This document shows positions 1-64,000 of a stretch of 64,000 nucleotides of DNA, in pieces (the first letter of the stretch is position 1; each line of letters starts with the position of its first letter). The stretch covers positions 29,769-93,768 of IMG/VR virus record IMGVR_UViG_3300032893_000763, one strand, 5' to 3'. This stretch comes from a virus. Under the pieces are notes generated by a model, which saw only the letters and a list, made by a program, of their open reading frames with translations, was not told where the DNA came from and made no database searches. Both the position numbers and the translations under genes were made by a program.

Positions 1-1
1 T

Positions 2-54
2 CATGTCCTAAGTATCGGCCTCCCAGGGTAAGAGGGCATCCCTCGGAAGGGTGA
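2..54 (-). promoter_or_regulatory. Repeated palindrome/leaderless promoter element, copy 1 (drives a gene running off the left edge)
   Basis: Minus strand TCACCC-TTCC-GAGGGA, 21 bp, CGATACT, 6 bp, ATG at 4..2. Confidence 0.85.
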
Positions 55-108
55 AATGCTACTCTTGATGGGTCACAACTTGGACTGAGGAAGGGAGGGA
101 CAAACTAC

Positions 109-324
109 ATGGCGAAGGCGAAGAAGACGCAGGCGGAGATCGTGCTCACGACCCTGGCTCGTCGCAAGACGGGCTTCACGGACGCGGAGTTGATCGAGGC
201 CACCGGGATCACGTTCGCGGACACGATCCGCTCGACGCTCAAGCGTGCGGGCAAGGTCGTCGCGGTCGGCACCAAGACCGACAAGACGACGGGCCGCACC
301 GTCAAGACGTGGGGCGTGGCGTAG
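109..324 (+). CDS. Small basic winged-helix-like DNA-binding protein
   Basis: 71 aa, SD GGGAGG. FTDAELIEATGI...TIRSTLKR helices followed by a beta-hairpin ending KTW. Confidence 0.6.
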   Translation: MAKAKKTQAEIVLTTLARRKTGFTDAELIEATGITFADTIRSTLKRAGKVVAVGTKTDKTTGRTVKTWGVA

Positions 325-400
325 GCCCGCCCCCCCGCGCACGCACGGCTAGGCGATACGACCGTGTGGGAGTCAACAGGCCGATCTCCCCGGCCACCGA

Positions 401-426
401 GAAGGGCTCCCCGGCGGGAGCCCTTC
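401..426. terminator. GC-rich hairpin between convergent genes
   Basis: GAAGGGCTCCC-CGGC-GGGAGCCCTTC, 11-bp perfect stem. Confidence 0.65.
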
Positions 427-427
427 G

Positions 428-748
428 CTATTCGGGCTCGTGGACGGCGGCAGCGAAGGCGAAGAAGTCGTCCATGATGCCCTCGATGGTGGGGTCGAGG
501 AACTGCGCGAGCAGCTTCCCGTCCCGCGACCGGCGCACCTGCGAGGAGACGATCCTGCCTCCGACAAGCTCCTGCGCGAGGACGACGGCACCACGGTAGC
601 TCGGGAGGCCCGTCACCGTCTTGCACGTCATGTCGTCGCGGAGGAACCGCACTGTGTAGTTGTCTGTCATGCCAGGGAGTCTCTCCGCGAGCGCCTCCTT
701 CTTACGCCGGTTGCAGTCGGGGCAGTTGATCGGAAGGCGGATGTCCAC
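428..748 (-). CDS. Hypothetical protein with N-terminal CxxC
   Basis: 106 aa ORF with phage-like codon usage, ends at the hairpin. Confidence 0.6.
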   Translation of the reverse strand: MDIRLPINCPDCNRRKKEALAERLPGMTDNYTVRFLRDDMTCKTVTGLPSYRGAVVLAQELVGGRIVSSQVRRSRDGKLLAQFLDPTIEGIMDDFFAFAAAVHEPE

Positions 749-752
749 AATA

Positions 753-805
753 TCACCCTATCGGGTGATGCACTCTTGGCGCAGACGGCCGATACTTGGG
801 ACATG
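753..805 (+). promoter_or_regulatory. Repeated promoter element, copy 2
   Basis: TCACCC-TATC-GGGTGA (perfect palindrome), 21 bp, CGATACT, TGGGAC, ATG803. Confidence 0.9.
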
Positions 806-994
806 AGCTACACACCGATCAACACAATCCGCGTCAACGGCACCCTGTTCGTCATGAGCGAGCGCACGTTCAACGACGTGTGCGAGGGTGCGCGGCTGGC
901 GCAGGCGGAGGCCACCGCGAAGGACGTGCGGAACTCCGTCGAGGCCCCGACCATGTGGGGCGAGGAGATCGACCCTCGCCTCGGGAGGATCTAA
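803..994 (+). CDS. Hypothetical early-type protein (MSYTPINTIRVNG...)
   Basis: Leaderless start at the repeat element; TAATG coupling to the next gene. Confidence 0.7.
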   Translation: MSYTPINTIRVNGTLFVMSERTFNDVCEGARLAQAEATAKDVRNSVEAPTMWGEEIDPRLGRI

Positions 995-1218
995 TGGCAC
1001 CGACCGTGAACAACCTCGGCGGCAAGATGTACGGCGACGGCGAGTACGTGTGCGAGTTCGAGAACGCCTCGTCCGACCTCTGCCCGACCACCGCTCTCCT
1101 GCTCTCCCCCTCGGGGCAGTGCTACACGACGCCCCTCCAGTCGGACGAGCAGGCCAACATCGCCACCGCCCGCAAGCTCATCCTCATCGTGCGGGCGAAG
1201 GAAGGAGCACTCTCGTGA
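994..1218 (+). CDS. Hypothetical protein
   Basis: Coupled start (TAATG), MAPTVNNLGG... Confidence 0.65.
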   Translation: MAPTVNNLGGKMYGDGEYVCEFENASSDLCPTTALLLSPSGQCYTTPLQSDEQANIATARKLILIVRAKEGALS

Positions 1219-1784
1219 ACGACGAGACGACACACGCAGTCTTCGCCACCACGCACCAACACGAGCGAGTCCGCGTGTCGGACGCCCTCGGCTGGCGCGA
1301 GGCACAGCGAGAGTGGCAGCGGCTCGACCTGCTTCGGCTCGCCGGGCTCATGCCGCACGTCAAGCACCTGGAGGTTCGCTCGACGGACGATCCCGGCTAC
1401 ATCTCGGCCCGGCTCTCGTTCCTGCACCGCAGGCCCGTGCTCAAGGGCTCGCGCGGCTACGCCGACTCCAAGGGGTCGGGGTGGGGCAACGAGTACACCG
1501 GCAAGGAGAAGGCGGCTCGCAAGGCGTGGAGCCTGTTCGCGCCGACGTTCCGCGCATCGTGGGACAAGGATCGGGACAAGTTCCGCCGGTCGCAGGGCAA
1601 GGCCCCGCTCATGGAGCGCACGGGCGTGCAGGGCTCGGGCGGCTGGTACTACTGGCCGAACGGCACCACGGCAGCACAGGGCCTCTCCTCGCTCGCCACG
1701 CTGTGCGAGCGGCGCGGGCTCATCGTCCAGGGCCTCAACGACAAGTGGTTCGCTCTCGACTTGAGCGAGCCGGAAGGAGTCTGA
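1215..1784 (+). CDS. Hypothetical protein
   Basis: GTGA overlap, SD GAAGGAG, high GC3. Confidence 0.7.
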   Translation: MNDETTHAVFATTHQHERVRVSDALGWREAQREWQRLDLLRLAGLMPHVKHLEVRSTDDPGYISARLSFLHRRPVLKGSRGYADSKGSGWGNEYTGKEKAARKAWSLFAPTFRASWDKDRDKFRRSQGKAPLMERTGVQGSGGWYYWPNGTTAAQGLSSLATLCERRGLIVQGLNDKWFALDLSEPEGV

Positions 1785-1785
1785 C

Positions 1786-2004
1786 ATGAAGCGCAGCCGG
1801 TTCCAAGCGTTGTTCAACGACTGCCCCGGTGCAGTGCTCGGCTCCGGGCCGGAGATGTCCAACCCTGGCCGCATCATCGTGGAGTCCGAGGACTCCGTGC
1901 GGGCCATCGAGTACATGCGCACCAAGACCAAGATGCTCCGCATCGAGCCGCACACGCGGTGGTGCGAGGGCATCGTCATCGTCTTCGACTGGAAGGAGAA
2001 CTGA
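1786..2004 (+). CDS. Hypothetical protein
   Basis: SD GAAGGAG, tightly packed operon. Confidence 0.65.
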   Translation: MKRSRFQALFNDCPGAVLGSGPEMSNPGRIIVESEDSVRAIEYMRTKTKMLRIEPHTRWCEGIVIVFDWKEN

Positions 2005-2005
2005 G

Positions 2006-2197
2006 ATGGGCGACGAACTTCCGATCTACGTCCACGTCCGCACCGGCTCGCGTGAGTGGCAGTACCGCTTCACGCAGGGCGTCGGCATCGAGCGCCGGTA
2101 CTACCGGCAGGCGACCCTCAAGTGGAGCAAGTGGGAGCCCGAGCCGAACTCCAGCGTCTCGGACGCGGTGCTCACGCTCATGGTCGAGATGCGCTAG
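2006..2197 (+). CDS. Hypothetical protein
   Basis: SD GAAGGAG, MGDELPIYVH... Confidence 0.6.
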   Translation: MGDELPIYVHVRTGSREWQYRFTQGVGIERRYYRQATLKWSKWEPEPNSSVSDAVLTLMVEMR

Positions 2198-2850
2198 CCG
2201 AACAGGCGCTTCCAGAAGCCGGGGCTCTCTACGGGCTCCGGCTTCTGTGCGGGCTCTACGATGTAGCGCGGGAAGTCGAGGCGCTCGAAGCCCTGGCCCA
2301 TGTGCTCCGCGAGCACCACGAGCCCGCGTGCGAGCCCGTCGAGCCGCTCCAGGACTTCGGCGTGCTGCTCGTGCATGTCCCGAGCCACGGCCGCGATCAG
2401 GGCCTCCAGGGCCTCGGTGTCGAGCCCCTCGACCACGGAGGGGTCGAACGTCTCAAGCTTCGGGCCGTAGTCCTTCTCGACCAACTCCTCCCCGAGGTCG
2501 AACTCGTCCTCGGCCTCTGCCTCGGCCTCATCACCGACCTCGAAGGGCTCGTCGGCGTCGGCGGCTTCGCGGGTGCCCGGCTGCGTGCCGGTGTAGTCCG
2601 TGTAGTCCATCTCGACCACCACGCCCGCCGCCTCGGCCGATCCCCGGAAGGAGCGACGGCCGCGAGCTTCGGCAGCTTGTGCCGACCGGCCCACACCGAC
2701 GCCTTCGAGATTGTCGGCCGCGCCCGGCTGCCTGCCGTGGATCACACGCTCTCCGGGCTTGTGCGGGTCTACCTCGCCCGCAAGCACGAGTGCCCTGCGC
2801 TTGGCCTGGATACGGGCCGTGAGGTCTTGACTCTCTGCGTCCAGTCCCAT
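2194..2850 (-). CDS. Acidic hypothetical protein, C-terminus GFWKRLFG
   Basis: TACACT-6nt-ATG leaderless start at 2850; amphipathic membrane-targeting-like tail. Confidence 0.7.
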   Translation of the reverse strand: MGLDAESQDLTARIQAKRRALVLAGEVDPHKPGERVIHGRQPGAADNLEGVGVGRSAQAAEARGRRSFRGSAEAAGVVVEMDYTDYTGTQPGTREAADADEPFEVGDEAEAEAEDEFDLGEELVEKDYGPKLETFDPSVVEGLDTEALEALIAAVARDMHEQHAEVLERLDGLARGLVVLAEHMGQGFERLDFPRYIVEPAQKPEPVESPGFWKRLFG

Positions 2851-2902
2851 GCCGGAAGTGTACCAGGCGTTCAACTCGGCCCGCTTCGGCTAGAATCGGG
2901 GC

Positions 2903-4006
2903 ATGAAGGTGATGATGCTCCTCAACGAGGACGGGCAGCCCTGCGCCTACCACTTCGGCCCGGAAGGCACCGTCTTCCGCTTCTCCGCAGACGACGCCGA
3001 CGCACAGGCAATCGCGTTCACCAAGGCTGTGAACGACGGCATCGAGCGCGGAGAGGAGATCGAGGGCGAGGCTGCGCTCCAGGTGGCCGAGGTCATCAAG
3101 GAGGCTGCGGCTGGCACCGTCGTCTGGAACGGCGAGGACGGCCTCAACGACTGGCGCGACGACATCCAGGCTTCGCTTCCGCGCGACTCGTCCGGCTCCG
3201 GCCCCTACGCCGAGATCGGCGGCACCTACAGCTTCTACGTCGAGGACATCTCGCGCGACGGCACCAAGGCCCTCGTCTGCGGATGGGGCAGCGGCCAGTC
3301 CGAACACTACGTCGTCCCGATCACGGTCAACGCCGAGGGCGAGCCCTGCGCCGCGCCGAAGGACAAGTGGGTCAAGGTCGAGGAGCAGTACGTCGCCACG
3401 CTCAAGGCCGGGCGCAAGTTCTCCTCGAAGCACCTGGAGGCGATGAAGACGGCGCATGAGGCGCTCGGCAAGCTCATCGCCGTCGGGGACGCCGAGCGCG
3501 AGGCTCCGGCCAACGAGAAGGGTGACGAGCCCACCGAGAAGTCCGCGCTCGCGTACACGGTCGAGAAGGCGAACAGCGCGATGCGCTACACGCTCGGCCC
3601 GTTGTACGCTCCGATGCGCGAGGACGCCCACAAGGAGTGGATCGAGGCGGACGAGTTGCAGAAGTCCGTCCACGACTTCGTGCGCGACTCGGCCGAAAAT
3701 GGTCGGCGCATCAACCTCCAGCACGGCGACCTCGGAGACATCCAGTGCGGCGAGTGGGTCGAGTGCCTGGCGTGGCCGTACGAGCACACGATCAAGGTGC
3801 GCAACGCCGCAGGCGAGGAGCACGAGGTCGAGATGCCTGCGGGCACCGTCTACCTCGGGGTCGTGTGGGACGAGGAGTATTGGGACGTGGAGAAGTCCCG
3901 CCCGAAGGGCATCGACGGCTACTCCCTCGGCGGTCGCGCGATGAAGGTGCGCGGGACGAGCGAGGCGCTCAAGTCGATGGGCTACAAGGTTCAGAAGACC
4001 GCCTAG
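2903..4006 (+). CDS. XkdF-like putative prohead (capsid maturation) serine protease
   Basis: C-terminal RYTLGPLYAP..DAH.EW..ELQKSVHDF..INLQH..GTVYLGV..GYSLGG; TAGAAT-6nt-ATG start. Confidence 0.8.
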   Translation: MKVMMLLNEDGQPCAYHFGPEGTVFRFSADDADAQAIAFTKAVNDGIERGEEIEGEAALQVAEVIKEAAAGTVVWNGEDGLNDWRDDIQASLPRDSSGSGPYAEIGGTYSFYVEDISRDGTKALVCGWGSGQSEHYVVPITVNAEGEPCAAPKDKWVKVEEQYVATLKAGRKFSSKHLEAMKTAHEALGKLIAVGDAEREAPANEKGDEPTEKSALAYTVEKANSAMRYTLGPLYAPMREDAHKEWIEADELQKSVHDFVRDSAENGRRINLQHGDLGDIQCGEWVECLAWPYEHTIKVRNAAGEEHEVEMPAGTVYLGVVWDEEYWDVEKSRPKGIDGYSLGGRAMKVRGTSEALKSMGYKVQKTA

Positions 4007-4010
4007 TGGC

Positions 4011-4310
4011 ATGGCTCCGGGAGACGAGAACCTCACAGTGAGTCTTCTCCGCGCGGAGATCCGCGCGGCCCGCGCTGAGGATCGCAACGAGTTCTTCATG
4101 GAACTCGACAAGAGACTCAAGCCGGTGCACGACCACATCGCCGCGATCAATCGGGGCGAGTTCACGGACGGCTTCAAGGCCGGAATCCTCCGCGTCGTCG
4201 GAGAGCAGGTCGTCAGCCGGTGGACGATGAAGGCGAACAAGGCCGTCGTCTACACCGCCATCGTGGCGCTCGCTACGCTCGCCACCAACATCGCTCTCAT
4301 CGTCCACTAG
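4011..4310 (+). CDS. Small membrane protein, C-terminal TM helix
   Basis: AVVYTAIVALATLATNIALIV hydrophobic tail. Confidence 0.65.
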   Translation: MAPGDENLTVSLLRAEIRAARAEDRNEFFMELDKRLKPVHDHIAAINRGEFTDGFKAGILRVVGEQVVSRWTMKANKAVVYTAIVALATLATNIALIVH

Positions 4311-4319
4311 GCTCCCGCC

Positions 4320-4670
4320 ATGTCGGCCAGGGTGTGCGACCGCTGCTCCGTCCGGTGGCCGAAGGGCGAGGAGTTCAAGAAGTGCCCCGGCTGCGGGCGC
4401 AACACGCAGTTCCGCGTGCACATCGAGGCGGAGGACGGGTGGGAGGATCGCTACCTCGACGCTCAGCGGGCGAATAGCGCCATGCCTGCCGTCGAGTCCC
4501 GCACCGACGCCGACCGGCTCGACCGCTTCCAGAAGGCCGGGCTCGACCTCGCGCGGGCGCTGGAGTTCGCCGGGAACCGGCACGTGGATCTCTCGCTGTT
4601 CGAGCGCCTCCGGGGGCAGGGGTGCCCGCTGGAGACTGCCGTCGAGATCGTCGGCCCGATAGACTCCTAG
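4320..4670 (+). CDS. Zn-ribbon hypothetical protein
   Basis: CDRC...CPGC; C-terminal VDL..L..GCPLETAVEI motif. Confidence 0.7.
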   Translation: MSARVCDRCSVRWPKGEEFKKCPGCGRNTQFRVHIEAEDGWEDRYLDAQRANSAMPAVESRTDADRLDRFQKAGLDLARALEFAGNRHVDLSLFERLRGQGCPLETAVEIVGPIDS

Positions 4671-4672
4671 AC

Positions 4673-5050
4673 GTGAGCCGGACTGAGATCCCCGTCTACG
4701 CGGTCAACCGCGTAGCCTACGAGCCGTACGACGCCGTGAACGGCGATCCGACCAACGGCATGTACTTCGCGGACAACGGCGGCTACACGTGGCTGGAGAT
4801 CGACAACCCCGGCTCGCTGCCGATCACCGTCGGCGCGGTCGTCTCGGTGGACGCGGTGGACGACATCGTGATCCCGGACAAGGAGATCGAGGTCGATCCC
4901 GGCTCGGCCGTGCACTTCGGCCCGTTCCCGAAGAAGTGGTACTCGCAGCCCGACCTCTCGGTCTACTTCGAGGTCGATCCCGACGGGGTGTACGGCGATG
5001 AAGGCACGTGCCTCACGTTCTCCGCCTACGAACTCTCCAGCGTGATCTAA
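4673..5050 (+). CDS. Putative virion structural protein
   Basis: Beta-rich, GDPTNGMYF..WLEIDN..FGPFP..Y.QPD pattern; GTG start. Confidence 0.55.
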   Translation: MSRTEIPVYAVNRVAYEPYDAVNGDPTNGMYFADNGGYTWLEIDNPGSLPITVGAVVSVDAVDDIVIPDKEIEVDPGSAVHFGPFPKKWYSQPDLSVYFEVDPDGVYGDEGTCLTFSAYELSSVI

Positions 5051-5583
5051 TGGGCTACGCTCCGGTCACGCTCATCAAGACTCCGCCTGCCGATCCGGTC
5101 GCTGGCACGTCGCTCACCGTCCTGGACGACACGGGCGACCGCTACCCGGCGACTCCGTTCACCGGCCTCGTCTTCCCGCTCCAGACCATCCCCACCATCG
5201 GCGTGAACGCCGAGGAGGTCACGGTCACGGAGGTCGAGGGCGACACGCTCACCATCGTGCGTGGTGACTCGCCCATCGCCATCACGTCGGGCCTCCAGTT
5301 GTGGGCGACTCGCACGCAGACGAACTACGACAACGGCGCAACCGTGACGCTCTCGCAGGACTTCCCGGACACCGACACGACCGTCTACCTCATGCTGCGC
5401 ACACCGCAGGGCGAGGTCGGCCGCTACGGGACGGCGCTCTCCTCCGTGGACGGCGAGGGTGTGACGACGTACAGCTTCGAGTTCGTCGTCAACGAGTCCG
5501 GCCAGTGGTACTACGGGTGGGCGAGCGATCAGCGTGTCGAGCCCGAGCAGGACTTCTACGTCCGGTTCTCCGAGGTTCTGTAG
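5050..5583 (+). CDS. Putative virion structural protein
   Basis: TAATG coupling; EEVTVT..GDTLTIVRG beta pattern typical of tail/baseplate accessories. Confidence 0.55.
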   Translation: MGYAPVTLIKTPPADPVAGTSLTVLDDTGDRYPATPFTGLVFPLQTIPTIGVNAEEVTVTEVEGDTLTIVRGDSPIAITSGLQLWATRTQTNYDNGATVTLSQDFPDTDTTVYLMLRTPQGEVGRYGTALSSVDGEGVTTYSFEFVVNESGQWYYGWASDQRVEPEQDFYVRFSEVL

Positions 5584-6101
5584 TGCCGCTCCCGCCCGGA
5601 GCAGACGAGTTCTCCCCGCCGGTCGGCGCTCCCTTCCCCGAAGGGATCGTGGTGCTCGGCGTGCCGGGGCCTGCCGGTGAAGGCGGCGGCGGATCGCTCA
5701 ACGGCATCTCCAACCCGTCTGCCGGAATCCTGGAGGGTGTCCACGGAGGCGAGCTTCGGTTCTCGGACGAGAATGGTGCCGTGACGCTCCAGTCCGCCGG
5801 AGGCAGCGGTGTCGCCCTCGTTGACCCGAGCGGTGGAGAGATCCAGGTCAAGGGAGACGGCACCGTCTGGATTCACGCCACGGACGAGGACATCGTGGTC
5901 GAGGTCGGCGGCGGTGGCGAGTTCATCGTCGGCGGCACGGCAGGAGACAACCCCGCCAACATGAAGCTCCGCGTCAACGGGCGCGGCGTCGGCTTCTACG
6001 GCAACGACGCCATCGACCAACCGACCGTATCGGCCACCCCGAACGCACAGGACGTGGTTGACGCCCTCGTGGCGCTCGGGCTCGTGACGCAGGCGTCGTA
6101 G
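5583..6101 (+). CDS. Putative fibre/decoration protein
   Basis: C-terminal VGFYG..QPTV..VVDALVALGL motif typical of phage fibre termini. Confidence 0.55.
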   Translation: MPLPPGADEFSPPVGAPFPEGIVVLGVPGPAGEGGGGSLNGISNPSAGILEGVHGGELRFSDENGAVTLQSAGGSGVALVDPSGGEIQVKGDGTVWIHATDEDIVVEVGGGGEFIVGGTAGDNPANMKLRVNGRGVGFYGNDAIDQPTVSATPNAQDVVDALVALGLVTQAS

Positions 6102-6118
6102 GGCGCTAGAATCCTGAC

Positions 6119-6352
6119 ATGGCCGCGTACACGATCATCAACGGCACGGACTCGCAGTTGTCGAACGTGGACGGCTCCTCGACCAACGTGGACGCCCACA
6201 CGTACAAGGATGGCGTGACGCTCGACTCGTCGCACCTGACGACGCTGCTCACCACGGCCGGGGTCGCAGTCGTGAAGGATCTCACCGGGGTCGCGGACGC
6301 CACGCAGAAGAAGCGCATCATCGCGGTCGCGTCCCTCTACGCCTCGACGTAG
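6119..6352 (+). CDS. Hypothetical protein (possible head decoration)
   Basis: TAGAAT-6nt-ATG start, 77 aa. Confidence 0.65.
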   Translation: MAAYTIINGTDSQLSNVDGSSTNVDAHTYKDGVTLDSSHLTTLLTTAGVAVVKDLTGVADATQKKRIIAVASLYAST

Positions 6353-6355
6353 CGC

Positions 6356-6526
6356 ATGTTCTACGCCATCACAGGAGCCGTGCTCGGCACCTACGAGGCG
6401 GTGGCAGTTACGACCAAGCGGGTGCCCACCGTGAGCGCCTGGAGCGCCCGGCGTCGGCACACGAGAGTGCTGGCCGTGGCGTGGGCTCTCGGGCTCGCGG
6501 TGCACCTGGCGAGGCACAAGCCGTGA
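6356..6526 (+). CDS. Small membrane protein
   Basis: MFYAITGAVLGTYEAVAV...VLAVAWALGLAVHL, two hydrophobic segments (read by hand, below the ORF-track cutoff). Confidence 0.55.
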   Translation: MFYAITGAVLGTYEAVAVTTKRVPTVSAWSARRRHTRVLAVAWALGLAVHLARHKP

Positions 6527-6654
6527 GCGACAAGCACAAGCACGAGCACAAGCCCGAGCTTGAAAAGGACGAGGAGGAAGTCAAGCCCGAGCTTGAACTC
6601 AACGACGCCGAGAAGGCGTTGGAGGAGCTTCTCGTGGAGGGCGACTTCTCCTAA
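6523..6654 (+). CDS. Small acidic peptide
   Basis: GTGA overlap; MSDKHKHEHKPELEKDEEE... Confidence 0.5.
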   Translation: MSDKHKHEHKPELEKDEEEVKPELELNDAEKALEELLVEGDFS

Positions 6655-6662
6655 GAACCACT

Positions 6663-6694
6663 ACGGCCCCCGGACTCGATGCACCGGGGGCCGT
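6663..6694. terminator. Hairpin between convergent units
   Basis: ACGGCCCCCGG...CCGGGGGCCGT, 11-bp stem. Confidence 0.65.
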
Positions 6695-6728
6695 CTTGGC
6701 GGGGGAGGGGGCTACCGGCCCCGCAAGC

Positions 6729-7001
6729 TCATCGGTAGTTGGAGAGCGTCTCGCGCTCCCACGCTGCGACCTCCAGGCATCCGCCGGGGTCGTCGTGGAT
6801 CGCGCAGCGGCGGCAGTAGCCGCACGGCTTCGGGGGGTGGCGCTTGACGAAGCCGACGCTCATGCACTGGAAGGTGTCCGAGCCGATCACGAGCAGGTCA
6901 CCGACGCTCATGCTCGGGAGCCGGTAGCCGATGGCCTCAAGCCGGTCGGCGTCGGCCTCGGTCACGCGGTTGAAGAACCGGAAGGCGTCCTCGGGGCTCA
7001 T
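6729..7001 (-). CDS. YodL-like domain protein (possibly the 3' part of a frameshifted gene starting at 7108)
   Basis: AFRFFN...PSMSVGDLLV...FQCMSVGF motif. Confidence 0.55.
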   Translation of the reverse strand: MSPEDAFRFFNRVTEADADRLEAIGYRLPSMSVGDLLVIGSDTFQCMSVGFVKRHPPKPCGYCRRCAIHDDPGGCLEVAAWERETLSNYR

Positions 7002-7105
7002 CGCCGGGAGGGAGCCGCTCCACTCGGTCGCCCGCGTGGGGCGGCCTCCTGGATGCGCGAGGCAATCGCGGAGACGACAGTGATGTGGGTGTTCTGTGAA
7101 GTGGT

Positions 7106-7160
7106 CATGTTCACAGTATCGGCCATATTCACAGGTGTTGTGAATCACCCGAAAGAGTGA
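7106..7160 (-). promoter_or_regulatory. Repeated promoter element, copy 3
   Basis: TCACTC-TTTC-GGGTGA, 23 bp, CGATACT, 6 bp, ATG7108. Confidence 0.85.
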
Positions 7161-7163
7161 AGA

Positions 7164-7241
7164 TGCGGCGGCGCGGAGCGGGCCTCGAACCCGCAACCTC
7201 CGATGCCTCGGGCTCTACCTCTTGAGCTACCCGCCCGCCGC
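7164..7241 (-). ncRNA. tRNA-like RNA with truncated anticodon arm
   Basis: TA-GCTC-AAGAGGTA-GAGC D arm; CCGA-GGCA-TCGG mini arm; AGGTT variable loop; GCGGG-TTCGAGG-CCCGC T arm; extended acceptor stem. Confidence 0.7.
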
Positions 7242-7291
7242 GTGCCGGTTGCACCCCGGCGGCGTCAGCCGGGAAGGAACCGGAAACCCTA

Positions 7292-7617
7292 TGGAGCCGG
7301 TGGGAATCGAACCCACGTCCGAACAGGTGGTGCGCTGGAAGTTGATAGCAGCTTCTTGGGGGCATGTGCCCTCCACCAGGGCAGCCGTCTCTCCGGCTCC
7401 GTAGTCCGCTCGTCTCTCCGAGCCGTCCTTCGCGTGGTGCCCTACGCGAACGAGGGAGCGAAGGCCGGGGACGCAGGCACGAGGCCCTTGATCCACGACT
7501 TCGCCGCGACGATCAGCTTGGTGATCGCACTTGACGTTGCCCTCCGGGCCGGTGCGGTAGGCCGCAACCCGCTGCCTTCTCACGTCCGTTCCTATCCGTC
7601 GAAGCCAGGTCGGCCCC
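7292..7617 (-). ncRNA. ssrA: tmRNA
   Basis: 5' GGGGCCGACCTGGCTTCGACGG; 3' GGACGTGGGTTCGATTCCCACCGGCTCCA; acceptor stem with G3:U alanine identity pair; internal tag ORF 7528-7442; TACACT -10 at 7630-7625. Confidence 0.93.
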
Positions 7618-7649
7618 GCGAGAGAGTGTAGCACCCTCACGGGAGCCCC

Positions 7650-8417
7650 CGGCTCGATCTCAAGCGCATCTCCCTCTGTGCTGTGGTAGGTGCGGGCGTC
7701 GTGTGCGGCAGACTTGAAGCGAGTGGACTAGAGAGTCCGATGCTCCGTCGTCTCTACCACTCTACGGTTTTAGTCGAGGGCTCGCCGTACGCCCCCTTCC
7801 TCCCGCGTTACTCCGCCACACCGTCTAGGCGATGCGCCATTCCGCGCCTACCATCGAGGTCTAAAGCGATGCACCAAGCGGGAGCGCAGCACCACGGCTC
7901 GCGTGCGCCGCGACTAGTGACACGTCGAAGGGAACTCTGCAAGCCCTGAGTGGCTCGCTTCCAATCGGTGTGCGACCTCGTACGTCCGTGCTGGCCGGGC
8001 TCCCGCTTGATTCCTACGAGACTTCCTCAAGTGTCCGCCACGCCGTCCTCTCTCGCCTACCCTACCCGTTCGTGCGCACTCCCGGTTACTCTCGGCTTGA
8101 GACTCTGACGCTTTACTGTTTCACTCGCCCGTACGCCTCATCCTCGTACACCCTTCGTTCAGGGGTCGCCCTCGGTCTTCGCTGCTAGCCGGGGTCGTGG
8201 TCGTTAGCCGTCAGGGGTGTAGTCAACGGTGTGCTGGACGGTACCTCGCAGTGGCGGGCACTGGAGGAAGTCTCGTGAGTCTTCATCCGCGCGACCGTAG
8301 TCTGCTCCTTCGCGGTGGAGACAAGTGATAGAGGGGAGTTCCGCCTTCCGGCCAGTTTCCCGTATCCGCTTGCAAGCACATCATCGGGCCGAAGCCCCAA
8401 GCCTGCAATCCCTCGTA
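7650..8417 (-). ncRNA. Candidate large structured non-coding RNA (~750 nt)
   Basis: No credible ORF; 26-bp long-range helix 8016-8041/8251-8276; 11-bp helix 7875-7885/7999-8009; end-closing helix 8398-8406/7708-7716; UUCG and GNRA tetraloops on the minus strand; TAGGAT -10 at 8429-8424. Confidence 0.7.
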
Positions 8418-8449
8418 CGAGTGATCCTACTGGATTCGGGAAGGTTCCG

Positions 8450-9013
8450 TCAAGAGAGCGGGCAGACGTTGCCGACCTGCACGGGCTTGTAGTCCGTGAT
8501 CTCCACGCAGACGTTGATGTACGTCTTGCCGGGGATGAGATGGCCGTCGTGCTCGGTCGGGTCGTTCGAGGGCCGCATGATGTTCTGATGCGTGTGGCCG
8601 TGGATGTTCGTGTGCCACCACTCGACGCCGATGCCGGTCGAGCCGCGAGACGGGCCGGGGAACTCGACGGAGATCGGCCGGTGCGTGAAGGCCACGCCCT
8701 TGCGGATGAACTCGGGGATGATGGTGAAGCCCGCCTTGGCGTAGAGGTCGCTCTCGGGCTTGTCATGGTTGCCGAGGATCAGGTACTTGCGGCCGGGCAG
8801 GCGCGAGACGACGGCAGCCCACCGCTCGGGGTTGCCCTGCTTGCCCATGAACACGTCTCCGAGATGGAGGATGTCGTCCTCCTCGCCCACGTACTTGATC
8901 CAGTTCGAGAGCATGATGACCTCGTGGCTCTCGGGCCGCGCCTGGAACTTGATGATGTTCTTGTGGCCGAAGTGCGTGTCCGAGATGAGCCACGTGCGGT
9001 TGGCGATCTTCAC
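8450..9013 (-). CDS. Calcineurin-like metallophosphoesterase
   Basis: SDTHFGH, HLGD, LGNHD, FTH, HGHTH motifs. Confidence 0.92.
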   Translation of the reverse strand: MKIANRTWLISDTHFGHKNIIKFQARPESHEVIMLSNWIKYVGEEDDILHLGDVFMGKQGNPERWAAVVSRLPGRKYLILGNHDKPESDLYAKAGFTIIPEFIRKGVAFTHRPISVEFPGPSRGSTGIGVEWWHTNIHGHTHQNIMRPSNDPTEHDGHLIPGKTYINVCVEITDYKPVQVGNVCPLS

Positions 9014-9022
9014 ACCCCTAGC

Positions 9023-9463
9023 CTAGCGCATAGGCTGCGCGAAGACCACGAGGCGGTACGTCGCCGTGAACGGCGGGGTGCAGGTCGTGAGCACGAGACG
9101 TTCGTGCCCGACATCTTGAAGGGGCGCTGCGTCCGTCGGCGCGATGACTTCGCTGCCTGTGACGGAGTACGCCGTGGTACGTCCGGCGACTCGCAGGAAG
9201 ATGCGAGCGCCTCGACGCAGGCGGTCGAGGAAGCGGAAGGGGCCATGTCCGCCGAATCCAGGCACAGGCGTCACCCGGTGTCCAGCGATGGCGATGGTGC
9301 AAGCGCATCCGGGCCGTCCCGATCCGGGGTAGAAGCCGGGGCCGTGCGCGAGCACGGACTCCCCCACACCCTCCCGCACAACGGTGCGGATGCCGAGCGC
9401 CGGAATCGTGAGCACCGGAGCCGGTGCAACGATGGCGGGAGGGGTGGGAGGAGTCGCGTGCAT
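9023..9463 (-). CDS. Sortase (class D/E-like), no N-terminal anchor seen
   Basis: LTIPALGI, IAGHR, LVLTTC, YRLVV: His/Cys/Arg triad present. Confidence 0.9.
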   Translation of the reverse strand: MHATPPTPPAIVAPAPVLTIPALGIRTVVREGVGESVLAHGPGFYPGSGRPGCACTIAIAGHRVTPVPGFGGHGPFRFLDRLRRGARIFLRVAGRTTAYSVTGSEVIAPTDAAPLQDVGHERLVLTTCTPPFTATYRLVVFAQPMR

Positions 9464-9467
9464 CGAG

Positions 9468-10646
9468 CTACTTGGTGTAGGCCAGCTTCTTCGGCTTCTT
9501 CGCCTTCGGCTTGGCCTTGGCCTTCGCAGCCGTCACCGGCTTCTGCGCGACCGGGTGCCACGCCTGTGCCGTCTCGGGCTTGACGCAGACGAGCGCCCCC
9601 GCGAGGTTGAGCGTGAACACGTAGCCGACCGGCGGCGCAGACTGCACGCCGTCGATGTTGACGCAGATGTCCGGCGTCGTGCCGTCAGCACCGGCAGGCC
9701 CGGCAGGCCCCTGCGGCCCGGCAGGCCCGGCAGGCCCGGCAGGCCCGGCAGGCCCCTGCGGGCCAGTTGCGCCCGTAGCGCCCGTCGCGCCGTTGGAGCC
9801 GTTGGCACCCGGAGCGCCGTCCTGGCCGTTCTGGCCGGGGCAGACGACCGTCGGATCACCGATGTTCTCGTCACCGTTGACGACCTGGATCACGGCACAG
9901 CCGCTCTCATCGGTCGAGACGACGACGCTGTTCCCGTTCTGGCCGGGAGCGCCCTGCGGGCCGGTGTCACCGGGCACGCCCTGCGCACCGTCCTGTCCGT
10001 TCGCGCCGTTGGAGCCGTTGCAAACGAACTGTTGATCGACCCGCTCACCCGAGGCGTCGTACACCTGGATCGCAACTCCGCCCGTCGTGGCGCAGACATC
10101 GCCACCCTCACCGGGGCCGAACGTCACGGTGGTCACCGTGTCGCCGTTCGTCCCGTTGGTGCCGTTCGTCCCGTTGGTGCCGTTGGTGCCCGGTGCGCCC
10201 TGCGGCCCGGCAGGCCCCTGCGGCCCGGCAGGCCCCTGCGGCCCCTGCGGCCCCTGCGGCCCCTGCGGCCCCTGTGCCCCGCACGAGGTCATCGTGGTCG
10301 TGCCGTACGAGGCCGACCCCGAGTTACCGTCGCGTGTGGAACCGGAAGTCCACGAAGCCGAGGCCGCGAGCTTGTCCCCGTTCACGAGCGTCAGCGAGAT
10401 GGTGTCCGTCGCGCTTGAACCCGTGAAGGAGAACTGCTTGGTCACGGCGGAGCCGCCGTTGACCGTGTAGGACTCGGTGATCGTGTTCTTGCCGCCGTTG
10501 CCCGACCCATGCGAATCGAACGCAGCGTACGAGTAGGTCAGGGTCGTACAGTCGTACGTGATCGTGCCGTTGTGCGCCGAAGCCACAGCGGCGAACACGC
10601 CAAACGCAGCGATGACCGCTGCGATGGTACCCATCAACTTCTTCAT
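9468..10646 (-). CDS. Secreted collagen-like (Gly-X-Y) protein, C-terminus LAYTK
   Basis: Signal peptide MKKLMG...ASA; GPQ/GPA/GTN repeats; Lys-rich tail then LAYT. Confidence 0.85.
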
Positions 10647-10736
10647 ATCCGTACCTCCTTCATCGGTTAGCGTGAGATTTTCACGCTCCGCACTTACAAG
10701 TTTAGAAGACTCGGGTAGGTCTTGTCCAGAGGGTTC

Positions 10737-10961
10737 CTAGACGAGAGCCTCCCGGTACTTCTCTGAGTACAGCGTGGGGTGCTCGATGGCATCGAGCGCC
10801 TTCTCGCGCGGGACATCGAACTCGTCCAGCACGACCTTGCCGTCACCTGCGATGACCGCGAGGCGAACGGTAGCAGTCGAGGACGCCACGATGTCGATGT
10901 GGAAACCGACACCGCGCGGGCTCACGAAGATTCTGTCTTCGGCGTTCAACTCCTTCCTCAT
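10737..10961 (-). CDS. Hypothetical protein
   Basis: SD GGAGGAG; ATGA overlap with the upstream gene. Confidence 0.65.
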   Translation of the reverse strand: MRKELNAEDRIFVSPRGVGFHIDIVASSTATVRLAVIAGDGKVVLDEFDVPREKALDAIEHPTLYSEKYREALV

Positions 10962-11311
10962 GCACTCCTCCTCCTCTCGGCTGCGAGGCGAGCCTCGTAG
11001 CGGGCCACCATGTCACGGTAGTCGTCCTCGCAGATGGTGCCGATGTGGCGAGTGAGGAGATCCTTGGCCTGCTCCAGCGAGCAGGTGAGAAGCGCGATCC
11101 GGTTGCGGGTGCGATCCGTCATGACTGCCACCGCCGCGATGATCGTGCTCGGGCGCATCGGGTGGATGCGGCCATCGTGAAGCTCGACATCCCACAGCGT
11201 GCCGACGGCGCGGGGGCCGATGACGGTGCAGGTGCCGTAGGAGTTCTGGAACGTCATGCCGGGATACACGCGGCTCGCGTTCGGGTCTTGGACATAATGT
11301 GAAGTGGTCAT
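10958..11311 (-). CDS. Hypothetical early-type protein (MTTSHYVQD...)
   Basis: Starts at the degenerate repeat element copy 4. Confidence 0.65.
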   Translation of the reverse strand: MTTSHYVQDPNASRVYPGMTFQNSYGTCTVIGPRAVGTLWDVELHDGRIHPMRPSTIIAAVAVMTDRTRNRIALLTCSLEQAKDLLTRHIGTICEDDYRDMVARYEARLAAERRRSA

Positions 11312-11362
11312 GGCCTCATCATCGTCTACGCCGAGGAGAACGTCCACCCCTCGTTCGAGTGA
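11309..11362 (-). promoter_or_regulatory. Repeated promoter element, copy 4 (degenerate)
   Basis: TCACTC-GAAC-GAGGGG, 22 bp, CGATGAT, 6 bp, ATG11311. Confidence 0.6.
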
Positions 11363-11400
11363 ACTGGCGCAGACGCAGGGGCTCCGCTACACTCCTGCGC

Positions 11401-11514
11401 ATGAGACTCGTCCGCTACTTCCAGAACCGCCGGGCCGTGAAGCGGCAGCTTCGGCTCCTCGCCCGGACGCTCGAAGTCGCCCTCGCGCGGCCCTCCGATC
11501 CGAGGGGCTCGTGA
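11401..11514 (+). CDS. Small basic peptide
   Basis: TACACT-7nt-ATG; MRLVRYFQNRR... Confidence 0.5.
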   Translation: MRLVRYFQNRRAVKRQLRLLARTLEVALARPSDPRGS

Positions 11515-11590
11515 TGGCCGTCTTCTCCGTGAAGGATCTCAAGGTCGTCAGCATCTTCCAGGTCGGCCAGAAGAAGGGCGGCAAGAAGAA

Positions 11591-11863
11591 GTGAGCATCT
11601 CCGTCTCCGAGCGCAGCGAGCCGAAGCCGCCGTCGAGCGTGCGTGACGGTGCCGAGGCGCGGAAGAAGCGGCAGCGCGAGGCAGCCGACGTGCTGCGCGA
11701 GCGCAAGGACAACCCGGTCGAGCGCCGCGTGCGTGTGGCGCAGTCGCGCATCACCTTCTCCAAGGTGAGCCCGGCGACACTGCGCGAGTGCACCGAGTGC
11801 GGGCGTGAGAACTGGCGGTGGCTCACCGAGTGCCCCGGCTGCGGCACGCCCGTAGATGTCTGA
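11591..11863 (+). CDS. Zn-ribbon protein
   Basis: CTEC...CPGC at the C-terminus. Confidence 0.65.
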   Translation: MSISVSERSEPKPPSSVRDGAEARKKRQREAADVLRERKDNPVERRVRVAQSRITFSKVSPATLRECTECGRENWRWLTECPGCGTPVDV

Positions 11864-12152
11864 CGACACGCAGGTGTGGGACGGCGTTCCCCGTCTCTAC
11901 CTCTCGCGGGATCAACTGTTCTGGCTCTACTCGTTCGTCCCGCAGTGGCGCGGTCGTGCAGTCGGCCCGCTCGTCCCGTTCGCACACGGAGAGCGTGTGC
12001 ACTTCTCCGTCGAGGCGATCTTCCGGCCGACCAAGGAGGAGGCCGAGGAGGCGATGTGGTACCACGTCGAGAACGCTTGCAAGCACGAAGGCATGGCGTA
12101 CGATCAGGAGCAGTGGACGCTCTATGATCTCCGTCTTGTCGGAGGGTGCTAG
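11856..12152 (+). CDS. Hypothetical protein
   Basis: 98 aa, overlapping operon packing. Confidence 0.6.
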   Translation: MSDDTQVWDGVPRLYLSRDQLFWLYSFVPQWRGRAVGPLVPFAHGERVHFSVEAIFRPTKEEAEEAMWYHVENACKHEGMAYDQEQWTLYDLRLVGGC

Positions 12153-12243
12153 ACTTGTACTGTTCCCCCGGCGGAGCGGAGCGCGACAACGGCAGATGCC
12201 ATACGGCCCGCCCGCCGGGGGACTCTACGGAGGAGGAGGAGAC

Positions 12244-12615
12244 TTGATCGAGGAGCCGAGCATCGTTCTGCACGACACGGCCAAGCTGCTCATGCGTGGC
12301 CGCTGCGTCGAGGCCGACGCCCGCGACTCGCAGGGCCGTCCCGTCTTCCCGACCGAGAAGTCCGCAGTCGCATGGAGCGTGACCGGGGCGCTGCTCAAGG
12401 CGGCACGCGAGGCGACCGGCCGCTGCTTCCTCGACGCCCTGCGCGGGCTCGCGCTCGCGGTCGGAGCCGAGGTCGCATCTCCGCGTGACTGGCCGGAGTC
12501 CGAGACGCCCGTGATCGCGCGGCGTCTGTGCGAGCAGGTGTGGGAGTTCGAGGACGGCGCGAGTAACGCAGCGGTCTTCGAGATGATCGAGCGTGCGCTC
12601 GAACACGTGAACTGA
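12244..12615 (+). CDS. Hypothetical protein
   Basis: Strong SD GGAGGAGG before TTG; ARDSQG.PV...AVAWSVTGAL motif. Confidence 0.6.
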   Translation: MIEEPSIVLHDTAKLLMRGRCVEADARDSQGRPVFPTEKSAVAWSVTGALLKAAREATGRCFLDALRGLALAVGAEVASPRDWPESETPVIARRLCEQVWEFEDGASNAAVFEMIERALEHVN

Positions 12616-12618
12616 GAA

Positions 12619-12671
12619 TCACCCTTCCGGGGGATGGCCCCCTCTGCGCCAAGGCCGATACTTGGGGCATG
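12619..12671 (+). promoter_or_regulatory. Repeated promoter element, copy 5
   Basis: TCACCC-TTCC-GGGGGA, 21 bp, CGATACT, 6 bp, ATG12669. Confidence 0.9.
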
Positions 12672-13025
12672 AAGACTTCCCCCGATACGAAGGAGAGCGC
12701 AGTGCTCACCATCACGCATCCGGTGGATCTCCGCGAGATCCAGAAGTGCATGACCGAGTTCATCGGCTACGGCGGAATCCGCGTCGTGACGCAGCACGTC
12801 TCGTTCGGCAAGGTTGCGACCGAGGATGTGCTCTCGGGCAAGGCGACCGCCATCGAGGTCACCGCGACCTCCGACGGGCGCGGCTACATCGCTGCCTGGC
12901 ACAACGAGGCCACCGACGGCCCGTTCTCGGACGAGTCCGTGTACGTCGAGCGGTACTCGGCTCGGGGCCGCGAGTTCCACGGCTTCATCGACTCCGTGAG
13001 CCGGAAGATCGTGCAGACGGGCTAG
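12669..13025 (+). CDS. Hypothetical early-type protein
   Basis: Leaderless start at the element; 118 aa. Confidence 0.75.
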   Translation: MKTSPDTKESAVLTITHPVDLREIQKCMTEFIGYGGIRVVTQHVSFGKVATEDVLSGKATAIEVTATSDGRGYIAAWHNEATDGPFSDESVYVERYSARGREFHGFIDSVSRKIVQTG

Positions 13026-13627
13026 TGCAAGTCTGGATGAACGGAGTAGCGATGCAGGTCAAGGATGCAGACGTGCGGATCAAGGAGACGTACAGCATCG
13101 CGGACGCGGCGGAGGTCATGGGCCTCCGCCTTCCCGTGCGGGTCGAGCTACACACCGAACTTCCCGGCGGCTCGAAGGCCGGGTACATCGGGGTCGTCGG
13201 AGGCACACACCGCATCCGTATTCGCGTCGGCAAGCAGAAGCTCCCGAAGGTCGGTACGTGGGTCGCCCTCGGCGGTACCGGCTCCGAGTCCCTCTGGCAC
13301 GAGCTTACGCACGCCTGGCAGTGCGAGCGCGACTTCGGCGGCTCCTCCAAGGCAGCGTTCGAGTTCTACGCCGAGGACATCAAGAAGCGGCTCAAGGAAG
13401 TCGGCGTCGAGCTTCGGCCCGAGGACTTCGGACATCTCGGCATGAGGATCACCGAGGAGCGCGAAGTGAGCAAGCGGATGTTCGGGCGTAGCATCTCCCC
13501 GACGTGGGATGCGTACGAGGCAAGCCCGTGGGAGGTCGAGGCCCGCTCGATGGCCGCGAGTCTCGGGAGCATCACGCTCAAGTTCCCGGTCAGCGCCAAG
13601 ACCCGCCGGGACGCGAACATCACGTAG
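13025..13627 (+). CDS. HExxH zinc metallopeptidase-like protein
   Basis: LWHELTHAWQ and PWEVEAR (third ligand Glu); start uncertain. Confidence 0.75.
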   Translation: MQVWMNGVAMQVKDADVRIKETYSIADAAEVMGLRLPVRVELHTELPGGSKAGYIGVVGGTHRIRIRVGKQKLPKVGTWVALGGTGSESLWHELTHAWQCERDFGGSSKAAFEFYAEDIKKRLKEVGVELRPEDFGHLGMRITEEREVSKRMFGRSISPTWDAYEASPWEVEARSMAASLGSITLKFPVSAKTRRDANIT

Positions 13628-13628
13628 A

Positions 13629-13680
13629 TCCCCCGGAAGGGGGATGCCCCGAGACGAGCCTGGCCGATACTTAGGACATG
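13629..13680 (+). promoter_or_regulatory. Repeated promoter element, copy 6
   Basis: TCCCCC-GGAA-GGGGGA, 20 bp, CGATACT, 6 bp, ATG13678. Confidence 0.9.
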
Positions 13681-14535
13681 ACCACGAAGCCCAACGCATA
13701 CGAGTCCGAGATCGACACGCAGCTTGCCGACCTCTACGGGCAGGCGCAGAAGGCCGCGAGCTACATCCGCTCGTCGGCCAGTTCGCTCGCGTCGGCGCTC
13801 GGCTACAAGCGGGGCGACAAGATCCCGTTGACCTCCGAGCTTCTCATCGAGGCCGAAGCCAACGACCACCCGAACGTGCGCACCACCGTTCGCAGCATCG
13901 AGCGCCTCAGCGCCGAACTCGCTGCGATCCGCGAGCAGGAGAAGCCGCTTGAGGCCAAGTACAACGAGCGGCGCTGGAGCCGGTTCTTCCTCTGCACCGC
14001 GCACGGCGGGCACATCCACTCCACGATGTCGTGCTCGACCACGTACGCGAGCACCGAGTTCTCCTGGCTCCCCGAGTTGTCCGGCCTCACCGAGGCCGAG
14101 GCAGTCGAGGAGTACGGCGCGATCCTCTGCACCGTCTGCTACCCCACGGCTCCGGTCGAGTGGACGGCGGGCGTGAACAAGAAGGTCGCAGCCGAGAAGG
14201 CCGCACGCGACGAGGCCAAGGCAGCCCGCGCAGCCGAGAAAGCCGCGAAGGCGATCACCGCCCCGGACGGATCGCGGCTCGTCATCGACGGGTGGAATCA
14301 CATCGCCACCCTCGTCACCGCACAGCGCGAACTCGTCAACGCCCTCACCGAGGTCAAGGTGTGGGACACGATGTACGCCGACCACGCCAACTACCAGGAC
14401 GTGCGCGGCAAGTACAGCGCCAACGCCATGCTCCTCGCGGAGGCCATCGCAGCGAAGACCGGCACGCCGGTCGAGCAGGTCACCGCCGAGGCGCAGGCGA
14501 AGGCGGACAAGAAGTTCAAGAAGGACTACTCGTAA
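13678..14535 (+). CDS. Conserved actinophage-type hypothetical protein (His/Cys cluster)
   Basis: WSRFFLC..GHIHS..CST..WLPELSG..LCTVCYPTAP. Confidence 0.8.
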   Translation: MTTKPNAYESEIDTQLADLYGQAQKAASYIRSSASSLASALGYKRGDKIPLTSELLIEAEANDHPNVRTTVRSIERLSAELAAIREQEKPLEAKYNERRWSRFFLCTAHGGHIHSTMSCSTTYASTEFSWLPELSGLTEAEAVEEYGAILCTVCYPTAPVEWTAGVNKKVAAEKAARDEAKAARAAEKAAKAITAPDGSRLVIDGWNHIATLVTAQRELVNALTEVKVWDTMYADHANYQDVRGKYSANAMLLAEAIAAKTGTPVEQVTAEAQAKADKKFKKDYS

Positions 14536-14545
14536 AGGAGGCAGC

Positions 14546-15067
14546 ATGAAGATCGGAGACGTTGAGATCGGCAAGGAGTACGGGGCGCTCGACGCTCCGC
14601 GCTCGGGGCGCTACGGACGCACGATCCCGCGCCAGGTCAAGGCGCTGGAGATCGTCACCGTGGAGGAGACGCGGTACCACGGGTACACGAGCGGCAGCAC
14701 CAAGGTGAACAAGCGCAGGGTCAAGGTCGAGTTCCTCGACGGCACCGAGGAGGAGTTGCGCGGGTACCGCTACGACGCCATCAAGAAGGCCGCTCGTGGT
14801 GCCACACTCGTGATCGAGGCCCGGCAGCTTGTCGCTCCGTGGTCGGAGCTTCGCGGCGACATCCTCGCTCGGCAGCGCGAGGAGGAGAAGCGCATCGCCA
14901 TCGAGGAGGCGCTCTCGGCTCGGCTCAAGGCGCTCGGCTTCAAGATCGAGTGGGGTGTGTGCTCCATCCGGGTGCGGGGTCAGCGCATGGAGGTCGAGTT
15001 CTCGGACAAGGCCGTCGAGAAGATCCTCACCCTGGCCGAGGCCGGGAAGGAGGCGCTCGGTGGCTAA
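14546..15067 (+). CDS. Hypothetical protein
   Basis: SD AGGAGG, 173 aa. Confidence 0.75.
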   Translation: MKIGDVEIGKEYGALDAPRSGRYGRTIPRQVKALEIVTVEETRYHGYTSGSTKVNKRRVKVEFLDGTEEELRGYRYDAIKKAARGATLVIEARQLVAPWSELRGDILARQREEEKRIAIEEALSARLKALGFKIEWGVCSIRVRGQRMEVEFSDKAVEKILTLAEAGKEALGG

Positions 15068-15395
15068 GGGCAACCCCGATTCGGTCGAGCAGTGGGCTCC
15101 GATGTTCCTCCGCTACTACAAGGAGGAGCAGATTCTCAACCCTACGTTCGCCATCACCTTCGACCACTGCAAGCTGTGCGACGACGGCCCGATCCACAAC
15201 ACCGTCGAGCACCTGCGGGAGCACAAGAAGGAACTCCGCTCGTACCAGGCGCGGCGTGCCTCCGAGGCCCGCAAGAAGTCTCTCGCCGGGCTCGCCGCTG
15301 CCCGGAAGGAGAAGCAGATGGCGAAGTCGGCCACCGACGCGGCGGACGTGATCGCCAACCTCGACAACTACCCGAAGGAGGACGAAGATGCGTAA
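15060..15395 (+). CDS. Hypothetical protein with CxxC..H..H
   Basis: SD AGGAGG; CKLC...EHLREH. Confidence 0.65.
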   Translation: MAKGNPDSVEQWAPMFLRYYKEEQILNPTFAITFDHCKLCDDGPIHNTVEHLREHKKELRSYQARRASEARKKSLAGLAAARKEKQMAKSATDAADVIANLDNYPKEDEDA

Positions 15396-15606
15396 GACTC
15401 ACAAGGACGTGCGCGACATCTCGCAGGGCGGGACGGGCGTACCCGTGCCGACCTACCTCCTCACCTTCAAGGGCGAGACGCTCCGCGTCGTCACCCGGAT
15501 GATCGAGGCGCTGGAGTGGTTGCGCCACCCCTACCGGCAGTCGCCTCAGTACGCCTGCTACGTGCTCATCGACGGCGAGCAGCGCGAGGTCTGCCGAAAC
15601 CGCTAA
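15388..15606 (+). CDS. Hypothetical protein
   Basis: SD AGGAGG, overlap packing. Confidence 0.6.
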   Translation: MRKTHKDVRDISQGGTGVPVPTYLLTFKGETLRVVTRMIEALEWLRHPYRQSPQYACYVLIDGEQREVCRNR

Positions 15607-15629
15607 CCTGCGAGGACAAGGAGAAGCCC

Positions 15630-15830
15630 ATGCCGAGATACAACATCGAGATCGAGGCCGTCATCGACGCCGACAACGAGCAGCACGCGGACGCTCTCGC
15701 CACCCTCATCACGGGGATGGCCGAGGCCAAGTACGGCCCGTTCGCAGGCCCCCCGGCAGGCATCAACGCCGTCGTGGCCCGCTGCGATGTCGCCGTCGTC
15801 ATCGAGAAGACACCCACGGAGGCGCTGTGA
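15630..15830 (+). CDS. Hypothetical protein
   Basis: SD AAGGAG; MPRYNIEIEAV... Confidence 0.6.
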   Translation: MPRYNIEIEAVIDADNEQHADALATLITGMAEAKYGPFAGPPAGINAVVARCDVAVVIEKTPTEAL

Positions 15831-16078
15831 GCGAGCACGAAGTGGAGGCGGGTCACGTGCCCGACCTCCTTCCGGCGGTCGTCCACCACTACTTCCCCGT
15901 CAAGGGCGGGGTCGAGGCGAACGGGGATGGCACCGTCACGTTCCACTTCTTCACGAAGCACCTGGAGATCGTGGACATCACGATCCCCGGCGAAGCTGCG
16001 GCGGCGCTGCGCGAGGAGATCCCGGCGTCAAGCGGGATTCTGACACCGCCCGCACCCCGCATCATCGTCCCGAGCTAA
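15827..16078 (+). CDS. Hypothetical protein
   Basis: GTGA overlap. Confidence 0.6.
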   Translation: MSEHEVEAGHVPDLLPAVVHHYFPVKGGVEANGDGTVTFHFFTKHLEIVDITIPGEAAAALREEIPASSGILTPPAPRIIVPS

Positions 16079-16170
16079 CGCTTCCCGCGCCGAGGGGCTA
16101 TACTCCCCTCGGCGTCAGCGTGCCCGCGTTTTGATGGATTTCGCGCGACGGCGATAGAGTCTCGGGTGAA

Positions 16171-17037
16171 ATGGAGCAGACGAAGCTCGACTCCCTCCTC
16201 ATCTCCGAGGTCAGTGGCGTGGACGATCCCGCGAACCAACTGCCCGGATGGATGGTCACCAAGGCGGCAGGCGGAAACGCTGCCGACCTTCTGCTCGTTC
16301 TTGCGAACGAGATGGAGGCGCTCACGAAGGCGAGCACCACCAAGGAGCCGTACGGCAACGTGGAGTACGCCGACCCCGGCTATCAGAAGGACGGCAAGAA
16401 GCGGTACCCGCTCGACACCGAGGAGCACATCCGTGCGGCTTGGTCGTACATCAACGCCGAGGACAACGCCGCTCTCTACACCGCTGAGCAGCTTGCCGAG
16501 GTCAAGGGCAAGATCAAGGCCGCGATGAAGAAGATCGGTGCGGAGGTCGAGGAGGACACGTCGAAGGCTGCGTCGGACTCCGAATCCATAGTGGCGCGGA
16601 TCAAGGGGATTCTCTCCTTGGGCTCGCCCATCGAGAAGGGAATCGAGATGGAGAAGGACGAACTTCTCGCGGTTCTCGCGGATCGTGACGAGGCGCTTGC
16701 CAAGTCGATCAGCGAGGCCGTCGCAGAGGCCGTCTCCAAGTCGGTTGCCCCCGCCGAGGGCGAGGGCACCGGAGAGGAGACTCCTGCGGCAGAGGCGGCT
16801 CCGGCCGTCGATGTCGAGGGCGTGACCAAGGCTGCGGTCGAGGCCGCAGTTGCCGAGGTCGAGTCCAAGTACAACGAGATCCTGGAGAAGGCTCTCGACC
16901 GCATCGAGACGCTGGAGCAGCGCCTCGGCGTGGCGGCACGCAAGTCGCTCGACGGACAGGAGTCCGGCGAGGGCGAGCCCGTCACCAAGTCCACCCCCGA
17001 CCTCGGTGATGCCATCGCTGCCGCGTTCACGCGGTAG
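16171..17037 (+). CDS. Capsid scaffolding/prohead protein
   Basis: N-terminal ISEVSGVDDPAN; YADPGYQKDGKKRYPLDTEEHIRAAWSYIN domain; acidic coiled-coil C-terminus; directly precedes MCP. Confidence 0.8.
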   Translation: MEQTKLDSLLISEVSGVDDPANQLPGWMVTKAAGGNAADLLLVLANEMEALTKASTTKEPYGNVEYADPGYQKDGKKRYPLDTEEHIRAAWSYINAEDNAALYTAEQLAEVKGKIKAAMKKIGAEVEEDTSKAASDSESIVARIKGILSLGSPIEKGIEMEKDELLAVLADRDEALAKSISEAVAEAVSKSVAPAEGEGTGEETPAAEAAPAVDVEGVTKAAVEAAVAEVESKYNEILEKALDRIETLEQRLGVAARKSLDGQESGEGEPVTKSTPDLGDAIAAAFTR

Positions 17038-17084
17038 TAGGGCGGAACAGAGAGTCACGAGAGAGAAAGGCAAGGCGAAGCAAC

Positions 17085-18098
17085 ATGCTTAGCACAGAGG
17101 AACTGCTCCGCAAGGCCGTCCTCTCCGCGACCGATGGCACCGCTGGCGCTCCGGCGAACAGCAACGGTGACTTCGGGGGTAGCGGCGAGGCGGCTCTCAG
17201 CATCGAGCAGGTCACGCAGTTCATCGAACTGATGGCTGCGCAGCAGGTCATGCTCTCCGAGGCGCAGACGAAGACGAGTTCCGCTGCAAAGTGGAACGAG
17301 TCGATCCTCGACATGAACGGCCGCATCATGAAGCCGGGCATCGAGGCCACTCGTCTCACGGAGGGTCAGCGGCGCAAGCCGAACACGGGCATCGTGGAGA
17401 TCAGCACCGTCCTCGGACGTGCGGAGATCCCGGTGTCCGACGAGACGCTGGAGGACAACGTGGCGGGCGCGAGCATCGTCGCGTCGATCCAGCGCCTCAT
17501 CGCGGATCAGGCGGGCTTCGACATCGAGGATCTGTTCGTCAACGGCGACACCCTCTCTGCCGATCCCTGGCTGGCCCTCGCGGACGGCTGGCTCAAGCAG
17601 GCCGTGGTTGGCAAGGTCGGCGCAGGTCGCGCGACCCCCAACACGTTCTCGGCCGCTTCCTTCGGCAAGGACTACCAGGCCATCTTCAAGAAGATGCTCC
17701 AGTCCATGCCGAAGCGGTACCTCCGCAACCTCAAGGTGAACGGGCGCTTCTACGTGCCGGTGACCCTGGAGCAGGCGTGGCGGGACATCCTGGCGAGCCG
17801 TGTCGGCCCGCTCGGTGACCTCTCGCTCACGCAGTCGCAGGATCTCACGTACCAGGGTGTCAAGGTCGTCCCGGCCCCGTCGTTCGACGCGGGCATCGCG
17901 GAGGACGACACCTGCACGATCCTGCTCTCGGCCAACTCGAACCTCTACGCCGGTTACCACCGCGCCATGAAGTTCGAGACGTTCCGCGATCCCCGCGAGG
18001 GGGCCACGTCGTTCATCATCACGTGCCGTGTCGATCCGCAGGTCGCGGTCATCGACGCCACCGTGACGGCGACCGCCGTGGACGTGAGCATCGACTAG
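17085..18098 (+). CDS. Major capsid protein (HK97 fold, XkdG-like)
   Basis: 337 aa; IPVSDETLEDN, DIEDLFVNGD, DGWLK; followed by a terminator. Confidence 0.88.
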   Translation: MLSTEELLRKAVLSATDGTAGAPANSNGDFGGSGEAALSIEQVTQFIELMAAQQVMLSEAQTKTSSAAKWNESILDMNGRIMKPGIEATRLTEGQRRKPNTGIVEISTVLGRAEIPVSDETLEDNVAGASIVASIQRLIADQAGFDIEDLFVNGDTLSADPWLALADGWLKQAVVGKVGAGRATPNTFSAASFGKDYQAIFKKMLQSMPKRYLRNLKVNGRFYVPVTLEQAWRDILASRVGPLGDLSLTQSQDLTYQGVKVVPAPSFDAGIAEDDTCTILLSANSNLYAGYHRAMKFETFRDPREGATSFIITCRVDPQVAVIDATVTATAVDVSID

Positions 18099-18115
18099 GA
18101 ACGGAGGAGACGGCG

Positions 18116-18361
18116 ATGGCACACAACGTGACACGCACGTATCAGGTGGCGGCGCAGCCGTGGGTGGTCTGGACGACGAACAATGACCTCCACGCCTTCC
18201 TCGCTTCCCTGAACGGTGCCGGAGCCTCCGATCTCGGTTCGGTCGAGGAGACGCTCGCGCTTTGGGCAGTGCAGGTACCGGATTCGACGGAGACGGATGC
18301 AGGCACCGCCTACATCGTCTCGTCGGAGACGTACAAGCGTGTCCAGGCGGGTCGCTACTAG
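18116..18361 (+). CDS. Hypothetical protein after MCP
   Basis: SD GGAGG, 81 aa. Confidence 0.65.
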   Translation: MAHNVTRTYQVAAQPWVVWTTNNDLHAFLASLNGAGASDLGSVEETLALWAVQVPDSTETDAGTAYIVSSETYKRVQAGRY

Positions 18362-18390
18362 GCCACCCGGTCACCACGTGCAACGTCTGG

Positions 18391-18414
18391 AGAGGCCCCC
18401 GCAAGGGGGCCTCT
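18391..18414 (+). terminator. Intrinsic terminator of the capsid operon
   Basis: AGAGGCCCCC-GCAA-GGGGGCCTCT followed by a pyrimidine-rich tract. Confidence 0.8.
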
Positions 18415-18439
18415 CTCGTTCTTGTGCTATCTTCCTCGA

Positions 18440-18514
18440 AGCGGGATGGAGCAGCCCGGAGTGCTCGCCGGTTTCATACGCCGGAGGTCGTGGGTTCAAG
18501 TCCCACTCCCGCCA
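18440..18514 (+). tRNA. tRNA-Met(CAT), initiator-like
   Basis: Cloverleaf with 1:72 mismatch, fMet-type D arm (GGAGCAGCCCGG), CAT anticodon, TTCAAGT T loop; CCA not encoded. Confidence 0.88.
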
Positions 18515-18523
18515 TCAAGGACA

Positions 18524-19915
18524 ATGGATGACCAGGCTCACACGCAGACAGATGAAGTGCCCGGAGTGTCAGAAGCCGGTGCTAGTGCTGGCCCCGGCGG
18601 AGACGCCGCTGCCGGAGCTTCTCTTGTCCGCGACATGCTCGCCGGGGCATCACGCAGCCCCGAAGACGGAGCACAAGCGCAACCCGTTGAAGGCGAGCAA
18701 GAAGAAGTAGAGGATGTCCTGTGGCACTCCAACGCTCCGTGGGTTGGAACCGGCTACGGGATGCAGACTGCCTTGTTCGCTCCGCGCATCCAGCGCGACC
18801 TCGGGCATAAGGTAGGCTTCTCGGCGTTCTTCGGGCTCCGGGGCAAGACGCTCGGGTGGGTCGATCCCTCGACCAACCTCCCGTTCCAGGTCTACCCCGC
18901 CGGGCGCGACAACCACGGCAACGACGTGCTCGTGGCGCACTACCGGCACTTCACGCAGGGCCGTCCGGGCTTCTGCGTCTTCCTCTCCGACCCGTGGGTG
19001 CTTCGCGCGGAGATCGCTGCGCAGCTTCCCATGCTCGCGTGGTGCCCGGTCGATCACGACCCCGTGATCCCGCAGACGGTCGAGTGGTTCGCTCGCGGTG
19101 GTGCGCTGCCTGTGGCGATGTCGCGCTTCGGCCAGGAGCAGATGCAGGCCGCAGGGCTCAAGCAGGTGCAGTACGTCCCGCACGGCTTCGACCCCAACGT
19201 CTTCAAGCCCGCCGACCGCAAGGAGACTCGCAAGGTGCTGAGCCTCCCGCGCGATGCGTTCCTCGTCGGCATGGTCGCGGCCAACCTCGGGCAGCCGAGC
19301 CGCAAGGCGTTCTCGCAGGCGCTCATGGCGTACTCGATCTTCCACAAGCGCCACCCCGACTCGGCGCTCTACCTGCACACGATGATGGAGCACCCCATCG
19401 GGGAAGACCTCCCGGCCATGTGCGATGCGCTCGACATCCGCCCCTACGCGGCCGATCCGTACGGCTTCGTGATCGGTGCTCCGGCCGCTCTCGTGAACGC
19501 CGTCCACAACTCGCTGGATGTGCTTCTCGCTCCGTCGTGCGGTGAAGGTTTCGGCGTCCCCCTGCTCGAAGCCCAGGCGTGCGGCACGCCGGTCATCACC
19601 ACCAACTTCTCCGCGAGCCCCGAGGTCGCCCCCGCGAGCGTCGGGAACTGGAACGTCGAGGGCCAGTTGCAGTGGACGAACTTCAAGTCGTGGCAGATGA
19701 CCCCGAACATCGAGGCCATCGTCGCGGCGCTGGAGGAGGCGTACGCCGAGTCGGCCGAGGAGCGGCAGGCGCGGCGTGTGTCCGTCTATCAGCACGCACA
19801 GGGCTATCGCGCCGACGACATCGTGCAGACGTACTGGAAGCCGACCTTCGAGGCGGCTCGCGCGGAGTTCGCGTGGCGCAAGAAGCGGATGCGCCGGTTC
19901 GTGCCGAATGGCTAA
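18524..19915 (+). CDS. Glycosyltransferase (GT-B, GT4-like); true start uncertain
   Basis: LWHSNAPW.GTGYG, VPHG, RK, PSCGEGFGVPLLEAQACGTPV. Confidence 0.9.
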   Translation: MDDQAHTQTDEVPGVSEAGASAGPGGDAAAGASLVRDMLAGASRSPEDGAQAQPVEGEQEEVEDVLWHSNAPWVGTGYGMQTALFAPRIQRDLGHKVGFSAFFGLRGKTLGWVDPSTNLPFQVYPAGRDNHGNDVLVAHYRHFTQGRPGFCVFLSDPWVLRAEIAAQLPMLAWCPVDHDPVIPQTVEWFARGGALPVAMSRFGQEQMQAAGLKQVQYVPHGFDPNVFKPADRKETRKVLSLPRDAFLVGMVAANLGQPSRKAFSQALMAYSIFHKRHPDSALYLHTMMEHPIGEDLPAMCDALDIRPYAADPYGFVIGAPAALVNAVHNSLDVLLAPSCGEGFGVPLLEAQACGTPVITTNFSASPEVAPASVGNWNVEGQLQWTNFKSWQMTPNIEAIVAALEEAYAESAEERQARRVSVYQHAQGYRADDIVQTYWKPTFEAARAEFAWRKKRMRRFVPNG

Positions 19916-20939
19916 GCGTGTCCTCCTCTGCCTCTCGCACTCCATCGAGGAGTTCGATCAGCTTCGGCTCCTGACGTGGAAGGGCTACGAGGTCGCATCC
20001 ATCGGCGGCTACATCGACCCCGCCCACCCGCACGACGACAAGCGCCCGGCCCTGGCGACCGTGCCGTGCGTCCCCGAGGTCAAGGAGGCCGTGGATGCGC
20101 TCGGCACCGACGACAACCTCGGGGCGGCGCAGGAGTGCATCCCCGAGGGCGTGCTGGAGTGGCTCGGCTCCGACGGCATCATCATCTACCACCACTACCT
20201 CCGTCGGCTGTTCGGGCAGTGGGATCACCTGCGCGACTGGCGCTCCGCCGGAGGCCGCGTCGTGTGGCGCACCGTCGGCCAGTCCACCGAGGCGAATGAG
20301 CGCGAGGCGGCACAGTACCGCGCCGACGGCCTGGAGGTCGTGCGCTACTCCCCGAAGGAGCGCAACATCCCCGGATTCGCGGGCGAGGACGCCCTCATCC
20401 GCTTCTACAAGGACGCCGCAGAGTGGCACGGCTGGACGGGCGAGGACGCCGTGGTCATCAACATCACGCAGCACTTGCTCCGACGCGGAGCCTTCTGCGG
20501 CTACGACTTCTGGAGCGAGGCGACCGCCGGACTTCCCGCTACGCCGCTCGGCCCCGGCTCCGAGGAGATCGGCGGGCCTGGCGCGATGCCGCTCGACACG
20601 ATGAAGCTGTGGCTCCAGCGGGCGCGGGCGTACCTCTACACAGGCACGCAGCCCGCGAGCTACACGCTCGGGTTCATCGAGGCCATGCTCACCGGCACGC
20701 CGGTCGTCAGCATCGGCCCCTCGCACATGCGCAACTTCCCGTACGGGCCGCTCCTGTTCGAGGGCCATGAGCTTGCCGAGGTCTGGAGCGACGATCCGGC
20801 CAAGGCCCGTGACATGCTCGCGGCGCTGCTCGCGGACGCCGACCTCGCTCGCCAGGTGTCCGAGCACCAACAGGCGAAGGCTCGCAGTCTGTTCAGCGCC
20901 GAGGCCGTGGGCGAGGCTTGGGCCTCGTTCCTCGGATGA
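19908..20939 (+). CDS. Glycosyltransferase (GT-B)
   Basis: ARAYLYTG..SYTLGFIEAMLTGTPVV. Confidence 0.8.
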   Translation: MAKRVLLCLSHSIEEFDQLRLLTWKGYEVASIGGYIDPAHPHDDKRPALATVPCVPEVKEAVDALGTDDNLGAAQECIPEGVLEWLGSDGIIIYHHYLRRLFGQWDHLRDWRSAGGRVVWRTVGQSTEANEREAAQYRADGLEVVRYSPKERNIPGFAGEDALIRFYKDAAEWHGWTGEDAVVINITQHLLRRGAFCGYDFWSEATAGLPATPLGPGSEEIGGPGAMPLDTMKLWLQRARAYLYTGTQPASYTLGFIEAMLTGTPVVSIGPSHMRNFPYGPLLFEGHELAEVWSDDPAKARDMLAALLADADLARQVSEHQQAKARSLFSAEAVGEAWASFLG

Positions 20940-21526
20940 AGGCCCTCGTCCTCGTAGCGCACCCGGACGACGAGACGATCTTCGCCGGGGGAGCGATGCT
21001 CTCTAGTCCCGAGATGGAGTGGTCGATCCAGTGCGTGACGTACTCGGCCGAGAGCGAGCGCGGTAGAGAGTTCTACGCTGCGGTGGATGGCTTCCGCAAG
21101 GCGGGCGTCAACATCGGCTTGACGGAGATGCTCCGGCAGCGCGATCCCGAGGGCGGCGTCATCCCGGCGAGTGTCTACCTCCAGTGGGAGAAGGCCATCC
21201 GCGCACACCGCGTGGACGCCGACATCGTGTTCACGCACAACCGCCTCGGGGACTACGGCCACCCGCACCACATGGCGGTCAACTCCATCGCGCGGTCGAT
21301 CTACGGGGGCCGCGTCCCGATGTGCGAGTTCTTCTACCCCGGCCTCACCGGGGTGGGGTTCCAGCACGGTGGGCACTCGCGGCTGCGTTGTCAGGACACC
21401 CGGAAGCTGGACATCTTCAAGGCCGCGTACGGGCACCGCCTGGACGGGCTCATGTACCATCTCCCTGAGATGATGAACTTCCTGCTCATCGAGTGCGACG
21501 AGAGGCACGCTTGCGTATCCTCGTAG
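20936..21526 (+). CDS. PIG-L/LmbE-family N-acetylhexosamine deacetylase
   Basis: VAHPDDE and GDYGHPHH motifs. Confidence 0.88.
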   Translation: MKALVLVAHPDDETIFAGGAMLSSPEMEWSIQCVTYSAESERGREFYAAVDGFRKAGVNIGLTEMLRQRDPEGGVIPASVYLQWEKAIRAHRVDADIVFTHNRLGDYGHPHHMAVNSIARSIYGGRVPMCEFFYPGLTGVGFQHGGHSRLRCQDTRKLDIFKAAYGHRLDGLMYHLPEMMNFLLIECDERHACVSS

Positions 21527-22524
21527 ACCGACACCACGCCGACCTCCTCTACTCGCTCCAACGGCTGTTCGAGGATCGGCTCAGGATGAATCTCTACATC
21601 CCCATCGGGCACGAGTGGTGGGCCGAGGGCTACTGGCAGTTCGGCAGGGTGTTCGGAGACAACCGGCTCGCACAACAGTACCTCGCCCTCCGCGAGGGAG
21701 AGTTCCAGGACGCGGGCTCGCATTACGTCACCTTCGACTCGTCGCACCCGGACAAGCGCATCCGCGCCGTGACCCGCGAGCAGTTCCGCGCGATGGAGTG
21801 GGACTTCGTGATGCCGTCCGTGCAGGAGAACCAGCGCGGCTACCATCGGCTCGCGCAGGAGGTCGGCGCACGCTACCTCTACCAAGTCGGGAACACGGGG
21901 CAACACATCGACTGGACGCTCGACCCCCTCGTGCTCAACACGAGCGAGGCCAAGATCCCCGAGGGCAAGGGTGTGACGATCCATCAGGAGATCGACTCGA
22001 CGGTGGGGGCGTTCCGCTACCGGCCCGCGATCCTCGGCAACCCGCGCATCGTCCGCTCGTTCGTCAACGCCTTCGACCGGCTCCCCGGCTACACCGGATT
22101 CCTCCAGACGGAGCAGGCGCTCCCGGACTGGCGCTTCACGGTGCACGGGCACTTCGGCAGGGACGGCAACATCAACCCCGTCGCAGCGATGGGTGAGATG
22201 ATGTCGAGCGCCGGATGGGGGTGGCACGACAAGCCGGTGGGTGATGGCTTCGGGCACGTCATCCACTCGTGGGCAGCCGTCGGCCGTCCGCTCATCGGGA
22301 GGGCGTGCTTCTACAAGGGCAAGCTGGCCGAGCCCTTCTGGACGCCCGAGACGAGCATCGACACGACGGGCCGCTCCTTGTCTGATGTCGTCCGGCTCAT
22401 GGACGAGATCGCCTGCGACACCGGCAGGCACGCCGCGATGTGCGCCGCGATTCGCGCGACGTTCGACCGGCTCGTGGACTACCCGGCCGAGGCCGAGGCC
22501 GTCCGCACTCTCCTCGGAATCTAA
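21511..22524 (+). CDS. Glycosyltransferase-like (GT-B)
   Basis: WHDKPVGDGFGHVIHSWAAVGRPLI, a degenerate EGFG..EA..G.P motif. Confidence 0.7.
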   Translation: MRILVDRHHADLLYSLQRLFEDRLRMNLYIPIGHEWWAEGYWQFGRVFGDNRLAQQYLALREGEFQDAGSHYVTFDSSHPDKRIRAVTREQFRAMEWDFVMPSVQENQRGYHRLAQEVGARYLYQVGNTGQHIDWTLDPLVLNTSEAKIPEGKGVTIHQEIDSTVGAFRYRPAILGNPRIVRSFVNAFDRLPGYTGFLQTEQALPDWRFTVHGHFGRDGNINPVAAMGEMMSSAGWGWHDKPVGDGFGHVIHSWAAVGRPLIGRACFYKGKLAEPFWTPETSIDTTGRSLSDVVRLMDEIACDTGRHAAMCAAIRATFDRLVDYPAEAEAVRTLLGI

Positions 22525-22556
22525 CGATTCACGCTCCTTTCGTTAGAAAGTAAAGC

Positions 22557-22610
22557 TCACCCTTTCGGGGGATTCCGTTAGCTTGTGCTCGGGTCGATAC
22601 TTGGGACATG
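22557..22610 (+). promoter_or_regulatory. Repeated promoter element, copy 7
   Basis: TCACCC-TTTC-GGGGGA, 22 bp, CGATACT, 6 bp, ATG22608. Confidence 0.9.
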
Positions 22611-22820
22611 ACCAAGACACAAGCCACATACACCGACGGCATGGGCTTCACCGATGACGAGTGGGAGCGCATGTGGAACTCCGAGACGGCGACCTCGACC
22701 GTGCACCGCGCGAGCGACGACGACGAGGACGCTTGGCAGGAAGCGTACGACCGGCACTTCGCCGCGAATGGCGACGAGGACGCGGCCATCGACTACGCCG
22801 ACGCGAAGGTCTACGGCTAG
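22608..22820 (+). CDS. Small acidic early-type protein
   Basis: Leaderless start; Asp/Glu-rich. Confidence 0.7.
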   Translation: MTKTQATYTDGMGFTDDEWERMWNSETATSTVHRASDDDEDAWQEAYDRHFAANGDEDAAIDYADAKVYG

Positions 22821-22822
22821 TC

Positions 22823-23026
22823 ATGATCGAGGTCATCCTCTTTCAGAACGACCGCCAGGTGGCGAGCGCGGAAGCGGACACGGCGGAAGACGCCGTGTTC
22901 GCCGCTCGCACAATCTGGCGCGAGCACGAGCAGGCCAACCGCTACCAAGGCGTGACCCGCGCGATGCGTGCGGTCTTCTACGTGGACGGCACTCTCGTCC
23001 GCATGGTCGAAGGGAGACTCCCCTAA
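22823..23026 (+). CDS. Hypothetical protein
   Basis: MIEVILFQND..., operon packing. Confidence 0.6.
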   Translation: MIEVILFQNDRQVASAEADTAEDAVFAARTIWREHEQANRYQGVTRAMRAVFYVDGTLVRMVEGRLP

Positions 23027-23154
23027 TGCCCGTCCCCGGCTTCCCCTACCCCTACCTCATCGACTGCGGCGAGGACGACGAGCCCGAGTACGACTTCAAC
23101 GCGGCCGACCTCTACGATGACTTCGAGCCGCTGGAGGACTACGATGCCGAGTAG
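23026..23154 (+). CDS. Very acidic small peptide
   Basis: TAATG coupling; MPVPGFPYPYLIDCGEDDEPEYD... Confidence 0.5.
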   Translation: MPVPGFPYPYLIDCGEDDEPEYDFNAADLYDDFEPLEDYDAE

Positions 23155-23320
23155 CTTCCCGACGATCATCGTCCCCGGCCGCAAGCTCACGAGCGCCGAG
23201 TGCTTGGCGAAGGCCGAGGAGACGAAGGCGGACATCGAACGCTGCTACGCGGGCGAGACACGCGACCATCTCGTCAAGGAGTACATCGGATGGCTCCGCC
23301 TTGCGAAGGAGCGAGCGTGA
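23144..23320 (+). CDS. Hypothetical protein
   Basis: SD GGAGG. Confidence 0.55.
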   Translation: MPSSFPTIIVPGRKLTSAECLAKAEETKADIERCYAGETRDHLVKEYIGWLRLAKERA

Positions 23321-23405
23321 AGCCCCGGCCCGAGATCGGCTCCGAGAACTGGCTCCGCGAGCAACTCGCCAAGGGGCTCGGCCCCGACGAGCGCGACCGG
23401 CCGAA

Positions 23406-23458
23406 TCCCCCTTCCGGGGGAGGCGGTCGAGGCGCGGGTGGCCGATACTAGGTACATG
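23406..23458 (+). promoter_or_regulatory. Repeated promoter element, copy 8
   Basis: TCCCCC-TTCC-GGGGGA, 21 bp, CGATACT, 6 bp, ATG23456. Confidence 0.9.
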
Positions 23459-23749
23459 AGCAACTCACACACCCCCACCTTCCGCGTCGAGTTCTCCGGC
23501 GTCATCGTCCTCACCGGCACCGAGGCCAAGCGTGTCTCGTACACCCCGGCCGCGTGGGACTGCAAGCAGTCCGGCAAGCCTTCCGACGAGACGCTCGCCA
23601 CGTACGTCCGTGGCGTCGAGGACTCCACCCTCCCCGGTGGCGTCAACGAGCATCTCGGCGTGACCCGCATCTCCCGCGCCAAGGTCGTCCGGCAGTCCAC
23701 GGACGAGGTTGTCGCCACCTACGGCGCTCCCACCTTCCAGGTCATCTAA
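23456..23749 (+). CDS. Hypothetical early-type protein
   Basis: Leaderless start at the element. Confidence 0.7.
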   Translation: MSNSHTPTFRVEFSGVIVLTGTEAKRVSYTPAAWDCKQSGKPSDETLATYVRGVEDSTLPGGVNEHLGVTRISRAKVVRQSTDEVVATYGAPTFQVI

Positions 23750-23831
23750 CCCTCCTCCTCCTCCTCCTCAGATGACCGCTCCGAGGCCCGCTCCGGCGGG
23801 CCTCTCCGCGTCCGGGTGCTAGAATCAGGGC

Positions 23832-24062
23832 ATGGCACTCGTCACGAAGGTCGTGTCGCTGGACGACACCGGCAAGGGAGACATCACCGTCGCCCCGATG
23901 TTCTACGTCGGCTCCAAGGGCGCAGCGGGCGTCACCAACGACGGCGATGCGCTCGGCACGGCGCTCCTGACCCCGAGCACCGCTCGCTTCGTGGTCGGAG
24001 ACATCCACGTCTACGGCGGTGCCGCAGACGGGGAGTGCTCCCTGTACTTCATCCAGGACTAG
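23832..24062 (+). CDS. Small putative virion protein
   Basis: TAGAAT-6nt-ATG. Confidence 0.65.
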   Translation: MALVTKVVSLDDTGKGDITVAPMFYVGSKGAAGVTNDGDALGTALLTPSTARFVVGDIHVYGGAADGECSLYFIQD

Positions 24063-24065
24063 CCC

Positions 24066-24629
24066 TTGCCTTGGTTGGTCGTCCTCGGGACGGGCTCGTG
24101 GTGTGACCCTGCCGTCTCCCGGCAGACGTTCCGCGCCTCCTACTGCAAGAAGAAGGGCACCGGCTACAAGGTCGAGGAGGACATCGCGGAGGCGGCTCGG
24201 GCCACCGGCTATTGGTGGCTCCAGGTCTACCCCGACGAGATGGAGCCCGAGCTTGACGTGAGCGATCCCTCCGGCCCGCTCACGCTCGAAGACGTGAAGA
24301 CCGGGCTCGCCCCCGGCGTCCGGCTCCAGGTGATCGAGGGAGGCGGAGAGCCCGAGGAGGAGTACCAAGACCCCGAGGCCCCGCCGCTGGAGCACGCCTG
24401 CCAGTGGTGCCCGCGCCGCTTCCCCTCGTCCGGCGCTCTCGGGCGGCACGTCGAGTTCGAGCACACCCTCGCGCACGAGGCCGACATCGCCGCGAGCATC
24501 GAGCACCACCGCAAGCGCATGGCGGAGAAGACCGCGCTCCGGCGGCTGGAGGACTACGACGAGCCTCTGCCTCCGTGGGAGCGCGAGGCCGTCGAGCAGG
24601 GGCCGACGATCCCGCCGGAGGTAGAATAG
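24066..24629 (+). CDS. C2H2 zinc-finger-containing protein
   Basis: HACQWCPRRFPSSGALGRHVEFEH. Confidence 0.75.
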   Translation: MPWLVVLGTGSWCDPAVSRQTFRASYCKKKGTGYKVEEDIAEAARATGYWWLQVYPDEMEPELDVSDPSGPLTLEDVKTGLAPGVRLQVIEGGGEPEEEYQDPEAPPLEHACQWCPRRFPSSGALGRHVEFEHTLAHEADIAASIEHHRKRMAEKTALRRLEDYDEPLPPWEREAVEQGPTIPPEVE

Positions 24630-24633
24630 GGTC

Positions 24634-25290
24634 ATGCCTCAGAAGCTCGCCTCTCTGGAGGATGTCAACCGCATCCTCGGCTACAACACCGGGGACGACA
24701 CCGGCCGGGACGCGAAGATCCGCGCCGAGCTTGCGGCCGTTGAGTCGTGGGCCGACACGGCCCTCTGGAACATCAGCGCCGAGGGGCCGAACGTCGAGTC
24801 GTACTTCGACGTGTACGAGGACGGCACTCTCTACCTGCCTGCGGGCGACCTCACCGTCACCAAGGTGAAGATCATCCCGTACGCCGCAGGTGATGACTCG
24901 TTCTACTACATCTACGTCAACTCGGAGGCCGGGAGCCTCGGGGGCTACGACCTCGATGACCAGGGCCGTCTCTATCTCCGGCCGATGCGCACCGTCACCC
25001 CGTTCGAGGGCGCTCGGGCCGACCGGCTCATGAAGGTCTACGCTCGCGTGGACGTGCACTACATCGGCACGGGCGTCGTGCCTCGTGCCGTCACCGAGGG
25101 CATCGCCTTCCTCGCAGCGGGCTACCACGCCTACGGGCCGAAGGCGCTGGAGGCCATCAAGTCCGAGAAGATCGGGGACTACAGCTACACGCTCGCGGGC
25201 GTGTCCGGCGACGAGGAGCTTCCGTACATCCGCCAGGCGTACTTCTTCCTGAACAGGTACATGCGGACGATGCGTGTTCGGATGTGCTAA
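24634..25290 (+). CDS. Head-tail connector/adaptor
   Basis: LASLEDV N-terminus; VPRAV, IKSEKIGDYSYT, LNRY motifs. Confidence 0.8.
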   Translation: MPQKLASLEDVNRILGYNTGDDTGRDAKIRAELAAVESWADTALWNISAEGPNVESYFDVYEDGTLYLPAGDLTVTKVKIIPYAAGDDSFYYIYVNSEAGSLGGYDLDDQGRLYLRPMRTVTPFEGARADRLMKVYARVDVHYIGTGVVPRAVTEGIAFLAAGYHAYGPKALEAIKSEKIGDYSYTLAGVSGDEELPYIRQAYFFLNRYMRTMRVRMC

Positions 25291-25710
25291 GTGAGCTTCT
25301 CGCGGCTCCTCATTCACAAGCTGGAGGTCTACCGGCGGGAGAAGGACGGCGATGGCAACCCGCTCGTGGATCGGTTCGGGCAGGAGTTGTCGATCAACCC
25401 GCGCGATCATCAGGTGGACGGCGAGACGCTCGTCCACACCTACCCCTGCCGTGCGTACATGAAGTCCGGGGGCCTGCTCATGAATGAGCGGATGGTGGAC
25501 ACATTCGAGCGGTACTTCGTCGTCTACACCGACGTGGACGTGGACATCCGCGAGGACGACGCCCTCCGGTGCATGGGCGTGGACGGCCACATCATCTTCG
25601 GGCTCCTCAAGATCAAGGACTCTGAGACGAAGTACGACTCACGCGGCCCGCACCACTGCGAGTTCACCGTGTGGGAGCAGGCCGGGCCGGGCCTGGCCGC
25701 AGGAGTCTAG
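25291..25710 (+). CDS. Head closure/stopper protein
   Basis: Position; DRFGQ, YPCR, DIREDD, HHCE pattern. Confidence 0.7.
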   Translation: MSFSRLLIHKLEVYRREKDGDGNPLVDRFGQELSINPRDHQVDGETLVHTYPCRAYMKSGGLLMNERMVDTFERYFVVYTDVDVDIREDDALRCMGVDGHIIFGLLKIKDSETKYDSRGPHHCEFTVWEQAGPGLAAGV

Positions 25711-25718
25711 GCGTGGCG

Positions 25719-26126
25719 ATGGTAGCCCGCTCATGGGAGGGCCTCGGGATCGCGCAGAAGATCGACCGCGCAGGAGGCCGTGCCATCGTCGGCATCGGGC
25801 TCGCGGCAGCGGTCGAGACGAAGCGGGTCACACACCGGCTCACCGGCACGCTCATGCGCTCGGTGCACGTGGCCCCGATTGGGGAGTACCACGACAGCGA
25901 CGAGGACGAGGCTCACACCGCCGACCTCATGCTCACCGCCGAGAACCTCCACGCCACGCAGACGCCTATCGGCCAGGTGGTCGAGGTCGGCTCGTGGATC
26001 TCCTACGCCTGCGTCGAGTGGGTCGGCCGGATGCACCCCGGCGTGACGCAGGGCATCGAGATGGTGCGTGGCGGGCGCTCGGATGCTATCGTGGCTCAAG
26101 CGTTCCGCGAGGAAGGACTCCTGTAG
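25719..26126 (+). CDS. HK97 gp10-like tail completion protein
   Basis: TGTLMRSV and VGSWISYA.VE motifs. Confidence 0.7.
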   Translation: MVARSWEGLGIAQKIDRAGGRAIVGIGLAAAVETKRVTHRLTGTLMRSVHVAPIGEYHDSDEDEAHTADLMLTAENLHATQTPIGQVVEVGSWISYACVEWVGRMHPGVTQGIEMVRGGRSDAIVAQAFREEGLL

Positions 26127-26606
26127 ATGCCGTCCGGCTTGCCCCCCATCTCACCCGCCGAGCTTACCCGCGACCTCATCACGCGGTACGGCGAGGTCAT
26201 CGTCAACGAGGGCTACACCGTCAAGGTCGGCCCGGCGAACGACACCGAGCAACAGGCGGGCGTCATCTCGCTCATGTCGGCGGGCCTGCCGATGATCGAG
26301 AAGTACGCCCCGCTCCAGTGGTACCGGGCGCAGGCGCGGTGTCTCGCGGGCGACCTCGCCACCGCCGACCTGCTCGCGCAGGCAGTGCAACGCGACGTGC
26401 ACGGGCGCGGACGCAGCCTGTGCTTCCAGACGGCGAACCCGGCGTACCCGGACGACACCGGCCAGTGGTTCCTCATCCACATGGCGAACATCACCGTCGG
26501 CCCGTCGATGCACTACGACTCGCCCGAGACGTGGGAGACGCTCATGTTCGCGGAGTTGATGATCGGGAACGTGCCGGTGGCGACCGGCCCCGAATACCCC
26601 TTCTAG
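26127..26606 (+). CDS. Tail terminator
   Basis: Position before the major tail protein; 159 aa. Confidence 0.6.
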   Translation: MPSGLPPISPAELTRDLITRYGEVIVNEGYTVKVGPANDTEQQAGVISLMSAGLPMIEKYAPLQWYRAQARCLAGDLATADLLAQAVQRDVHGRGRSLCFQTANPAYPDDTGQWFLIHMANITVGPSMHYDSPETWETLMFAELMIGNVPVATGPEYPF

Positions 26607-26647
26607 GGGATGCGCCCGGCGTATCGAGTACCGATACTCGATACATG
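26595..26647 (+). promoter_or_regulatory. Repeated promoter element, copy 9
   Basis: TACCCC-TTCT-AGGGGA, 21 bp, CGATACT, 6 bp, ATG26645. Confidence 0.8.
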
Positions 26648-26893
26648 AAGGCAATCACCCCGAAGGAGACGAACTCGATGGCACGCATGATGGACTTGCT
26701 CCCCTCCGGCGCAGGCAACTCGCTCGCGCTCGTTGACCTGATTCAGCGCCGCGTCCGCGAGTCGGACGCCCCCAACGCCGACACCGCGCTCAACGACCGG
26801 CTCGTGGGTTGCGCCCGGTACCTCGGCATCTCCGACGAGGACATCAAGGACGCACTTCTCTCCGATCAGATGCTCGTCATCTACGAGCCCTAG
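26645..26893 (+). CDS. Hypothetical early-type protein inserted in the tail operon
   Basis: Leaderless start at the element; MKAITPKETNS... Confidence 0.7.
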   Translation: MKAITPKETNSMARMMDLLPSGAGNSLALVDLIQRRVRESDAPNADTALNDRLVGCARYLGISDEDIKDALLSDQMLVIYEP

Positions 26894-26961
26894 ACCGCGC
26901 GGGCCGACAGTCCGCTAAGGACGGGAGAGGCAGGGGACTCGATAGTCCATCCCGTCGCCCG

Positions 26962-26983
26962 AGAGCCCCGCGAGAGCGGGGCT
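26962..26983. terminator. Hairpin between convergent genes
   Basis: GAGCCCCGC-GAGA-GCGGGGCTC. Confidence 0.6.
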
Positions 26984-27047
26984 CGTCGCGTCTTCCGGGG
27001 AACCTCGTGTGTTGCGTACACCCTTTTCCGGGGAACCCCGTCGCGTT

Positions 27048-27224
27048 CTATGCAGAAGACGACGGACGCCCCGGCCGACGCATCTCAACTCCGGCGGCGT
27101 GCAGATGCTTGAGCACCGTCGTGCGTGAGCAGCGCAGATGTCGAGCCGTCCGGCGTGTCGAGCCATAGAACGTGTACCACTTGATGATGAGCTTCGTGTG
27201 CTCGGGATCGAGGCTGCGCGGCAT
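27048..27224 (-). CDS. Small helix-turn-helix protein
   Basis: STRRTARHLRCSRTTVLKHL..GV.MR HTH; TACCAT-6nt-ATG start. Confidence 0.75.
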   Translation of the reverse strand: MPRSLDPEHTKLIIKWYTFYGSTRRTARHLRCSRTTVLKHLHAAGVEMRRPGRPSSSA

Positions 27225-27281
27225 GAGGAAATGGTACAGGAATGTCAGGCGGACGGGAGAGGGGGCTACCCTCTGTGTGAC

Positions 27282-27659
27282 ATGGCGACTCCGTACCCCA
27301 CGCAGCCCGACGACGCGGGCACCGCGCTTCTGTTCCCGCCGCACGACGGCGTGTACGCGGGCGATGTCTCGGCCCCGGATCTCTCGAAGGCCGCGTCGGC
27401 GCTGTACTTCGGTGACGAGTCCCGCTGGCCCGCGACGGACGGCGGCTCCATCGTGCCGCTCCCGACGCACATGGTGGACTCGCCGGACGCTGCGGCGCTC
27501 GCCAACTACATCGCGCAGAACCTCCCGCTCGGCGCGGCCGACACGTGGGGCCATCAGGCTGCCCCGGTCACGGAGCACGCTCCGTACGTGAACCCGGCCA
27601 ACTGCGTCGAGCCGGACGCCGTGTACGCACTCAACTGGCTGTACGACCACGCTCTCTAG
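27282..27659 (+). CDS. Hypothetical (virion-associated?) protein
   Basis: 125 aa directly before the major tail gene. Confidence 0.6.
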   Translation: MATPYPTQPDDAGTALLFPPHDGVYAGDVSAPDLSKAASALYFGDESRWPATDGGSIVPLPTHMVDSPDAAALANYIAQNLPLGAADTWGHQAAPVTEHAPYVNPANCVEPDAVYALNWLYDHAL

Positions 27660-27663
27660 GCCG

Positions 27664-28254
27664 ATGGCGAACACCGCCCCTTACGAGATCCTGGCCGGGC
27701 CGCTCGACGTGTACTTCTCGGCAACCGGCACCGCCTTCCCTGGCATCGGCGTCACGGACGAAGCGATCAAGGAGGGTGGTACCTGGACGTACGTCGGCTA
27801 CACCGAAGGGGGCGTGAAGGTGGCCCATCCCCAAACGATTGTCGAGTTGAGGGCGGATCAAGTCACAGGGCCTATCAAGGCCGTCCGCTCCGAGGAGGGC
27901 CTGGAGATCACCTTCGACCTGGCGAGTCTTACGCTCGAAAACTACGCTCTTGCGCTGAACCAGGCCATCGCAGGCCCGGACATCAGCACCCCCGGCGAGA
28001 AGTCGCTGCCGCTCTATCGCGGTGGCTTCCAGGTCGAGACGCTCTCGCTCCTCTGCCGCCAGGGCCATCTCTCGCCGTACGGCGACGAGGCGCTCCAGTT
28101 CGAGGTTCCGGTTTGCTTCAACGAGGGCAGCCCGGAGGACACCTTCACGAAGGACAACAAGGCCGTTTTGTCTGTGAGTTTTCACGCCTTGGTCGATCCG
28201 AACCGTTCGAGCGACACCGAGGCGTTCGGTCGCGTCCGCGCGGCCACCCCGTAA
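27664..28254 (+). CDS. Major tail protein
   Basis: ILAGPLDVY..VGYTEGGV..ADQ..ITFDLA..TLEN siphovirus MTP pattern. Confidence 0.85.
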   Translation: MANTAPYEILAGPLDVYFSATGTAFPGIGVTDEAIKEGGTWTYVGYTEGGVKVAHPQTIVELRADQVTGPIKAVRSEEGLEITFDLASLTLENYALALNQAIAGPDISTPGEKSLPLYRGGFQVETLSLLCRQGHLSPYGDEALQFEVPVCFNEGSPEDTFTKDNKAVLSVSFHALVDPNRSSDTEAFGRVRAATP

Positions 28255-28299
28255 CCACCCACCCCTAGCCCGCGAGGGCAACGACGGAGGCACGGCCAC

Positions 28300-28479
28300 T
28301 TGGCGCAGCCCGACCACATCGAGATCAACGCCACTCCGGCACGGAGACTCGTCAAGCGGGCGATGCGCGACCTGGACGAGGCCAACAAGGAACTCGCCCG
28401 GCTCGAAGCTCGGGTGCAGGAGTTGGAGGCTCGGCTCGCAGCCGAGTACGGCATCTCGATCATCAAGGAGAAGACATGA
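28300..28479 (+). CDS. Small coiled-coil protein
   Basis: SD GGAGG, TTG start, ATGA overlap with the next gene. Confidence 0.55.
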   Translation: MAQPDHIEINATPARRLVKRAMRDLDEANKELARLEARVQELEARLAAEYGISIIKEKT

Positions 28480-28835
28480 CGGACTACGCACTCAGCTTCA
28501 CCACTTCCCTCTCGCCCACCAAGAAGTTCCTCGTGGACGGCGAGGAGTTCGACCTGCTCGGGCTCGACCATCTCTCCGACGAGGAGGAGGCCGAGGTCAT
28601 GGCGCTGTTCGCGCGGTTCAACCTGCTCCAGGAGGAACTCGCCATGACGGCGAACGTCGAGAAGGGCAAGGGCGTGGCCGCGAAGATCCAGACGGCGCGG
28701 CTCGCCATCGTCTGCAAGCTCACGTCCCTCACGCCCGAGGTCGCCGCGAAGCTCTCGCTGCCGCAGGTGACGAAGCTCATGGAAACCATCGAGGCAGAGA
28801 TCGAGGCGAAGGTCGAGTCCGAGGGTGGCGAGTAA
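28476..28835 (+). CDS. Tail assembly chaperone (G-like)
   Basis: Between MTP and tape measure. Confidence 0.7.
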   Translation: MTDYALSFTTSLSPTKKFLVDGEEFDLLGLDHLSDEEEAEVMALFARFNLLQEELAMTANVEKGKGVAAKIQTARLAIVCKLTSLTPEVAAKLSLPQVTKLMETIEAEIEAKVESEGGE

Positions 28836-29151
28836 GCGAGTCACCCTCCGGGACTACCCGCGTCTGACGCGGTTCTACGGCATCCCGCCGAAGGACTTGG
28901 CGCGGATGCCCAAGGCGCTCGTACGCATCTACGCCGAGGAGCTTCCGATCCTCCAGGCCGAGGAGATGCTGCTCGCCTTCCTGGCGTCCGAGATGCCCTA
29001 CCTCGACACGAAGGAGCACCACCGGATCAAGGCCCGGTTCATGTTCCTCGCAGGGATCGAGGAGGAGGTCGAGCGTCTCGATCCGAACAGCGACGAGGGC
29101 AAGGCCAAGGCGGCGGCTCTCGGTATCGGCGTCAACACCGACCGGGGATAG
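28825..29151 (+). CDS. Tail assembly chaperone (T-like)
   Basis: Overlaps the previous gene; LTRFYGIPP.DL..MP motif. Confidence 0.65.
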   Translation: MASKRVTLRDYPRLTRFYGIPPKDLARMPKALVRIYAEELPILQAEEMLLAFLASEMPYLDTKEHHRIKARFMFLAGIEEEVERLDPNSDEGKAKAAALGIGVNTDRG

Positions 29152-29163
29152 AGTCCTAGTACG

Positions 29164-31539
29164 ATGCCCGAACTCGGCAAGGCCACATACGAACTCATCT
29201 TCAACACGTCGCAGGTGGCGAAGATGGCACAGGCCGAGGCCGTCGTGGTGGACACGACGGACTCGATGGCGTCTGCGACCGCCGAGGCCGACGCCACGTT
29301 CGCGCGGCTCGGCGCTCAGACGGGCGTCATGGCCCGCGACCTGGAGGCGAGTCTCGGCGCGGCTGCCGAGGCGTCCAACGCCTTCGCCGCTGCCACCGAG
29401 CGAGCGGCTGCTCGCGCGGGCATGGCCGTGAAGACGGCGACGGCAGAGTCAGAGGGTGCCATCGCTCGCTTCGGGAAGATCGGCGGCGGCATGGGGCAGA
29501 TGCTCGGGCTCGGCGCGGCGTACTTCTTCGTCAAGGGCGGGCTCGACTGGATGAAGTCCGCACAGCAAGGGTGGCTCGGGATCAAGAACGCGATCCAGGC
29601 GACCGGCGGGGTGGCGGGCGTCACCGCGCAGGATGCCTCGAAGCTCTCCGATCAGATCACCAACCTGACCGGCAACACCCGTGGGGCGAACTTGCAGATG
29701 GAGCAGATGCTCCTCCGCTTCGACAACCTGCGCAACATGGGCACGTCCAAGACCAACATCTTCGACCGGGCCGGAATGATGGTCGAGAACATCGCCACGG
29801 TCACGCAGCGCAGCACGCGGATGATCGCGCTCGCGCTCGGCAAGACCCTGCAAGACCCGGCCAACAACCTGAACTCGCTCGGCCGTGCGGGCATCCGCTT
29901 CAACAAGACGCAACAGGACATGGTGAAGAACATCCAGGCGGGCACGCAGTCCTTCCAGGGGTACACCGGAGTCCTCGGTGCGCAGCTTTACGTCCTCCAA
30001 CAGCTTCACCGCTACAACGGTGCGGCTGCCGCGCAGGAGGGCTCGCTCACGGTGCAGTGGAACAAGGCCAAGGACGCCATCGACAAGTCGGCGGCGTCGA
30101 TCCTCAAGGGCTTCCTGCCGACGCTCATAAGTCTCGGCCGCAACCTGGCGAGCGTGGCGGGCCTGCTCGCGCACCACACAACGCTGCTCAAGGATCTCAT
30201 CGAGGCGTACGTGCTGGCGAAGGGCGCGGCGTTCGCGTTCAACACCGCGATGAAGCTCGGCAACCTGCTCACCACGATCACGTCCCTCGGGAAGCTCAAG
30301 ACGGCGCTGTTCGGTGTTCGTGCGGCGGAGACGGCGACCGCTGGAGAGGCGGGCGCGATGGATGCGGCGATGCTCGCCAACCCCGTCGGCGCTATCCTCA
30401 TCGGCCTCGCCGCCCTTGGCGCGGGCTTCTACGAACTCTACAAGCACGTCAAGGCCGTGCGCGACATGGCGAACGCCACGTGGGACACGCTCAAGCATGG
30501 CGCGAAGATCGTCACGGGCGGCGGCATGAAGAACCCGCTCAACTGGCTGCCGGGCCTCGGCAAGTACATCGGCAACGAGACGTACAACGCGGTCAACGGT
30601 AAGGACAACACCCCGAGCAGCGCAGGCACCGGCCTCTCCCCGAAGTTCATCGCACAGCTTCGTGCACGGTATCAGGCGTGGATCGCAGGAGGCGTCCCGA
30701 CCAAGGACGCGATCCAGTCGCTCATGAACATGTACCCCGGACTCACCGAGACGGACGTGTCCGTCATCACTGGAGCGAAGCACGCCGAGATGCACAAGGG
30801 TGCGCGGAAGAAGCCGAAGCCCCCGCACACGCCGAGCAACAACCTGCTTACGAACACGAGTGGGAACTTCCTCTCCCCACAGTTGCAGCTTGCCGAGGCC
30901 AAGGCAGGATTCACCAAGTCCACCAAGGACGACATCGCGGTGTGGAAGCAGGAGGAGACGTATCTGTTCAACCTGCTCAAGACGAAGAAGCTGAGCATGG
31001 CGACCAAGACGGCACTCTGGACGCAGTTGGATTCGATCCAGGCGAACATCGAGAACGCACAGAAGGCGCTTGCGAAGAAGCTCGGCAAGTACACCGGGCT
31101 CGTCCCGCTGCCGATGGCCGAGGCGTATCAGAAGGCGCTCCAGGACAACAACCTCAAGAAGCAGATCGCCGTGCTCAAGCAGGAGGAGACGTACCTCCAG
31201 AAGCTCGTCAACGCCCACAAGCTCCACGGGGCCAAGCAGCTTGCGGCGATGAAGGAACTCACCAAGGTGAAGAAGGATCTCGCGGCGGCGATCAAGAAGG
31301 AGGCCAACGCTCAGGACGCGACCAAGAATGAGTTGCAGGCGTTCATGGACACCCGTGGGTCGTTCTTCTCCGAGTTCGCGTCGAGTGTCTTCCACGCAGG
31401 CCCGAACGGGATGGAGACGGGCTCGGCGTCCACTGCGGCGATCACGAAGAACATCAGTCAGACCAACCACTTCAACGAGATGCCCAAGGATCGCTTCGCG
31501 CTCGGGCGCGAGATGGCCCGTGCGGCGGCGGCGGTGTAA
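29164..31539 (+). CDS. Tape measure protein
   Basis: 791 aa, Ala/Gly-rich helical; ALGKTLQDP..L.RAGI.F, ANPVG motifs. Confidence 0.9.
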   Translation: MPELGKATYELIFNTSQVAKMAQAEAVVVDTTDSMASATAEADATFARLGAQTGVMARDLEASLGAAAEASNAFAAATERAAARAGMAVKTATAESEGAIARFGKIGGGMGQMLGLGAAYFFVKGGLDWMKSAQQGWLGIKNAIQATGGVAGVTAQDASKLSDQITNLTGNTRGANLQMEQMLLRFDNLRNMGTSKTNIFDRAGMMVENIATVTQRSTRMIALALGKTLQDPANNLNSLGRAGIRFNKTQQDMVKNIQAGTQSFQGYTGVLGAQLYVLQQLHRYNGAAAAQEGSLTVQWNKAKDAIDKSAASILKGFLPTLISLGRNLASVAGLLAHHTTLLKDLIEAYVLAKGAAFAFNTAMKLGNLLTTITSLGKLKTALFGVRAAETATAGEAGAMDAAMLANPVGAILIGLAALGAGFYELYKHVKAVRDMANATWDTLKHGAKIVTGGGMKNPLNWLPGLGKYIGNETYNAVNGKDNTPSSAGTGLSPKFIAQLRARYQAWIAGGVPTKDAIQSLMNMYPGLTETDVSVITGAKHAEMHKGARKKPKPPHTPSNNLLTNTSGNFLSPQLQLAEAKAGFTKSTKDDIAVWKQEETYLFNLLKTKKLSMATKTALWTQLDSIQANIENAQKALAKKLGKYTGLVPLPMAEAYQKALQDNNLKKQIAVLKQEETYLQKLVNAHKLHGAKQLAAMKELTKVKKDLAAAIKKEANAQDATKNELQAFMDTRGSFFSEFASSVFHAGPNGMETGSASTAAITKNISQTNHFNEMPKDRFALGREMARAAAAV

Positions 31540-31542
31540 AGC

Positions 31543-32496
31543 GTGGACATCGGAATCCCCATGAGCCTCTACACTCCCCTCGGGGAGATCGTGTTCAACG
31601 ACCTCTCGGGTGACGCGACGAGCGCGAGCCTCGCTGGCCTCGGCGGCAATATCTGGCCCGGCCCCGGCGTCGTGCCCGCGTCCGTCTCGGCGGGGTGGAA
31701 CGCCACCGGACTCCCGGCGGGCAACGGCTACCTCATGCAGTTCGCGTCCGGGATGCACGGCGGCGCGGTGCGCAACCCGGTGGACAACCGGCCGCACAAG
31801 CACGGCGGCATCATTCACAAGTTCTACTCCGGCCCCAAGTATTTCACCCTCCAGGGCCTCGTGGTCGGGGACACGCCGGAGATCCGCCAGGTGCTCTACG
31901 ACTACCTGGCCGGGTGGGTCTTCTCCGCGATGCAGACGGACTGCCGCTTCTTCTTCAAGCCTCCGGGCCAGGCCACTCGCTTCAAGACGGTGCGCAACTA
32001 CGATGCCACCGAGATCGTCGGCCCGCAGGGTACGGCGGGCGCATCGCCGGACAACATCGCAGCGCCGAAGGAGTACACCGCGCAGTTCGTCTCGGTCAAC
32101 CCGTTCTCGTACACGTACAGCGAGCGTGACAACGGCGTCTACGAAGACGTGCCCACGATCTACGGCGGCGGCTCGGTGTTCATCCCGAACGAAGGCACCG
32201 CCGACACCTGGCCGGTCATCGAGGTCTACGCCCCGCCGTCGTCCAGCTTCCTCGCATCCTTCACGCTCGACAACGGCACGTACCAAGTCGAGTGGGCGGG
32301 CAACGTCGCCCACGGCCACTACGTCGAGGTTGACATGTTCAACGAGACGATGTATATGGACGGGAACTCGACCAACGAACTCGGTGGGCTCAACGATCAG
32401 TCCGACTTCTGGAGCATCCCTCCGGGCGGGTGCACGGTGTCCGTCACCCCCGGTGCCCATCACATCGTGGTCAAGTCCAACGACGCTTGGGTCTAA
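31543..32496 (+). CDS. Distal tail protein (Dit)
   Basis: Follows TMP; NPFSY, NEGTADTWPVI, FWSIPPG. Confidence 0.8.
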   Translation: MDIGIPMSLYTPLGEIVFNDLSGDATSASLAGLGGNIWPGPGVVPASVSAGWNATGLPAGNGYLMQFASGMHGGAVRNPVDNRPHKHGGIIHKFYSGPKYFTLQGLVVGDTPEIRQVLYDYLAGWVFSAMQTDCRFFFKPPGQATRFKTVRNYDATEIVGPQGTAGASPDNIAAPKEYTAQFVSVNPFSYTYSERDNGVYEDVPTIYGGGSVFIPNEGTADTWPVIEVYAPPSSSFLASFTLDNGTYQVEWAGNVAHGHYVEVDMFNETMYMDGNSTNELGGLNDQSDFWSIPPGGCTVSVTPGAHHIVVKSNDAWV

Positions 32497-32499
32497 GCC

Positions 32500-33708
32500 G
32501 TGGGCTCCCCGATCTACGCACCCGTAGAGTGGCGGTTCACGATCATGGCCCCGGTCGGCGCGGGCTCGTGGAAGAAGGTGTCGATCCTCACCCATCTCGC
32601 GGACAACATCGAGCTTCTCTATCAGTTGAACCGGAGCGCCATGCTCACGTTCACCGTCCCGAGCGACCATCCGCAGGTGAACATCCCGCACACGGACGGG
32701 CTCCCGTACCTCGCGGCTGGCCCGCGTTGGGTGCTCGGGTGGCGCAAGTCTCCCTCCTCGCTCGCTCCGTCTCCGGGTGGGTGGGAGTTGAAGTACGCCG
32801 GACGTGTGTGGTCGGTGCAGGATCAGGGCGACGGCGACACGTCGAAGACGATGGTCACGTGCTTCGACGCACTCAAGCACCTGGAGAAGCGCATCGTGCG
32901 CTCGGCCGACGGCGACTTCCGCAAGCAGGTGCGGTGGTGGGGCTCGCCGCGCGGAGATGCGACCTACGACTCCATCATCCTCGACATGATCGAGCGCACG
33001 CAGACGCTCGTCGGCACCTGCCGCATCGACACGACGGGCGGGCATTGGGTCACGTGCGGCGAGTCCACCGTCGGCTTCGATCAGGCGTACGTTCTGCCGT
33101 CGATCATCCGGCTCACGGACACCGGCAACATCGACCTCGACCCGACGCCGCTCGACGGCTCCGACAACGACTTCCTCCGCCTCGGCGCACTCCCCCGCCT
33201 CGGGACGGACAAGCCGAGCATCATCCTCGGCTACGCTGCGCCTCCGCGCCGCGCAGTCAACTTCGACCGGACGACGACGCTCGACAACCTGGCGAACTCC
33301 GTCTACCTGTTCGGCAAGTCGAACAAGGGGCACTTGGTCAATCAGTTCGACGCGGACTCGCAGGCGATCTACGACATCTTCGAGGACGTAACGGTCGTGT
33401 CCAACGTGGAGCACGTTGACCTGCTCACGGCACTGGCCGAGGAGGAGATTTTCCTGCGCAAGTCGCCGCACGATCTCGTGTCCATCACGCCGACCCCCGA
33501 GGACTCGCCGCGCTTCTTCAACGAGTACGGCATCGGAGACTCGATCTACCTCAAGGCGTCCAAGCCCGCGACCGGCACGACGTTCCCCGACACCCGTGAC
33601 ACGCTCTCCGGGCTCCAGCGGGTCTACGGTGCGAAGCTCAGCGTGAGCACGGAGTACGGCGAGGCCGTCTCGGAGCTTGTCGCCTCTGCACAGGCGGAGT
33701 CGAGCTAA
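32500..33708 (+). CDS. Minor tail protein (Tal/hub-like)
   Basis: Position; LNRSA.LTF, YAGRVW, YGIGDSI. Confidence 0.75.
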
Positions 33709-35756
33709 TGGCGCAGAACCAGCGCAGGACGACCGTCCACACGAAGGTGTGGGGCGAGCACGACACCCGTATTCGCGGTGTGGAGACTCGCGCCGACGGC
33801 GAGTGGATCTACGTCGGCACGTACCCCGGCGACGACAACACGACGCCGGACTCTCCTCCGTTCGAGAACGGGTGGGCGAACATCGGCTCGGGCAACGTGC
33901 CGCTGCGCTTCCGCTGGCTCCTCTCGGGCACCATCGAGATCGAGGGCGAGATCAGCGGCGGCTCCGTCGGCACGGTGGTCTTCACGCTCCCCATCGGCTT
34001 CCGCCCGGACTACAAGCAGCACCCCGTCGGCGGCGACGGCTTCGACAACTTCATCCTGTGGGAGGTCGATACCGACGGCTCCGTGTCCATCGTCGGCCAC
34101 GGCTCGACCGGCCCCACAGGCCCCACCGGCTCGGTAGGCCCGGCCGGAGCCACAGGCCCGGCGGGCGCGACCGGCCCTACCGGCCCTACGGGGCCGAGCG
34201 GCCCGAGCGGCTCTCCGGGTGGCCCCACGGGGCCGACCGGGCCGACCGGGCCGAGTGGTTCTCCGGGCGCAGCGGGAGCCACCGGGCCGACTGGCCCGAC
34301 CGGCCCCTCGGGATCTCCTGGAGGCCCGACTGGCCCGACCGGCCCCGTCGGGAACACCGGCCCGACTGGCCCCTCTGGCCCCTCTGGCCCCTCCGGCCCC
34401 TCTGGCCCCTCCGGCCCGGCAGGACTCGACGGGCTCGATGGCCGCGACGGCGCGACCGGCCCGACCGGCCCGACGGGCTCGACCGGGCCTGTAGGCGCAA
34501 CGGGGCCGATCGGCGGCACAGGAGGCACAGGAGGTACCGGCGGCACAGGAGGTACCGGCGGTACCGGCGGCGTCGGCGCAACTGGCCCCGGCGGCGCGGG
34601 CAGTGTCGGAGCAACCGGCCCGACGGGCGCAACCGGCCCGATGGGTCTGCCCGGCACTGACGGCAATCCGGGGGCGACAGGCGCGACGGGCGCAACTGGC
34701 CCAGGCGTTACAACCAACATCACCACGTTCACGACTGCCTCGACCGGCGCAACCGGTTCGGGCGCGACGTGGAACAAGCCCGCTGGAGTCACGGTCGTCA
34801 AGGTCATCTGCATCGGTGGAGGCGGAGGCGGGGGCTGCGGATCCAAGGCGGCGTCATCACGGTCAGGGGGCGCAGGCGGTGGCGGCGGAGCGTACAGCGA
34901 GAAGGTGTTCCGGGCATCTGACCTTGGTGCGACAGAACTCGTCATTGTCGGCGCCGGAGGTGCGGGCGGTACCTTCGCTGGCACCCCGGGCGGTACGTCA
35001 GGAGGGAACTCGTACTTCGGTGCGACCGGCTCTCCCGCGAAGGAGATGGCTGGTGGCGGTGGCGGAGGCTACGGTGCAACTGGCTCGGCGACTAGCCCAA
35101 CGGGTGGAGGTGGCGGAGGCACTGCTACCGCCGGTTGTACTGGCGGAGCAAACGCGGCCGGTGGCGGCGGCGGCGGCCCGTTCATGCAGACCGCGAGCAC
35201 CAATGGTGCGAATGGCGGAGGTAACAACACGATGGCAAGCGCCGGGCAAGGCGGTGGGGGGTCGGCGGGCGCACAGAACGGTGGCTACGCTGAGAACGGC
35301 GGCGGAGGCGGCGGAGGCGGGGGCACCTCATCTACTGCCACTGGTGGTCCTGGCGGAAAGTCCCTCAATGGCGCGGGAGGTGGCGGCGGAGGCGGTGGCG
35401 CGACCGCTGCGACCGGCGCGGGTGGCGCGGGCGGAACGAGCGGAGCGGCCTGCGGGGTTCCCACTATCACGGGCACCGGCAGCATGGCATCCGGATCAGG
35501 CGCGGGTGGTGGACAGGCCGGAGGCGTATTCGCGGCGAGCGGTACGAACAATGGTACTGACGGGACAAGCAATCCCGAAGGACTTTGCGGAAATGGCGGC
35601 GGCGGCGGTGGCGCATCCGATACAGCGGCTGGCGGTCATGGTGGCAAGGGGGGCGCATACGGTGGTGGAGGCGGCGGAGGCGGCTCGTCTAACTCGGGCA
35701 CTCCCGGAGCGGGAGGCACGGGCGGCGATGGTGTCGTCATCGTGATAAGCTGGTAG
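33708..35756 (+). CDS. Tail fibre: collagen (GPT/GAT/GPS) region plus Gly-rich domain
   Basis: Long uninterrupted Gly-X-Y run; [25 protein letters not shown] Gly-rich domain. Confidence 0.85.
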
Positions 35757-35757
35757 C

Positions 35758-36906
35758 GTGAAGCGGAAGCGGCTCCACGTCGTTGGTCTTCCTTGGACAC
35801 AAGTCACGCGCGAGTACCTCCACTGCGCGTACACGCAGAAGCTCCTGAAGTTCTGTGACATGATGTCGAGGGAGTACGAAGTCATCTTGTACTCCGCCGG
35901 AAGCGGATGCGATGCGACTTGCGCTGAGCACGTTATCGTGATGAGCGACGATGAGCAGCGCGCGCACTACGGAGAGTGGGACGCGAACAATCTCTTCGGC
36001 AACATCGACTGGGACACGATGACGCCAGCGTGGATTTCGTTCAATGCAAGCGCCACATACCAGATCAACGAGCGCCGCGATAAGCGCGACTTCCTCTGCT
36101 TGCTCACCGGCGCACAGAAGCCCATCGCGGACATGCTGGAAACCCTCGTTCTGCCCGTGGAGTGGGCCGTCGGGTATGAGGGCATCGCCACACCGTTCCG
36201 CGTGTTCGAGTCGTACGCCTGGATGCATCACGTCTACGGCCTGGCTGGAATCAAGGACGGGCTCTCATTCGATGCGGTGATCCCGAACTTCTTCGATCCA
36301 GCAGACTTCCCGCACGTCCGCGCAGGACGCGGCGGGGACTACCTCCTCTTCATGGGACGACTCGTGCAGCGGAAGGGGCTGACCGTCGCATCCCTGATCG
36401 CGGAGCGTGTGGGGATGCCGCTCTATGTCGTCGGCCCCGGGGCGACCGAGGGACGAGACGGCTACGTCTCCGCACCGGAGGTTACGATTGAAGGAGAACA
36501 CATCCGCTACATCGGCCCAGTCGGACGAGAGCAGCGCGCGGAGCTACTGGCTGGCGCCGCAGTGACGCTCGTACCGACGCAGTACATCGAGCCCTTCGGT
36601 GGCGTCGCTGTCGAAGCGATGATGTCGGGCTGCCCCGTCGTTACCACTGATTGGGGCGCGTTCACGGAGACAGTGCAGGAGGGCGTGTCAGGCTATCGAT
36701 TCCGCACGCTGGGAGAGGCAGCCCGCGCAGTCGAGTTGTCCATCGACCTCGACTCTGAAGTCGTTCGCCAGTACGCGCTCGACCGCTACTCGCTCGATGC
36801 CGTGTTCCCGAGGTTTGACGCGCACTTCCAACGGCTCTCGTCTCTCTGGACGACATGGGACGGCGAGTTGGAAGGGGCTGCGCGCGTGGACGGTTGGTAT
36901 GCCTGA
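35758..36906 (+). CDS. Glycosyltransferase (GT4-like)
   Basis: LFMGRLVQRKG, EPFGGVAVEAMMSGCPVVTTDWGAF. Confidence 0.92.
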   Translation: MKRKRLHVVGLPWTQVTREYLHCAYTQKLLKFCDMMSREYEVILYSAGSGCDATCAEHVIVMSDDEQRAHYGEWDANNLFGNIDWDTMTPAWISFNASATYQINERRDKRDFLCLLTGAQKPIADMLETLVLPVEWAVGYEGIATPFRVFESYAWMHHVYGLAGIKDGLSFDAVIPNFFDPADFPHVRAGRGGDYLLFMGRLVQRKGLTVASLIAERVGMPLYVVGPGATEGRDGYVSAPEVTIEGEHIRYIGPVGREQRAELLAGAAVTLVPTQYIEPFGGVAVEAMMSGCPVVTTDWGAFTETVQEGVSGYRFRTLGEAARAVELSIDLDSEVVRQYALDRYSLDAVFPRFDAHFQRLSSLWTTWDGELEGAARVDGWYA

Positions 36907-37786
36907 CCCCGCGTGGTTCACCGGCCTGATCGACTGGTGGTCGATGGAGTCACTCGACTACAGCGGAACAGGTTCCCTTCCAGATCACGCGGGAGGTGGG
37001 CACCCAGGAACGACAGTCATCTCGACGCCGGTTATCGGCGTCAATGACACCACGATCGTCACGCTTGAATCTACCGATGCGCCGCCGTGGTTCTGCTCCA
37101 AGGGGGCGGGCGTCAAGGTAAGGATCTGGCCCGCCATCATCACCAACCACGACCTCGCAGGTTCAAATCCGTTCCAGATCAAAGCTGCCTATGGTGGGTC
37201 ACCCTGGTACTCGCCGAGCAGTTGGACGCTCGCTATTTGGGCGCGCGCTGATGAGTTCGGAGCAATCGCTGGCGGCCCCCCGCCGCTCGACTCGTACTTG
37301 ATCTCCGACTTGGCAATCTCGCACTACGAAGTGATGACGCTCATCGGCGACGAGGTATCAGACGGCGCGTCGGAAAACGGCTGGCGTATCCAGATCGGCA
37401 CGGACGGGAAGTCCGTGAACTTCACGTCACACTCAACAGCCGACATCACCATCGGCACGCTGACGGATGACCAGTGGCACCTCTACGTCGTGACATCTGA
37501 CGGTACGACGATCAAGACGTATATGGATACGACCCCGGGAGGAACGCTCGCTCACAGCGGATTCGCCGTGAGCAGCAACTCCATCCTGTGGGGCACGCGT
37601 AACGCTGAAGGTCCGGGAGACTTCGGGTACGCACAGCCGTGGAACGGTTCCTTCGCCGACACCCTCATGTGGGATCGGGCACTCTCTGCCGACGACATCG
37701 TGGAGTTCTTCCTCGGGCTCGACTGTGCGCAGGTGTACCGGATCAAGTCGAAGATCCACGGTGTCCGTCCGACGTGGCCGCTCTAG
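36899..37786 (+). CDS. LamG/ConA-like lectin domain virion protein
   Basis: WTLAIWAR, QWHLYVVTSDG, WNGSFAD..WDRALS. Confidence 0.8.
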   Translation: MPDPAWFTGLIDWWSMESLDYSGTGSLPDHAGGGHPGTTVISTPVIGVNDTTIVTLESTDAPPWFCSKGAGVKVRIWPAIITNHDLAGSNPFQIKAAYGGSPWYSPSSWTLAIWARADEFGAIAGGPPPLDSYLISDLAISHYEVMTLIGDEVSDGASENGWRIQIGTDGKSVNFTSHSTADITIGTLTDDQWHLYVVTSDGTTIKTYMDTTPGGTLAHSGFAVSSNSILWGTRNAEGPGDFGYAQPWNGSFADTLMWDRALSADDIVEFFLGLDCAQVYRIKSKIHGVRPTWPL

Positions 37787-37910
37787 GGCCTGCCTCGCTG
37801 GCCCATCTCGACGCTCCCGCCCCTCCAGGCCGATTCCGGGCGGTTACATCTCCGGGCGGAGCCGTGCTCAGAGGGGCTTAGAATGGCTCAGAGATACGAA
37901 CAGGTGTTCG

Positions 37911-38174
37911 CTATGCGCCGAGCGGCTCGACGCAGGCGGTGAGCAGCCCGTCCGGGGCCAGGCCGAGGCCCTTCACGGTGAAGACCTGCTCGGCGTTCAG
38001 GGCCGGGAAGGAGACGAGCAGCACGTCCCCCTCGTGGAGCCGGAAGCCCGGCTCGGGGTCGGGCGGCGTGAACTTCGCGTTGTGCTCCGCGATCCGGCCG
38101 AGCGCACCGGCCATGCTCAACACGGCGAGCGTGATGAGCCCGAGGGCGACCGCGATGATGACCCCTATCACCAC
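37911..38174 (-). CDS. Small membrane-anchored protein
   Basis: N-terminal TM helix. Confidence 0.55.
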   Translation of the reverse strand: MVIGVIIAVALGLITLAVLSMAGALGRIAEHNAKFTPPDPEPGFRLHEGDVLLVSFPALNAEQVFTVKGLGLAPDGLLTACVEPLGA

Positions 38175-38238
38175 AGACGTAGGGTACCACGTGTCGCGTT
38201 CTACCTAGATCACGACATGGCTTCGCTAGAATAGGGTG

Positions 38239-39936
38239 ATGGAGTCCCCTGACCCCAAGCTCGTGCGCGAAGCCGTCGAGAAGGCCAAGCAGGGCGCGGA
38301 TGGTCGCGTCCTCAAGGTGCTGTACCTGGACGAGCAGGGCAAGTCGGTTGGCGAGTACGCCTCGACGCAGCTTCCCGAGAACCCGTGGGAGGGTGTGAAC
38401 GCGAAGTCGCTCATCGAGCCCCCGTTCCCGATGGCGCAGTTGACCTTCCTCGCGGAGATGCACCCGGTGCACTCCTCGGCGCTGGAGCAGAAGACCGCCG
38501 ACGTGTGCGGCAAGGGGTGGACGTGGGAGGCCGAAGACCCCGACGTGGCCGACGAGGACGCACGGGACGCCCTGGAGGACTGGCTCCAGTCGCTCGCGCC
38601 GGACGAGATCGACATGCGCGAGCTTATCCAGACGGCGTGGCTCGATGTCGAGACGGTCGGGTGGGGCCTCCTGGAGTGCGCACGCGAGCCGGGCGGCAAG
38701 CTCGCCCGCCTCTACCACGTCCCGGCGCACACGGTCAAGGCGCACAAGAACGGCTTTGCTCTCTGCCAGGCCCGCGACAACCGCGCGATGTGGTTCCGGC
38801 GGTGGGGCGCGACGGACGCCGCAGGGAAGCGTGTCGAGGTCAACATGAAGACGGGCTCGATCACGAATGTGCCGGACGACCTCAAGGCGAACGACCTGTT
38901 CGTCATCAAGAAGCCGAGCCGCCGCTCGACGTGGTACGGCATCCCCGGCTACATCTCCGCCGTCGGCTGGATCACCCTGGCGCTCGCCGCACGCGACGAC
39001 AACCTCTACTTCTTCAACAACCGGCGCGAGCCCCGGTGGGCGATCATCCTGACCGGCATGTCCGACGACACGGTGATCGAGGAGGATCTCCGCCGGGCGT
39101 TCACCGTGGACATGAAGCAGCCCTACCGCAACGTCATGGTGCCGGTCGCAGGCAAGGACGCGAAGGTGCAGTTTGAGAAGCTCAGCGACACGGCGAAGGA
39201 CGGGAGCTTCGAGAAACTCAGCGAGCGGGCCGACAAAGCCATCATGATCGCGCACCGCGTCCCGGCCGAGCGCCTGGCGAACTCGTCCGTGGGTGCGCTC
39301 GGGGGCAACATCGCCTCCGAGGCGAACCGCGTCTACAAGGAGGGCGTCATCGCGGAGGCGCAGGAAATCCTCAACTCGCGCCTGCGCCGCTTCATCGCCA
39401 TCGAGTACGGCCGCGCGACGGAGGTCGAGGTCAAGCCCGGTGACAAGTCGCAGTGGCTCATCAAGATGGACGACCTCGACATCCGCTCCGACCGCGAGGA
39501 CATGGATCAGGCCCTCATGCTGTTCCACGGCGACATGATAACGCTGCGCGAGGCGCGGCACCGCCTCGGGATGGGGCCGCTCATGAAGCCGAAGCCGGTC
39601 GAGCAGTTCAACCCGGACGGCACGCCCCGCCTCGACCCGATCACCAACGAGCCGATCATGGGCGCACCGCAGCCGGGCGTCCACGACGATCCCCCTCTGG
39701 ACGAGAACGGTAACCCCGTCCCGCCGGAGGAGGTCGAGAGCGAGTTCAACGACATGCTGTTCTCGCAGCTTCCGGGCTCGACGCAGGCTGCCGGTATGCC
39801 GAGCGCACAGGTGCCCGGTGCTGGCAAGCTGACCCCGGATGTCTCCAAGTCCGTCGAGCGCGACGTGGCCCTTCTCGTCCGCCAGGCCCACGAGACGCAC
39901 GCTCGTCTCGCGGCCATCGCGGACAATGCCGACTAG
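38239..39936 (+). CDS. Portal protein
   Basis: LIEPP, G.GLLE..R, LYHVPA, WYGIP.Y, AHRVP, ITLREAR; TAGAAT-6nt-ATG. Confidence 0.9.
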   Translation: MESPDPKLVREAVEKAKQGADGRVLKVLYLDEQGKSVGEYASTQLPENPWEGVNAKSLIEPPFPMAQLTFLAEMHPVHSSALEQKTADVCGKGWTWEAEDPDVADEDARDALEDWLQSLAPDEIDMRELIQTAWLDVETVGWGLLECAREPGGKLARLYHVPAHTVKAHKNGFALCQARDNRAMWFRRWGATDAAGKRVEVNMKTGSITNVPDDLKANDLFVIKKPSRRSTWYGIPGYISAVGWITLALAARDDNLYFFNNRREPRWAIILTGMSDDTVIEEDLRRAFTVDMKQPYRNVMVPVAGKDAKVQFEKLSDTAKDGSFEKLSERADKAIMIAHRVPAERLANSSVGALGGNIASEANRVYKEGVIAEAQEILNSRLRRFIAIEYGRATEVEVKPGDKSQWLIKMDDLDIRSDREDMDQALMLFHGDMITLREARHRLGMGPLMKPKPVEQFNPDGTPRLDPITNEPIMGAPQPGVHDDPPLDENGNPVPPEEVESEFNDMLFSQLPGSTQAAGMPSAQVPGAGKLTPDVSKSVERDVALLVRQAHETHARLAAIADNAD

Positions 39937-42900
39937 CGCACTCGACCTCTCCGCCGAGCATCTCCGCACCCTCGCGGTGCTCTACGCACGCCTGCGCAAG
40001 GACAAGCTGGAGGACGACGCCGCAGGCGACGATCCGGTGGCGCTCGCGCGGGAGAACCTCCGCCGGACGAAGCGCCTGTTCCTGGAGATCCAGAAGGCGC
40101 GGCGCGGCCCTCGGACGCAGATGGTGCACGAGCGGTCGCACGCCATCCGGCTCGAACTGGAGAAGGAGTGGGAGCGCCACCTGCGGGCGCTCTCTGACCA
40201 TCTCGTCGCCTCCTTCGACATCGAGGCGGCAGTGCAGGCGGCACAGCGGGCATGGATCACACCCCCGCCGGAGCCTGCCGACGGTGTGGTGGCCGGTGAG
40301 GATCTCGGGGCCGTGAAGTCGCGGCTGCGACTGCGTAAGGCGTCCTCCGGCCCCCGGCCCTCGGACGAGGAGGCGATCCAGAAGTGGGGCGGCGCTCGCG
40401 CTCGCGCGGGCCTCATCGCGCTCCGGGGCGAGGGCGCTCGCGTGCTCCGGGACGCCGACGGCAACCCGCTCGCGGTCGCGGACATCAAGACGGTCGGCAG
40501 CGAGGTCGAGGTCGTGACGCTCGCTGCGTCCGAGGGGCACGGCACGGCGATGATGCAGGAAGTCGCACGGCTGGCCGCACGCGAGGGCAAGGGCGTCCGC
40601 CTGTTCTCCACCCGCCAGGCGCAGGGCTTCTATCAGGGCCTCGGTATGCGCCGGGGTGAGCGGTCGGGCCTGTATCAGTGGACGCCGAACGAGGTCGCAG
40701 CGTTCGCCGTGACCGGCGGGGTGATCCCTCCGGCGGGCTCCGTCCCCGCAGGCACGGCAGCGCAGAAGCAGGGCATCTCTCAGATCGCGCTCAACGTGCT
40801 CTCCTCCGTCGCTCCGGGCTCGCAGCCGACGGCGTACGACGTGCAGCACGCACTCGAACGGACGGTGAACCGGGCCTCGTGGGAGACGGGCGCGGCGACG
40901 GAGTACCTCGGGCTCTCAGTGAAGACGGCGGAGCAGGCCGGACAGATCAGCCTCGACCATCTCGGGCTCCACAAGACGTTCGAGTTCGCACACCCGCAGG
41001 CGATGGCGCAGGACACCTTCGCCGTGCGCGGCTCGAAGGTGATCCAGAACATGTACGGCGCACACCGCGATGCGCTCACGAAGATCATCGTGGACGCCAC
41101 CGACCCGCGCAACCCGAAGACCATCGCGGAGGTCAAGGCGGCGATCAAGGAGCAGTGGCCGGGGCTCCAGGCGTATCAGGTCGAGCGCATCGCGCGGACA
41201 GAGACGGCCTCGGTGTGGACGACCACGAGCATGAACACCTACGCGGCGAACGGCATCTCGCAGTTCGAGAGCCTCGTCGCCACCGGCCCGAGCATCGGCA
41301 TCGACTCCGAAGACCCGTGTGACGAGTGCGTCGAGGCGGCGGCGGACGTGCACTCGGTGGACGATGATCTCCCGCCGTGGCACCCGAACTGCCGGTGCGA
41401 GGCGATCCCGGTGCTGGAGGACGAGGACGGCACGCCGTGGCTCCCGCCGGACGAGCCGTGGACGGGCGGCGGCGATACCTCCGGCGAGCCGATGGTGGAG
41501 CCCCGGCCCGCGCCCGAGCCCCCGAGCACAGGCGAGAACTACATGATGCCGCTCCTCCCGAGCACGCCGACGCACATCGGCACCGACTGGAACCGCGAGC
41601 AGTTCCAGGACACGCTTCGTCCGCACGTGGACGAGAACGTGCGTATCACCACCCGGCGCAACGAGTACGAGGGGCGGCTCGACTGGAGTGGTAGCGAGCC
41701 CGAGATCGAGGGCGAGCCGATCTCGTACCTCGGCGTCGAGTCCATCGAGCGGCAGGCTGAGGATGGGTCGTGGGAGATCATCGCGTCGAAGGAAGCGCCG
41801 GTCGTGGAGGCTCCGCCGGTCGTGGAGGCTCCGCCGGTCGAGCCTGCGCCCGCCCCCGAGGTTCCCGAGCCCGAGCCCGCGCCCGCGCCCGACCGTACCT
41901 CGGACGAGACTCTCCCGCCGGAGCCCGCGCCCTACACTGGCGATCCCGAGCGGCGGTTCTGGACGGTGCCGGAGGCCACGAGCGAGCCCTTCGGTATCAC
42001 GGCCAACGGACTCACCAACGACGAGATCCGCTCCGTCCACAGCTACACCAAGTCGGCGGGCGCATCCGGCGACCACGGCAACTACTTCTCGGTGAACGGG
42101 TGGCTCCGGGGTGTCAAGCGCACGAGCGGCAAGCCGCTGGAACAGATCAAGACCGCAGTGGAGAACCTCGACTCCGCCATCGGCAAGGCCCCCGCGCTCG
42201 ACAAACCGATGACCCTGTGGCGCGGCGTCGGCAACACGGAGTTCTACAGCGGCGTCCCGCACGTCGGCCAGGTGGTCGAGGATCAGGCGTACCTCTCGAC
42301 CTCTCTGACTTCGAGGCTGCCGACCTCGTGGGCGGGCACGTACGGCGACGTGTGGGAGATCGACGTGCCTGCCGGTACGAGGGGCATCAACGTCAACGCC
42401 GCGCTCGAAGGCACAGCGTACGGCCCGCGCGGGTTGGACATGGCGACCTCGAACGAGAAGGAGGTCATCCTCGCACGCGGCCAGAAGCTCGTCATCGACT
42501 CGGTGAAGGAGCGCCCGTACACAGGCGCTCTCCCCAACGGCATCCCCCGGCCCCCGTACGAGATCAAGGCGCACATCGAGCCCGAGCAGGCCGAGCCTCC
42601 GATGCCCGAGCCTGCCGAACCCGAGCCCCCGGCTCCTGCGCCGACGCCCAAGGAGGAGTCACCGCCTCCGGCTCCGACCTCACCCGTCGAGCCCTCGCTG
42701 TTCAAGGTGATGATGGAGCCGCTCGACAAGTACGACGTGAGCTACACCACCATCGGCGGAGCCGACACGAACTTCCGCTTCGTCACCCACGCGACTCCGC
42801 AGGAGGCCGAAGCTGCCCCGTCCCACGGCTTCCAGAAGCAGACGTATCTCACGGTCAAGGACGGGACGGGCGCGGACATCGCCACGCTCACGTGGGCACG

Positions 42901-44704
42901 CGATGCCGACGGCATCCACGTCCACTCGATCTACGTGGACAAGGCGCACCGGGGCGAGGGGATTGCGAAGGCGATGATGGCGAAGATCCACTCCGAGACG
43001 GGCGACCCGATCATCCACGGCTCGTTCGTGTCCCTGGAAGGCGTGCGCTTCGGGCTCGGGATGAGCACCCGCTACCCGCAGTGGAACAAGACGTGGCTCG
43101 ACATAGAGGACGGCAAGTTGAAGTTCTGGAAGCCTGGCGATCCCATCGACCTTCCCGACCCCGTGACGTACGAGGGCGGCGCTGCCACGTTCTCCCCGCT
43201 GGAGTACAAGTTCTACAAGGGCCTCAAGGCGTCCGTCGAGCGGGCGACCAAAGTGCCGAAGATCACCGAGCCTCCGCCTCCGGCAGCCCCGCCGATCCCC
43301 AAGCCCGAGCCGACCATTCCGGCCCCTGCGCCCGAGCCGCTCCCGGACACGCGGCCCCCTGCGCCGAAGCACATCTCCGACCTCCACACGCCGGAGGGAT
43401 TCAACGCCGCGCTCAAGCGGTACGAAGGGAAGCAGGGACGCCTCACGCTCGACTACGGCCCCGGCTACAAGCCCGTTGTCTACACCGGCCCGATCACGGA
43501 GTACAAGGACGGGAAGATGCTCATTGACCGGCGGATGATCCGCGAGCAGAACATGCCGAAGATCGCCAAGCTGGAGATCAAGGTGGGCGGGCGCTACAAG
43601 TCCTTCGATGAGTTCGAGAATCTCTCGCCCGAGGAGCAGGCAGCCGGGCCGTCGAAGGCGTCGGCGGCGGCTCGCGGCGTCGAGATCCCCGAGGGCGGCT
43701 TCCAGTTCGAGGACGCTCCTCCGTCCGGCGAGCTTGGCAACTACCCCGAGACGCCGCACTTCCAGTCCCTTGAGGAGGCGCAGGCGTTCGCGGAGCAGTT
43801 CCTCGCCCGCGAGGTCTACCTCGGCGCGAACCCTGACCTCAAGGGCCTGTACGAGGCGCTCGACAGTACCGCGTCCGTGCTCCGGCCGTATGGCATCAAG
43901 CTCGACCGCCTGCACGTCGAGCGCGATCCCAAGTCGGACGGGCTCGCGTACTACACCGCGCAGACGATGAAGAAGCTCACCATCGACGGCACCAAGCAGT
44001 ATTGGACGGGCGAGATGATCCGCGCACAGGCGCAGGTCTTCTCCAAGTCCAAGGCTGCGCAGGTCGCGGACAACGTGGACACGTGGGAGCGCAGGAAGGC
44101 GTACGAGATCCGGCAGAAGGAGGAGTGGATCAAGACCCTCCAGGAGAAGGGCGGATCAGAGGAGCAGATTGCGAGGTATCAGCGCGAGATCGACCTCTAC
44201 AACGCCACGCCGCGCTACTGGATCGCGGCCGAAGATCCGTCGCAGGGCACCCGTGCGTTCTTGGCACACGAGGCGGGTCACGCTCTCTCGTTCCACTTCG
44301 GTGAAGGTGCGGCTGCCCGCGAGGACGGGGTAGCCCTGGCGAAGGAGGGGCTCGCGCCGATCTTCACGTCGAAGCTCGAAGCTCTCAGGGTAACGGAGGA
44401 GGAGCGGCGGCAGGTGTCGATGTACGGAGCGACCGGCGGCAACCCCGGCCAGGCCAAGAACTCCGAGTTGTTCGCGGAGGTCACCTGCGCGAAGATGATC
44501 GGCAAGTACGACCTCATCCCGGCGAAGATTCGCCAGGCGTACGAGGAGACGCTCGCCACGATCACGCCGGAGGACATCGCAGCCAAGCAGAAGGCCGTCG
44601 CTGCTCGCGCGGCGGAGCGTGCAGCCAAGGAAGTCCGCAAGGCCCGGAAGGCCCGCGAGGACGCCCGCGCCCTGGCGCTCCGCAAGAGGTTGGGGTTACA
44701 CTAA
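39926..44704 (+). CDS. MuF-like minor head protein with GNAT, ADP-ribosyltransferase, second GNAT and HExxH peptidase domains (1592 aa)
   Basis: MuF RIARTE..CDEC..PPWHPNCRC; ART WRG..STS..EKE; GNAT GHGTAMM..GFY and HRGEGIAKAM; HEAGH..VSMYG..ELFAE. Confidence 0.88.
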   Translation: MPTSALDLSAEHLRTLAVLYARLRKDKLEDDAAGDDPVALARENLRRTKRLFLEIQKARRGPRTQMVHERSHAIRLELEKEWERHLRALSDHLVASFDIEAAVQAAQRAWITPPPEPADGVVAGEDLGAVKSRLRLRKASSGPRPSDEEAIQKWGGARARAGLIALRGEGARVLRDADGNPLAVADIKTVGSEVEVVTLAASEGHGTAMMQEVARLAAREGKGVRLFSTRQAQGFYQGLGMRRGERSGLYQWTPNEVAAFAVTGGVIPPAGSVPAGTAAQKQGISQIALNVLSSVAPGSQPTAYDVQHALERTVNRASWETGAATEYLGLSVKTAEQAGQISLDHLGLHKTFEFAHPQAMAQDTFAVRGSKVIQNMYGAHRDALTKIIVDATDPRNPKTIAEVKAAIKEQWPGLQAYQVERIARTETASVWTTTSMNTYAANGISQFESLVATGPSIGIDSEDPCDECVEAAADVHSVDDDLPPWHPNCRCEAIPVLEDEDGTPWLPPDEPWTGGGDTSGEPMVEPRPAPEPPSTGENYMMPLLPSTPTHIGTDWNREQFQDTLRPHVDENVRITTRRNEYEGRLDWSGSEPEIEGEPISYLGVESIERQAEDGSWEIIASKEAPVVEAPPVVEAPPVEPAPAPEVPEPEPAPAPDRTSDETLPPEPAPYTGDPERRFWTVPEATSEPFGITANGLTNDEIRSVHSYTKSAGASGDHGNYFSVNGWLRGVKRTSGKPLEQIKTAVENLDSAIGKAPALDKPMTLWRGVGNTEFYSGVPHVGQVVEDQAYLSTSLTSRLPTSWAGTYGDVWEIDVPAGTRGINVNAALEGTAYGPRGLDMATSNEKEVILARGQKLVIDSVKERPYTGALPNGIPRPPYEIKAHIEPEQAEPPMPEPAEPEPPAPAPTPKEESPPPAPTSPVEPSLFKVMMEPLDKYDVSYTTIGGADTNFRFVTHATPQEAEAAPSHGFQKQTYLTVKDGTGADIATLTWARDADGIHVHSIYVDKAHRGEGIAKAMMAKIHSETGDPIIHGSFVSLEGVRFGLGMSTRYPQWNKTWLDIEDGKLKFWKPGDPIDLPDPVTYEGGAATFSPLEYKFYKGLKASVERATKVPKITEPPPPAAPPIPKPEPTIPAPAPEPLPDTRPPAPKHISDLHTPEGFNAALKRYEGKQGRLTLDYGPGYKPVVYTGPITEYKDGKMLIDRRMIREQNMPKIAKLEIKVGGRYKSFDEFENLSPEEQAAGPSKASAAARGVEIPEGGFQFEDAPPSGELGNYPETPHFQSLEEAQAFAEQFLAREVYLGANPDLKGLYEALDSTASVLRPYGIKLDRLHVERDPKSDGLAYYTAQTMKKLTIDGTKQYWTGEMIRAQAQVFSKSKAAQVADNVDTWERRKAYEIRQKEEWIKTLQEKGGSEEQIARYQREIDLYNATPRYWIAAEDPSQGTRAFLAHEAGHALSFHFGEGAAAREDGVALAKEGLAPIFTSKLEALRVTEEERRQVSMYGATGGNPGQAKNSELFAEVTCAKMIGKYDLIPAKIRQAYEETLATITPEDIAAKQKAVAARAAERAAKEVRKARKAREDARALALRKRLGLH

Positions 44705-44708
44705 GACC

Positions 44709-44933
44709 ATGCCTGCAATCTCACAACACTGTCTCCTCCACTGCGCCCGCTCTCGCGGAGACGGGACGTGCGCTGCGTTCCCGGACGGCATCCCCGAGGA
44801 GATCCTCAACGGCGGCAACGACCACACCGAGGCGTACCCCGGCGACGGCGGGCTCCAGTTCGTGCGGTTCACCGGAGCCGACTCCGACATCAAGTACGCC
44901 TGGCCTCCTGACGGCCTGCCTCCGCAAGACTGA
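44709..44933 (+). CDS. Small Cys-rich protein (CAAFPDGIP motif) downstream of MuF
   Basis: TACACT-6nt-ATG; C..C..CAAFPDGIP..H..YPGDGGLQF. Confidence 0.75.
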   Translation: MPAISQHCLLHCARSRGDGTCAAFPDGIPEEILNGGNDHTEAYPGDGGLQFVRFTGADSDIKYAWPPDGLPPQD

Positions 44934-44953
44934 GGCCCGCTCTCGCGGGCCTC
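44932..44953. terminator. Hairpin between convergent genes
   Basis: GAGGCCCGC-TCTC-GCGGGCCTC. Confidence 0.65.
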
Positions 44954-44984
44954 GGTCGGCGGTTGGTAGTTGTAGCCTCGTCCG

Positions 44985-45890
44985 CTACTTGACCTCCTCC
45001 GTCTCGATGACCGAAGCCTTGGTGGGCCGGGAGAAGAACCCGAAGTGCTCGTCGTCGGCGCTGCGCTCGACCTTGGCGGTGAAGGTCACCGTCTTGCCCT
45101 TGAGAGCGTCGTCCTGGCTGCTCATGACGAGGTAGCCCGCGTCCGTGATCGAGGAGGGCACCGTGCCCCACACCTTGTTGCCGTCGGCCTCGCGGACGAG
45201 CATCTTGAGCGTCTCGCCGTACATGCTGTTCTGCCACTTGGTCGAGACGACGGTGCCGGTGATCTCGCGGCGACCCTCGATCAGCGGGGTGGTGGGCTCG
45301 GGCTCCGGGGCGGGCTTCGGCTTGTTCTCGTTGGCGATGAACTTGCGGACTGCGTTGGCCTGGTTCGGGAACAGCGTGCCCCACTTGTAGAGGCTGCGAA
45401 CCATGTCATCGAGGAAGGGGTGGCTCCGGCGACCGGCGTCCTTGACCTCGACGCTGTACTTGGCGAGGAACTCCACCACGTCCGTGTTCTCGGAGGCCCA
45501 CTGAGTCGCGGCCTCGTGGCGCTTCTGCCGCTCGTTCTCCTCGGCCTGCGCCTGCTCGGCCCGCTTGCGAAGGGCGGCTGCGCGGGAGGGAAGGCCGACG
45601 GTGTTGGATGCGCAGATATGGCCGACGTGGATAAGCTCGCCGGTCGGGACATGCCGAAACAGGACGCCGTGTGCGAAGGCGGCACCGCAGTGATCGCAGG
45701 TGCACTTGTTGGCGTGGTTGCCGTTGAAGACCGGCTCGGACTCGACGGCGGGGTAGTAGCACTCCGCCATCTCCTCGTCGTAGCACTTCATCATCGCAGT
45801 AGAGGAGCCCTGGTAGAAGGCCGAGACGAAGGTGTACTCGGAGGGGTCGAGCAGGGAAGGCTTGTGGGTGTCTGTGCGCTGTGTGTTCAT
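44985..45890 (-). CDS. Hypothetical protein with Zn site and OB-fold-like C-terminus
   Basis: CDHC...VGHIC; ITGTVVSTK..VWGTVP..VTFTAKV..FFSRPTK; starts at element copy 10. Confidence 0.8.
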   Translation of the reverse strand: MNTQRTDTHKPSLLDPSEYTFVSAFYQGSSTAMMKCYDEEMAECYYPAVESEPVFNGNHANKCTCDHCGAAFAHGVLFRHVPTGELIHVGHICASNTVGLPSRAAALRKRAEQAQAEENERQKRHEAATQWASENTDVVEFLAKYSVEVKDAGRRSHPFLDDMVRSLYKWGTLFPNQANAVRKFIANENKPKPAPEPEPTTPLIEGRREITGTVVSTKWQNSMYGETLKMLVREADGNKVWGTVPSSITDAGYLVMSSQDDALKGKTVTFTAKVERSADDEHFGFFSRPTKASVIETEEVK

Positions 45891-45940
45891 GTCCTTAGTA
45901 TCGGACACGAGCGCACCGGGGGCATCCCCCCGAAGGGGGA
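45888..45940 (-). promoter_or_regulatory. Repeated promoter element, copy 10
   Basis: TCCCCC-TTCG-GGGGGA, 21 bp, CGATACT, 6 bp, ATG45890. Confidence 0.9.
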
Positions 45941-46027
45941 TCTTTCAACGGGGGCGGTGTTTCAACAGGTCGAGAGGTAGTACCCGTCCGGGGATCTCCC
46001 CCGGCACCATGCCGCCCCCCGCGAAGC

Positions 46028-46258
46028 CTACGAAGACATCAACTTCTCAAGCTGCTCATCGGCCTTGGCTGCGGCCAACTGGCGCTCGCGCATGGCGGGC
46101 GTCCCGTGGCTCGCAGCGGCCTCGCGCTTCTCGGCGTACAGGCTCTCGATCAGCGCGGTGAGGCGCTTGCAGTCATCGCCGTTGACGCCCGACGACCACA
46201 GCGCCCGTCGCTCGGCCGAGAGCCGCTCGATCTCCTCGGAGATGTCTCCTCTAGCCAA
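46028..46258 (-). CDS. Small helical protein
   Basis: Overlaps the FtsH stop; 76 aa. Confidence 0.55.
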   Translation of the reverse strand: MARGDISEEIERLSAERRALWSSGVNGDDCKRLTALIESLYAEKREAAASHGTPAMRERQLAAAKADEQLEKLMSS

Positions 46259-48392
46259 CGATGCTCCAGTCGATGCGCTCGGGAGCCTGGAGGCCCGCCG
46301 AGTCCATCAGCCGTGTGAGGTCATCGCCGTAGACCTCCTTCTCGCGGAGGAGCGTGGCGACGATCTTCTCGATGCCGAGGCGGTTCTCCTGCACGGCGTT
46401 GCGTGCGACCGTGTAGGCGATGCCGAGGAGCGTGCACTCGGCCTTCGTCTTGTACGGCGCGAGCTTGATGTCATACGGCCCGGCGGCGGCGACGAGGCGC
46501 TGCCCGATCTTCTCCATCGCCTTGTGGTCACAGCCGGGGTACTCGGGAACGTCCATACCCCACCGGCCGACCATCGCTCCGGCGAGGTAGGACGCCTGCC
46601 CGAGATCCCCTCCGACACCCTGCGTGTTGTTGCCGTAGAACTCGACCTCGGCGGCGTAGGCCCCGAGGATTGTGACGAGACGATCCATCAACTCGTCGCG
46701 GTAGAGGGCGAACCGCTCGACGTTCTCGACGGACATCAGGTGCCCGCCGGTAGCACCGCGCTTCTTGATGGAGAGCCGGACGGCCTCCGTGTGCTCCTGG
46801 TAGAGGTACTCGCACACGGCGTGCCCGGCCTCGTGGATCGCGGTGCTGCGCTCCTCCTCCTCGGACTCGTAGCCCCACCCGAGCGCGGTGCCCGCCTCGA
46901 CGGTGACCATCGCTTCGAGCAGGTCGGCGCGGGAGAACGCCTCGCGCCCGGAGTGGTGGGCGTACGTGAGCGCGATGGAGCACACCTGCTCAATCTGCGC
47001 CGGGGAGTAGTTGTCCGTGACGCGAGCAAGCTCCTCGCGGGCCTCGGTCGTATCGAGGTCGGCGTCGTGCGTCACCTTGCCGAGGTAGAGGTCGAAGATG
47101 TCGAGGCGGTCGCGCTTGGTCGGCGTGCGGAAGTAGATGTGGCGACCCATCCGCCCCGGCCGCGTCATCGCGGGGTCGAGCGCCTCCAGCGGCACGTTCG
47201 TCGCGCCGACGAAGAAAATCTGATTGCCGGTCGGCTTGGCCTTCGGCAACCGCAGCGAGATGTAGCGGGGTGAGAGGTCGGTCGGGTACTTGTCCGATGT
47301 GCGCCATCCCACGCGGATCTTCTGCGGGACGATGTAGAGAGCATCGAGCCACAGGTTGACCTTCGAGACGAGGGTCTTGCGGAGGAACGGCGGGTTGTCG
47401 ATGCCGTCCATGACCACGAGCAGCGATTGGAGGCCCATCTGCCCCATGCCGCCGAACATCCCGCCACCGCCGGGAATCTGCGGGTCGAGCGTCTTCGAGG
47501 AGCCGCCTGCGCCTCCCTGGAGCGCAGCGCGGCGCATCCCTACGGCGTCGATCTCGTCAATGAAGATGATGCACTGCCCGCCCCACTTCCGCGCGAGCTT
47601 CTTCGCCTTCCGCGCCATGTAGCGGACGATGATGACATCCATGCCGATGAACGTCTGCGCGAAGCCCGAGCCCGGCATGAGCACGATGGGGGAGTTGAAC
47701 CCGGTGGCGATGGCCTTGGCGAGCATCGTCTTGCCGGTGCCGGGAGGGCCGAGGAACAGGATGCCGCGCTCGCGCTTGCCTCCCGCCTTGGTGAACTTCG
47801 CGCCGGACTGCCAGAGGGTGACCACCTTGCGGATCTCCTCCTTGGCCTCGGCCTGGCCGCGCACGTCGTCAAGCTCGACACCGAAGTCCGCGTCTCCAGG
47901 CTCCAAGCCCGACATCTGTGAAATCCCCATCATCATCATCGGGCCGAAGAACAGGAGGAAGTTGGCGAGGAAGAAGATCGGGAGGATGATGAGTTGCTGG
48001 ATCATCTGCCCGTTCAGCTTCGACGCGATGGCGTCCCACGTGTAGCCCCACGTCCCGAGCCACGAGCCGCCGTGAATGAGCCACACGACGGTGATGAGCA
48101 GCGAGAGGATGCCGAGCAGCCGGAACTTGCCCCTCCAGAAGTGCAGCCGCCGACGGCGGAGAGCGTCCTCGGCCATGTCGTCCTTCGCGGCGTCGAGAGT
48201 GAGCGGCACCTGCTCGACAAGGTGCTTGAGCGCGAGATCGACCGCGCCCCGGAAGGCCCCGACGAACAGGACGGCGAAGATGACCGAGACGACGAGCGAG
48301 TGCCCGTGGTTCATGAACCACACGACGATGATGGGAGACGTGAGTGCTGCGACCGCAGTCGCGGCCCACGCCAACCGCTTGAGCGGATTCAC
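46251..48392 (-). CDS. ftsH: FtsH-like membrane AAA+ zinc metalloprotease
   Basis: Several N-terminal TMs; DVRGQAEAK, Walker A GPPGTGKT, Walker B IIFIDEID, SRH TRPGR, HEAGH, G.GGDL. Confidence 0.92.
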   Translation of the reverse strand: MNPLKRLAWAATAVAALTSPIIVVWFMNHGHSLVVSVIFAVLFVGAFRGAVDLALKHLVEQVPLTLDAAKDDMAEDALRRRRLHFWRGKFRLLGILSLLITVVWLIHGGSWLGTWGYTWDAIASKLNGQMIQQLIILPIFFLANFLLFFGPMMMMGISQMSGLEPGDADFGVELDDVRGQAEAKEEIRKVVTLWQSGAKFTKAGGKRERGILFLGPPGTGKTMLAKAIATGFNSPIVLMPGSGFAQTFIGMDVIIVRYMARKAKKLARKWGGQCIIFIDEIDAVGMRRAALQGGAGGSSKTLDPQIPGGGGMFGGMGQMGLQSLLVVMDGIDNPPFLRKTLVSKVNLWLDALYIVPQKIRVGWRTSDKYPTDLSPRYISLRLPKAKPTGNQIFFVGATNVPLEALDPAMTRPGRMGRHIYFRTPTKRDRLDIFDLYLGKVTHDADLDTTEAREELARVTDNYSPAQIEQVCSIALTYAHHSGREAFSRADLLEAMVTVEAGTALGWGYESEEEERSTAIHEAGHAVCEYLYQEHTEAVRLSIKKRGATGGHLMSVENVERFALYRDELMDRLVTILGAYAAEVEFYGNNTQGVGGDLGQASYLAGAMVGRWGMDVPEYPGCDHKAMEKIGQRLVAAAGPYDIKLAPYKTKAECTLLGIAYTVARNAVQENRLGIEKIVATLLREKEVYGDDLTRLMDSAGLQAPERIDWSIVG

Positions 48393-48766
48393 GAGCAGTA
48401 TCTCGTGGAGATGCGCTGGCCGACCGTGACCTTCGGCGTCGTGGCCTTGGCCGCGAGGTCGAAGCGCACGAAGGCGCACGTCGCGGGAGAGCCCGTCGCT
48501 GTGCGGATGTCGAGGATGCACCCGAAGCTCGTGCCGGTGCTTGCGGCCCGGCTGGCGTGCCCGTTGACGAAGGCAGCGCACCGGGTGCGCGAGACGACAT
48601 CTCCGCGCGACTGGAGCCCCTTGTCGAAGTACGAGACGACGATGTTCGACGCCTGGCGCACGGTGTACGGCTTGGGCTTGGTCGGCTTCGAGAACGCCGT
48701 GAGCGCGAAGAACGCAACGGCGAGGACGAGCGCGACGAGAATCGTGTAACCGACGAGCTTCTTCAT
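48389..48766 (-). CDS. Secreted/anchored Cys-containing protein
   Basis: N-terminal signal/TM, four Cys; GTGA coupling to ftsH. Confidence 0.7.
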   Translation of the reverse strand: MKKLVGYTILVALVLAVAFFALTAFSKPTKPKPYTVRQASNIVVSYFDKGLQSRGDVVSRTRCAAFVNGHASRAASTGTSFGCILDIRTATGSPATCAFVRFDLAAKATTPKVTVGQRISTRYCS

Positions 48767-48769
48767 GAC

Positions 48770-49279
48770 CTACCTCCCCTTCCTCGGAAGTTTGATGGAC
48801 GGTAGCACATACGCGACGTACTTGCCCTGCGGGCCTCTGCGGCCGTGGTGCCCCGCCGACTTGCTCCGCCGGATACCGACCTGCATCCCGTGCCCTGTGG
48901 CCTGCTTCGCTACCTGGCAAGCCTCGTGGAGCGAGCGCGAGTACGGCTCGCGGTAGGCGCGGGGCTCTCCGACCTCGGGGCGGTAAGCGATCAGGCCGTG
49001 GCTCACGGTGAGAGGGATCTCCCACACGTAGATGGTGCCCTCGACCTGCGCCGCGATGTCGGGCTCGATGATCTCGCACGCGACGAACTGCGCTGTGTCC
49101 GGGATCGGCTGGCCGACGGGCCACCCCTCGCCCGAGCCGAGCGCACCCCACACGAGGAAGTTGAGCGAGAGCACGATGGCGATGGCCGCGAGCTTGACCC
49201 ACCACGCGAGCCGCGCTGAGACGAGCAGGACGAGCAGGAGCACGTCCGTGATCGTGATGGCGATGAAGAACGGCGTCAC
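48770..49279 (-). CDS. Membrane protein (2 TM plus extracytoplasmic domain)
   Basis: GWP..IYVW..EPRAYREPYSRSLHE. Confidence 0.75.
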   Translation of the reverse strand: MTPFFIAITITDVLLLVLLVSARLAWWVKLAAIAIVLSLNFLVWGALGSGEGWPVGQPIPDTAQFVACEIIEPDIAAQVEGTIYVWEIPLTVSHGLIAYRPEVGEPRAYREPYSRSLHEACQVAKQATGHGMQVGIRRSKSAGHHGRRGPQGKYVAYVLPSIKLPRKGR

Positions 49280-49866
49280 GCGGAGCCCGTCACGAGATGG
49301 GTCATGGACTTCGGCAGCCGGTTGAAGTTCGAGGCGTTGCCTGCGCGGTCGAGCGTGAAGCGGAAGGCCGTGACCTCCTGGCCGGTACGCACGAGGACGA
49401 TCTTCTGCTCGCGCACCTTCTCGTCCGCTCCGCGCAACCGCCAGAGGGTGACCGTGGCGGTGATCGGGCCGGGGTCGTTCTTGAGGTACATGACGAGGTT
49501 GACCGTGTACTCGCCCGGCACCGATCCCTTGATGATCGTGCGCTCGCCGTTCGCCAGGGTCTTGACCGTGCCCGAGGGCGTGTCCACCGTGCCCGAGGTT
49601 GCGGTGCCGAGGTCATCACCCCCGAGGGTCATGAGCCCGGCCGTCAACTGGCCGTACCACGCGATGTTCCCCTGCGGGTCTTGCACCCACAGGTCTACGT
49701 CATCGTTCGAGCCGTCGGGCCACGTGACCGAGACGGCGTACACGCCGAGCGTGTCGATGCGCATGGGAGTCGCCTTCGGCTTCTCCGTGATGGCGAGGAT
49801 CAGGAAGATGCCGAGCAGGGCAAGCAGGTAGTCGAAGACCGGCGTCCACGAGCCGGAGCGGCGCAC
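49276..49866 (-). CDS. ExbD/TolR-like single-TM protein with YfaP-like beta domain
   Basis: PVFDYLLALL (TM Asp); VTWPDGSNDDVDLWVQDP..PGEYTVN. Confidence 0.7.
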   Translation of the reverse strand: MRRSGSWTPVFDYLLALLGIFLILAITEKPKATPMRIDTLGVYAVSVTWPDGSNDDVDLWVQDPQGNIAWYGQLTAGLMTLGGDDLGTATSGTVDTPSGTVKTLANGERTIIKGSVPGEYTVNLVMYLKNDPGPITATVTLWRLRGADEKVREQKIVLVRTGQEVTAFRFTLDRAGNASNFNRLPKSMTHLVTGSA

Positions 49867-49870
49867 TGGC

Positions 49871-50341
49871 CTACGCCCCGAGGTCGTGCTCGATCATGCG
49901 ATGCTCGTGCTTGAGCAGAAGCATCGCCAGGACTCCGACGAACGTGCCGTAGAAGATCCCGCCTCCGCCGGACGTGATCCGGTCGGAGAGGTTCGCGGCG
50001 TCGTTCGAGGAGAGCAGGATCGACATGCCCGCGATGGACGAGAGGATGCCGAGCATCGGCGCGACCCACGCCCAATGGTCGAGGTACGCGGCCTCGTGGA
50101 TGATGCGCTCCGCCTCGCCTCCTGTGAGGCCCTCGTCACCTGCCCTCCAGCACAGCCGACCGCCGTAGAGCGAGCCCCACACGGTGACCGCGAGGATGAC
50201 GGGGATCGTGACGAGGGGTGCGCCGTGGACGCGACCGCCGAAGGTGAGCCCGAGCACGACGAGGAAGACGATGAACACCGCGTTGAGCAGTGCCCACTTG
50301 ACGAACAGGGTGCGCTCCCTCGCGCTCGTGACCGGCAACAT
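49871..50341 (-). CDS. MotA/TolQ/ExbB proton-channel-like membrane protein
   Basis: APMLGILSSIAGM and GTFVGV TM motifs; TACACT-6nt-ATG. Confidence 0.75.
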   Translation of the reverse strand: MLPVTSARERTLFVKWALLNAVFIVFLVVLGLTFGGRVHGAPLVTIPVILAVTVWGSLYGGRLCWRAGDEGLTGGEAERIIHEAAYLDHWAWVAPMLGILSSIAGMSILLSSNDAANLSDRITSGGGGIFYGTFVGVLAMLLLKHEHRMIEHDLGA

Positions 50342-50387
50342 GTGAGGAGTGTAGCGGAATGGCCCCCGGCGTGCCAGGGGCCACCGC

Positions 50388-50744
50388 TTAGGACGGAACT
50401 GAGGCAGCCGGGGCCGGTACGGGATCGACCGCGACCGGCGAGGCAGCCGGAGCCTCCGGTGCCTTCTTCTCCGCGCCGTTGAGCACGAGCGCCGAGAGGT
50501 TGATGAGCTTCTCCGCGTCCGCCAGGGTGACCACGTTGAGCCCACCCGAGGCGCTCGTGGACTTGAGGTACGAGGCGGTGACGGCGTAGATGTACTTCGC
50601 CACGGAGAGCCCGCCCGCGATGGCAGCGGCCTTGAGCGCCTGCGTGTCGATGTTGTTCGTCCCGAACGCCAGGACGACGCCGATGAACGAGAACAGGAAC
50701 GTCGCGCTCACCCGCTCCGCGAGGGAGATGATGTGGTTCTTCAA
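50388..50744 (-). CDS. Putative holin
   Basis: LAERVSATF, two TMs, r1t-like pattern. Confidence 0.65.
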   Translation of the reverse strand: MKNHIISLAERVSATFLFSFIGVVLAFGTNNIDTQALKAAAIAGGLSVAKYIYAVTASYLKSTSASGGLNVVTLADAEKLINLSALVLNGAEKKAPEAPAASPVAVDPVPAPAASVPS

Positions 50745-50752
50745 GTTGCCTC

Positions 50753-51367
50753 CTAGATGGATTGCCCGCGCCTCGCCATCTTACCACGGAGGCTCTCGTC
50801 CCTGACGTGCAGGTAGACCTCGGTGGTGGCGATGTTGGCGTGGCGAAGGAGGCGCTGGACTTCGTGCAGCGGGAAGCCGTCCTCGATGAGTTCCGTGGCG
50901 AACGTGTGCCTGAAGACGTGAGGGGTGACGATCCCGTAGATGCCCGCCTTGGCCTTGAGGCGAGCCACGAGACGCTGGACGTAGCGCACGGTGACGACGG
51001 AGCCGTCCGGGTTGAGGATCAGCGGCCGGGACATGTCCGGGCCGACCCACTGCTCGCGCAGCGCGAGGTACGCTTCGAGCGCCGGGAGCACCTGCTCCGG
51101 CGTGAAGTACGCCGTGCCGTCTCCGCCCTTCGCGTCGTACAGGTGGATCACGCCGTCGCGCTCGACATCGCGCGGGCGTGTGGCGACGGCCTCGGAGACG
51201 CGGAGCCCGGCGCGGTACATGAGCAGGAGGATCAGGTGGTCGCGCACGCCCGTCGGCGTGCCGTCGTTCGCAAGGGCGAGGAGGTCGGCTGCCTCCTGGC
51301 GCGAGAGCACCTTCGGCAGCTTCTTCTTGCGCCGCTTCTTGGGCTCGGGTGCGGGGGTGTCCTCCAC
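50753..51367 (-). CDS. Tyrosine recombinase (catalytic domain only)
   Basis: GLRVSEA (R), K, HVFRH, LRH, EVY catalytic Tyr; 204 aa; TAGAAT-6nt-GTG. Confidence 0.9.
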   Translation of the reverse strand: MEDTPAPEPKKRRKKKLPKVLSRQEAADLLALANDGTPTGVRDHLILLLMYRAGLRVSEAVATRPRDVERDGVIHLYDAKGGDGTAYFTPEQVLPALEAYLALREQWVGPDMSRPLILNPDGSVVTVRYVQRLVARLKAKAGIYGIVTPHVFRHTFATELIEDGFPLHEVQRLLRHANIATTEVYLHVRDESLRGKMARRGQSI

Positions 51368-51380
51368 CCCTACATTCTAC

Positions 51381-52016
51381 TCAGCGGCCGAGGATGCGGC
51401 GGGCCATGTCCTTCTCGTCATCCGTGTAGAGCACGGTCTTCTCGATGGTGATGTCTCCGCCCACGTAGTTGTTGAAGGTGATCGCAGCCTCGACCGCCTT
51501 GCGTGCGACCTTCTCGGCGCGGGCCTCGGTGATCTCCTCGGCGGTGATCTCCGCGCCGAGATCCGCGATGAGTGCGCCGACGGCGTTGTCTTCACCCGAG
51601 CCGACGGCCTCGAAGGGGAGCCGGTGCTCGTTGACGGAGAAGTCCTCGTCCACGCAGAACAGCCGCCCGCGCACCGCGAGCAGGAAGGCCGACTCCCCAA
51701 GATGCTCGGCGTTGTGCTTGATGTGCAGGTGGCCTTGCTCCTCGGTCACCGCCCGCAGATAGGGGACGAACTCGCGGACGGCCCAATACTCCTCGTCGCG
51801 GCCCTCGCGCGGGATGAACGGGTCTTCCAACTCTGAGAGATGGTACTGGAGAATCTGCCCCAAGCGCCCCGAGCCGCAGTAGGCGATGCCGAGGGTGTCC
51901 TGGAGCAGGTGCACCTTGGACTGTGCGCCGATGCGGTTCGAGTTCTCCGTGCTCCACTGGAGGTCGCCCGCGAGGACGACTCCGTTCTTGTGGCGCACTC
52001 CAACGACGACAGTCAC
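51381..52016 (-). CDS. Ntn-hydrolase, proteasome beta/HslV-like protease
   Basis: N-terminal Thr (MTVVVG), AGD, K, AVGSG. Confidence 0.8.
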   Translation of the reverse strand: MTVVVGVRHKNGVVLAGDLQWSTENSNRIGAQSKVHLLQDTLGIAYCGSGRLGQILQYHLSELEDPFIPREGRDEEYWAVREFVPYLRAVTEEQGHLHIKHNAEHLGESAFLLAVRGRLFCVDEDFSVNEHRLPFEAVGSGEDNAVGALIADLGAEITAEEITEARAEKVARKAVEAAITFNNYVGGDITIEKTVLYTDDEKDMARRILGR

Positions 52017-52597
52017 TCGCCCACCTTAGCAGGCTCGTACCCCTCGGGCAAGTCCTCGGTGTGGCCGAGGCCCCACCGTGCGACCTGCGCCTTGGTGCCG
52101 AAGCGCGGCGAGCCCGAGTGCTTGGAGTAGCCGATCATGTGGAGGGCGTGCTTCGCGCGAGCCAGGGAGCGGGTGTCCTCGACCTGGCTGAGGATGTCCT
52201 CCAAGAACTCATCGGTGACGGCCGTGACGCCTCTCGGTGCGTCCCGAAGGGTCGGGCCGAGCATCGGGTGGTAGCTCGGGACGAACCACGAGTGCGGCCC
52301 CTCGTGGCCGTCCTCCAAGACGCACGGATCAGCGGCCTCGGTCGCGGGGCACGTCGCACTTTCGTCAGAACGCGACGGCTCCGGCCAGAGGCTCATGTCA
52401 TCTCCGAGGCGCTCGGCATCCTCGCGTAGACCGTAGACACGCCGACACTCGGGCGAACAGGAACACGGAGGGCCTCCGACGAGGCCAATGGCGTAGAACT
52501 CGACCTCCTCGATGACGCGGATCGCGCGAGGCGCGATGAACATGCGGCGCTCGGTGGCGTCCGCCAAGACGATCTCGCAGCCCCGATCCTCAGCCAT
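52013..52597 (-). CDS. Hypothetical Cys/His-rich protein
   Basis: C..LEDGHEGPH motif. Confidence 0.65.
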   Translation of the reverse strand: MAEDRGCEIVLADATERRMFIAPRAIRVIEEVEFYAIGLVGGPPCSCSPECRRVYGLREDAERLGDDMSLWPEPSRSDESATCPATEAADPCVLEDGHEGPHSWFVPSYHPMLGPTLRDAPRGVTAVTDEFLEDILSQVEDTRSLARAKHALHMIGYSKHSGSPRFGTKAQVARWGLGHTEDLPEGYEPAKVGE

Positions 52598-52753
52598 CGT
52601 GATCCTCGCAGCATCCGCAACTGCACCCTCCGGCCGCGAGCGTGTCTGCGGCGAGGACTTCGGCCATGATGGCCTCGGCCTCGCGGAGGATGCGCTCCTC
52701 CTCGGTGCGTTGCTCGCGCTCGTTGAGCGGGTTGCGCTCGGAGTACCGCTGCC

Positions 52754-52990
52754 TCACGCGGCGTCCTCGATGAGCGGGAGTGTCACGACGACGCACCCGG
52801 CCTCGACTGCGGCCTCGACCGTCTGGACGCTGGCGATCTCATCCGGCACGTCGAGCGCCACCCGCACGGTGATCGCGCCAGGGAGAGGCGACTGCGGGTA
52901 GCGGGACGAGACACGCTCCATCTTGAGCCGCCGCACCGATCCGTCGGGGTGGCGCTCGGGGACGATCTGAATGAAGCCGTAAGCCTTCAT
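52754..52990 (-). CDS. Hypothetical protein
   Basis: SD GGAGG, 78 aa. Confidence 0.6.
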   Translation of the reverse strand: MKAYGFIQIVPERHPDGSVRRLKMERVSSRYPQSPLPGAITVRVALDVPDEIASVQTVEAAVEAGCVVVTLPLIEDAA

Positions 52991-53008
52991 AGCCCCTCCT
53001 CCAGGTCA

Positions 53009-53036
53009 GGCCCCCGGCGCATGGACGCCGGGGGCC
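53009..53036 (-). terminator. Hairpin downstream of the phosphoesterase
   Basis: GGCCCCCGGCG...CGCCGGGGGCC. Confidence 0.55.
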
Positions 53037-53059
53037 GCTTGCCAGTGAACCCCTCCAGC

Positions 53060-54400
53060 TTACACCAAGCTGGAAGGCCGTGCGTTCGCACGGTCGGCGT
53101 AGAACTCCGGGTCTTCCCACACGTCGCCCGGCAGCGCAGTGCCCGGCACGTCGAGGTAGATGGGAGTCCAGCCGGTGACCCCGTACTTCTCGTGGACGCT
53201 GAGGAGCGTCTGCATGGGGCGGTGGACTGTCTTGAAGGACGACTGCTCGAAGTTCGTCGTCGCCGGGAGAGCCCCGTTGATGACGAGCCACCCGCGTCCG
53301 TCCGGCAGGACACCGGGGCGATGGCCGTGGCCGATCACCGTGATGTCCGGCTTGCCGAGCATGTCGGCGTACCGCTTCGGGAGCATCGAGACGGCGTACC
53401 ACGGGATGCCCGCGTACGAGTTCGCGTTCCACTTGAACGACGAGCCATGCTCGAAGACGAGGCGCTGGCCTGCCACGTGCTTGTAGCCGAAGAACGTGTG
53501 CCAGTTCCGCACCTTGATGCGCGGCTCGTTGACGAACTGACGCTTCGTGAACTCACCGATCAGCCACGAGAACGTGTCTGCGTAGTCGAGTTCCCCGAGC
53601 CCCGCGTTGCCACGGTTGCGGCCGGTGCGGTCGTGGTTGCCCCCGACCATCTCGACCTCGACCTCGGGGAAGATCGTGAGCGCCTGGCGGCACAGCCACG
53701 AGAACAGGTCGAACGCCTGCACCGTCTGCACCGTCACAACGTCCTCGACCTGCCGGTGCTGCGCGGGCCGCATGTCGTCGTTGTCGATCAGGTCACCGAG
53801 CGAGATGATGTGCAGCTTGGTGAAGTTGATCCCCGCCGACTGGATCTCGTGCAGACGCACGACGCGATCCCACAGCCGCTCGACCTGTGAGCGTGTGGTT
53901 GACACGTCCTGTTCGTACACGCCACCCGTCTCGTGAAGCTGGTACCGAGCCCCTGTGTGCCAGTCGCCCGTGAGAAGCACAAGCTCGTGCTGCGGAAGCT
54001 CGTCCGCGTTCTTGCGCCTCGGGATGACGAGCGGGGTCGGTTCATACGCCGTAAGACAGTCCCGGAGCGCCGCGTCGTAGCGGCGGATGCGGGACTCCAA
54101 GGCGGTTGTCTTGCGAAGCTCGGCACGGTTGGCAAGCTCGACATCCCTCGCGTGTGACTCTGCGAGAGCGGCGTCAATGCTGCCGTCCACGTAGTCCTGT
54201 GCGTCCGTGTTGCGAAGCTCCTCGATCTCCGCCTTGAGCGCCTCGGCCATCTCCTGCGCCCGCTTGGCCTTCTTCGAGGTCGGACGCCCTGCGTCCTTCT
54301 CGGCCTTCACGGTCTTGAGATGTCCGGCACGCCGGTTGCGGAGGCTGACCAACTTCGCCTTCTTGATCTCCTCCGCGCTCGGGCTTGCTTCGTCTGACAC
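53060..54400 (-). CDS. Metallophosphoesterase (nuclease-type) with coiled-coil N-terminus
   Basis: GDWH, LGDLID, GGNHD, EHG, GHGH. Confidence 0.85.
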   Translation of the reverse strand: MSDEASPSAEEIKKAKLVSLRNRRAGHLKTVKAEKDAGRPTSKKAKRAQEMAEALKAEIEELRNTDAQDYVDGSIDAALAESHARDVELANRAELRKTTALESRIRRYDAALRDCLTAYEPTPLVIPRRKNADELPQHELVLLTGDWHTGARYQLHETGGVYEQDVSTTRSQVERLWDRVVRLHEIQSAGINFTKLHIISLGDLIDNDDMRPAQHRQVEDVVTVQTVQAFDLFSWLCRQALTIFPEVEVEMVGGNHDRTGRNRGNAGLGELDYADTFSWLIGEFTKRQFVNEPRIKVRNWHTFFGYKHVAGQRLVFEHGSSFKWNANSYAGIPWYAVSMLPKRYADMLGKPDITVIGHGHRPGVLPDGRGWLVINGALPATTNFEQSSFKTVHRPMQTLLSVHEKYGVTGWTPIYLDVPGTALPGDVWEDPEFYADRANARPSSLV

Positions 54401-54467
54401 TCACTCCTCCTTGTCTAGGGGTGCGCCCGGCGTACCGAGCGCACCCCCTGGTTCCTGGCCGAGCGCC

Positions 54468-55354
<887 letters not shown>

Positions 55355-55358
<4 letters not shown>

Positions 55359-56113
55359 GCGCTTCCTCCTTGATTGAGAAGTGCCATCCACTGCTCCACG
55401 TACTGCGTCGGCGGAGTCGTGTCCGGCAGTGACAGGATCGGGCCGTAGTGGCCCTTGAGCAGGTTCGTGCCGTCCTTGGCGACGAACCCAGGCAACTCGT
55501 CTACGAGGAGCTTCCGCATCCACACGCCCTCGGGCGTGGCCTCCTTGAACATGTAACCCACCACGTCAAGGTAGTACGGAAGCTGCTCGCGGAGAGCGCC
55601 GACGAGCAACGGCTTGCGTGTCTCGTCGTTCGAGCCCGTGATGAACAGCATCGTCTTGATGCCGTTCTCCGGGATGAGCGTGAGGTCGCGGTACTTCCGC
55701 ACGAGCGCCTCCAACTCACGGAGCAGGATCGAGTAGTGATCGCGCTCCAGCGCAGCGGTGCCCGGCACCTGCATGTCGATGCACCGCTTCTGCGCCTCCA
55801 TCAGCGAGTCGAGACGACACGAGATGAAGTCATGGTACGTGCGCCCACCCCGGAGGTACTGATACACGAGGTTGAGCGTGTTGTAGTCCGGCACCGCAGC
55901 GATGCACGTGTCCCACGTGCCATCGAAGCGCGGCGGCGGGCCTGCGACCGGATTCCAGTAGACCTTCTCCTGGCCCCGGACGTTCGGTGTGTACCGCGCC
56001 CGGCCTTCGAGGTCGAGGGCGAGCAGCGGCTTCGGCGCAGTGTCCGAGAGCCACGACTTGCCCACGCCCGAGGGGCCGTGGATCAGCGCGGTGAGAGTTG
56101 CATCGTTGGACAT
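55355..56113 (-). CDS. Sak4-like/AAA_24 ATPase (recombinase)
   Basis: LIHGPSGVGKS, LDLEG, LDSL.E.Q, DVVGY, AKD. Confidence 0.85.
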
Positions 56114-56148
56114 CCTCCTCCTTCCTCCGAGCCCGAGTGTAGCAGGCC

Positions 56149-57117
56149 CTAGAGTTCGTGCGAGTCCGCGTAACGCTCCAGCGGATCGCGCTTCTCGTAG
56201 ATTGCGTTGAGCGCACCCTCGGCGTCCGAGCCGTCATCGAACAGCGGGCAGATGCGAAAGAACTCGCACTCCCATGCGCACCGATCCGGGATCGGATTCT
56301 TCGGCGCGGCCGTCTGATGATCCTCGCCTGCGTCGAGGCGGGCCTCCGTCTCTGCGATCTCGCGGGCGATGGCGACCACGTGCTTCCAGTGAGCGCGAAG
56401 CTCGTGGATGTTGTGCTCGACCTCGACCCGCTTGTAGAACGGGGGCTTGGCCCGGCTCGTGCGCTGCGACTTCTTGAGCAGGTTCACGAGGATGCCGGGG
56501 CAGTCCTCGTATGCCTCCTGCGCGGACATGCCCTGCTCGATGGAGTGCAGGAACCGCGCCAGGTGCTCGGTGAGGAACTGCGAGTTGATCCGGTAGCCGA
56601 TGATCGGCGCTTCGAGAGAGCCGGTTGTCTTGTGCTCCAGCGCGAGGCGCATCCCGTCGGACTTGCGCTCGACCGGCGCATCGAGCTTGGAGAGGAGCGT
56701 GACGCCCATCTCCGTGCCGTCGTTGTTGCGGAGCGGCACACGCACCGTCTGCTCGGAGCCGATGATCGTGAGGTCGGCGTCCTCGCCGGACTCCTCCAGC
56801 CACGTCATGTAGCCCTTGAGCATCGCCTCCACGAGGGTGAACTCCTTGCGGCGTGCGTCCTCCTCGGACGGATGCTCCGCGATGGCGAGTTCGAGCGCCG
56901 TCTCCGCGTACGTCACGGGGTCGATGCGCTCCTCGGGATTCGGCTGGTAGTACGCAGCGAGAGCGTCGTGGACGAAGTTGCCGATGGAGATGGCCGTGCC
57001 CGCACCGGGCTCGACACGCGGGCGCATCCCGCGATGGTGCCCGAGCCACCACCGACGACGGCAGCGGCGGAACACCTGCATCTCCGAGTTCGAGAGTCCG
57101 ATGCTTCCCTTCCTCAT
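56149..57117 (-). CDS. PD-(D/E)XK Cas4/RecB-like exonuclease
   Basis: SNSE..F.RCRR.W, GNFVH, KLD, EHKT, C.W.C.F..IC cluster. Confidence 0.85.
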   Translation of the reverse strand: MRKGSIGLSNSEMQVFRRCRRRWWLGHHRGMRPRVEPGAGTAISIGNFVHDALAAYYQPNPEERIDPVTYAETALELAIAEHPSEEDARRKEFTLVEAMLKGYMTWLEESGEDADLTIIGSEQTVRVPLRNNDGTEMGVTLLSKLDAPVERKSDGMRLALEHKTTGSLEAPIIGYRINSQFLTEHLARFLHSIEQGMSAQEAYEDCPGILVNLLKKSQRTSRAKPPFYKRVEVEHNIHELRAHWKHVVAIAREIAETEARLDAGEDHQTAAPKNPIPDRCAWECEFFRICPLFDDGSDAEGALNAIYEKRDPLERYADSHEL

Positions 57118-57677
57118 ACGAGTCCCTTCGGGTTGAGTTCGTGGTACCGGGCGAGGAACTTCTCCTCGGCCTTCTTGGGGCTCCACTGCTTGATCTCGAA
57201 GGGGGCGTACTCCACGTCCGGCACCCACGTCCACTTGGACGTGCCGTGCATGATGTCGCGGGCCTCGGTGATGAGCATACGCTCGTCGGCCTCCTTGACC
57301 GCAGCCGAGAACGGGAAGCGCACGTCGAACACCTGGCCGATCACCTTCTCGATCCGCTGCTCCGCGCCCCGATACGCCTGGCCGAGGCTCGGGTGGTTCT
57401 TGAGCGGCTTCGCCATGTCCTGCAACACGTACTCGGCGTCGTCGTGGTGCAGTGCGTTCCACGCCTCCTCGGGCTCCACGATGAGCGAGCAGTAGTAGGC
57501 GTGCTGCGCCACGCTGTAGTGCCACTTGGTGTGCCCCGAGAAGCGGCACTGATTGGCGAGAGCGTGCGCGATGTCGCGGATGTCCACGTCCTCGGGCTTG
57601 AGGTCGAGCGGGTCGAGCATCTTGCCCGAGAAGACGTGGATGTACGACGGCATCCGAATGTAGCCCTCCTTGCTCAC
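57114..57677 (-). CDS. HD-domain 5'-deoxynucleotidase (YfbR-like)
   Basis: DIAHALA..CRFSGH..YSVAQH..LHHDDAE..D..PLK. Confidence 0.88.
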   Translation of the reverse strand: MSKEGYIRMPSYIHVFSGKMLDPLDLKPEDVDIRDIAHALANQCRFSGHTKWHYSVAQHAYYCSLIVEPEEAWNALHHDDAEYVLQDMAKPLKNHPSLGQAYRGAEQRIEKVIGQVFDVRFPFSAAVKEADERMLITEARDIMHGTSKWTWVPDVEYAPFEIKQWSPKKAEEKFLARYHELNPKGLV

Positions 57678-57967
57678 AGGCGACCTCCTGTACGGCGAAG
57701 CCCGCGATTCACCTTCCGCGCCTGCTTCGCAACCCTCCTCGCAGCCTTGCGGCGACGAGCCTCACGAGCACCGTACGGTGTCTTCACTACGGTGTCAAGT
57801 TCCCCGAGCATGTACCACCGCTTGATGCCGTGCTGGCGCTTCGGCTTGCGCCGCCATGCGCCCTTGTGCCGGACGAGCCCGTGGAGCGGCACGCCCTTCG
57901 TCTGCGGTGTGGGGCCGGTCGAGTCACGGCCCGTCATCATGTCGATGAGCTTCACTTTGCGAGCCAC
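57674..57967 (-). CDS. Very basic small protein
   Basis: Arg/Lys-rich 97 aa; overlap packing. Confidence 0.55.
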   Translation of the reverse strand: MARKVKLIDMMTGRDSTGPTPQTKGVPLHGLVRHKGAWRRKPKRQHGIKRWYMLGELDTVVKTPYGAREARRRKAARRVAKQARKVNRGLRRTGGRL

Positions 57968-59733
57968 TCCTTGATCGTGTTCTTGTCGCGGGCGATCTCC
58001 TCCAGCATCTCCGCCTTGGTGAGGAGCACTTCACGCACGCGATCCTCGATGGTGTCCACCGTCACCACGTCGATGATGTTGACGGACGCGGCCTCCTGGC
58101 CGATGCGGTGGATGCGATCCTCGGCCTGTGCGTTCTGCACGGCGTTGAAGCTGCGCTGGAGGAACACGGCGGTCGAAGCGGCGGTGAGGGTCAGGCCCTC
58201 GCCTCCGGCCGCGAGCGTCAGGAGCAGCACCTTCAACTGCCCGGCCTGGAACAGGCGCACGTTCTCCGCCCGCTGGTAGTCCGGCACGTCGCCCGTGATG
58301 AGCCCGAACTTCCACCCGAACATCGGGCCGTCCTTCTTCCCGGCCTCCTTGATGAGCCGGTTGTAGCAGAGGTTGATGAGTTGCTTGGACTCCGCGAAGA
58401 CGACCACCTGCTCGTCGCCCACTTCGAGGATGACCTCCTCCAGGGCGTCGGCCTTACACGACGGATCGGTGAGCACGAGTTGCGTCTTCGGCTGCCCGTG
58501 CTCGTCAAGCTCGCCCGTATCCACAAGCTCGCCGTAGGCGCTAGCGAACTGCGTGAGGCGCACCGCCTGCGTGAGCGGGCTCGACGCCATCAGCACACCG
58601 GAGTCGAGCGCGGCGAGCATCTCCTTGCGCATCGTCTCGTACGCCACACCCTGCTTCGTCTTCGAGCCCGCAGGCGTCGTCATCGTCACGTAGCGGGTCG
58701 TGTAGACCTTCTCCGGCAACTGCGGGAGGACGATCTCCTTGACGCGGCGGATCATGCGCGGGTCGAAGAAGCGGAACAACTCCTCGGTGTGCTCGGACTT
58801 GAGCCCGGCGACCTGCGTGAACCCGAAGACGTTGTAGACCTCCAGGGCGTACCGCTCGATGAACTTGGACTTGTACGGGTACTCCGTCGGGGACACGAAG
58901 CGCATGAGCGTCCAGATGTCCTCCGGCGAGTTGGCGACCGGGGTGCCGGTGAGTGCGAAGCGGTGCTTCGCCCGATCCCCGATCCACCACAGTGCCCGCG
59001 TCTGCTTGGAGTGAGGATCTTTCACCTTGTGCGCCTCGTCGGCCACGACGGCGACGAACCCCACCCGGTTGAGTTCCTTCTCCTCCTTCTCCTTCTCGGA
59101 GAGTTCCATGTTGCCGTAGCCCGCGAGCCGCGTGTGCGAGCGCAGGGCCTCGTAGTTGATGATGCCCACGTCGAACTCGCCTGCGGCGATGGCCTCGATG
59201 GCCTTGATCCGCTTCGCCGGGGTGCCGGTGATGATGACCGGCTTGCGTCCCGGAGCCCACTTGGCGAACTCGTCGCGCCACGAGAACTTCATCGAGTTCG
59301 GGCAGACGATGAGCGCGGGGTAAGCGTTCAGGTATTCGAGCGTGCCGATGGCCTGCACGGACTTGCCGAGGCCCATCTCGTCGGCGTTGAGCGCGGACTG
59401 TGCCGTCGCCATGAAGCCGACACCCGCACGCTGGAACGGGTAGAGGTTGCCGAACATCGGCAGGTCGGCGTCCTCCGCACTGCGGAGCGCCATCGCGGGG
59501 TTGATCCGCGTGGCCTGCTCGTTCGCGGCCCAAGCGTTCAGCGCCGGGCCGACCTCCAGTTCGGCGGCGAAGACCGCGCGAAGCTGGACGCACGCGGCCC
59601 ACGAGAGCGGCACGTACCACACGGACTCGTCGTTGTCCCAACGAGCGCCGGGGATGATCTTCACCCGCTCCTTGTCGCGGAACTGTGCGTAGACGTTGAT
59701 CCGGCTTCCGCCGGGGTCGATCTCTGCGAGCAT
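57952..59733 (-). CDS. SNF2-family helicase
   Basis: LYPFQ, ADEMGLGKS, DEAH, LTGTP, GEGLTLT, QAEDRIHRIGQ. Confidence 0.93.
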   Translation of the reverse strand: MLAEIDPGGSRINVYAQFRDKERVKIIPGARWDNDESVWYVPLSWAACVQLRAVFAAELEVGPALNAWAANEQATRINPAMALRSAEDADLPMFGNLYPFQRAGVGFMATAQSALNADEMGLGKSVQAIGTLEYLNAYPALIVCPNSMKFSWRDEFAKWAPGRKPVIITGTPAKRIKAIEAIAAGEFDVGIINYEALRSHTRLAGYGNMELSEKEKEEKELNRVGFVAVVADEAHKVKDPHSKQTRALWWIGDRAKHRFALTGTPVANSPEDIWTLMRFVSPTEYPYKSKFIERYALEVYNVFGFTQVAGLKSEHTEELFRFFDPRMIRRVKEIVLPQLPEKVYTTRYVTMTTPAGSKTKQGVAYETMRKEMLAALDSGVLMASSPLTQAVRLTQFASAYGELVDTGELDEHGQPKTQLVLTDPSCKADALEEVILEVGDEQVVVFAESKQLINLCYNRLIKEAGKKDGPMFGWKFGLITGDVPDYQRAENVRLFQAGQLKVLLLTLAAGGEGLTLTAASTAVFLQRSFNAVQNAQAEDRIHRIGQEAASVNIIDVVTVDTIEDRVREVLLTKAEMLEEIARDKNTIKEWLAK

Positions 59734-59753
59734 AGGTTCCTCCTCCTCCTCGG

Positions 59754-60191
59754 CTACGAGGGTAGCAGACGACGCCGGTCGATGAGGTTCGCCTCCGCCA
59801 GGTACTTGACGAGATGGCCCGAGGCCGAACGTGCGTGGTCGGGGCCGGGCGTGTACCACCCGAGGCGCTTGAGCTTGTCGGAGCCTGCGAACTTGTAAGC
59901 CCCCGGCTCCTGTGTGACGAATGTCTTGCCCGCCTTCGAGCAGAGGAAGCGCAGCACACCGATCATCTCGATGGTGACGTTCGCCTCCCGAGCACGCGGG
60001 CCGGAGATGCGGAAGTCCTCGCAGACGATCACGTCCGACGCTGCGACCCACGCCTCGACCTGTGCGTAGAACTCCTCGGGCGTCCATGTCCACGCGGCGA
60101 AGCCCTCGGTGCCCTCGCCCATGAGGCCGACGTTCGTCCACGCGGCCACGCCGACGTGCGGGCCGGGGTCAACGCAGAAGACACGCATCAT
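59754..60191 (-). CDS. RuvC-like Holliday junction resolvase
   Basis: VDPG..G.A, VCEDF, EMIG, HARSA. Confidence 0.75.
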   Translation of the reverse strand: MMRVFCVDPGPHVGVAAWTNVGLMGEGTEGFAAWTWTPEEFYAQVEAWVAASDVIVCEDFRISGPRAREANVTIEMIGVLRFLCSKAGKTFVTQEPGAYKFAGSDKLKRLGWYTPGPDHARSASGHLVKYLAEANLIDRRRLLPS

Positions 60192-60598
60192 GTGGCAGGC
60201 ACCCCGCCCTCTTGGATGTTGAGCGCGACCCGTGCGCCCTCGATCCGCTGGACGTAGAGGTTGTACCGCGCGAGCGTGGCCGGGTAGCCGAGCACGTACT
60301 CGCGTGTGCGCTCCTCCCACGGGCCGAACTCGCATCCCTCCGGGAACTGCGAGGCGGTGAGGTCGTAGATCACGTCGTTGGCAAGGAGGTTCGCGTAGTG
60401 CGACTCCTCGCGGCCATCGGGGTAGGTGACGACGCAGCGGATGAGACGCCCTTCGAGGGCGTCTTGGATCACGCACGCGGTGATCGCGCACTGCCCGCGC
60501 GAGGGGTTGGCCTTGCTCCACTCCTCCGGGCTCGCGCTCGTCTCGGCGTTCCACGCCGCACACAGCACGGCGATGTTCAAGTCGTACTCGTCGCTCAT
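60188..60598 (-). CDS. YunG-like protein
   Basis: W..NPSRGQCAITA..QD..G..HY.N..DLT..QF. Confidence 0.75.
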   Translation of the reverse strand: MSDEYDLNIAVLCAAWNAETSASPEEWSKANPSRGQCAITACVIQDALEGRLIRCVVTYPDGREESHYANLLANDVIYDLTASQFPEGCEFGPWEERTREYVLGYPATLARYNLYVQRIEGARVALNIQEGGVPAT

Positions 60599-61173
60599 CA
60601 GTGCCCTCCGTAGATGTCGGGGATGTCGCACTCGCCATCCGGCAAGTGCGTGCCGTCGCAGCGGACGTGGTGCTTCTTGACGGGCGAGCAACACCCGTCG
60701 CAGCCGTGCACGTCGATCCCGTCCACGATCTCGTCGGGATCGGGGTGGCCGATGCCATGCGGACAGATGCGCTCCATGTGCGGGGGCTTGATGTCGAACG
60801 GCCCGCCCGTGCGCCAGTTCGTCGGCCAGTCCTTCATGTGGTGGTCGCTCGGGTGGTGGATCACGCAGCCGCGCCCGACGCAGTGCTTGGCGTCGTGGAC
60901 GCGAACGATGACCTGGCCCGTGCCCGTCGTGTACGTGTTCTCGTCGGGGTCGAACGTCCCTCCGTTGGGGATGGTCGGCACCGAGATGATCTCACGCGGC
61001 TCCTCGACCGGCTCCTCCTCGACCGGCTCGGGGCCGAGCACGTCGGTGATGAGCGTCTCGATGTCCTCGCGGGCGATGTAGAAGTACCAACCGCTCGTGA
61101 GGTAGTTGCCCTCGCGGGCCTTGATGAACGCCTCACGCAGCCTCTCGGCGGCGCGGACTACCTTGTCATCCAT
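60598..61173 (-). CDS. Cys/His-rich hypothetical protein
   Basis: CVIHHPSDHHM..ERICPHGIGHPDPD..HGCDGCC. Confidence 0.75.
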   Translation of the reverse strand: MDDKVVRAAERLREAFIKAREGNYLTSGWYFYIAREDIETLITDVLGPEPVEEEPVEEPREIISVPTIPNGGTFDPDENTYTTGTGQVIVRVHDAKHCVGRGCVIHHPSDHHMKDWPTNWRTGGPFDIKPPHMERICPHGIGHPDPDEIVDGIDVHGCDGCCSPVKKHHVRCDGTHLPDGECDIPDIYGGH

Positions 61174-61495
61174 TCTTTCTCCCGTCCGGCGCTGCGAGAT
61201 GGCCGAGCGCCTCGATTGCGCGAGCACGGCGGCGCTCGCAGAGGTACGGGAGCATAGCCTCAAGCACGTTGACTACATCATCGCGCCGGAAGCACTCCCA
61301 CCGCGTCATGCGGCCCTTGGCAGGGTAGACCTTACCTACTCCGAAGACACGGAGCAGTTCGGAGATCACGTCCGCGTCCTTCGACCCGACCACTAACGTC
61401 ACGTGCTGGCGATAGCGTCCCTTGGGCTTACGTACCGAGATACAGCCCTCGCCCTCAAACACGCCCGTCGCCCACTCTACGCCGCGCGAAGCCAC
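61166..61495 (-). CDS. Free-standing single-motif LAGLIDADG homing endonuclease-like protein
   Basis: WATGVFEGEGCI motif; FGVGKV; LPYL. Confidence 0.75.
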   Translation of the reverse strand: MASRGVEWATGVFEGEGCISVRKPKGRYRQHVTLVVGSKDADVISELLRVFGVGKVYPAKGRMTRWECFRRDDVVNVLEAMLPYLCERRRARAIEALGHLAAPDGRKNG

Positions 61496-63318
61496 TCTGC
61501 ATCCTCTGTGGGAATGTACTTGGGGAAGTCGTCGCGGTAGTGGTCGCCCCACCGATGCACGATGTCGGACTCGATCTCAAGAGTCACGCCGGGAAACGCA
61601 TGGCGCTCGGGCATGACCTCCTCGATGATCGCCTTGACGTGGTGGCGCTCCTCGATGGGAACCTCGTAGATGAGTTCGTCGTGCACCGCGAGCCGGAAGT
61701 ATTCCCCGATGCCCGCGTGGTCAAGCTGGACGATCTTCTGCTTGAGCACGACCGCGCACGAGCCCTGGATGGTGAAGTTGACGCCCTTGTACGCCTTCTC
61801 CGCCTCGACCGGCAACCACCGGCCGTCGATGAGTGTGACGTGGCCGTAGCCGCGCCGCTTGCCTCCGGCGCTCGTGATGACCTGCTCGACCACCTTGGCG
61901 GCGTAACCCTTGATGCCGGGGAACATCTCATCGTACTGCTTGCGGAACTCGCGGGCCTGGTCAACGGGGATCTCGGCGGTGACGGCGAACTTCTCCACAC
62001 CTGCGCCGTAGATGTTGGCGAAGCCGCCGTTCTTGCAGAGGGTGCGCTGCGGCTTGGTGAAGTTCTCGCCGTAGAGCTTGGTCGCGGTGAAGTTGTGGAG
62101 GTCTTCGCCGCGAGCGTAGGCGGCGAGCATCTCGGGCTCCTGTGCGAACGACGCGAGCACACGCATCTCCATGCCCGAGAAGTCGGCCATCACGAAGCAG
62201 TGCCCGTCGCGCGGGATGATCGCGTCCCGGATCACGCGACCGCGAGGGAGCGTCTGGAGCGGCGGGTCGGTGACGGACATGCGGCCGGTGCGTGCGGCGA
62301 CCGGCTTGGTGCTCGGATGGAGTGCGCCGTAGACGCCGAGGCCCACGGCATCGCCCTTCGTGTTGATGCCGTAGCCGACGTTGGCGAACTTGCGGATGTA
62401 CGAGTTGAGCAGGCGCTCGTCCTTGCGCCACTGCGAGAGCACGGTGGCGATGGGGAAGCTCCCGCCCGCCTCGGAGCCGAGCCACTTGAGCACGTCCTTG
62501 TCCACGCTGAGGTTGCCGTTCTCGGTGTAGACATCCCACTGTGCGCCCATCGCGTGCAGTGCGTCGATGACCTGCTTGTCGCTGCCAGGGTTGAGGCCCG
62601 GCGCGAGCGCCTCGATCTGTGCTTCGAGGTCGTAGACGGACTGCGCGAGCTTCTGCTCCGCGAGCCAACGGTAGCCCTCGTCCACGCGGAGCCCGGCAAG
62701 CTCGGCCTCGCGGAGGCAGTGGATCGCGGCAAGCTCGATCTCGTAGGGCACCTTGCGTGTCTCGGGATAGAGCTTCTCCGCGAGCGCCGACGAGAGGCAG
62801 GTGTCCAGCACGCCGTACTTCCAGTATGCGGGCACCCACGTAGGGATCGTGGCCCACGTCCAGCCGCCCTCGACCATCGCCTTCTTGAGAAGCTCCTGGC
62901 CCAAGGTCGCACGCTTGTCGATCCAGCGCCCGGCGGCGGGCTTGAGGCCCATCGCGGCGGCGGGGTCGGCCAGGTGGGTCATAATCATCGAGTCGTGCGC
63001 GAGCTTCTGCGGGATGACGATGCCGTCGTGCTTGAGCATCTTCGAGTCGAACAGGAGGTTGTGGCAGACAATGGGGCGGTCGTACCGCTTCACGGCGTCC
63101 GCCACGACACCGCGCCAGTCGTTGTAGTCGAACGCCCACCCCGTCTCGCAGTCTCCGAACTGCGCCAGGCGAATCTTGTCGTAGCCGACGAGCAGCCCGC
63201 TCGTCTCGACATCGACGGCGAGGAACTCGCGGCGCTGCCCGAGCCACTCGAAGAACTCCCACACGTGCTCGATCTTCTCCACCCGGCGCAGCCGGATGTT
63301 GGCGATGTTGTCGATCAC
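61477..63318 (-). CDS. polA: DNA polymerase, family A (3'-5' exonuclease plus polymerase)
   Basis: DVETSG, HN..FD, TGRMS..P.LQ, DFSGMEMR, K...F...YG, VHDEL. Confidence 0.95.
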   Translation of the reverse strand: MIDNIANIRLRRVEKIEHVWEFFEWLGQRREFLAVDVETSGLLVGYDKIRLAQFGDCETGWAFDYNDWRGVVADAVKRYDRPIVCHNLLFDSKMLKHDGIVIPQKLAHDSMIMTHLADPAAAMGLKPAAGRWIDKRATLGQELLKKAMVEGGWTWATIPTWVPAYWKYGVLDTCLSSALAEKLYPETRKVPYEIELAAIHCLREAELAGLRVDEGYRWLAEQKLAQSVYDLEAQIEALAPGLNPGSDKQVIDALHAMGAQWDVYTENGNLSVDKDVLKWLGSEAGGSFPIATVLSQWRKDERLLNSYIRKFANVGYGINTKGDAVGLGVYGALHPSTKPVAARTGRMSVTDPPLQTLPRGRVIRDAIIPRDGHCFVMADFSGMEMRVLASFAQEPEMLAAYARGEDLHNFTATKLYGENFTKPQRTLCKNGGFANIYGAGVEKFAVTAEIPVDQAREFRKQYDEMFPGIKGYAAKVVEQVITSAGGKRRGYGHVTLIDGRWLPVEAEKAYKGVNFTIQGSCAVVLKQKIVQLDHAGIGEYFRLAVHDELIYEVPIEERHHVKAIIEEVMPERHAFPGVTLEIESDIVHRWGDHYRDDFPKYIPTEDAEWLRAA

Positions 63319-63339
63319 GCCGGGTGGAGTTCGATCACG

Positions 63340-63456
63340 CTAGAGAATCTCGGCAAGGAGCACGAGCAGGGCGACCACGACGGAGAGCGCGAAGCACCAC
63401 GGCGTGACGACGAGCCCGAGAATGATGCCGAGCACGAACAGGAAGAAAAGACCCAC
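63340..63456 (-). CDS. Small membrane peptide
   Basis: 38 aa, fully hydrophobic. Confidence 0.45.
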   Translation of the reverse strand: MGLFFLFVLGIILGLVVTPWCFALSVVVALLVLLAEIL

Positions 63457-63458
63457 AG

Positions 63459-64000
63459 CTACCCCCTCGGGGAGATGGATTCGATGCGGCCATCGACCGC
63501 ATCCCGGATCGCCATGTAGGCGTCGAGGGTCTTGTAGAGATCCTCGATGGTGCCGTTGTTGTAGAGCGTCGTGTCGATCATGTCCTCCGGCAGCGGCTTC
63601 TCGCTCGCGTGCGTGTCGCCGTCCTCGACGCCCGGACGCACGACCTCCACGATGGTGCCGCCGACGGCCCGCACCGCGCCGCACTCGTTCTCGAAGCGCG
63701 AGTCGGTGATGACGTACAGGCCGTCCTCCTCCAACGAGTCGATGAGGATGCGAGTCCAGAAGTCCGCGCCGAAGATGTCGCGGTGGCCCTCCGTGCCGAA
63801 GAACTGGAGGTACTCGCGCACCGAGATGTTGACCTCCTCGATGCCGTCCACGACGAGGAGCACCCGAGCATCCGGGTTGTTCTTCCACTCCTCGAACGTC
63901 GTCTCGTCCGCCGGGAGCCCGAGGCTCGCGGCTGCGCTGCGCTTGAGGTCACGAGCGAACGAGAGCCGCTCGAACCCGTACTTCGACACGAGGTACTCGC
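63459..64000 (-). CDS. Deoxynucleoside monophosphate kinase (5' truncated by the window edge)
   Basis: SFARDLK, REYLQ.FGTE, ITDSRFENE, HASE. Confidence 0.9.
   Translation of the reverse strand, partial: EYLVSKYGFERLSFARDLKRSAAASLGLPADETTFEEWKNNPDARVLLVVDGIEEVNISVREYLQFFGTEGHRDIFGADFWTRILIDSLEEDGLYVITDSRFENECGAVRAVGGTIVEVVRPGVEDGDTHASEKPLPEDMIDTTLYNNGTIEDLYKTLDAYMAIRDAVDGRIESISPRG

Follow-up and report, generated by a model that had tools for sequence, protein, structure and literature searches.

The gene at positions 7292-7617, minus strand, of the window (the whole 64,000-nucleotide stretch of viral DNA that was analyzed) is a real phage tmRNA gene under structural selection, because its G3:U pair is invariant and its acceptor stem, helix 2 and T stem covary. 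What is new is the composition of its tag, not the length: the tag belongs to a conserved, basic class ending in PSFA within an actinophage tmRNA family. This tag most likely acts as a signal and not as a mere by-product of ribosome rescue, because its peptide features are kept in diverged homologues.

The tmRNA gene and its phage

ARAGORN identified a one-piece tmRNA of 326 nt at 7292-7617(-), with the CCA not encoded, and so returned exactly the gene and the 28-residue tag of the original prediction. The Rfam check proposed there was run as well. The alignment to RF00023 spans the model from 1 to 374, end to end, with 46.7 bits (E = 3.9e-17 in the region search; E = 7.9e-19 when the whole 93.8-kb virus record was searched). 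This is 0.3 bits below the gathering score of 47, and therefore a default gathering scan misses the gene at 7292-7617(-). The shortfall probably reflects the pseudoknots, none of which was demonstrable, and not an absent core. Four relatives from the family described below reach 50-58 bits. The parts of the gene are as follows.

7292..7617, minus strand: one-piece tmRNA gene (ARAGORN; RF00023, 46.7 bits; covariation in 11 members)
7625..7630, minus strand: -10-like hexamer TACACT, 7 nt ahead of the first tmRNA base (read from the sequence)
7611..7617, minus strand: 5' strand of the acceptor stem, GGGGCCG, with the G3 of G3:U (sequence, Rfam, covariation)
7539..7569, minus strand: two hairpins at the position of pseudoknot 1 (covariation)
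7529..7533, minus strand: upstream pentanucleotide CAAGU, with A at -4 from the resume codon (sequence, homologues)
7442..7528, minus strand: tag frame, with putative GCG resume codon at 7526-7528, 28 codons, and TAG stop at 7442-7444 (ARAGORN, homologues)
7429..7450, minus strand: helix 5, stem UUCGCG/CGCGAA, with the stop codon in the loop (MFE fold)
7408..7427, minus strand: hairpin GACGG-CUCG-GAGAGA-CGAG-C, where pseudoknot 2 would be (fold, family conservation)
7383..7398, minus strand: second hairpin, AGCCG-GAGAGA-CGGCU (MFE fold, covariation)
7292..7316, minus strand: T arm GUGGG-UUCGAUU-CCCAC, 3' strand of the acceptor stem CGGCUCC, and discriminator A (Rfam alignment)

The IMG/VR record (93.8 kb, rated complete) carries this one tmRNA only. 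Genes for a portal protein, a virion protein, DNA polymerase A and an SNF2 helicase confirmed that this phage, which comes from soil, is tailed. Its host is likely to be actinobacterial, because the closest cultured phages, judged by the polymerase (approximately 35% identity), infect Arthrobacter, Microbacterium and Micrococcus. No ORF with coding-type GC3 overlaps the tmRNA gene. Among 50,697 records of cultured phages, there was no nucleotide match to window positions 7100-7800 and no tblastn match to the window tag at E values up to 10.

The TACACT hexamer may set the transcription start at the mature 5' end of the tmRNA. A -10 element at the matching distance was seen in the related loci L119 (TAGAGT), L114 (TAGAAT) and L090 (a full TTGACA-17-TATAGT). 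A sigma-70-like promoter match, TTGACG-18-TAGGAT at 8424-8453(-), heads the gene-free RNA stretch upstream of the tmRNA. Furthermore, a tRNA-like element lies 55 nt downstream, at 7170-7236(-). It scores 28.4 bits with the Rfam tRNA model (cut-off 29), its anticodon arm is reduced to approximately 10 nt, and it was not called by ARAGORN. This element is not conserved downstream of the homologous tmRNAs.

One scaffold carries two classes of tags

IMG/VR and metagenomes were scanned for patterns, and a nucleotide profile (nhmmer) and ARAGORN were then applied. This revealed a family of tmRNAs from uncultured high-GC phages, 11 full-length members of which make up the structure alignment. The family tags have 26-32 residues. 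Sister tmRNAs (L018/L142, L050, L127, L030, L100 and L088) have acidic AN(D/E)N...LVAA tags of 27-32 residues. Four tags read AIT(K/N)...(A/S)PSFA-stop, in which the AIT start is followed by a basic amphipathic stretch, a linker rich in Pro and the PSFA-stop end: AITKLIVAAKSWIKGLVPASPAFAPSFA in the window, AISNFIAKAKAWFRGFAAPAFAPSFA in L119, AITKVFAKAKTALRNLVPARVGFSPSFA in L120, and AITNVLAKVRDWFGNLLLPRPSLSPSFA in L114. The window tag had been described as unusually long, which it is not: 28 residues are normal beside its sisters and the 25 residues of the Bxz1 tag. The other features singled out in the original prediction, namely the lack of acidic residues, the basic amphipathic stretch and the PSFA end, recur in the three independent homologues, apart from one Asp in L114, the only acidic residue in the class. 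The net charge is +3 in the window tag and +2 to +5 across the AIT-type tags.

Excluding the tag, scaffold identity is 65-86% between the tag classes and 58-82% within the AIT class. The tag segments of the two classes are only 38-41% identical. In a scaffold tree the tag classes were not separated, and the AIT-type copies formed no clean clade. Judged by these comparisons, the tag behaves as a discrete module on a common scaffold. A fifth AIT-type copy is implied by P0004, a called ORF of a JGI record (84-kb contig) with the same off-frame words at the same spacing; it was the sole relative found in a protein search with a spurious ORF that overlies the tmRNA gene. A search of IMG/VR with the helix 5 word gave no further AIT-type copies.

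The coding segments of the AIT-type tags share 66-75% of their bases and 49% of their residues, and they differ by an in-frame indel of 6 nt (two codons). First-position changes leave positions 2, 5, 6, 9, 13, 16, 23 and 27 hydrophobic, Lys and Arg are swapped at positions 10 and 14, and silent changes are found in Leu (CTC/TTG), Ser (TCG/TCA) and the third positions of Ala and Pro codons. The following statistics rest on four intact sequences and are of modest significance, and high GC makes long open frames cheap. The helical hydrophobic moment of residues 1-17 is 0.45 in the window tag versus 0.22 in shuffles (p = 0.02), and for the first 17 residues of all four tags it is 0.45-0.55 versus 0.22-0.26 (p = 0.02-0.05). 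Compared with random mutation, the substitutions were more conservative in each of the six pairs, and p was below 0.05 for four of them.

A possible, though not likely, explanation is that only rescue matters: the tag would have no reader, and its apparent conservation would be due to common descent and to the RNA structure of the tag region. In E. coli, a phage plaque assay needs ribosome release but not the correct tag frame (PMC2481249). Furthermore, the conservation of the S-F-A-stop end could come from RNA structure alone, because this end overlaps the stem of helix 5, whose 5' strand is the last two tag codons (Phe-Ala), and because helix 5 is conserved in sequence in all AIT-type members, with the bases past the stop equally conserved. 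The substitution tests, modestly significant and with two of the six pairs not significant, leave room for this explanation as well. It accounts poorly, however, for the 5' two-thirds of the tag, where at least 30% of the bases vary and yet the hydrophobic spacing, the basic residues and the frame are kept across the 6-nt indel. The significant hydrophobic moment in four of four tags also speaks against it, as does the fact that frame 0 is the best conserved frame of the AIT-type tags (mean BLOSUM score 2.46 versus 1.86 and 1.42).

The RNA fold is supported by covariation

The G3:U pair is the AlaRS identity element. It had been noted in the tRNA-like ends, and it is present in the acceptor stem GGGGCCG/CGGCUCC and invariant in 11 of 11 family members, with compensatory changes at stem positions 4, 6 and 7. 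The T arm and the tRNA-like core were aligned by Rfam with posterior probabilities near 1, and the T stem covaries. The acceptor stem has 7 bp, and the T arm is standard, with a loop of the type GGUUCGAnUCC. The window tmRNA also contains a GGCUUCGACGG box (D-loop analogue of the type GGnUUCGAC).

In the alignment of the 11 full-length members, 91.8% of the cells pair in the RNAalifold structure, versus 31-48% in slid controls. Compensatory changes were found in 30 of 60 pairs (10-14 in slid controls), and none of 500 shuffles reached the observed values on any measure. In the long helix 2 (helices 2-4 of the alignment), which connects the tRNA-like domain with the messenger part, 12 of 18 pairs are changed on both sides and 87-100% of the cells pair.

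None of the pseudoknots 1-4 was demonstrable by fold and covariation analysis of the window tmRNA and its family. In E. coli tmRNA, pseudoknots can be replaced with activity kept (PMC2481249). At the place of pseudoknot 1, the two hairpins at 7539-7569 are GG.UGCGG-CCUA-CCGCA.CC, which has a covarying pair (U:A/C:G/G:C), and GCCC-GGA-GGGC, in which GCCC/GGGC changes to GUCC/GGAC and GCCUC/GAGGC with pairing kept. Three hairpins come after helix 5. In the second GAGAGA hairpin (helix 11 of the alignment), all four pairs show compensatory changes.

The 20-mer GACGGCTCGGAGAGACGAGC, which forms the GAGAGA hairpin at 7408-7427(-) (stem GCUCG/CGAGC), has a distribution of its own. It was found as an exact match in 56 IMG/VR contigs of very different GC (the window and the loci L022-L076 carry it), and only 3 of these copies are inside a tmRNA. 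Elsewhere it is located in spacers adjoining tRNAs or 7-45 nt ahead of the start codons of unrelated genes, including those for a methyltransferase, RusA, a Gp2.5-like SSB and a small terminase. Ahead of it there is often GAACGCC...GGCGU, which has a covarying helix, and a T-run follows the hairpin in AT-rich phages. No Rfam family matches it. The GAGAGA hairpin may be a widespread, undescribed phage RNA module.

The fold also bears on the idea that the RNA is a decoy, which would soak up host SmpB or compete with the host tmRNA and so blunt host trans-translation, with no tagging. We consider this very improbable. The 93.8-kb phage genome encodes no SmpB, as a decoy would have it, and the mycobacteriophage DS6A has a molecule with little beyond the tRNA-like domain, of a kind that inhibits tmRNA, perhaps by SmpB titration (PMC4131195). 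A decoy would not need the full messenger part, and yet the A at -4, the conserved open frame and the stop in the helix 5 loop are kept, and the long helix 2 covaries.

The resume codon and the reading frame

The tag AITKLIVAAKSWIKGLVPASPAFAPSFA, followed by a stop, is encoded at gene positions 90-176, corresponding to window positions 7528-7442 (ARAGORN). Comparison supports the GCG at 7526-7528 as the putative resume codon, which had been proposed together with its frame in the original prediction. In the sister tmRNAs, the site TCAA(A/G)T followed directly by GCG opens the tags that start with ANEN or ANDN and end with LVAA. An A at -4 from the resume codon is present in every family member and also precedes the GCC of host tmRNAs (Mycobacterium UAAGC, Arthrobacter UAAGU, Streptomyces UAAUC). 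The frame of E. coli tmRNA is determined mainly by this A (A86; PMC2481249). L119, L120 and L114 have the same frame, start and stop context at the homologous site (ARAGORN).

If translation resumed at a different site, such as an Ala codon further along the frame, or in another frame, a short ordinary tag would result. Several in-frame GCN codons are indeed located inside the tag, and the choice made by ARAGORN is heuristic; it apparently misreads L090, where the tag in another frame ends with LPLAA. Still, we find a wrong frame or start barely plausible. Frame +1 is erratic, with a stop after 4 codons in the window but only after 42 in L119. Frame +2 stays open up to the 3' end, and no frame gives an LAA-type end. 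The A at -4, its spacing and the AIT start are conserved and aligned with sister and host tmRNAs.

In L090 itself (1504-1823, minus strand), the ARAGORN tag ETTKHTCFLSRLNGHERRPGR looks wrong, and another frame reads NDEAYVLPLAA-stop. This is a short tag of the ordinary kind, and the codon where translation would be expected to resume is not one for Ala.

A scrambled origin of the window tag by two frameshifts was suspected, since the +2 frame DHQADRRGEVVD resembles the sister sequences ANDHMDR and ANDNDRIEVAD. This was rejected: the underlying GATCGT word is found in the window only and not in the other AIT-type copies, and AIT(N/K) and AND(N) are aligned in frame, with three base changes between them.

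A probable phage lineage of tmRNA

A conserved 21-mer of the family matched 31 stretches or contigs in 185,579 species genomes, and the nucleotide profile of the family barely touches host tmRNAs. Because none of the 31 bacterial matches is a tmRNA of the family, it appears to be a tmRNA lineage of phages that is unlikely to have been captured recently from a host. Synteny via the neighboring phosphoesterase gene gave one distant locus only, which has no tmRNA. We give almost no credence to a decaying relic, captured from a host or another phage and now disused: the Rfam score just below the cut-off, the reduced pseudoknots and a truncated, frameshifted relative in two metagenomes would suit it, but all helices covary with G3:U invariant, four diverged copies have an intact tag frame, the -10 element is correctly spaced in several members, and the 21-mer matches argue against recent host capture.

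This truncated relative is an AIT-type tmRNA remnant, identical in the two metagenomes (L123:360-546(-) and L125:269-455(+)). It retains the hairpins, the resume site and helix 5 and lacks the acceptor 5' strand and the entire 3' half. Its tag is frameshifted, with ATTKVVAKVKS... followed by ...FSPSFA-stop in another frame.

Proposed fate of the tagged proteins

The reading that we prefer, and consider fairly probable, is that the window gene is a working tmRNA whose tag would move rescued products off the host ClpX(LAA) route onto another. We infer expression, charging, use of host SmpB and the fate of the tagged proteins as follows. The transcript would begin at the mature 5' end, driven by the gene's own TACACT promoter. 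Host enzymes would trim the tmRNA and add the CCA, host AlaRS would charge it through G3:U, and host SmpB together with EF-Tu would bring it to stalled ribosomes. The phage itself has none of these factors. Processing, CCA addition, alanylation and delivery by SmpB are steps of the established trans-translation pathway. Translation would restart at the GCG at 7526-7528, four bases past the conserved A, and terminate at the TAG in the helix 5 loop, so that Ala plus 28 residues would be added to each rescued chain, giving the C-terminal end ...GLVPASPAFAPSFA. The predicted extension consists of a basic amphipathic stretch (residues 2-17), the Pro-rich linker and a non-polar (A/S)-P-S-F-A end. 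The most plausible route would be an FtsH-type AAA+ protease near the membrane, encoded by either the host or the phage.

The phage genome harbors at 46251-49205(-) an intact-looking gene for an FtsH-like protease with Peptidase_M41 and AAA domains. The motifs GPPGTGKT (Walker A), IIFIDE (Walker B) and HEAGH are present in the protein, whose ATPase is preceded by several membrane-like segments. Of the AAA+ proteases searched for, no other was found in the phage genome; ClpP, Lon and a CCA-adding enzyme were not found there. FtsH can degrade ssrA-tagged proteins, and the LpxC degron that it reads is a non-polar C-terminal tail, LAFKAPSAVLA (PMC8138137). An alternative degradation or targeting signal is favored because the phage has FtsH but neither ClpP nor Lon, and because of the LpxC tail and the precedent of the Mollicutes (see below). 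By analogy, FtsH may tentatively be named as the leading candidate reader of the tag. The link between FtsH and the tag is not specific. FtsH is also present in the 146-kb relative that carries L090, for which reading by eye gives a short tag with an LAA end, and the AIT-type contigs are too short to show FtsH. Four other family records, only one of which is complete, show no FtsH.

A more speculative reading, which we regard as rather unlikely, is that AIT...PSFA is a private phage address: the amphipathic stretch would direct the product to the membrane and the tail to FtsH, bypassing host ClpXP. Phages may then swap tag cassettes to choose the protease, because one tmRNA scaffold carries either an AIT...PSFA or an LVAA tag.

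The family constitutes a natural experiment, in which one scaffold bears two sharply different, conserved tag classes: one resembles an ordinary Clp degron with a long acidic middle, and the other is basic and amphipathic and ends with PSFA. If the PSFA class is read by another protease or sent to the membrane, phages would tune the fate of aborted proteins and not merely the supply of ribosomes, and actinobacteria would gain a new orthogonal degron. Without a reader of the tag, the family would show how freely a tag drifts once only rescue matters.

Comparison with known systems

Phage tmRNAs are established and have been listed for twenty years. The list of 2014 comprises eight mycobacteriophages and Bacillus phage G (PMC4131195), and a survey of 2021 found tmRNA in 402 of 18,146 phage genomes (PMC9004378).

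The tmRNAs of actinobacterial hosts have in common with the window tmRNA the tRNA-like domain, helix 2, a (U/C)AAGU-type upstream sequence with A at -4 and a GCN resume codon. In contrast, they have approximately 367 nt, score 143-181 bits with RF00023, and encode acidic tags of 12 residues ending with LAA (ANTKRDSFALAA, AESKRTDFELAA and ADSNQRDYALAA). The window tag likewise departs from the canonical ClpX ssrA degron, which has approximately 10-15 residues and an LAA or similar Ala-Ala end, since it has 28 residues and ends with P-S-F-A. Its sister tmRNAs share with it the scaffold, the resume site, the hairpins and a similar tag length, but their tags are acidic, with an ordinary ssrA-like start and end.

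Among the phages listed with ssrA by Hudson, Lau and Williams in 2014 (PMC4131195) are Mycobacterium phage Bxz1 (AY129337) and other members of cluster C1. Similarly to the window tmRNA, that of Bxz1 is a one-piece tmRNA in an actinobacterial phage, lies amid RNA genes and has a long tag (25 residues according to ARAGORN, ATDTDATVTDAEIEAFFAEEAAALV). It differs in its length of 435 nt and its Rfam score of 73.9 bits, and the nucleotide profile of the window family does not pick it up. Furthermore, the Bxz1 tag is strongly acidic and ends with ALV, whereas the window tag is basic, has no acidic residues and ends with PSFA. An E-(I/L)-E-A-F word of the Bxz1 tag recurs in the sister tags L018 and L088, and it is thus common to long acidic tags of distant actinophage tmRNAs (L018, L088 and L003, the Bxz1 locus), in the contexts LAELEAFANS, IVEIEAFLSE and DAEIEAFFAE. 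This word may be a common contact for an adaptor or a protease.

The Mollicutes (Mesoplasma florum, Mycoplasma) resemble the window in their long tags with a Phe-Ala end that departs from LAA. Their tags end with NYAFA and are read by Lon and not by ClpXP, which represents a protease switch (PMC9382460, PMC8138137). These are cellular tags of unrelated sequence, and the window tag, which has no NYAFA motif, does not qualify as a Lon-type Mollicutes degron; the resemblance is functional only. Moreover, the switch in Mollicutes is tied to the loss of ClpXP by the cell, whereas the phage of the window carries FtsH and not Lon. By analogy, the Mollicutes nevertheless offer the clearest precedent for a long tag with a Phe-Ala end acting as a re-aimed degron.

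What the first reader, a model, noticed from the sequence alone, without database searches (positions are those of the whole stretch)
7650..8417. Candidate giant structured non-coding RNA (~750 nt) in a phage RNA island
Seen: about 800 bp without phage-like codon bias in an otherwise densely coding genome, with its own -10 (TAGGAT, 8429-8424, minus strand). Long-range complementarity includes a 26-bp helix with 2 mismatches (8016-8041/8251-8276), an 11-bp perfect helix (7875-7885/7999-8009), an 8-bp helix (7716-7723/7954-7961), and a 9-bp helix joining the two ends (8398-8406/7708-7716, G-U on the minus strand). Minus-strand stable tetraloops include GGGC-UUCG-GCCC (8386-8397), CGG-GAAA-CUG (8353-8362) and GCC-GGAA-GGC (8343-8352). 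Known: GOLLD and ROOL are 600-800 nt ornate RNAs found in phages beside tRNA genes. Inference: this is a divergent member or a new class of large phage RNA, arranged in tandem with a tmRNA and a tRNA mimic and preceded by a phosphoesterase. It is the strongest candidate for an undescribed system in this window.
Basis: partly seen in the sequence, partly recalled or inferred. Interest (0 to 1): 0.88.

Follow-up and report, generated by a model that had tools for sequence, protein, structure and literature searches.

The report
New self-pairing structured phage RNA family
Inside the gene-free stretch lies a real, roughly 270-base folded RNA of a family not found in Rfam or in my literature searches. 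It is shared by about 200 Mycobacterium phages and many uncultured phages, and one of its loops seems built to pair with a second copy of itself. The proposed 750-base giant RNA is not supported.

Summary
The stretch is non-coding: GC3 periodicity is absent from about 7050 to 8450. Only the 26-bp helix is clearly beyond chance. No Rfam family, including GOLLD and ROOL, matches at E<=10.

A motif recovered from a frameshifted gene call in a related contig led to 27 IMG/VR phage contigs and about 207 GenBank Cluster C Mycobacterium phages (Bxz1, Myrna and others). All carry a homologue of window 8279-8010, minus strand. My covariance model hits the window once, at 204.7 bits.

Covariation is strong. 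91-93% of cells are paired against 65-67% when shuffled, and 25-27 of 33 pairs change on both sides. The terminal helix has a median of 26 bp, but its arms are only 32% identical between members.

One hairpin loop always carries an 8-nt palindrome, in eight different versions. The same signature supported intermolecular kissing loops in OLE and GOLLD, so I infer a homodimer.

The flanks, 8417-8280 and 8015-7650, have no family homologues. The tmRNA has its own promoter.

Verdict: a new class of 255-415 nt phage RNA, not a 750-nt giant and not a GOLLD or ROOL member. Its function is unknown.

The parts
8010..8279 (-). Whole conserved RNA element, a member of the new family (model R1)
   Evidence: cmsearch with R1 gives 204.7 bits, E 1.4e-49, over the full model length. 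It is the only hit in the window and in the whole 93.8-kb genome. blastn homology to 20+ other phage contigs is confined to 8307-8011.
8251..8276 (-). P1, 5' arm of the long terminal helix
   Evidence: It pairs with 8016-8041 over 26 positions with 2 mismatches. All 27 family members have an equivalent helix with a median of 26 bp. The totals are 673 Watson-Crick and 44 G-U pairs, and arm sequences are only 32% identical between members.
8016..8041 (-). P1, 3' arm
8239..8252 (-). P2 5' strand (ACUG), conserved GAGG internal loop, and P3 5' strand (UACCG)
   Evidence: P2 pairs with CAGU at 8118-8115, and P3 pairs with CG(A)GUG in 8127-8122. Helices 1 and 2: all 5 P2 pairs show changes on both sides. 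P3 keeps conserved U-G pairs, which fix the strand.
8215..8221 (-). P4 5' strand (UACACCC)
   Evidence: It pairs with GGGUGUA at 8153-8147. All 7 pairs show changes on both sides across the family, with more than 10 different helix sequences.
8194..8214 (-). Invariant block CUGACGGCUAACGACCACGAC
   Evidence: It is identical in the first 10 homologues and differs by at most 1-2 bases in the others. In GenBank phages it occurs only in 207 Mycobacterium phage records.
8169..8193 (-). P5, a hairpin at the variable-length insertion site
   Evidence: The block 2 to block 3 spacing ranges from 14 to 112 nt between members. The base of the helix covaries: helix 4, with 5 of 8 pairs changed on both sides.
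8147..8169 (-). Invariant block GCGAYCCCUGAAYGAA followed by the P4 3' strand
8115..8127 (-). Block CGAGUGAA (P3 3' strand) and P2 3' strand
8055..8096 (-). P7-P6 arm. P7 is GCC/GGC, followed by the internal loop GAGAGUAA / GGGUA. P6 is a hairpin whose loop reads GGA-GUGCGCAC-GA.
   Evidence: P6 and P7 covary (helices 5-7). The 8-nt palindrome lies at 8079-8072.
8072..8079 (-). Self-complementary loop octamer GUGCGCAC, the inferred symmetric kissing-loop contact
   Evidence: Eight different palindromes occupy the same loop offset across the family. 14 of 16 distinct loops are fully self-complementary, against 1.5 expected from shuffles. L244 and L251 are 97.4% identical, yet differ by GUGGCCAC versus GUCCGGAC.
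8424..8453 (-). Promoter-like site TTGACG-18-TAGGAT, with a predicted start near 8417
   Evidence: The PVGSL island, which covers CCAGUAGGAUCACUC, is conserved in the read-through part of P0003. Its function is inferred and not shown.
8280..8417 (-). 5' leader, not part of the family element
   Evidence: It has no homologue in the other 27 members. It is colinear only with the DNA downstream of the 81%-identical phosphoesterase behind P0003: score 125 against 51 +/- 7.6 for shuffles.
7650..8015 (-). 3' flank of unknown status, not part of the family element
   Evidence: No homologue was found anywhere. It contains the borderline 16-nt helix 7875-7890/7994-8009.
7618..7649 (-). The tmRNA's own promoter region (GCTACACT at 7632-7625, then 7 nt to the tmRNA 5' G)
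   Evidence: The same TACACT followed by 6-7 nt precedes leaderless ATG starts at four other places in the window.

Best explanation
Window 8279-8010, minus strand, encodes one copy of a structured RNA family that is carried by phages and has not been described before. Family members are 255-415 nt; this copy is 267 nt.

Architecture (shown by covariation):
- A long, imperfect terminal helix P1, about 26 bp, closes a three-way junction.
- One arm (P2-P3-P4-P5) holds two nearly invariant single-stranded blocks, CUGACGGCUAACGACCACGAC and GCGAYCCCUGAAYGAA.
- The other arm (P7-P6) ends in a loop reading GGA-[8-nt palindrome]-GA.

Inferred steps:
1. The palindromic loop forms a symmetric kissing contact with the same loop of a second molecule, so the RNA acts as a homodimer or a higher multimer.
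2. In this phage it is transcribed from the sigma-A-like promoter at 8453-8424.
3. The 26-bp P1 duplex serves as a processing stem that is cut out of a longer transcript, as RNase III does for rRNA precursors. This would explain why other members sit inside co-oriented early gene runs without signals of their own.
4. Most likely role, held with low confidence: a stable, self-associating RNA made during infection that binds or sequesters a host factor through its invariant blocks.

The remaining roughly 500 nt of the gene-free stretch are a leader, a spacer and the tmRNA promoter. They are not part of the family.
For: Non-coding:
- There is no GC3 periodicity.
- No Pfam or PHROG hit appears in any frame.
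- In 10 homologues the frames around the motif are short and show no GC3 bias.

Family:
- Pattern scans found 27 IMG/VR contigs.
- About 205-207 GenBank Mycobacterium phages carry it.
- Model R1 finds every member at E<=3e-19, finds exactly one site in this genome, and finds none in the sister phage G001 or in the controls.

Structure:
- On a MAFFT alignment not fitted to any structure, 91.3% of cells are paired against 66.8% when shuffled and 33-45% when slid.
- On the same alignment, 25 of 33 pairs change on both sides, and the covariation score is 0.622 against 0.190 (0 of 500 shuffles reach it).
- With 27 distinct sequences the figures are 93.1% paired, 27 of 33 pairs, and 0.531 against 0.135.

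Strand: conserved U-G pairs in P3 (13 and 17 of 25 sequences) and 44 G-U pairs in P1 would be A-C mismatches on the other strand.

Dimer:
- Eight different palindromes occupy one fixed loop position.
- A 4-nt swap keeps the palindrome between sequences that are 97.4% identical.
- The same signature was used and verified by cryo-EM for OLE L9.3 and GOLLD L21a (bioRxiv 10.1101/2024.12.08.627333, read).

Promoter.

Co-orientation with flanking genes: where all genes around the element in phage Maby2021 lie on the element's strand.
Against: - There is no expression data.
- The dimer, the RNase III processing and the role are inferences from sequence only.
- The closest whole-genome relative, G001 (portal 76-78% identical), lacks the element. 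It is therefore dispensable for this phage lineage.
- No conserved partner gene was found that could point to a function.
- The A6 alignment is fitted to the model, so its counts lean towards the structure. A5 is not fitted and agrees with it.
- P1 was analysed per sequence with duplexfold rather than on a common alignment.
Confidence: 0.85

Rival explanations
1. One reading: one giant ornate RNA of about 750-800 nt (8417 to about 7618-7650). It would be a divergent GOLLD/ROOL-type molecule in which the conserved 267-nt element is only one domain.
For: - A single promoter-like site lies at 8453-8424, and no intrinsic terminator lies before the tmRNA.
- RNase P cleavage at the tmRNA 5' end could define a 3' end (inference).
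- The 5' 140 nt are conserved in the contig behind P0003.
- The minus strand is purine-rich (G 33%, A 22%), as stable RNAs often are.
Against: - Homology to 27+ family members stops at 8307 and 8011.
- P1 closes the element at both ends in every member.
- Helices outside the element are at chance level.
- No GOLLD or ROOL match appears at E<=10, nor at E<=0.1 in ten homologues.
- The tmRNA has its own promoter.
Confidence: 0.08
2. A DNA-level element rather than an RNA. Candidates are a miniature inverted-repeat transposable element bounded by 26-bp terminal inverted repeats, or a protein-binding or origin-type palindrome cluster.
For: - It has long terminal inverted repeats.
- It sits in different genomic contexts with no conserved neighbours, which looks mobile.
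- It contains an internal 8-bp palindrome.
Against: - Six internal helices covary.
- Conserved U-G and G-U pairs make the pairing strand-specific.
- There is a single copy per genome.
- The palindrome changes sequence while staying self-complementary, which suits base pairing and not a fixed protein site.
- Reading the sequence shows no target-site duplication at 8277/8015.
Confidence: 0.03
3. Small protein-coding genes, as annotated in many GenBank Cluster C records (for example Bxz1 gp66, Maby2021 gp66-67).
For: CDS features overlap the element in many records. In high-GC DNA, open frames of 80-120 codons exist.
Against: - There is no GC3 bias in any member.
- Frames and stop positions are not conserved.
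- Insertions of 14-112 nt occur at fixed sites.
- The alignment to P0003 needs several frame changes.
- Several GenBank records annotate nothing there.
Confidence: 0.02
4. A member of a known RNA class that has a long terminal stem: a Y RNA/YrlA (Ro60 partner), a 6S/Ms1-like RNA polymerase decoy, or a retron msr-msd RNA.
For: - A long 5'-3' terminal stem is typical of Y RNAs, 6S RNA and retron RNAs.
- Cluster C mycobacteriophages do encode Ro60 and YrlA (PMC4201824).
Against: - No Rfam match to Y_RNA, YrlA, 6S, Ms1 or retron families appears over the element at E<=10 or in homologues.
- G000 has no TROVE/Ro60 gene and no reverse transcriptase.
- No such annotation appears within 7 kb of the element in phage Maby2021.
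Confidence: 0.03

Closest known systems
GOLLD (RF01998) and ROOL (RF03087), ornate phage and prophage RNAs
   Same: All are carried by phages, elaborately folded and of unknown function. In this window the element lies beside a tmRNA and a tRNA-like gene. GOLLD and ROOL self-assemble through kissing loops, and GOLLD L21a shows covariation between palindromes (10.1101/2024.12.08.627333).
   Different: - There is no sequence or model similarity.
- The size is 255-415 nt, against about 600-800+.
- The secondary structure differs: one 26-bp terminal helix and a three-way junction.
- Other members are not near tRNAs.
- Only one symmetric contact is evident, so a dimer is more likely than a cage.
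OLE RNA
   Same: OLE forms a homodimer held in part by a symmetric kissing loop (L9.3) whose palindrome covaries. That is the same kind of evidence as found here.
   Different: OLE is bacterial (extremophilic Firmicutes), about 600 nt, and has protein partners. It has no similarity to this element and no Rfam hit.
Retroviral dimerisation initiation site (HIV-1 DIS). This comparison rests on my own knowledge and was not tested.
   Same: A hairpin loop carries a GC-rich palindrome flanked by conserved purines, which drives a loop-loop homodimer. Different subtypes use different palindromes.
   Different: The HIV-1 palindrome is 6 nt in a 9-nt loop of a viral genome. Here it is 8 nt in a 13-14-nt loop of a small phage RNA.
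YrlA / bacterial Y RNA
   Same: It has a long terminal stem and occurs in Cluster C mycobacteriophages (PMC4201824).
   Different: YrlA is about 110 nt, has a tRNA-like domain and lies next to Ro60. The element has no YrlA match, and this phage has no Ro60.

Membership tests
GOLLD (Rfam RF01998) | Match to the Rfam covariance model | tested here: not met
   No match at E<=10 with permissive filters in 6900-8700. None at E<=0.1 in ten homologous loci. Rfam's model does detect GOLLD in high-GC Mycobacterium (PMC6582537).
GOLLD (Rfam RF01998) | Size of roughly 600-800+ nt with a conserved 3' half | tested here: not met
   The conserved element is 267 nt here and 255-415 nt across the family.
GOLLD / ROOL | Location in phages or prophages, often beside tRNA genes | tested here: inconclusive
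   All members are in phage records. A tmRNA and a tRNA-like gene lie nearby in this window only; no tRNA was found in 10 other loci of 4-7 kb.
ROOL (Rfam RF03087) | Match to the Rfam covariance model | tested here: not met
   204.7 bits, E 1.4e-49, model positions 1-266. The window sequence was one of the 12 seed sequences, so this match is partly by construction. Fifteen non-seed members score 84-210 bits.
   All are present at 8276-8016.
   GGA-GUGCGCAC-GA, with the octamer at 8079-8072.
YrlA / Y RNA | Rfam model match, and adjacency to a Ro60 (TROVE) gene | tested here: not met
   The only hit is a 17.8-bit chance-level YrlA hit in the tRNA-like region. The genome has no TROVE gene.
Retron ncRNA | An adjacent reverse transcriptase | tested here: not met
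   No RVT_1 in the 93.8-kb genome.
Homo-oligomeric ornate RNAs (works like them; not a sequence family) | Physical self-association | not testable with these tools
   Only the covarying palindrome supports it.

The most novel reading that the evidence does not exclude
This would be a new class of phage RNA that works as a symmetric RNA-only dimer, or as the dimeric core of a ribonucleoprotein. It is found in Cluster C mycobacteriophages such as Bxz1 and in many uncultured high-GC phages. The loop palindrome would serve as a specificity code, so that RNAs of different phages do not mix. The invariant blocks would form a catalytic or ligand- or host-factor-binding centre.
Probability: 0.45. Interest if true: 0.88.

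Novelty: categorically new. Interest (0 to 1): 0.82.

Why it matters
New classes of large, intricately folded natural RNAs are rare. Each one found so far (ribozymes, riboswitches, OLE, GOLLD, ROOL) has revealed new RNA biochemistry. This one has three practical strengths:
- Its fold is supported by unusually clear covariation.
- It carries the signature of a symmetric RNA-RNA contact.
- It sits in about 200 cultivated, widely distributed teaching-lab phages of Mycobacterium smegmatis (Bxz1, Cali, Myrna and others).

Deletion, Northern blots, pull-downs and cryo-EM are therefore directly feasible. The finding also corrects the annotation of "hypothetical protein" genes in hundreds of GenBank phage records. 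The model built here could recover more members from metagenomes.

Tried and rejected
**Searches that found no homologue of the 831-nt stretch**
- blastn against GenBank phages and plasmids: nothing at E<=1e-5.
- 401 Thermoleophilia genomes: chance-level hits only.
- Earlier notes of this scan: no relatives.

**The phosphoesterase route**
- IMG/VR relatives are at most 42% identical, and JGI metagenome relatives at most 56%. None has the RNA.
- The 80-82% identical relatives are Logan contigs.

**The sister-phage route**
- The portal protein gave one sister phage, G001. It has the tmRNA (78% identical) but lacks the phosphoesterase and the RNA.

**Other dead ends**
- Protein searches with spurious ORFs of the stretch found nothing.
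- The tmRNA 3'-end pattern in genomes did not identify a host.
- The folding z-scores were uninformative.
- RNAalifold on the first MAFFT alignment missed P1, because the arms do not align by sequence.

**Readings rejected**
- The GTACGAGG repeats: elsewhere they are Tyr-Glu codons.
- A decayed tRNA array: no tRNA-like hits at E<=10.
- A tmRNA leader: the tmRNA has its own TACACT promoter.
- An RNA-repair context: the PHROG "RNA ligase" is an XkdF protease.

**Not found in bacteria**
- Model R1 found nothing in 151 sampled genomes of the phylum, and the block-2 pattern found nothing in 401. These are samples, so this is not proof of absence.

Full report
**Setting.** The window is bases 29769-93768 of a complete 93.8-kb IMG/VR phage record with about 65% GC. 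Reading the minus strand, the order is:
- a sortase gene (9463-9023);
- a metallophosphoesterase gene (9013-8450; Pfam Metallophos);
- an ORF-free stretch of about 830 nt;
- a tmRNA (7617-7289; ARAGORN; Rfam 46.7 bits);
- a tRNA-like gene (7236-7170; 28.4 bits, just under Rfam's threshold);
- a leaderless gene that starts near 7109.

**Checking the observation.**
- Real genes here have GC3 of at least 0.92 and a frame spread of 0.45-0.68. From about 7050 to 8450 the spread is at most 0.22.
- This is the only large ORF-free stretch in the window.
- No frame matches Pfam or PHROGs.
- The promoter-like TTGACG-18-TAGGAT is present at 8453-8424.
- The 26-nt inverted repeat is far beyond chance: score 20, against a maximum of 12 in 40 dinucleotide shuffles.
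- The 11-bp helix is borderline, and the shorter helices are ordinary.
- Folding energies are unremarkable, but the tmRNA control also fails that test.
- Rfam 15 gives nothing over the stretch even at E<=10.

**The search for relatives.** Direct nucleotide searches failed.

One sister phage, G001, was found through the portal protein, which is 76-78% identical. It is colinear with this genome. However, window 7618-9024 (the phosphoesterase plus the stretch) is replaced in G001 by 337 unrelated bases. The tmRNA next door is 78% identical.

The same TACACT -10 element that precedes leaderless ATG starts elsewhere in this phage sits 7 nt before the tmRNA 5' end. The tmRNA therefore has its own promoter, and the stretch is not simply its leader.

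**The lead.** Among the phosphoesterase homologues, P0003 (287 aa, from a Logan contig that I could not fetch) is 81% identical over residues 1-168. It then continues in another frame.

A frameshift-tolerant protein-to-DNA alignment shows that its tail is a translation of DNA colinear with window 8449-8116. The score is 125, against 51 +/- 7.6 (maximum 68) for shuffled DNA. Several frame changes are needed, so this is conserved non-coding DNA and not an ORF.

The best-conserved island (PLTANDHD) was back-translated into a degenerate DNA pattern and used to scan IMG/VR. It hit 11 contigs. Ten of them showed extended nucleotide homology to window 8253-8037, up to 71% over 199 nt with E 1e-24. 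None of the ten has an ORF signal around the motif or an Rfam hit.

A second pattern, taken from two other conserved blocks, raised the count to 27 contigs. These contigs are 5-167 kb long and 53-71% GC.

blastn with one member shows the element in 205 GenBank Mycobacterium phages, including Bixzunavirus/Cluster C1 phages such as Bxz1, Cali, ET08 and Tonenili. The invariant block also occurs in Myrna and Phabba. There the element is annotated as "hypothetical protein" or not annotated at all.

**Anatomy.** The alignments show conserved blocks separated by variable-length hairpin insertions:
- **P1.** Every member has one, with a median of 26 bp and totals of 673 Watson-Crick and 44 G-U pairs. 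The arms are only 32% identical between members.
- **P2.** A 5-bp helix.
- **A conserved GAGG loop.**
- **P3.** It includes conserved U-G pairs.
- **P4.** A 7-bp helix with more than ten different sequences. It encloses the invariant blocks CUGACGGCUAACGACCACGAC and GCGAYCCCUGAAYGAA and the variable hairpin P5.
- **A second arm, P7-P6.**

**Covariation.** On a MAFFT alignment of 12 members that was not fitted to any structure:
- 91.3% of cells are paired, against 66.8% when shuffled and 33-45% when the partners are slid;
- 25 of 33 pairs change on both sides;
- the covariation score is 0.622 against 0.190, and 0 of 500 shuffles reach it.

A covariance model built from this alignment (R1) finds all members. 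It finds one site in this window (8010-8279, minus strand, 204.7 bits) and in the whole genome, and none in G001 or the control loci. On the resulting 27 distinct sequences the figures are 93.1% paired, 27 of 33 pairs, and 0.531 against 0.135. The conserved U-G and G-U pairs fix the transcribed strand as the minus strand of the window.

**The palindromic loop.** The P6 loop reads GGA-N8-GA, and N8 is self-complementary in 14 of 16 distinct loops. Shuffling predicts 1.5, and the two exceptions are misaligned rows.

Eight different octamers occupy the same offset: GUGCGCAC, GUGGCCAC, GUCCGGAC, GCUGCAGC, GUUGCAAC, GGUGCACC, GGUGCAUC and CGUGCACG. Two members that are 97.4% identical differ at seven positions. 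Four of these are the centre of the octamer, GUGGCCAC versus GUCCGGAC.

Adjacent bases of a palindrome cannot pair within one loop. Covariation between palindromes was therefore taken as evidence of symmetric intermolecular kissing loops in OLE L9.3 and GOLLD L21a, and cryo-EM confirmed those contacts (10.1101/2024.12.08.627333). By the same logic I infer that this RNA pairs with a second copy of itself. This is an inference and has not been shown.

**What does not belong.** Homology between the window and the family stops at 8307 and 8011. The 3' 365 nt have no known relative. There is thus no support for a single 750-nt structured molecule.

Neighbouring genes differ completely between members. 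No tRNA lies nearby in the other loci. The phosphoesterase is linked to the element only in this phage and in the P0003 contig. In phage Maby2021 the element lies in a run of small co-oriented genes.

The element was not found in 151 (model) or 401 (pattern) sampled genomes of the phylum that I took as a host guess. The host of this phage remains unknown.

**How it probably works.**

Shown: it is a conserved, strand-specific, multi-helix RNA fold with invariant unpaired blocks and a loop selected for self-complementarity.

Inferred:
- Transcription starts from the TTGACG/TAGGAT promoter.
- The RNA is released from longer transcripts by a double-strand-specific nuclease acting on the roughly 26-bp P1. 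A long helix that is free to vary in sequence and that flanks a stable RNA resembles rRNA processing stems.
- It forms a homodimer through the P6 loop.
- Its role is binding a host factor through the invariant blocks.

I put about 0.9 on a real structured RNA of a new family, about 0.6 on self-association, about 0.35 on RNase III processing, and no more than 0.2 on any specific role.

**Comparison with known classes.**
- It is not a member of GOLLD or ROOL: the model matches were tested and not met, and the size and architecture differ.
- It is not YrlA, Y RNA, 6S, Ms1 or a retron RNA. There is no model match, no Ro60 gene and no reverse transcriptase.
- It resembles OLE and GOLLD only in how it seems to work: a phage-borne or ornate RNA with a covarying symmetric kissing loop.
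- Four literature searches found no description of it. They cover open-access papers and bioRxiv only.

**Limits.**
- There is no expression evidence.
- P1 was analysed per sequence, not on a common alignment.
- The window sequence was part of the model's seed.
- E-values from the shortened calibration are rough.

Noticed in passing
window 7618-7640 (-), 11388 (+), 50353 (-), 2862 (-), 44697 (+): GCTACACT followed by 6-7 nt precedes leaderless ATG starts and also the tmRNA 5' end. This looks like a phage-wide -10 element with the transcript start at the first base of the gene.
   Followed up: partly
window 7442-7528 (-) and L174 5130-5215 (-): The tmRNA tag reading frames of this phage and of its sister G001 both end in PAF(A/S)PSFA rather than the usual ..LAA.
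   Followed up: no
L174 (G001) 4497-4517: A 21-nt copy (95%) of the 3' end of the G000-type tmRNA lies about 470 nt downstream of G001's own tmRNA. It may be an attachment-site-like remnant.
   Followed up: no
window 7170-7236 (-): A tRNA-like gene with a shortened anticodon region. It scores 28.4 bits against the Rfam tRNA threshold of 29, and ARAGORN does not call it.
   Followed up: no
window 9023-9463 (-): The sortase gene lacks the strong GC3 periodicity of the other genes, which suggests recent acquisition.
   Followed up: no
P0003 (Logan contig, not fetched): A phosphoesterase gene call that shifts frame at about residue 168 and reads about 100 codons into the downstream non-coding DNA. 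That tail was the key to finding the RNA family.
   Followed up: yes
L232, L233, L246 (Myrna/Phabba-type members), in the variable insert before P7: A second palindromic hairpin, GGGGAGUCAUGACCCC, which could be a second self-pairing site in the larger members.
   Followed up: no
L257 (Mycobacterium phage Maby2021) 7065-7684; Bxz1 22192-22612: GenBank records annotate hypothetical-protein CDSs (gp66, gp67) across the RNA element. These are probably false gene calls.
   Followed up: partly
window 2903-4006 (+): PHROGs labels this protein "RNA ligase", but Pfam shows an XkdF-type phage protease domain. There is therefore no RNA-repair context.
   Followed up: partly
window 7875-7890 / 7994-8009: A 16-nt inverted repeat (88% complementary) lies in the unexplained 3' flank. 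It is borderline against shuffles and has no homologues.
   Followed up: partly
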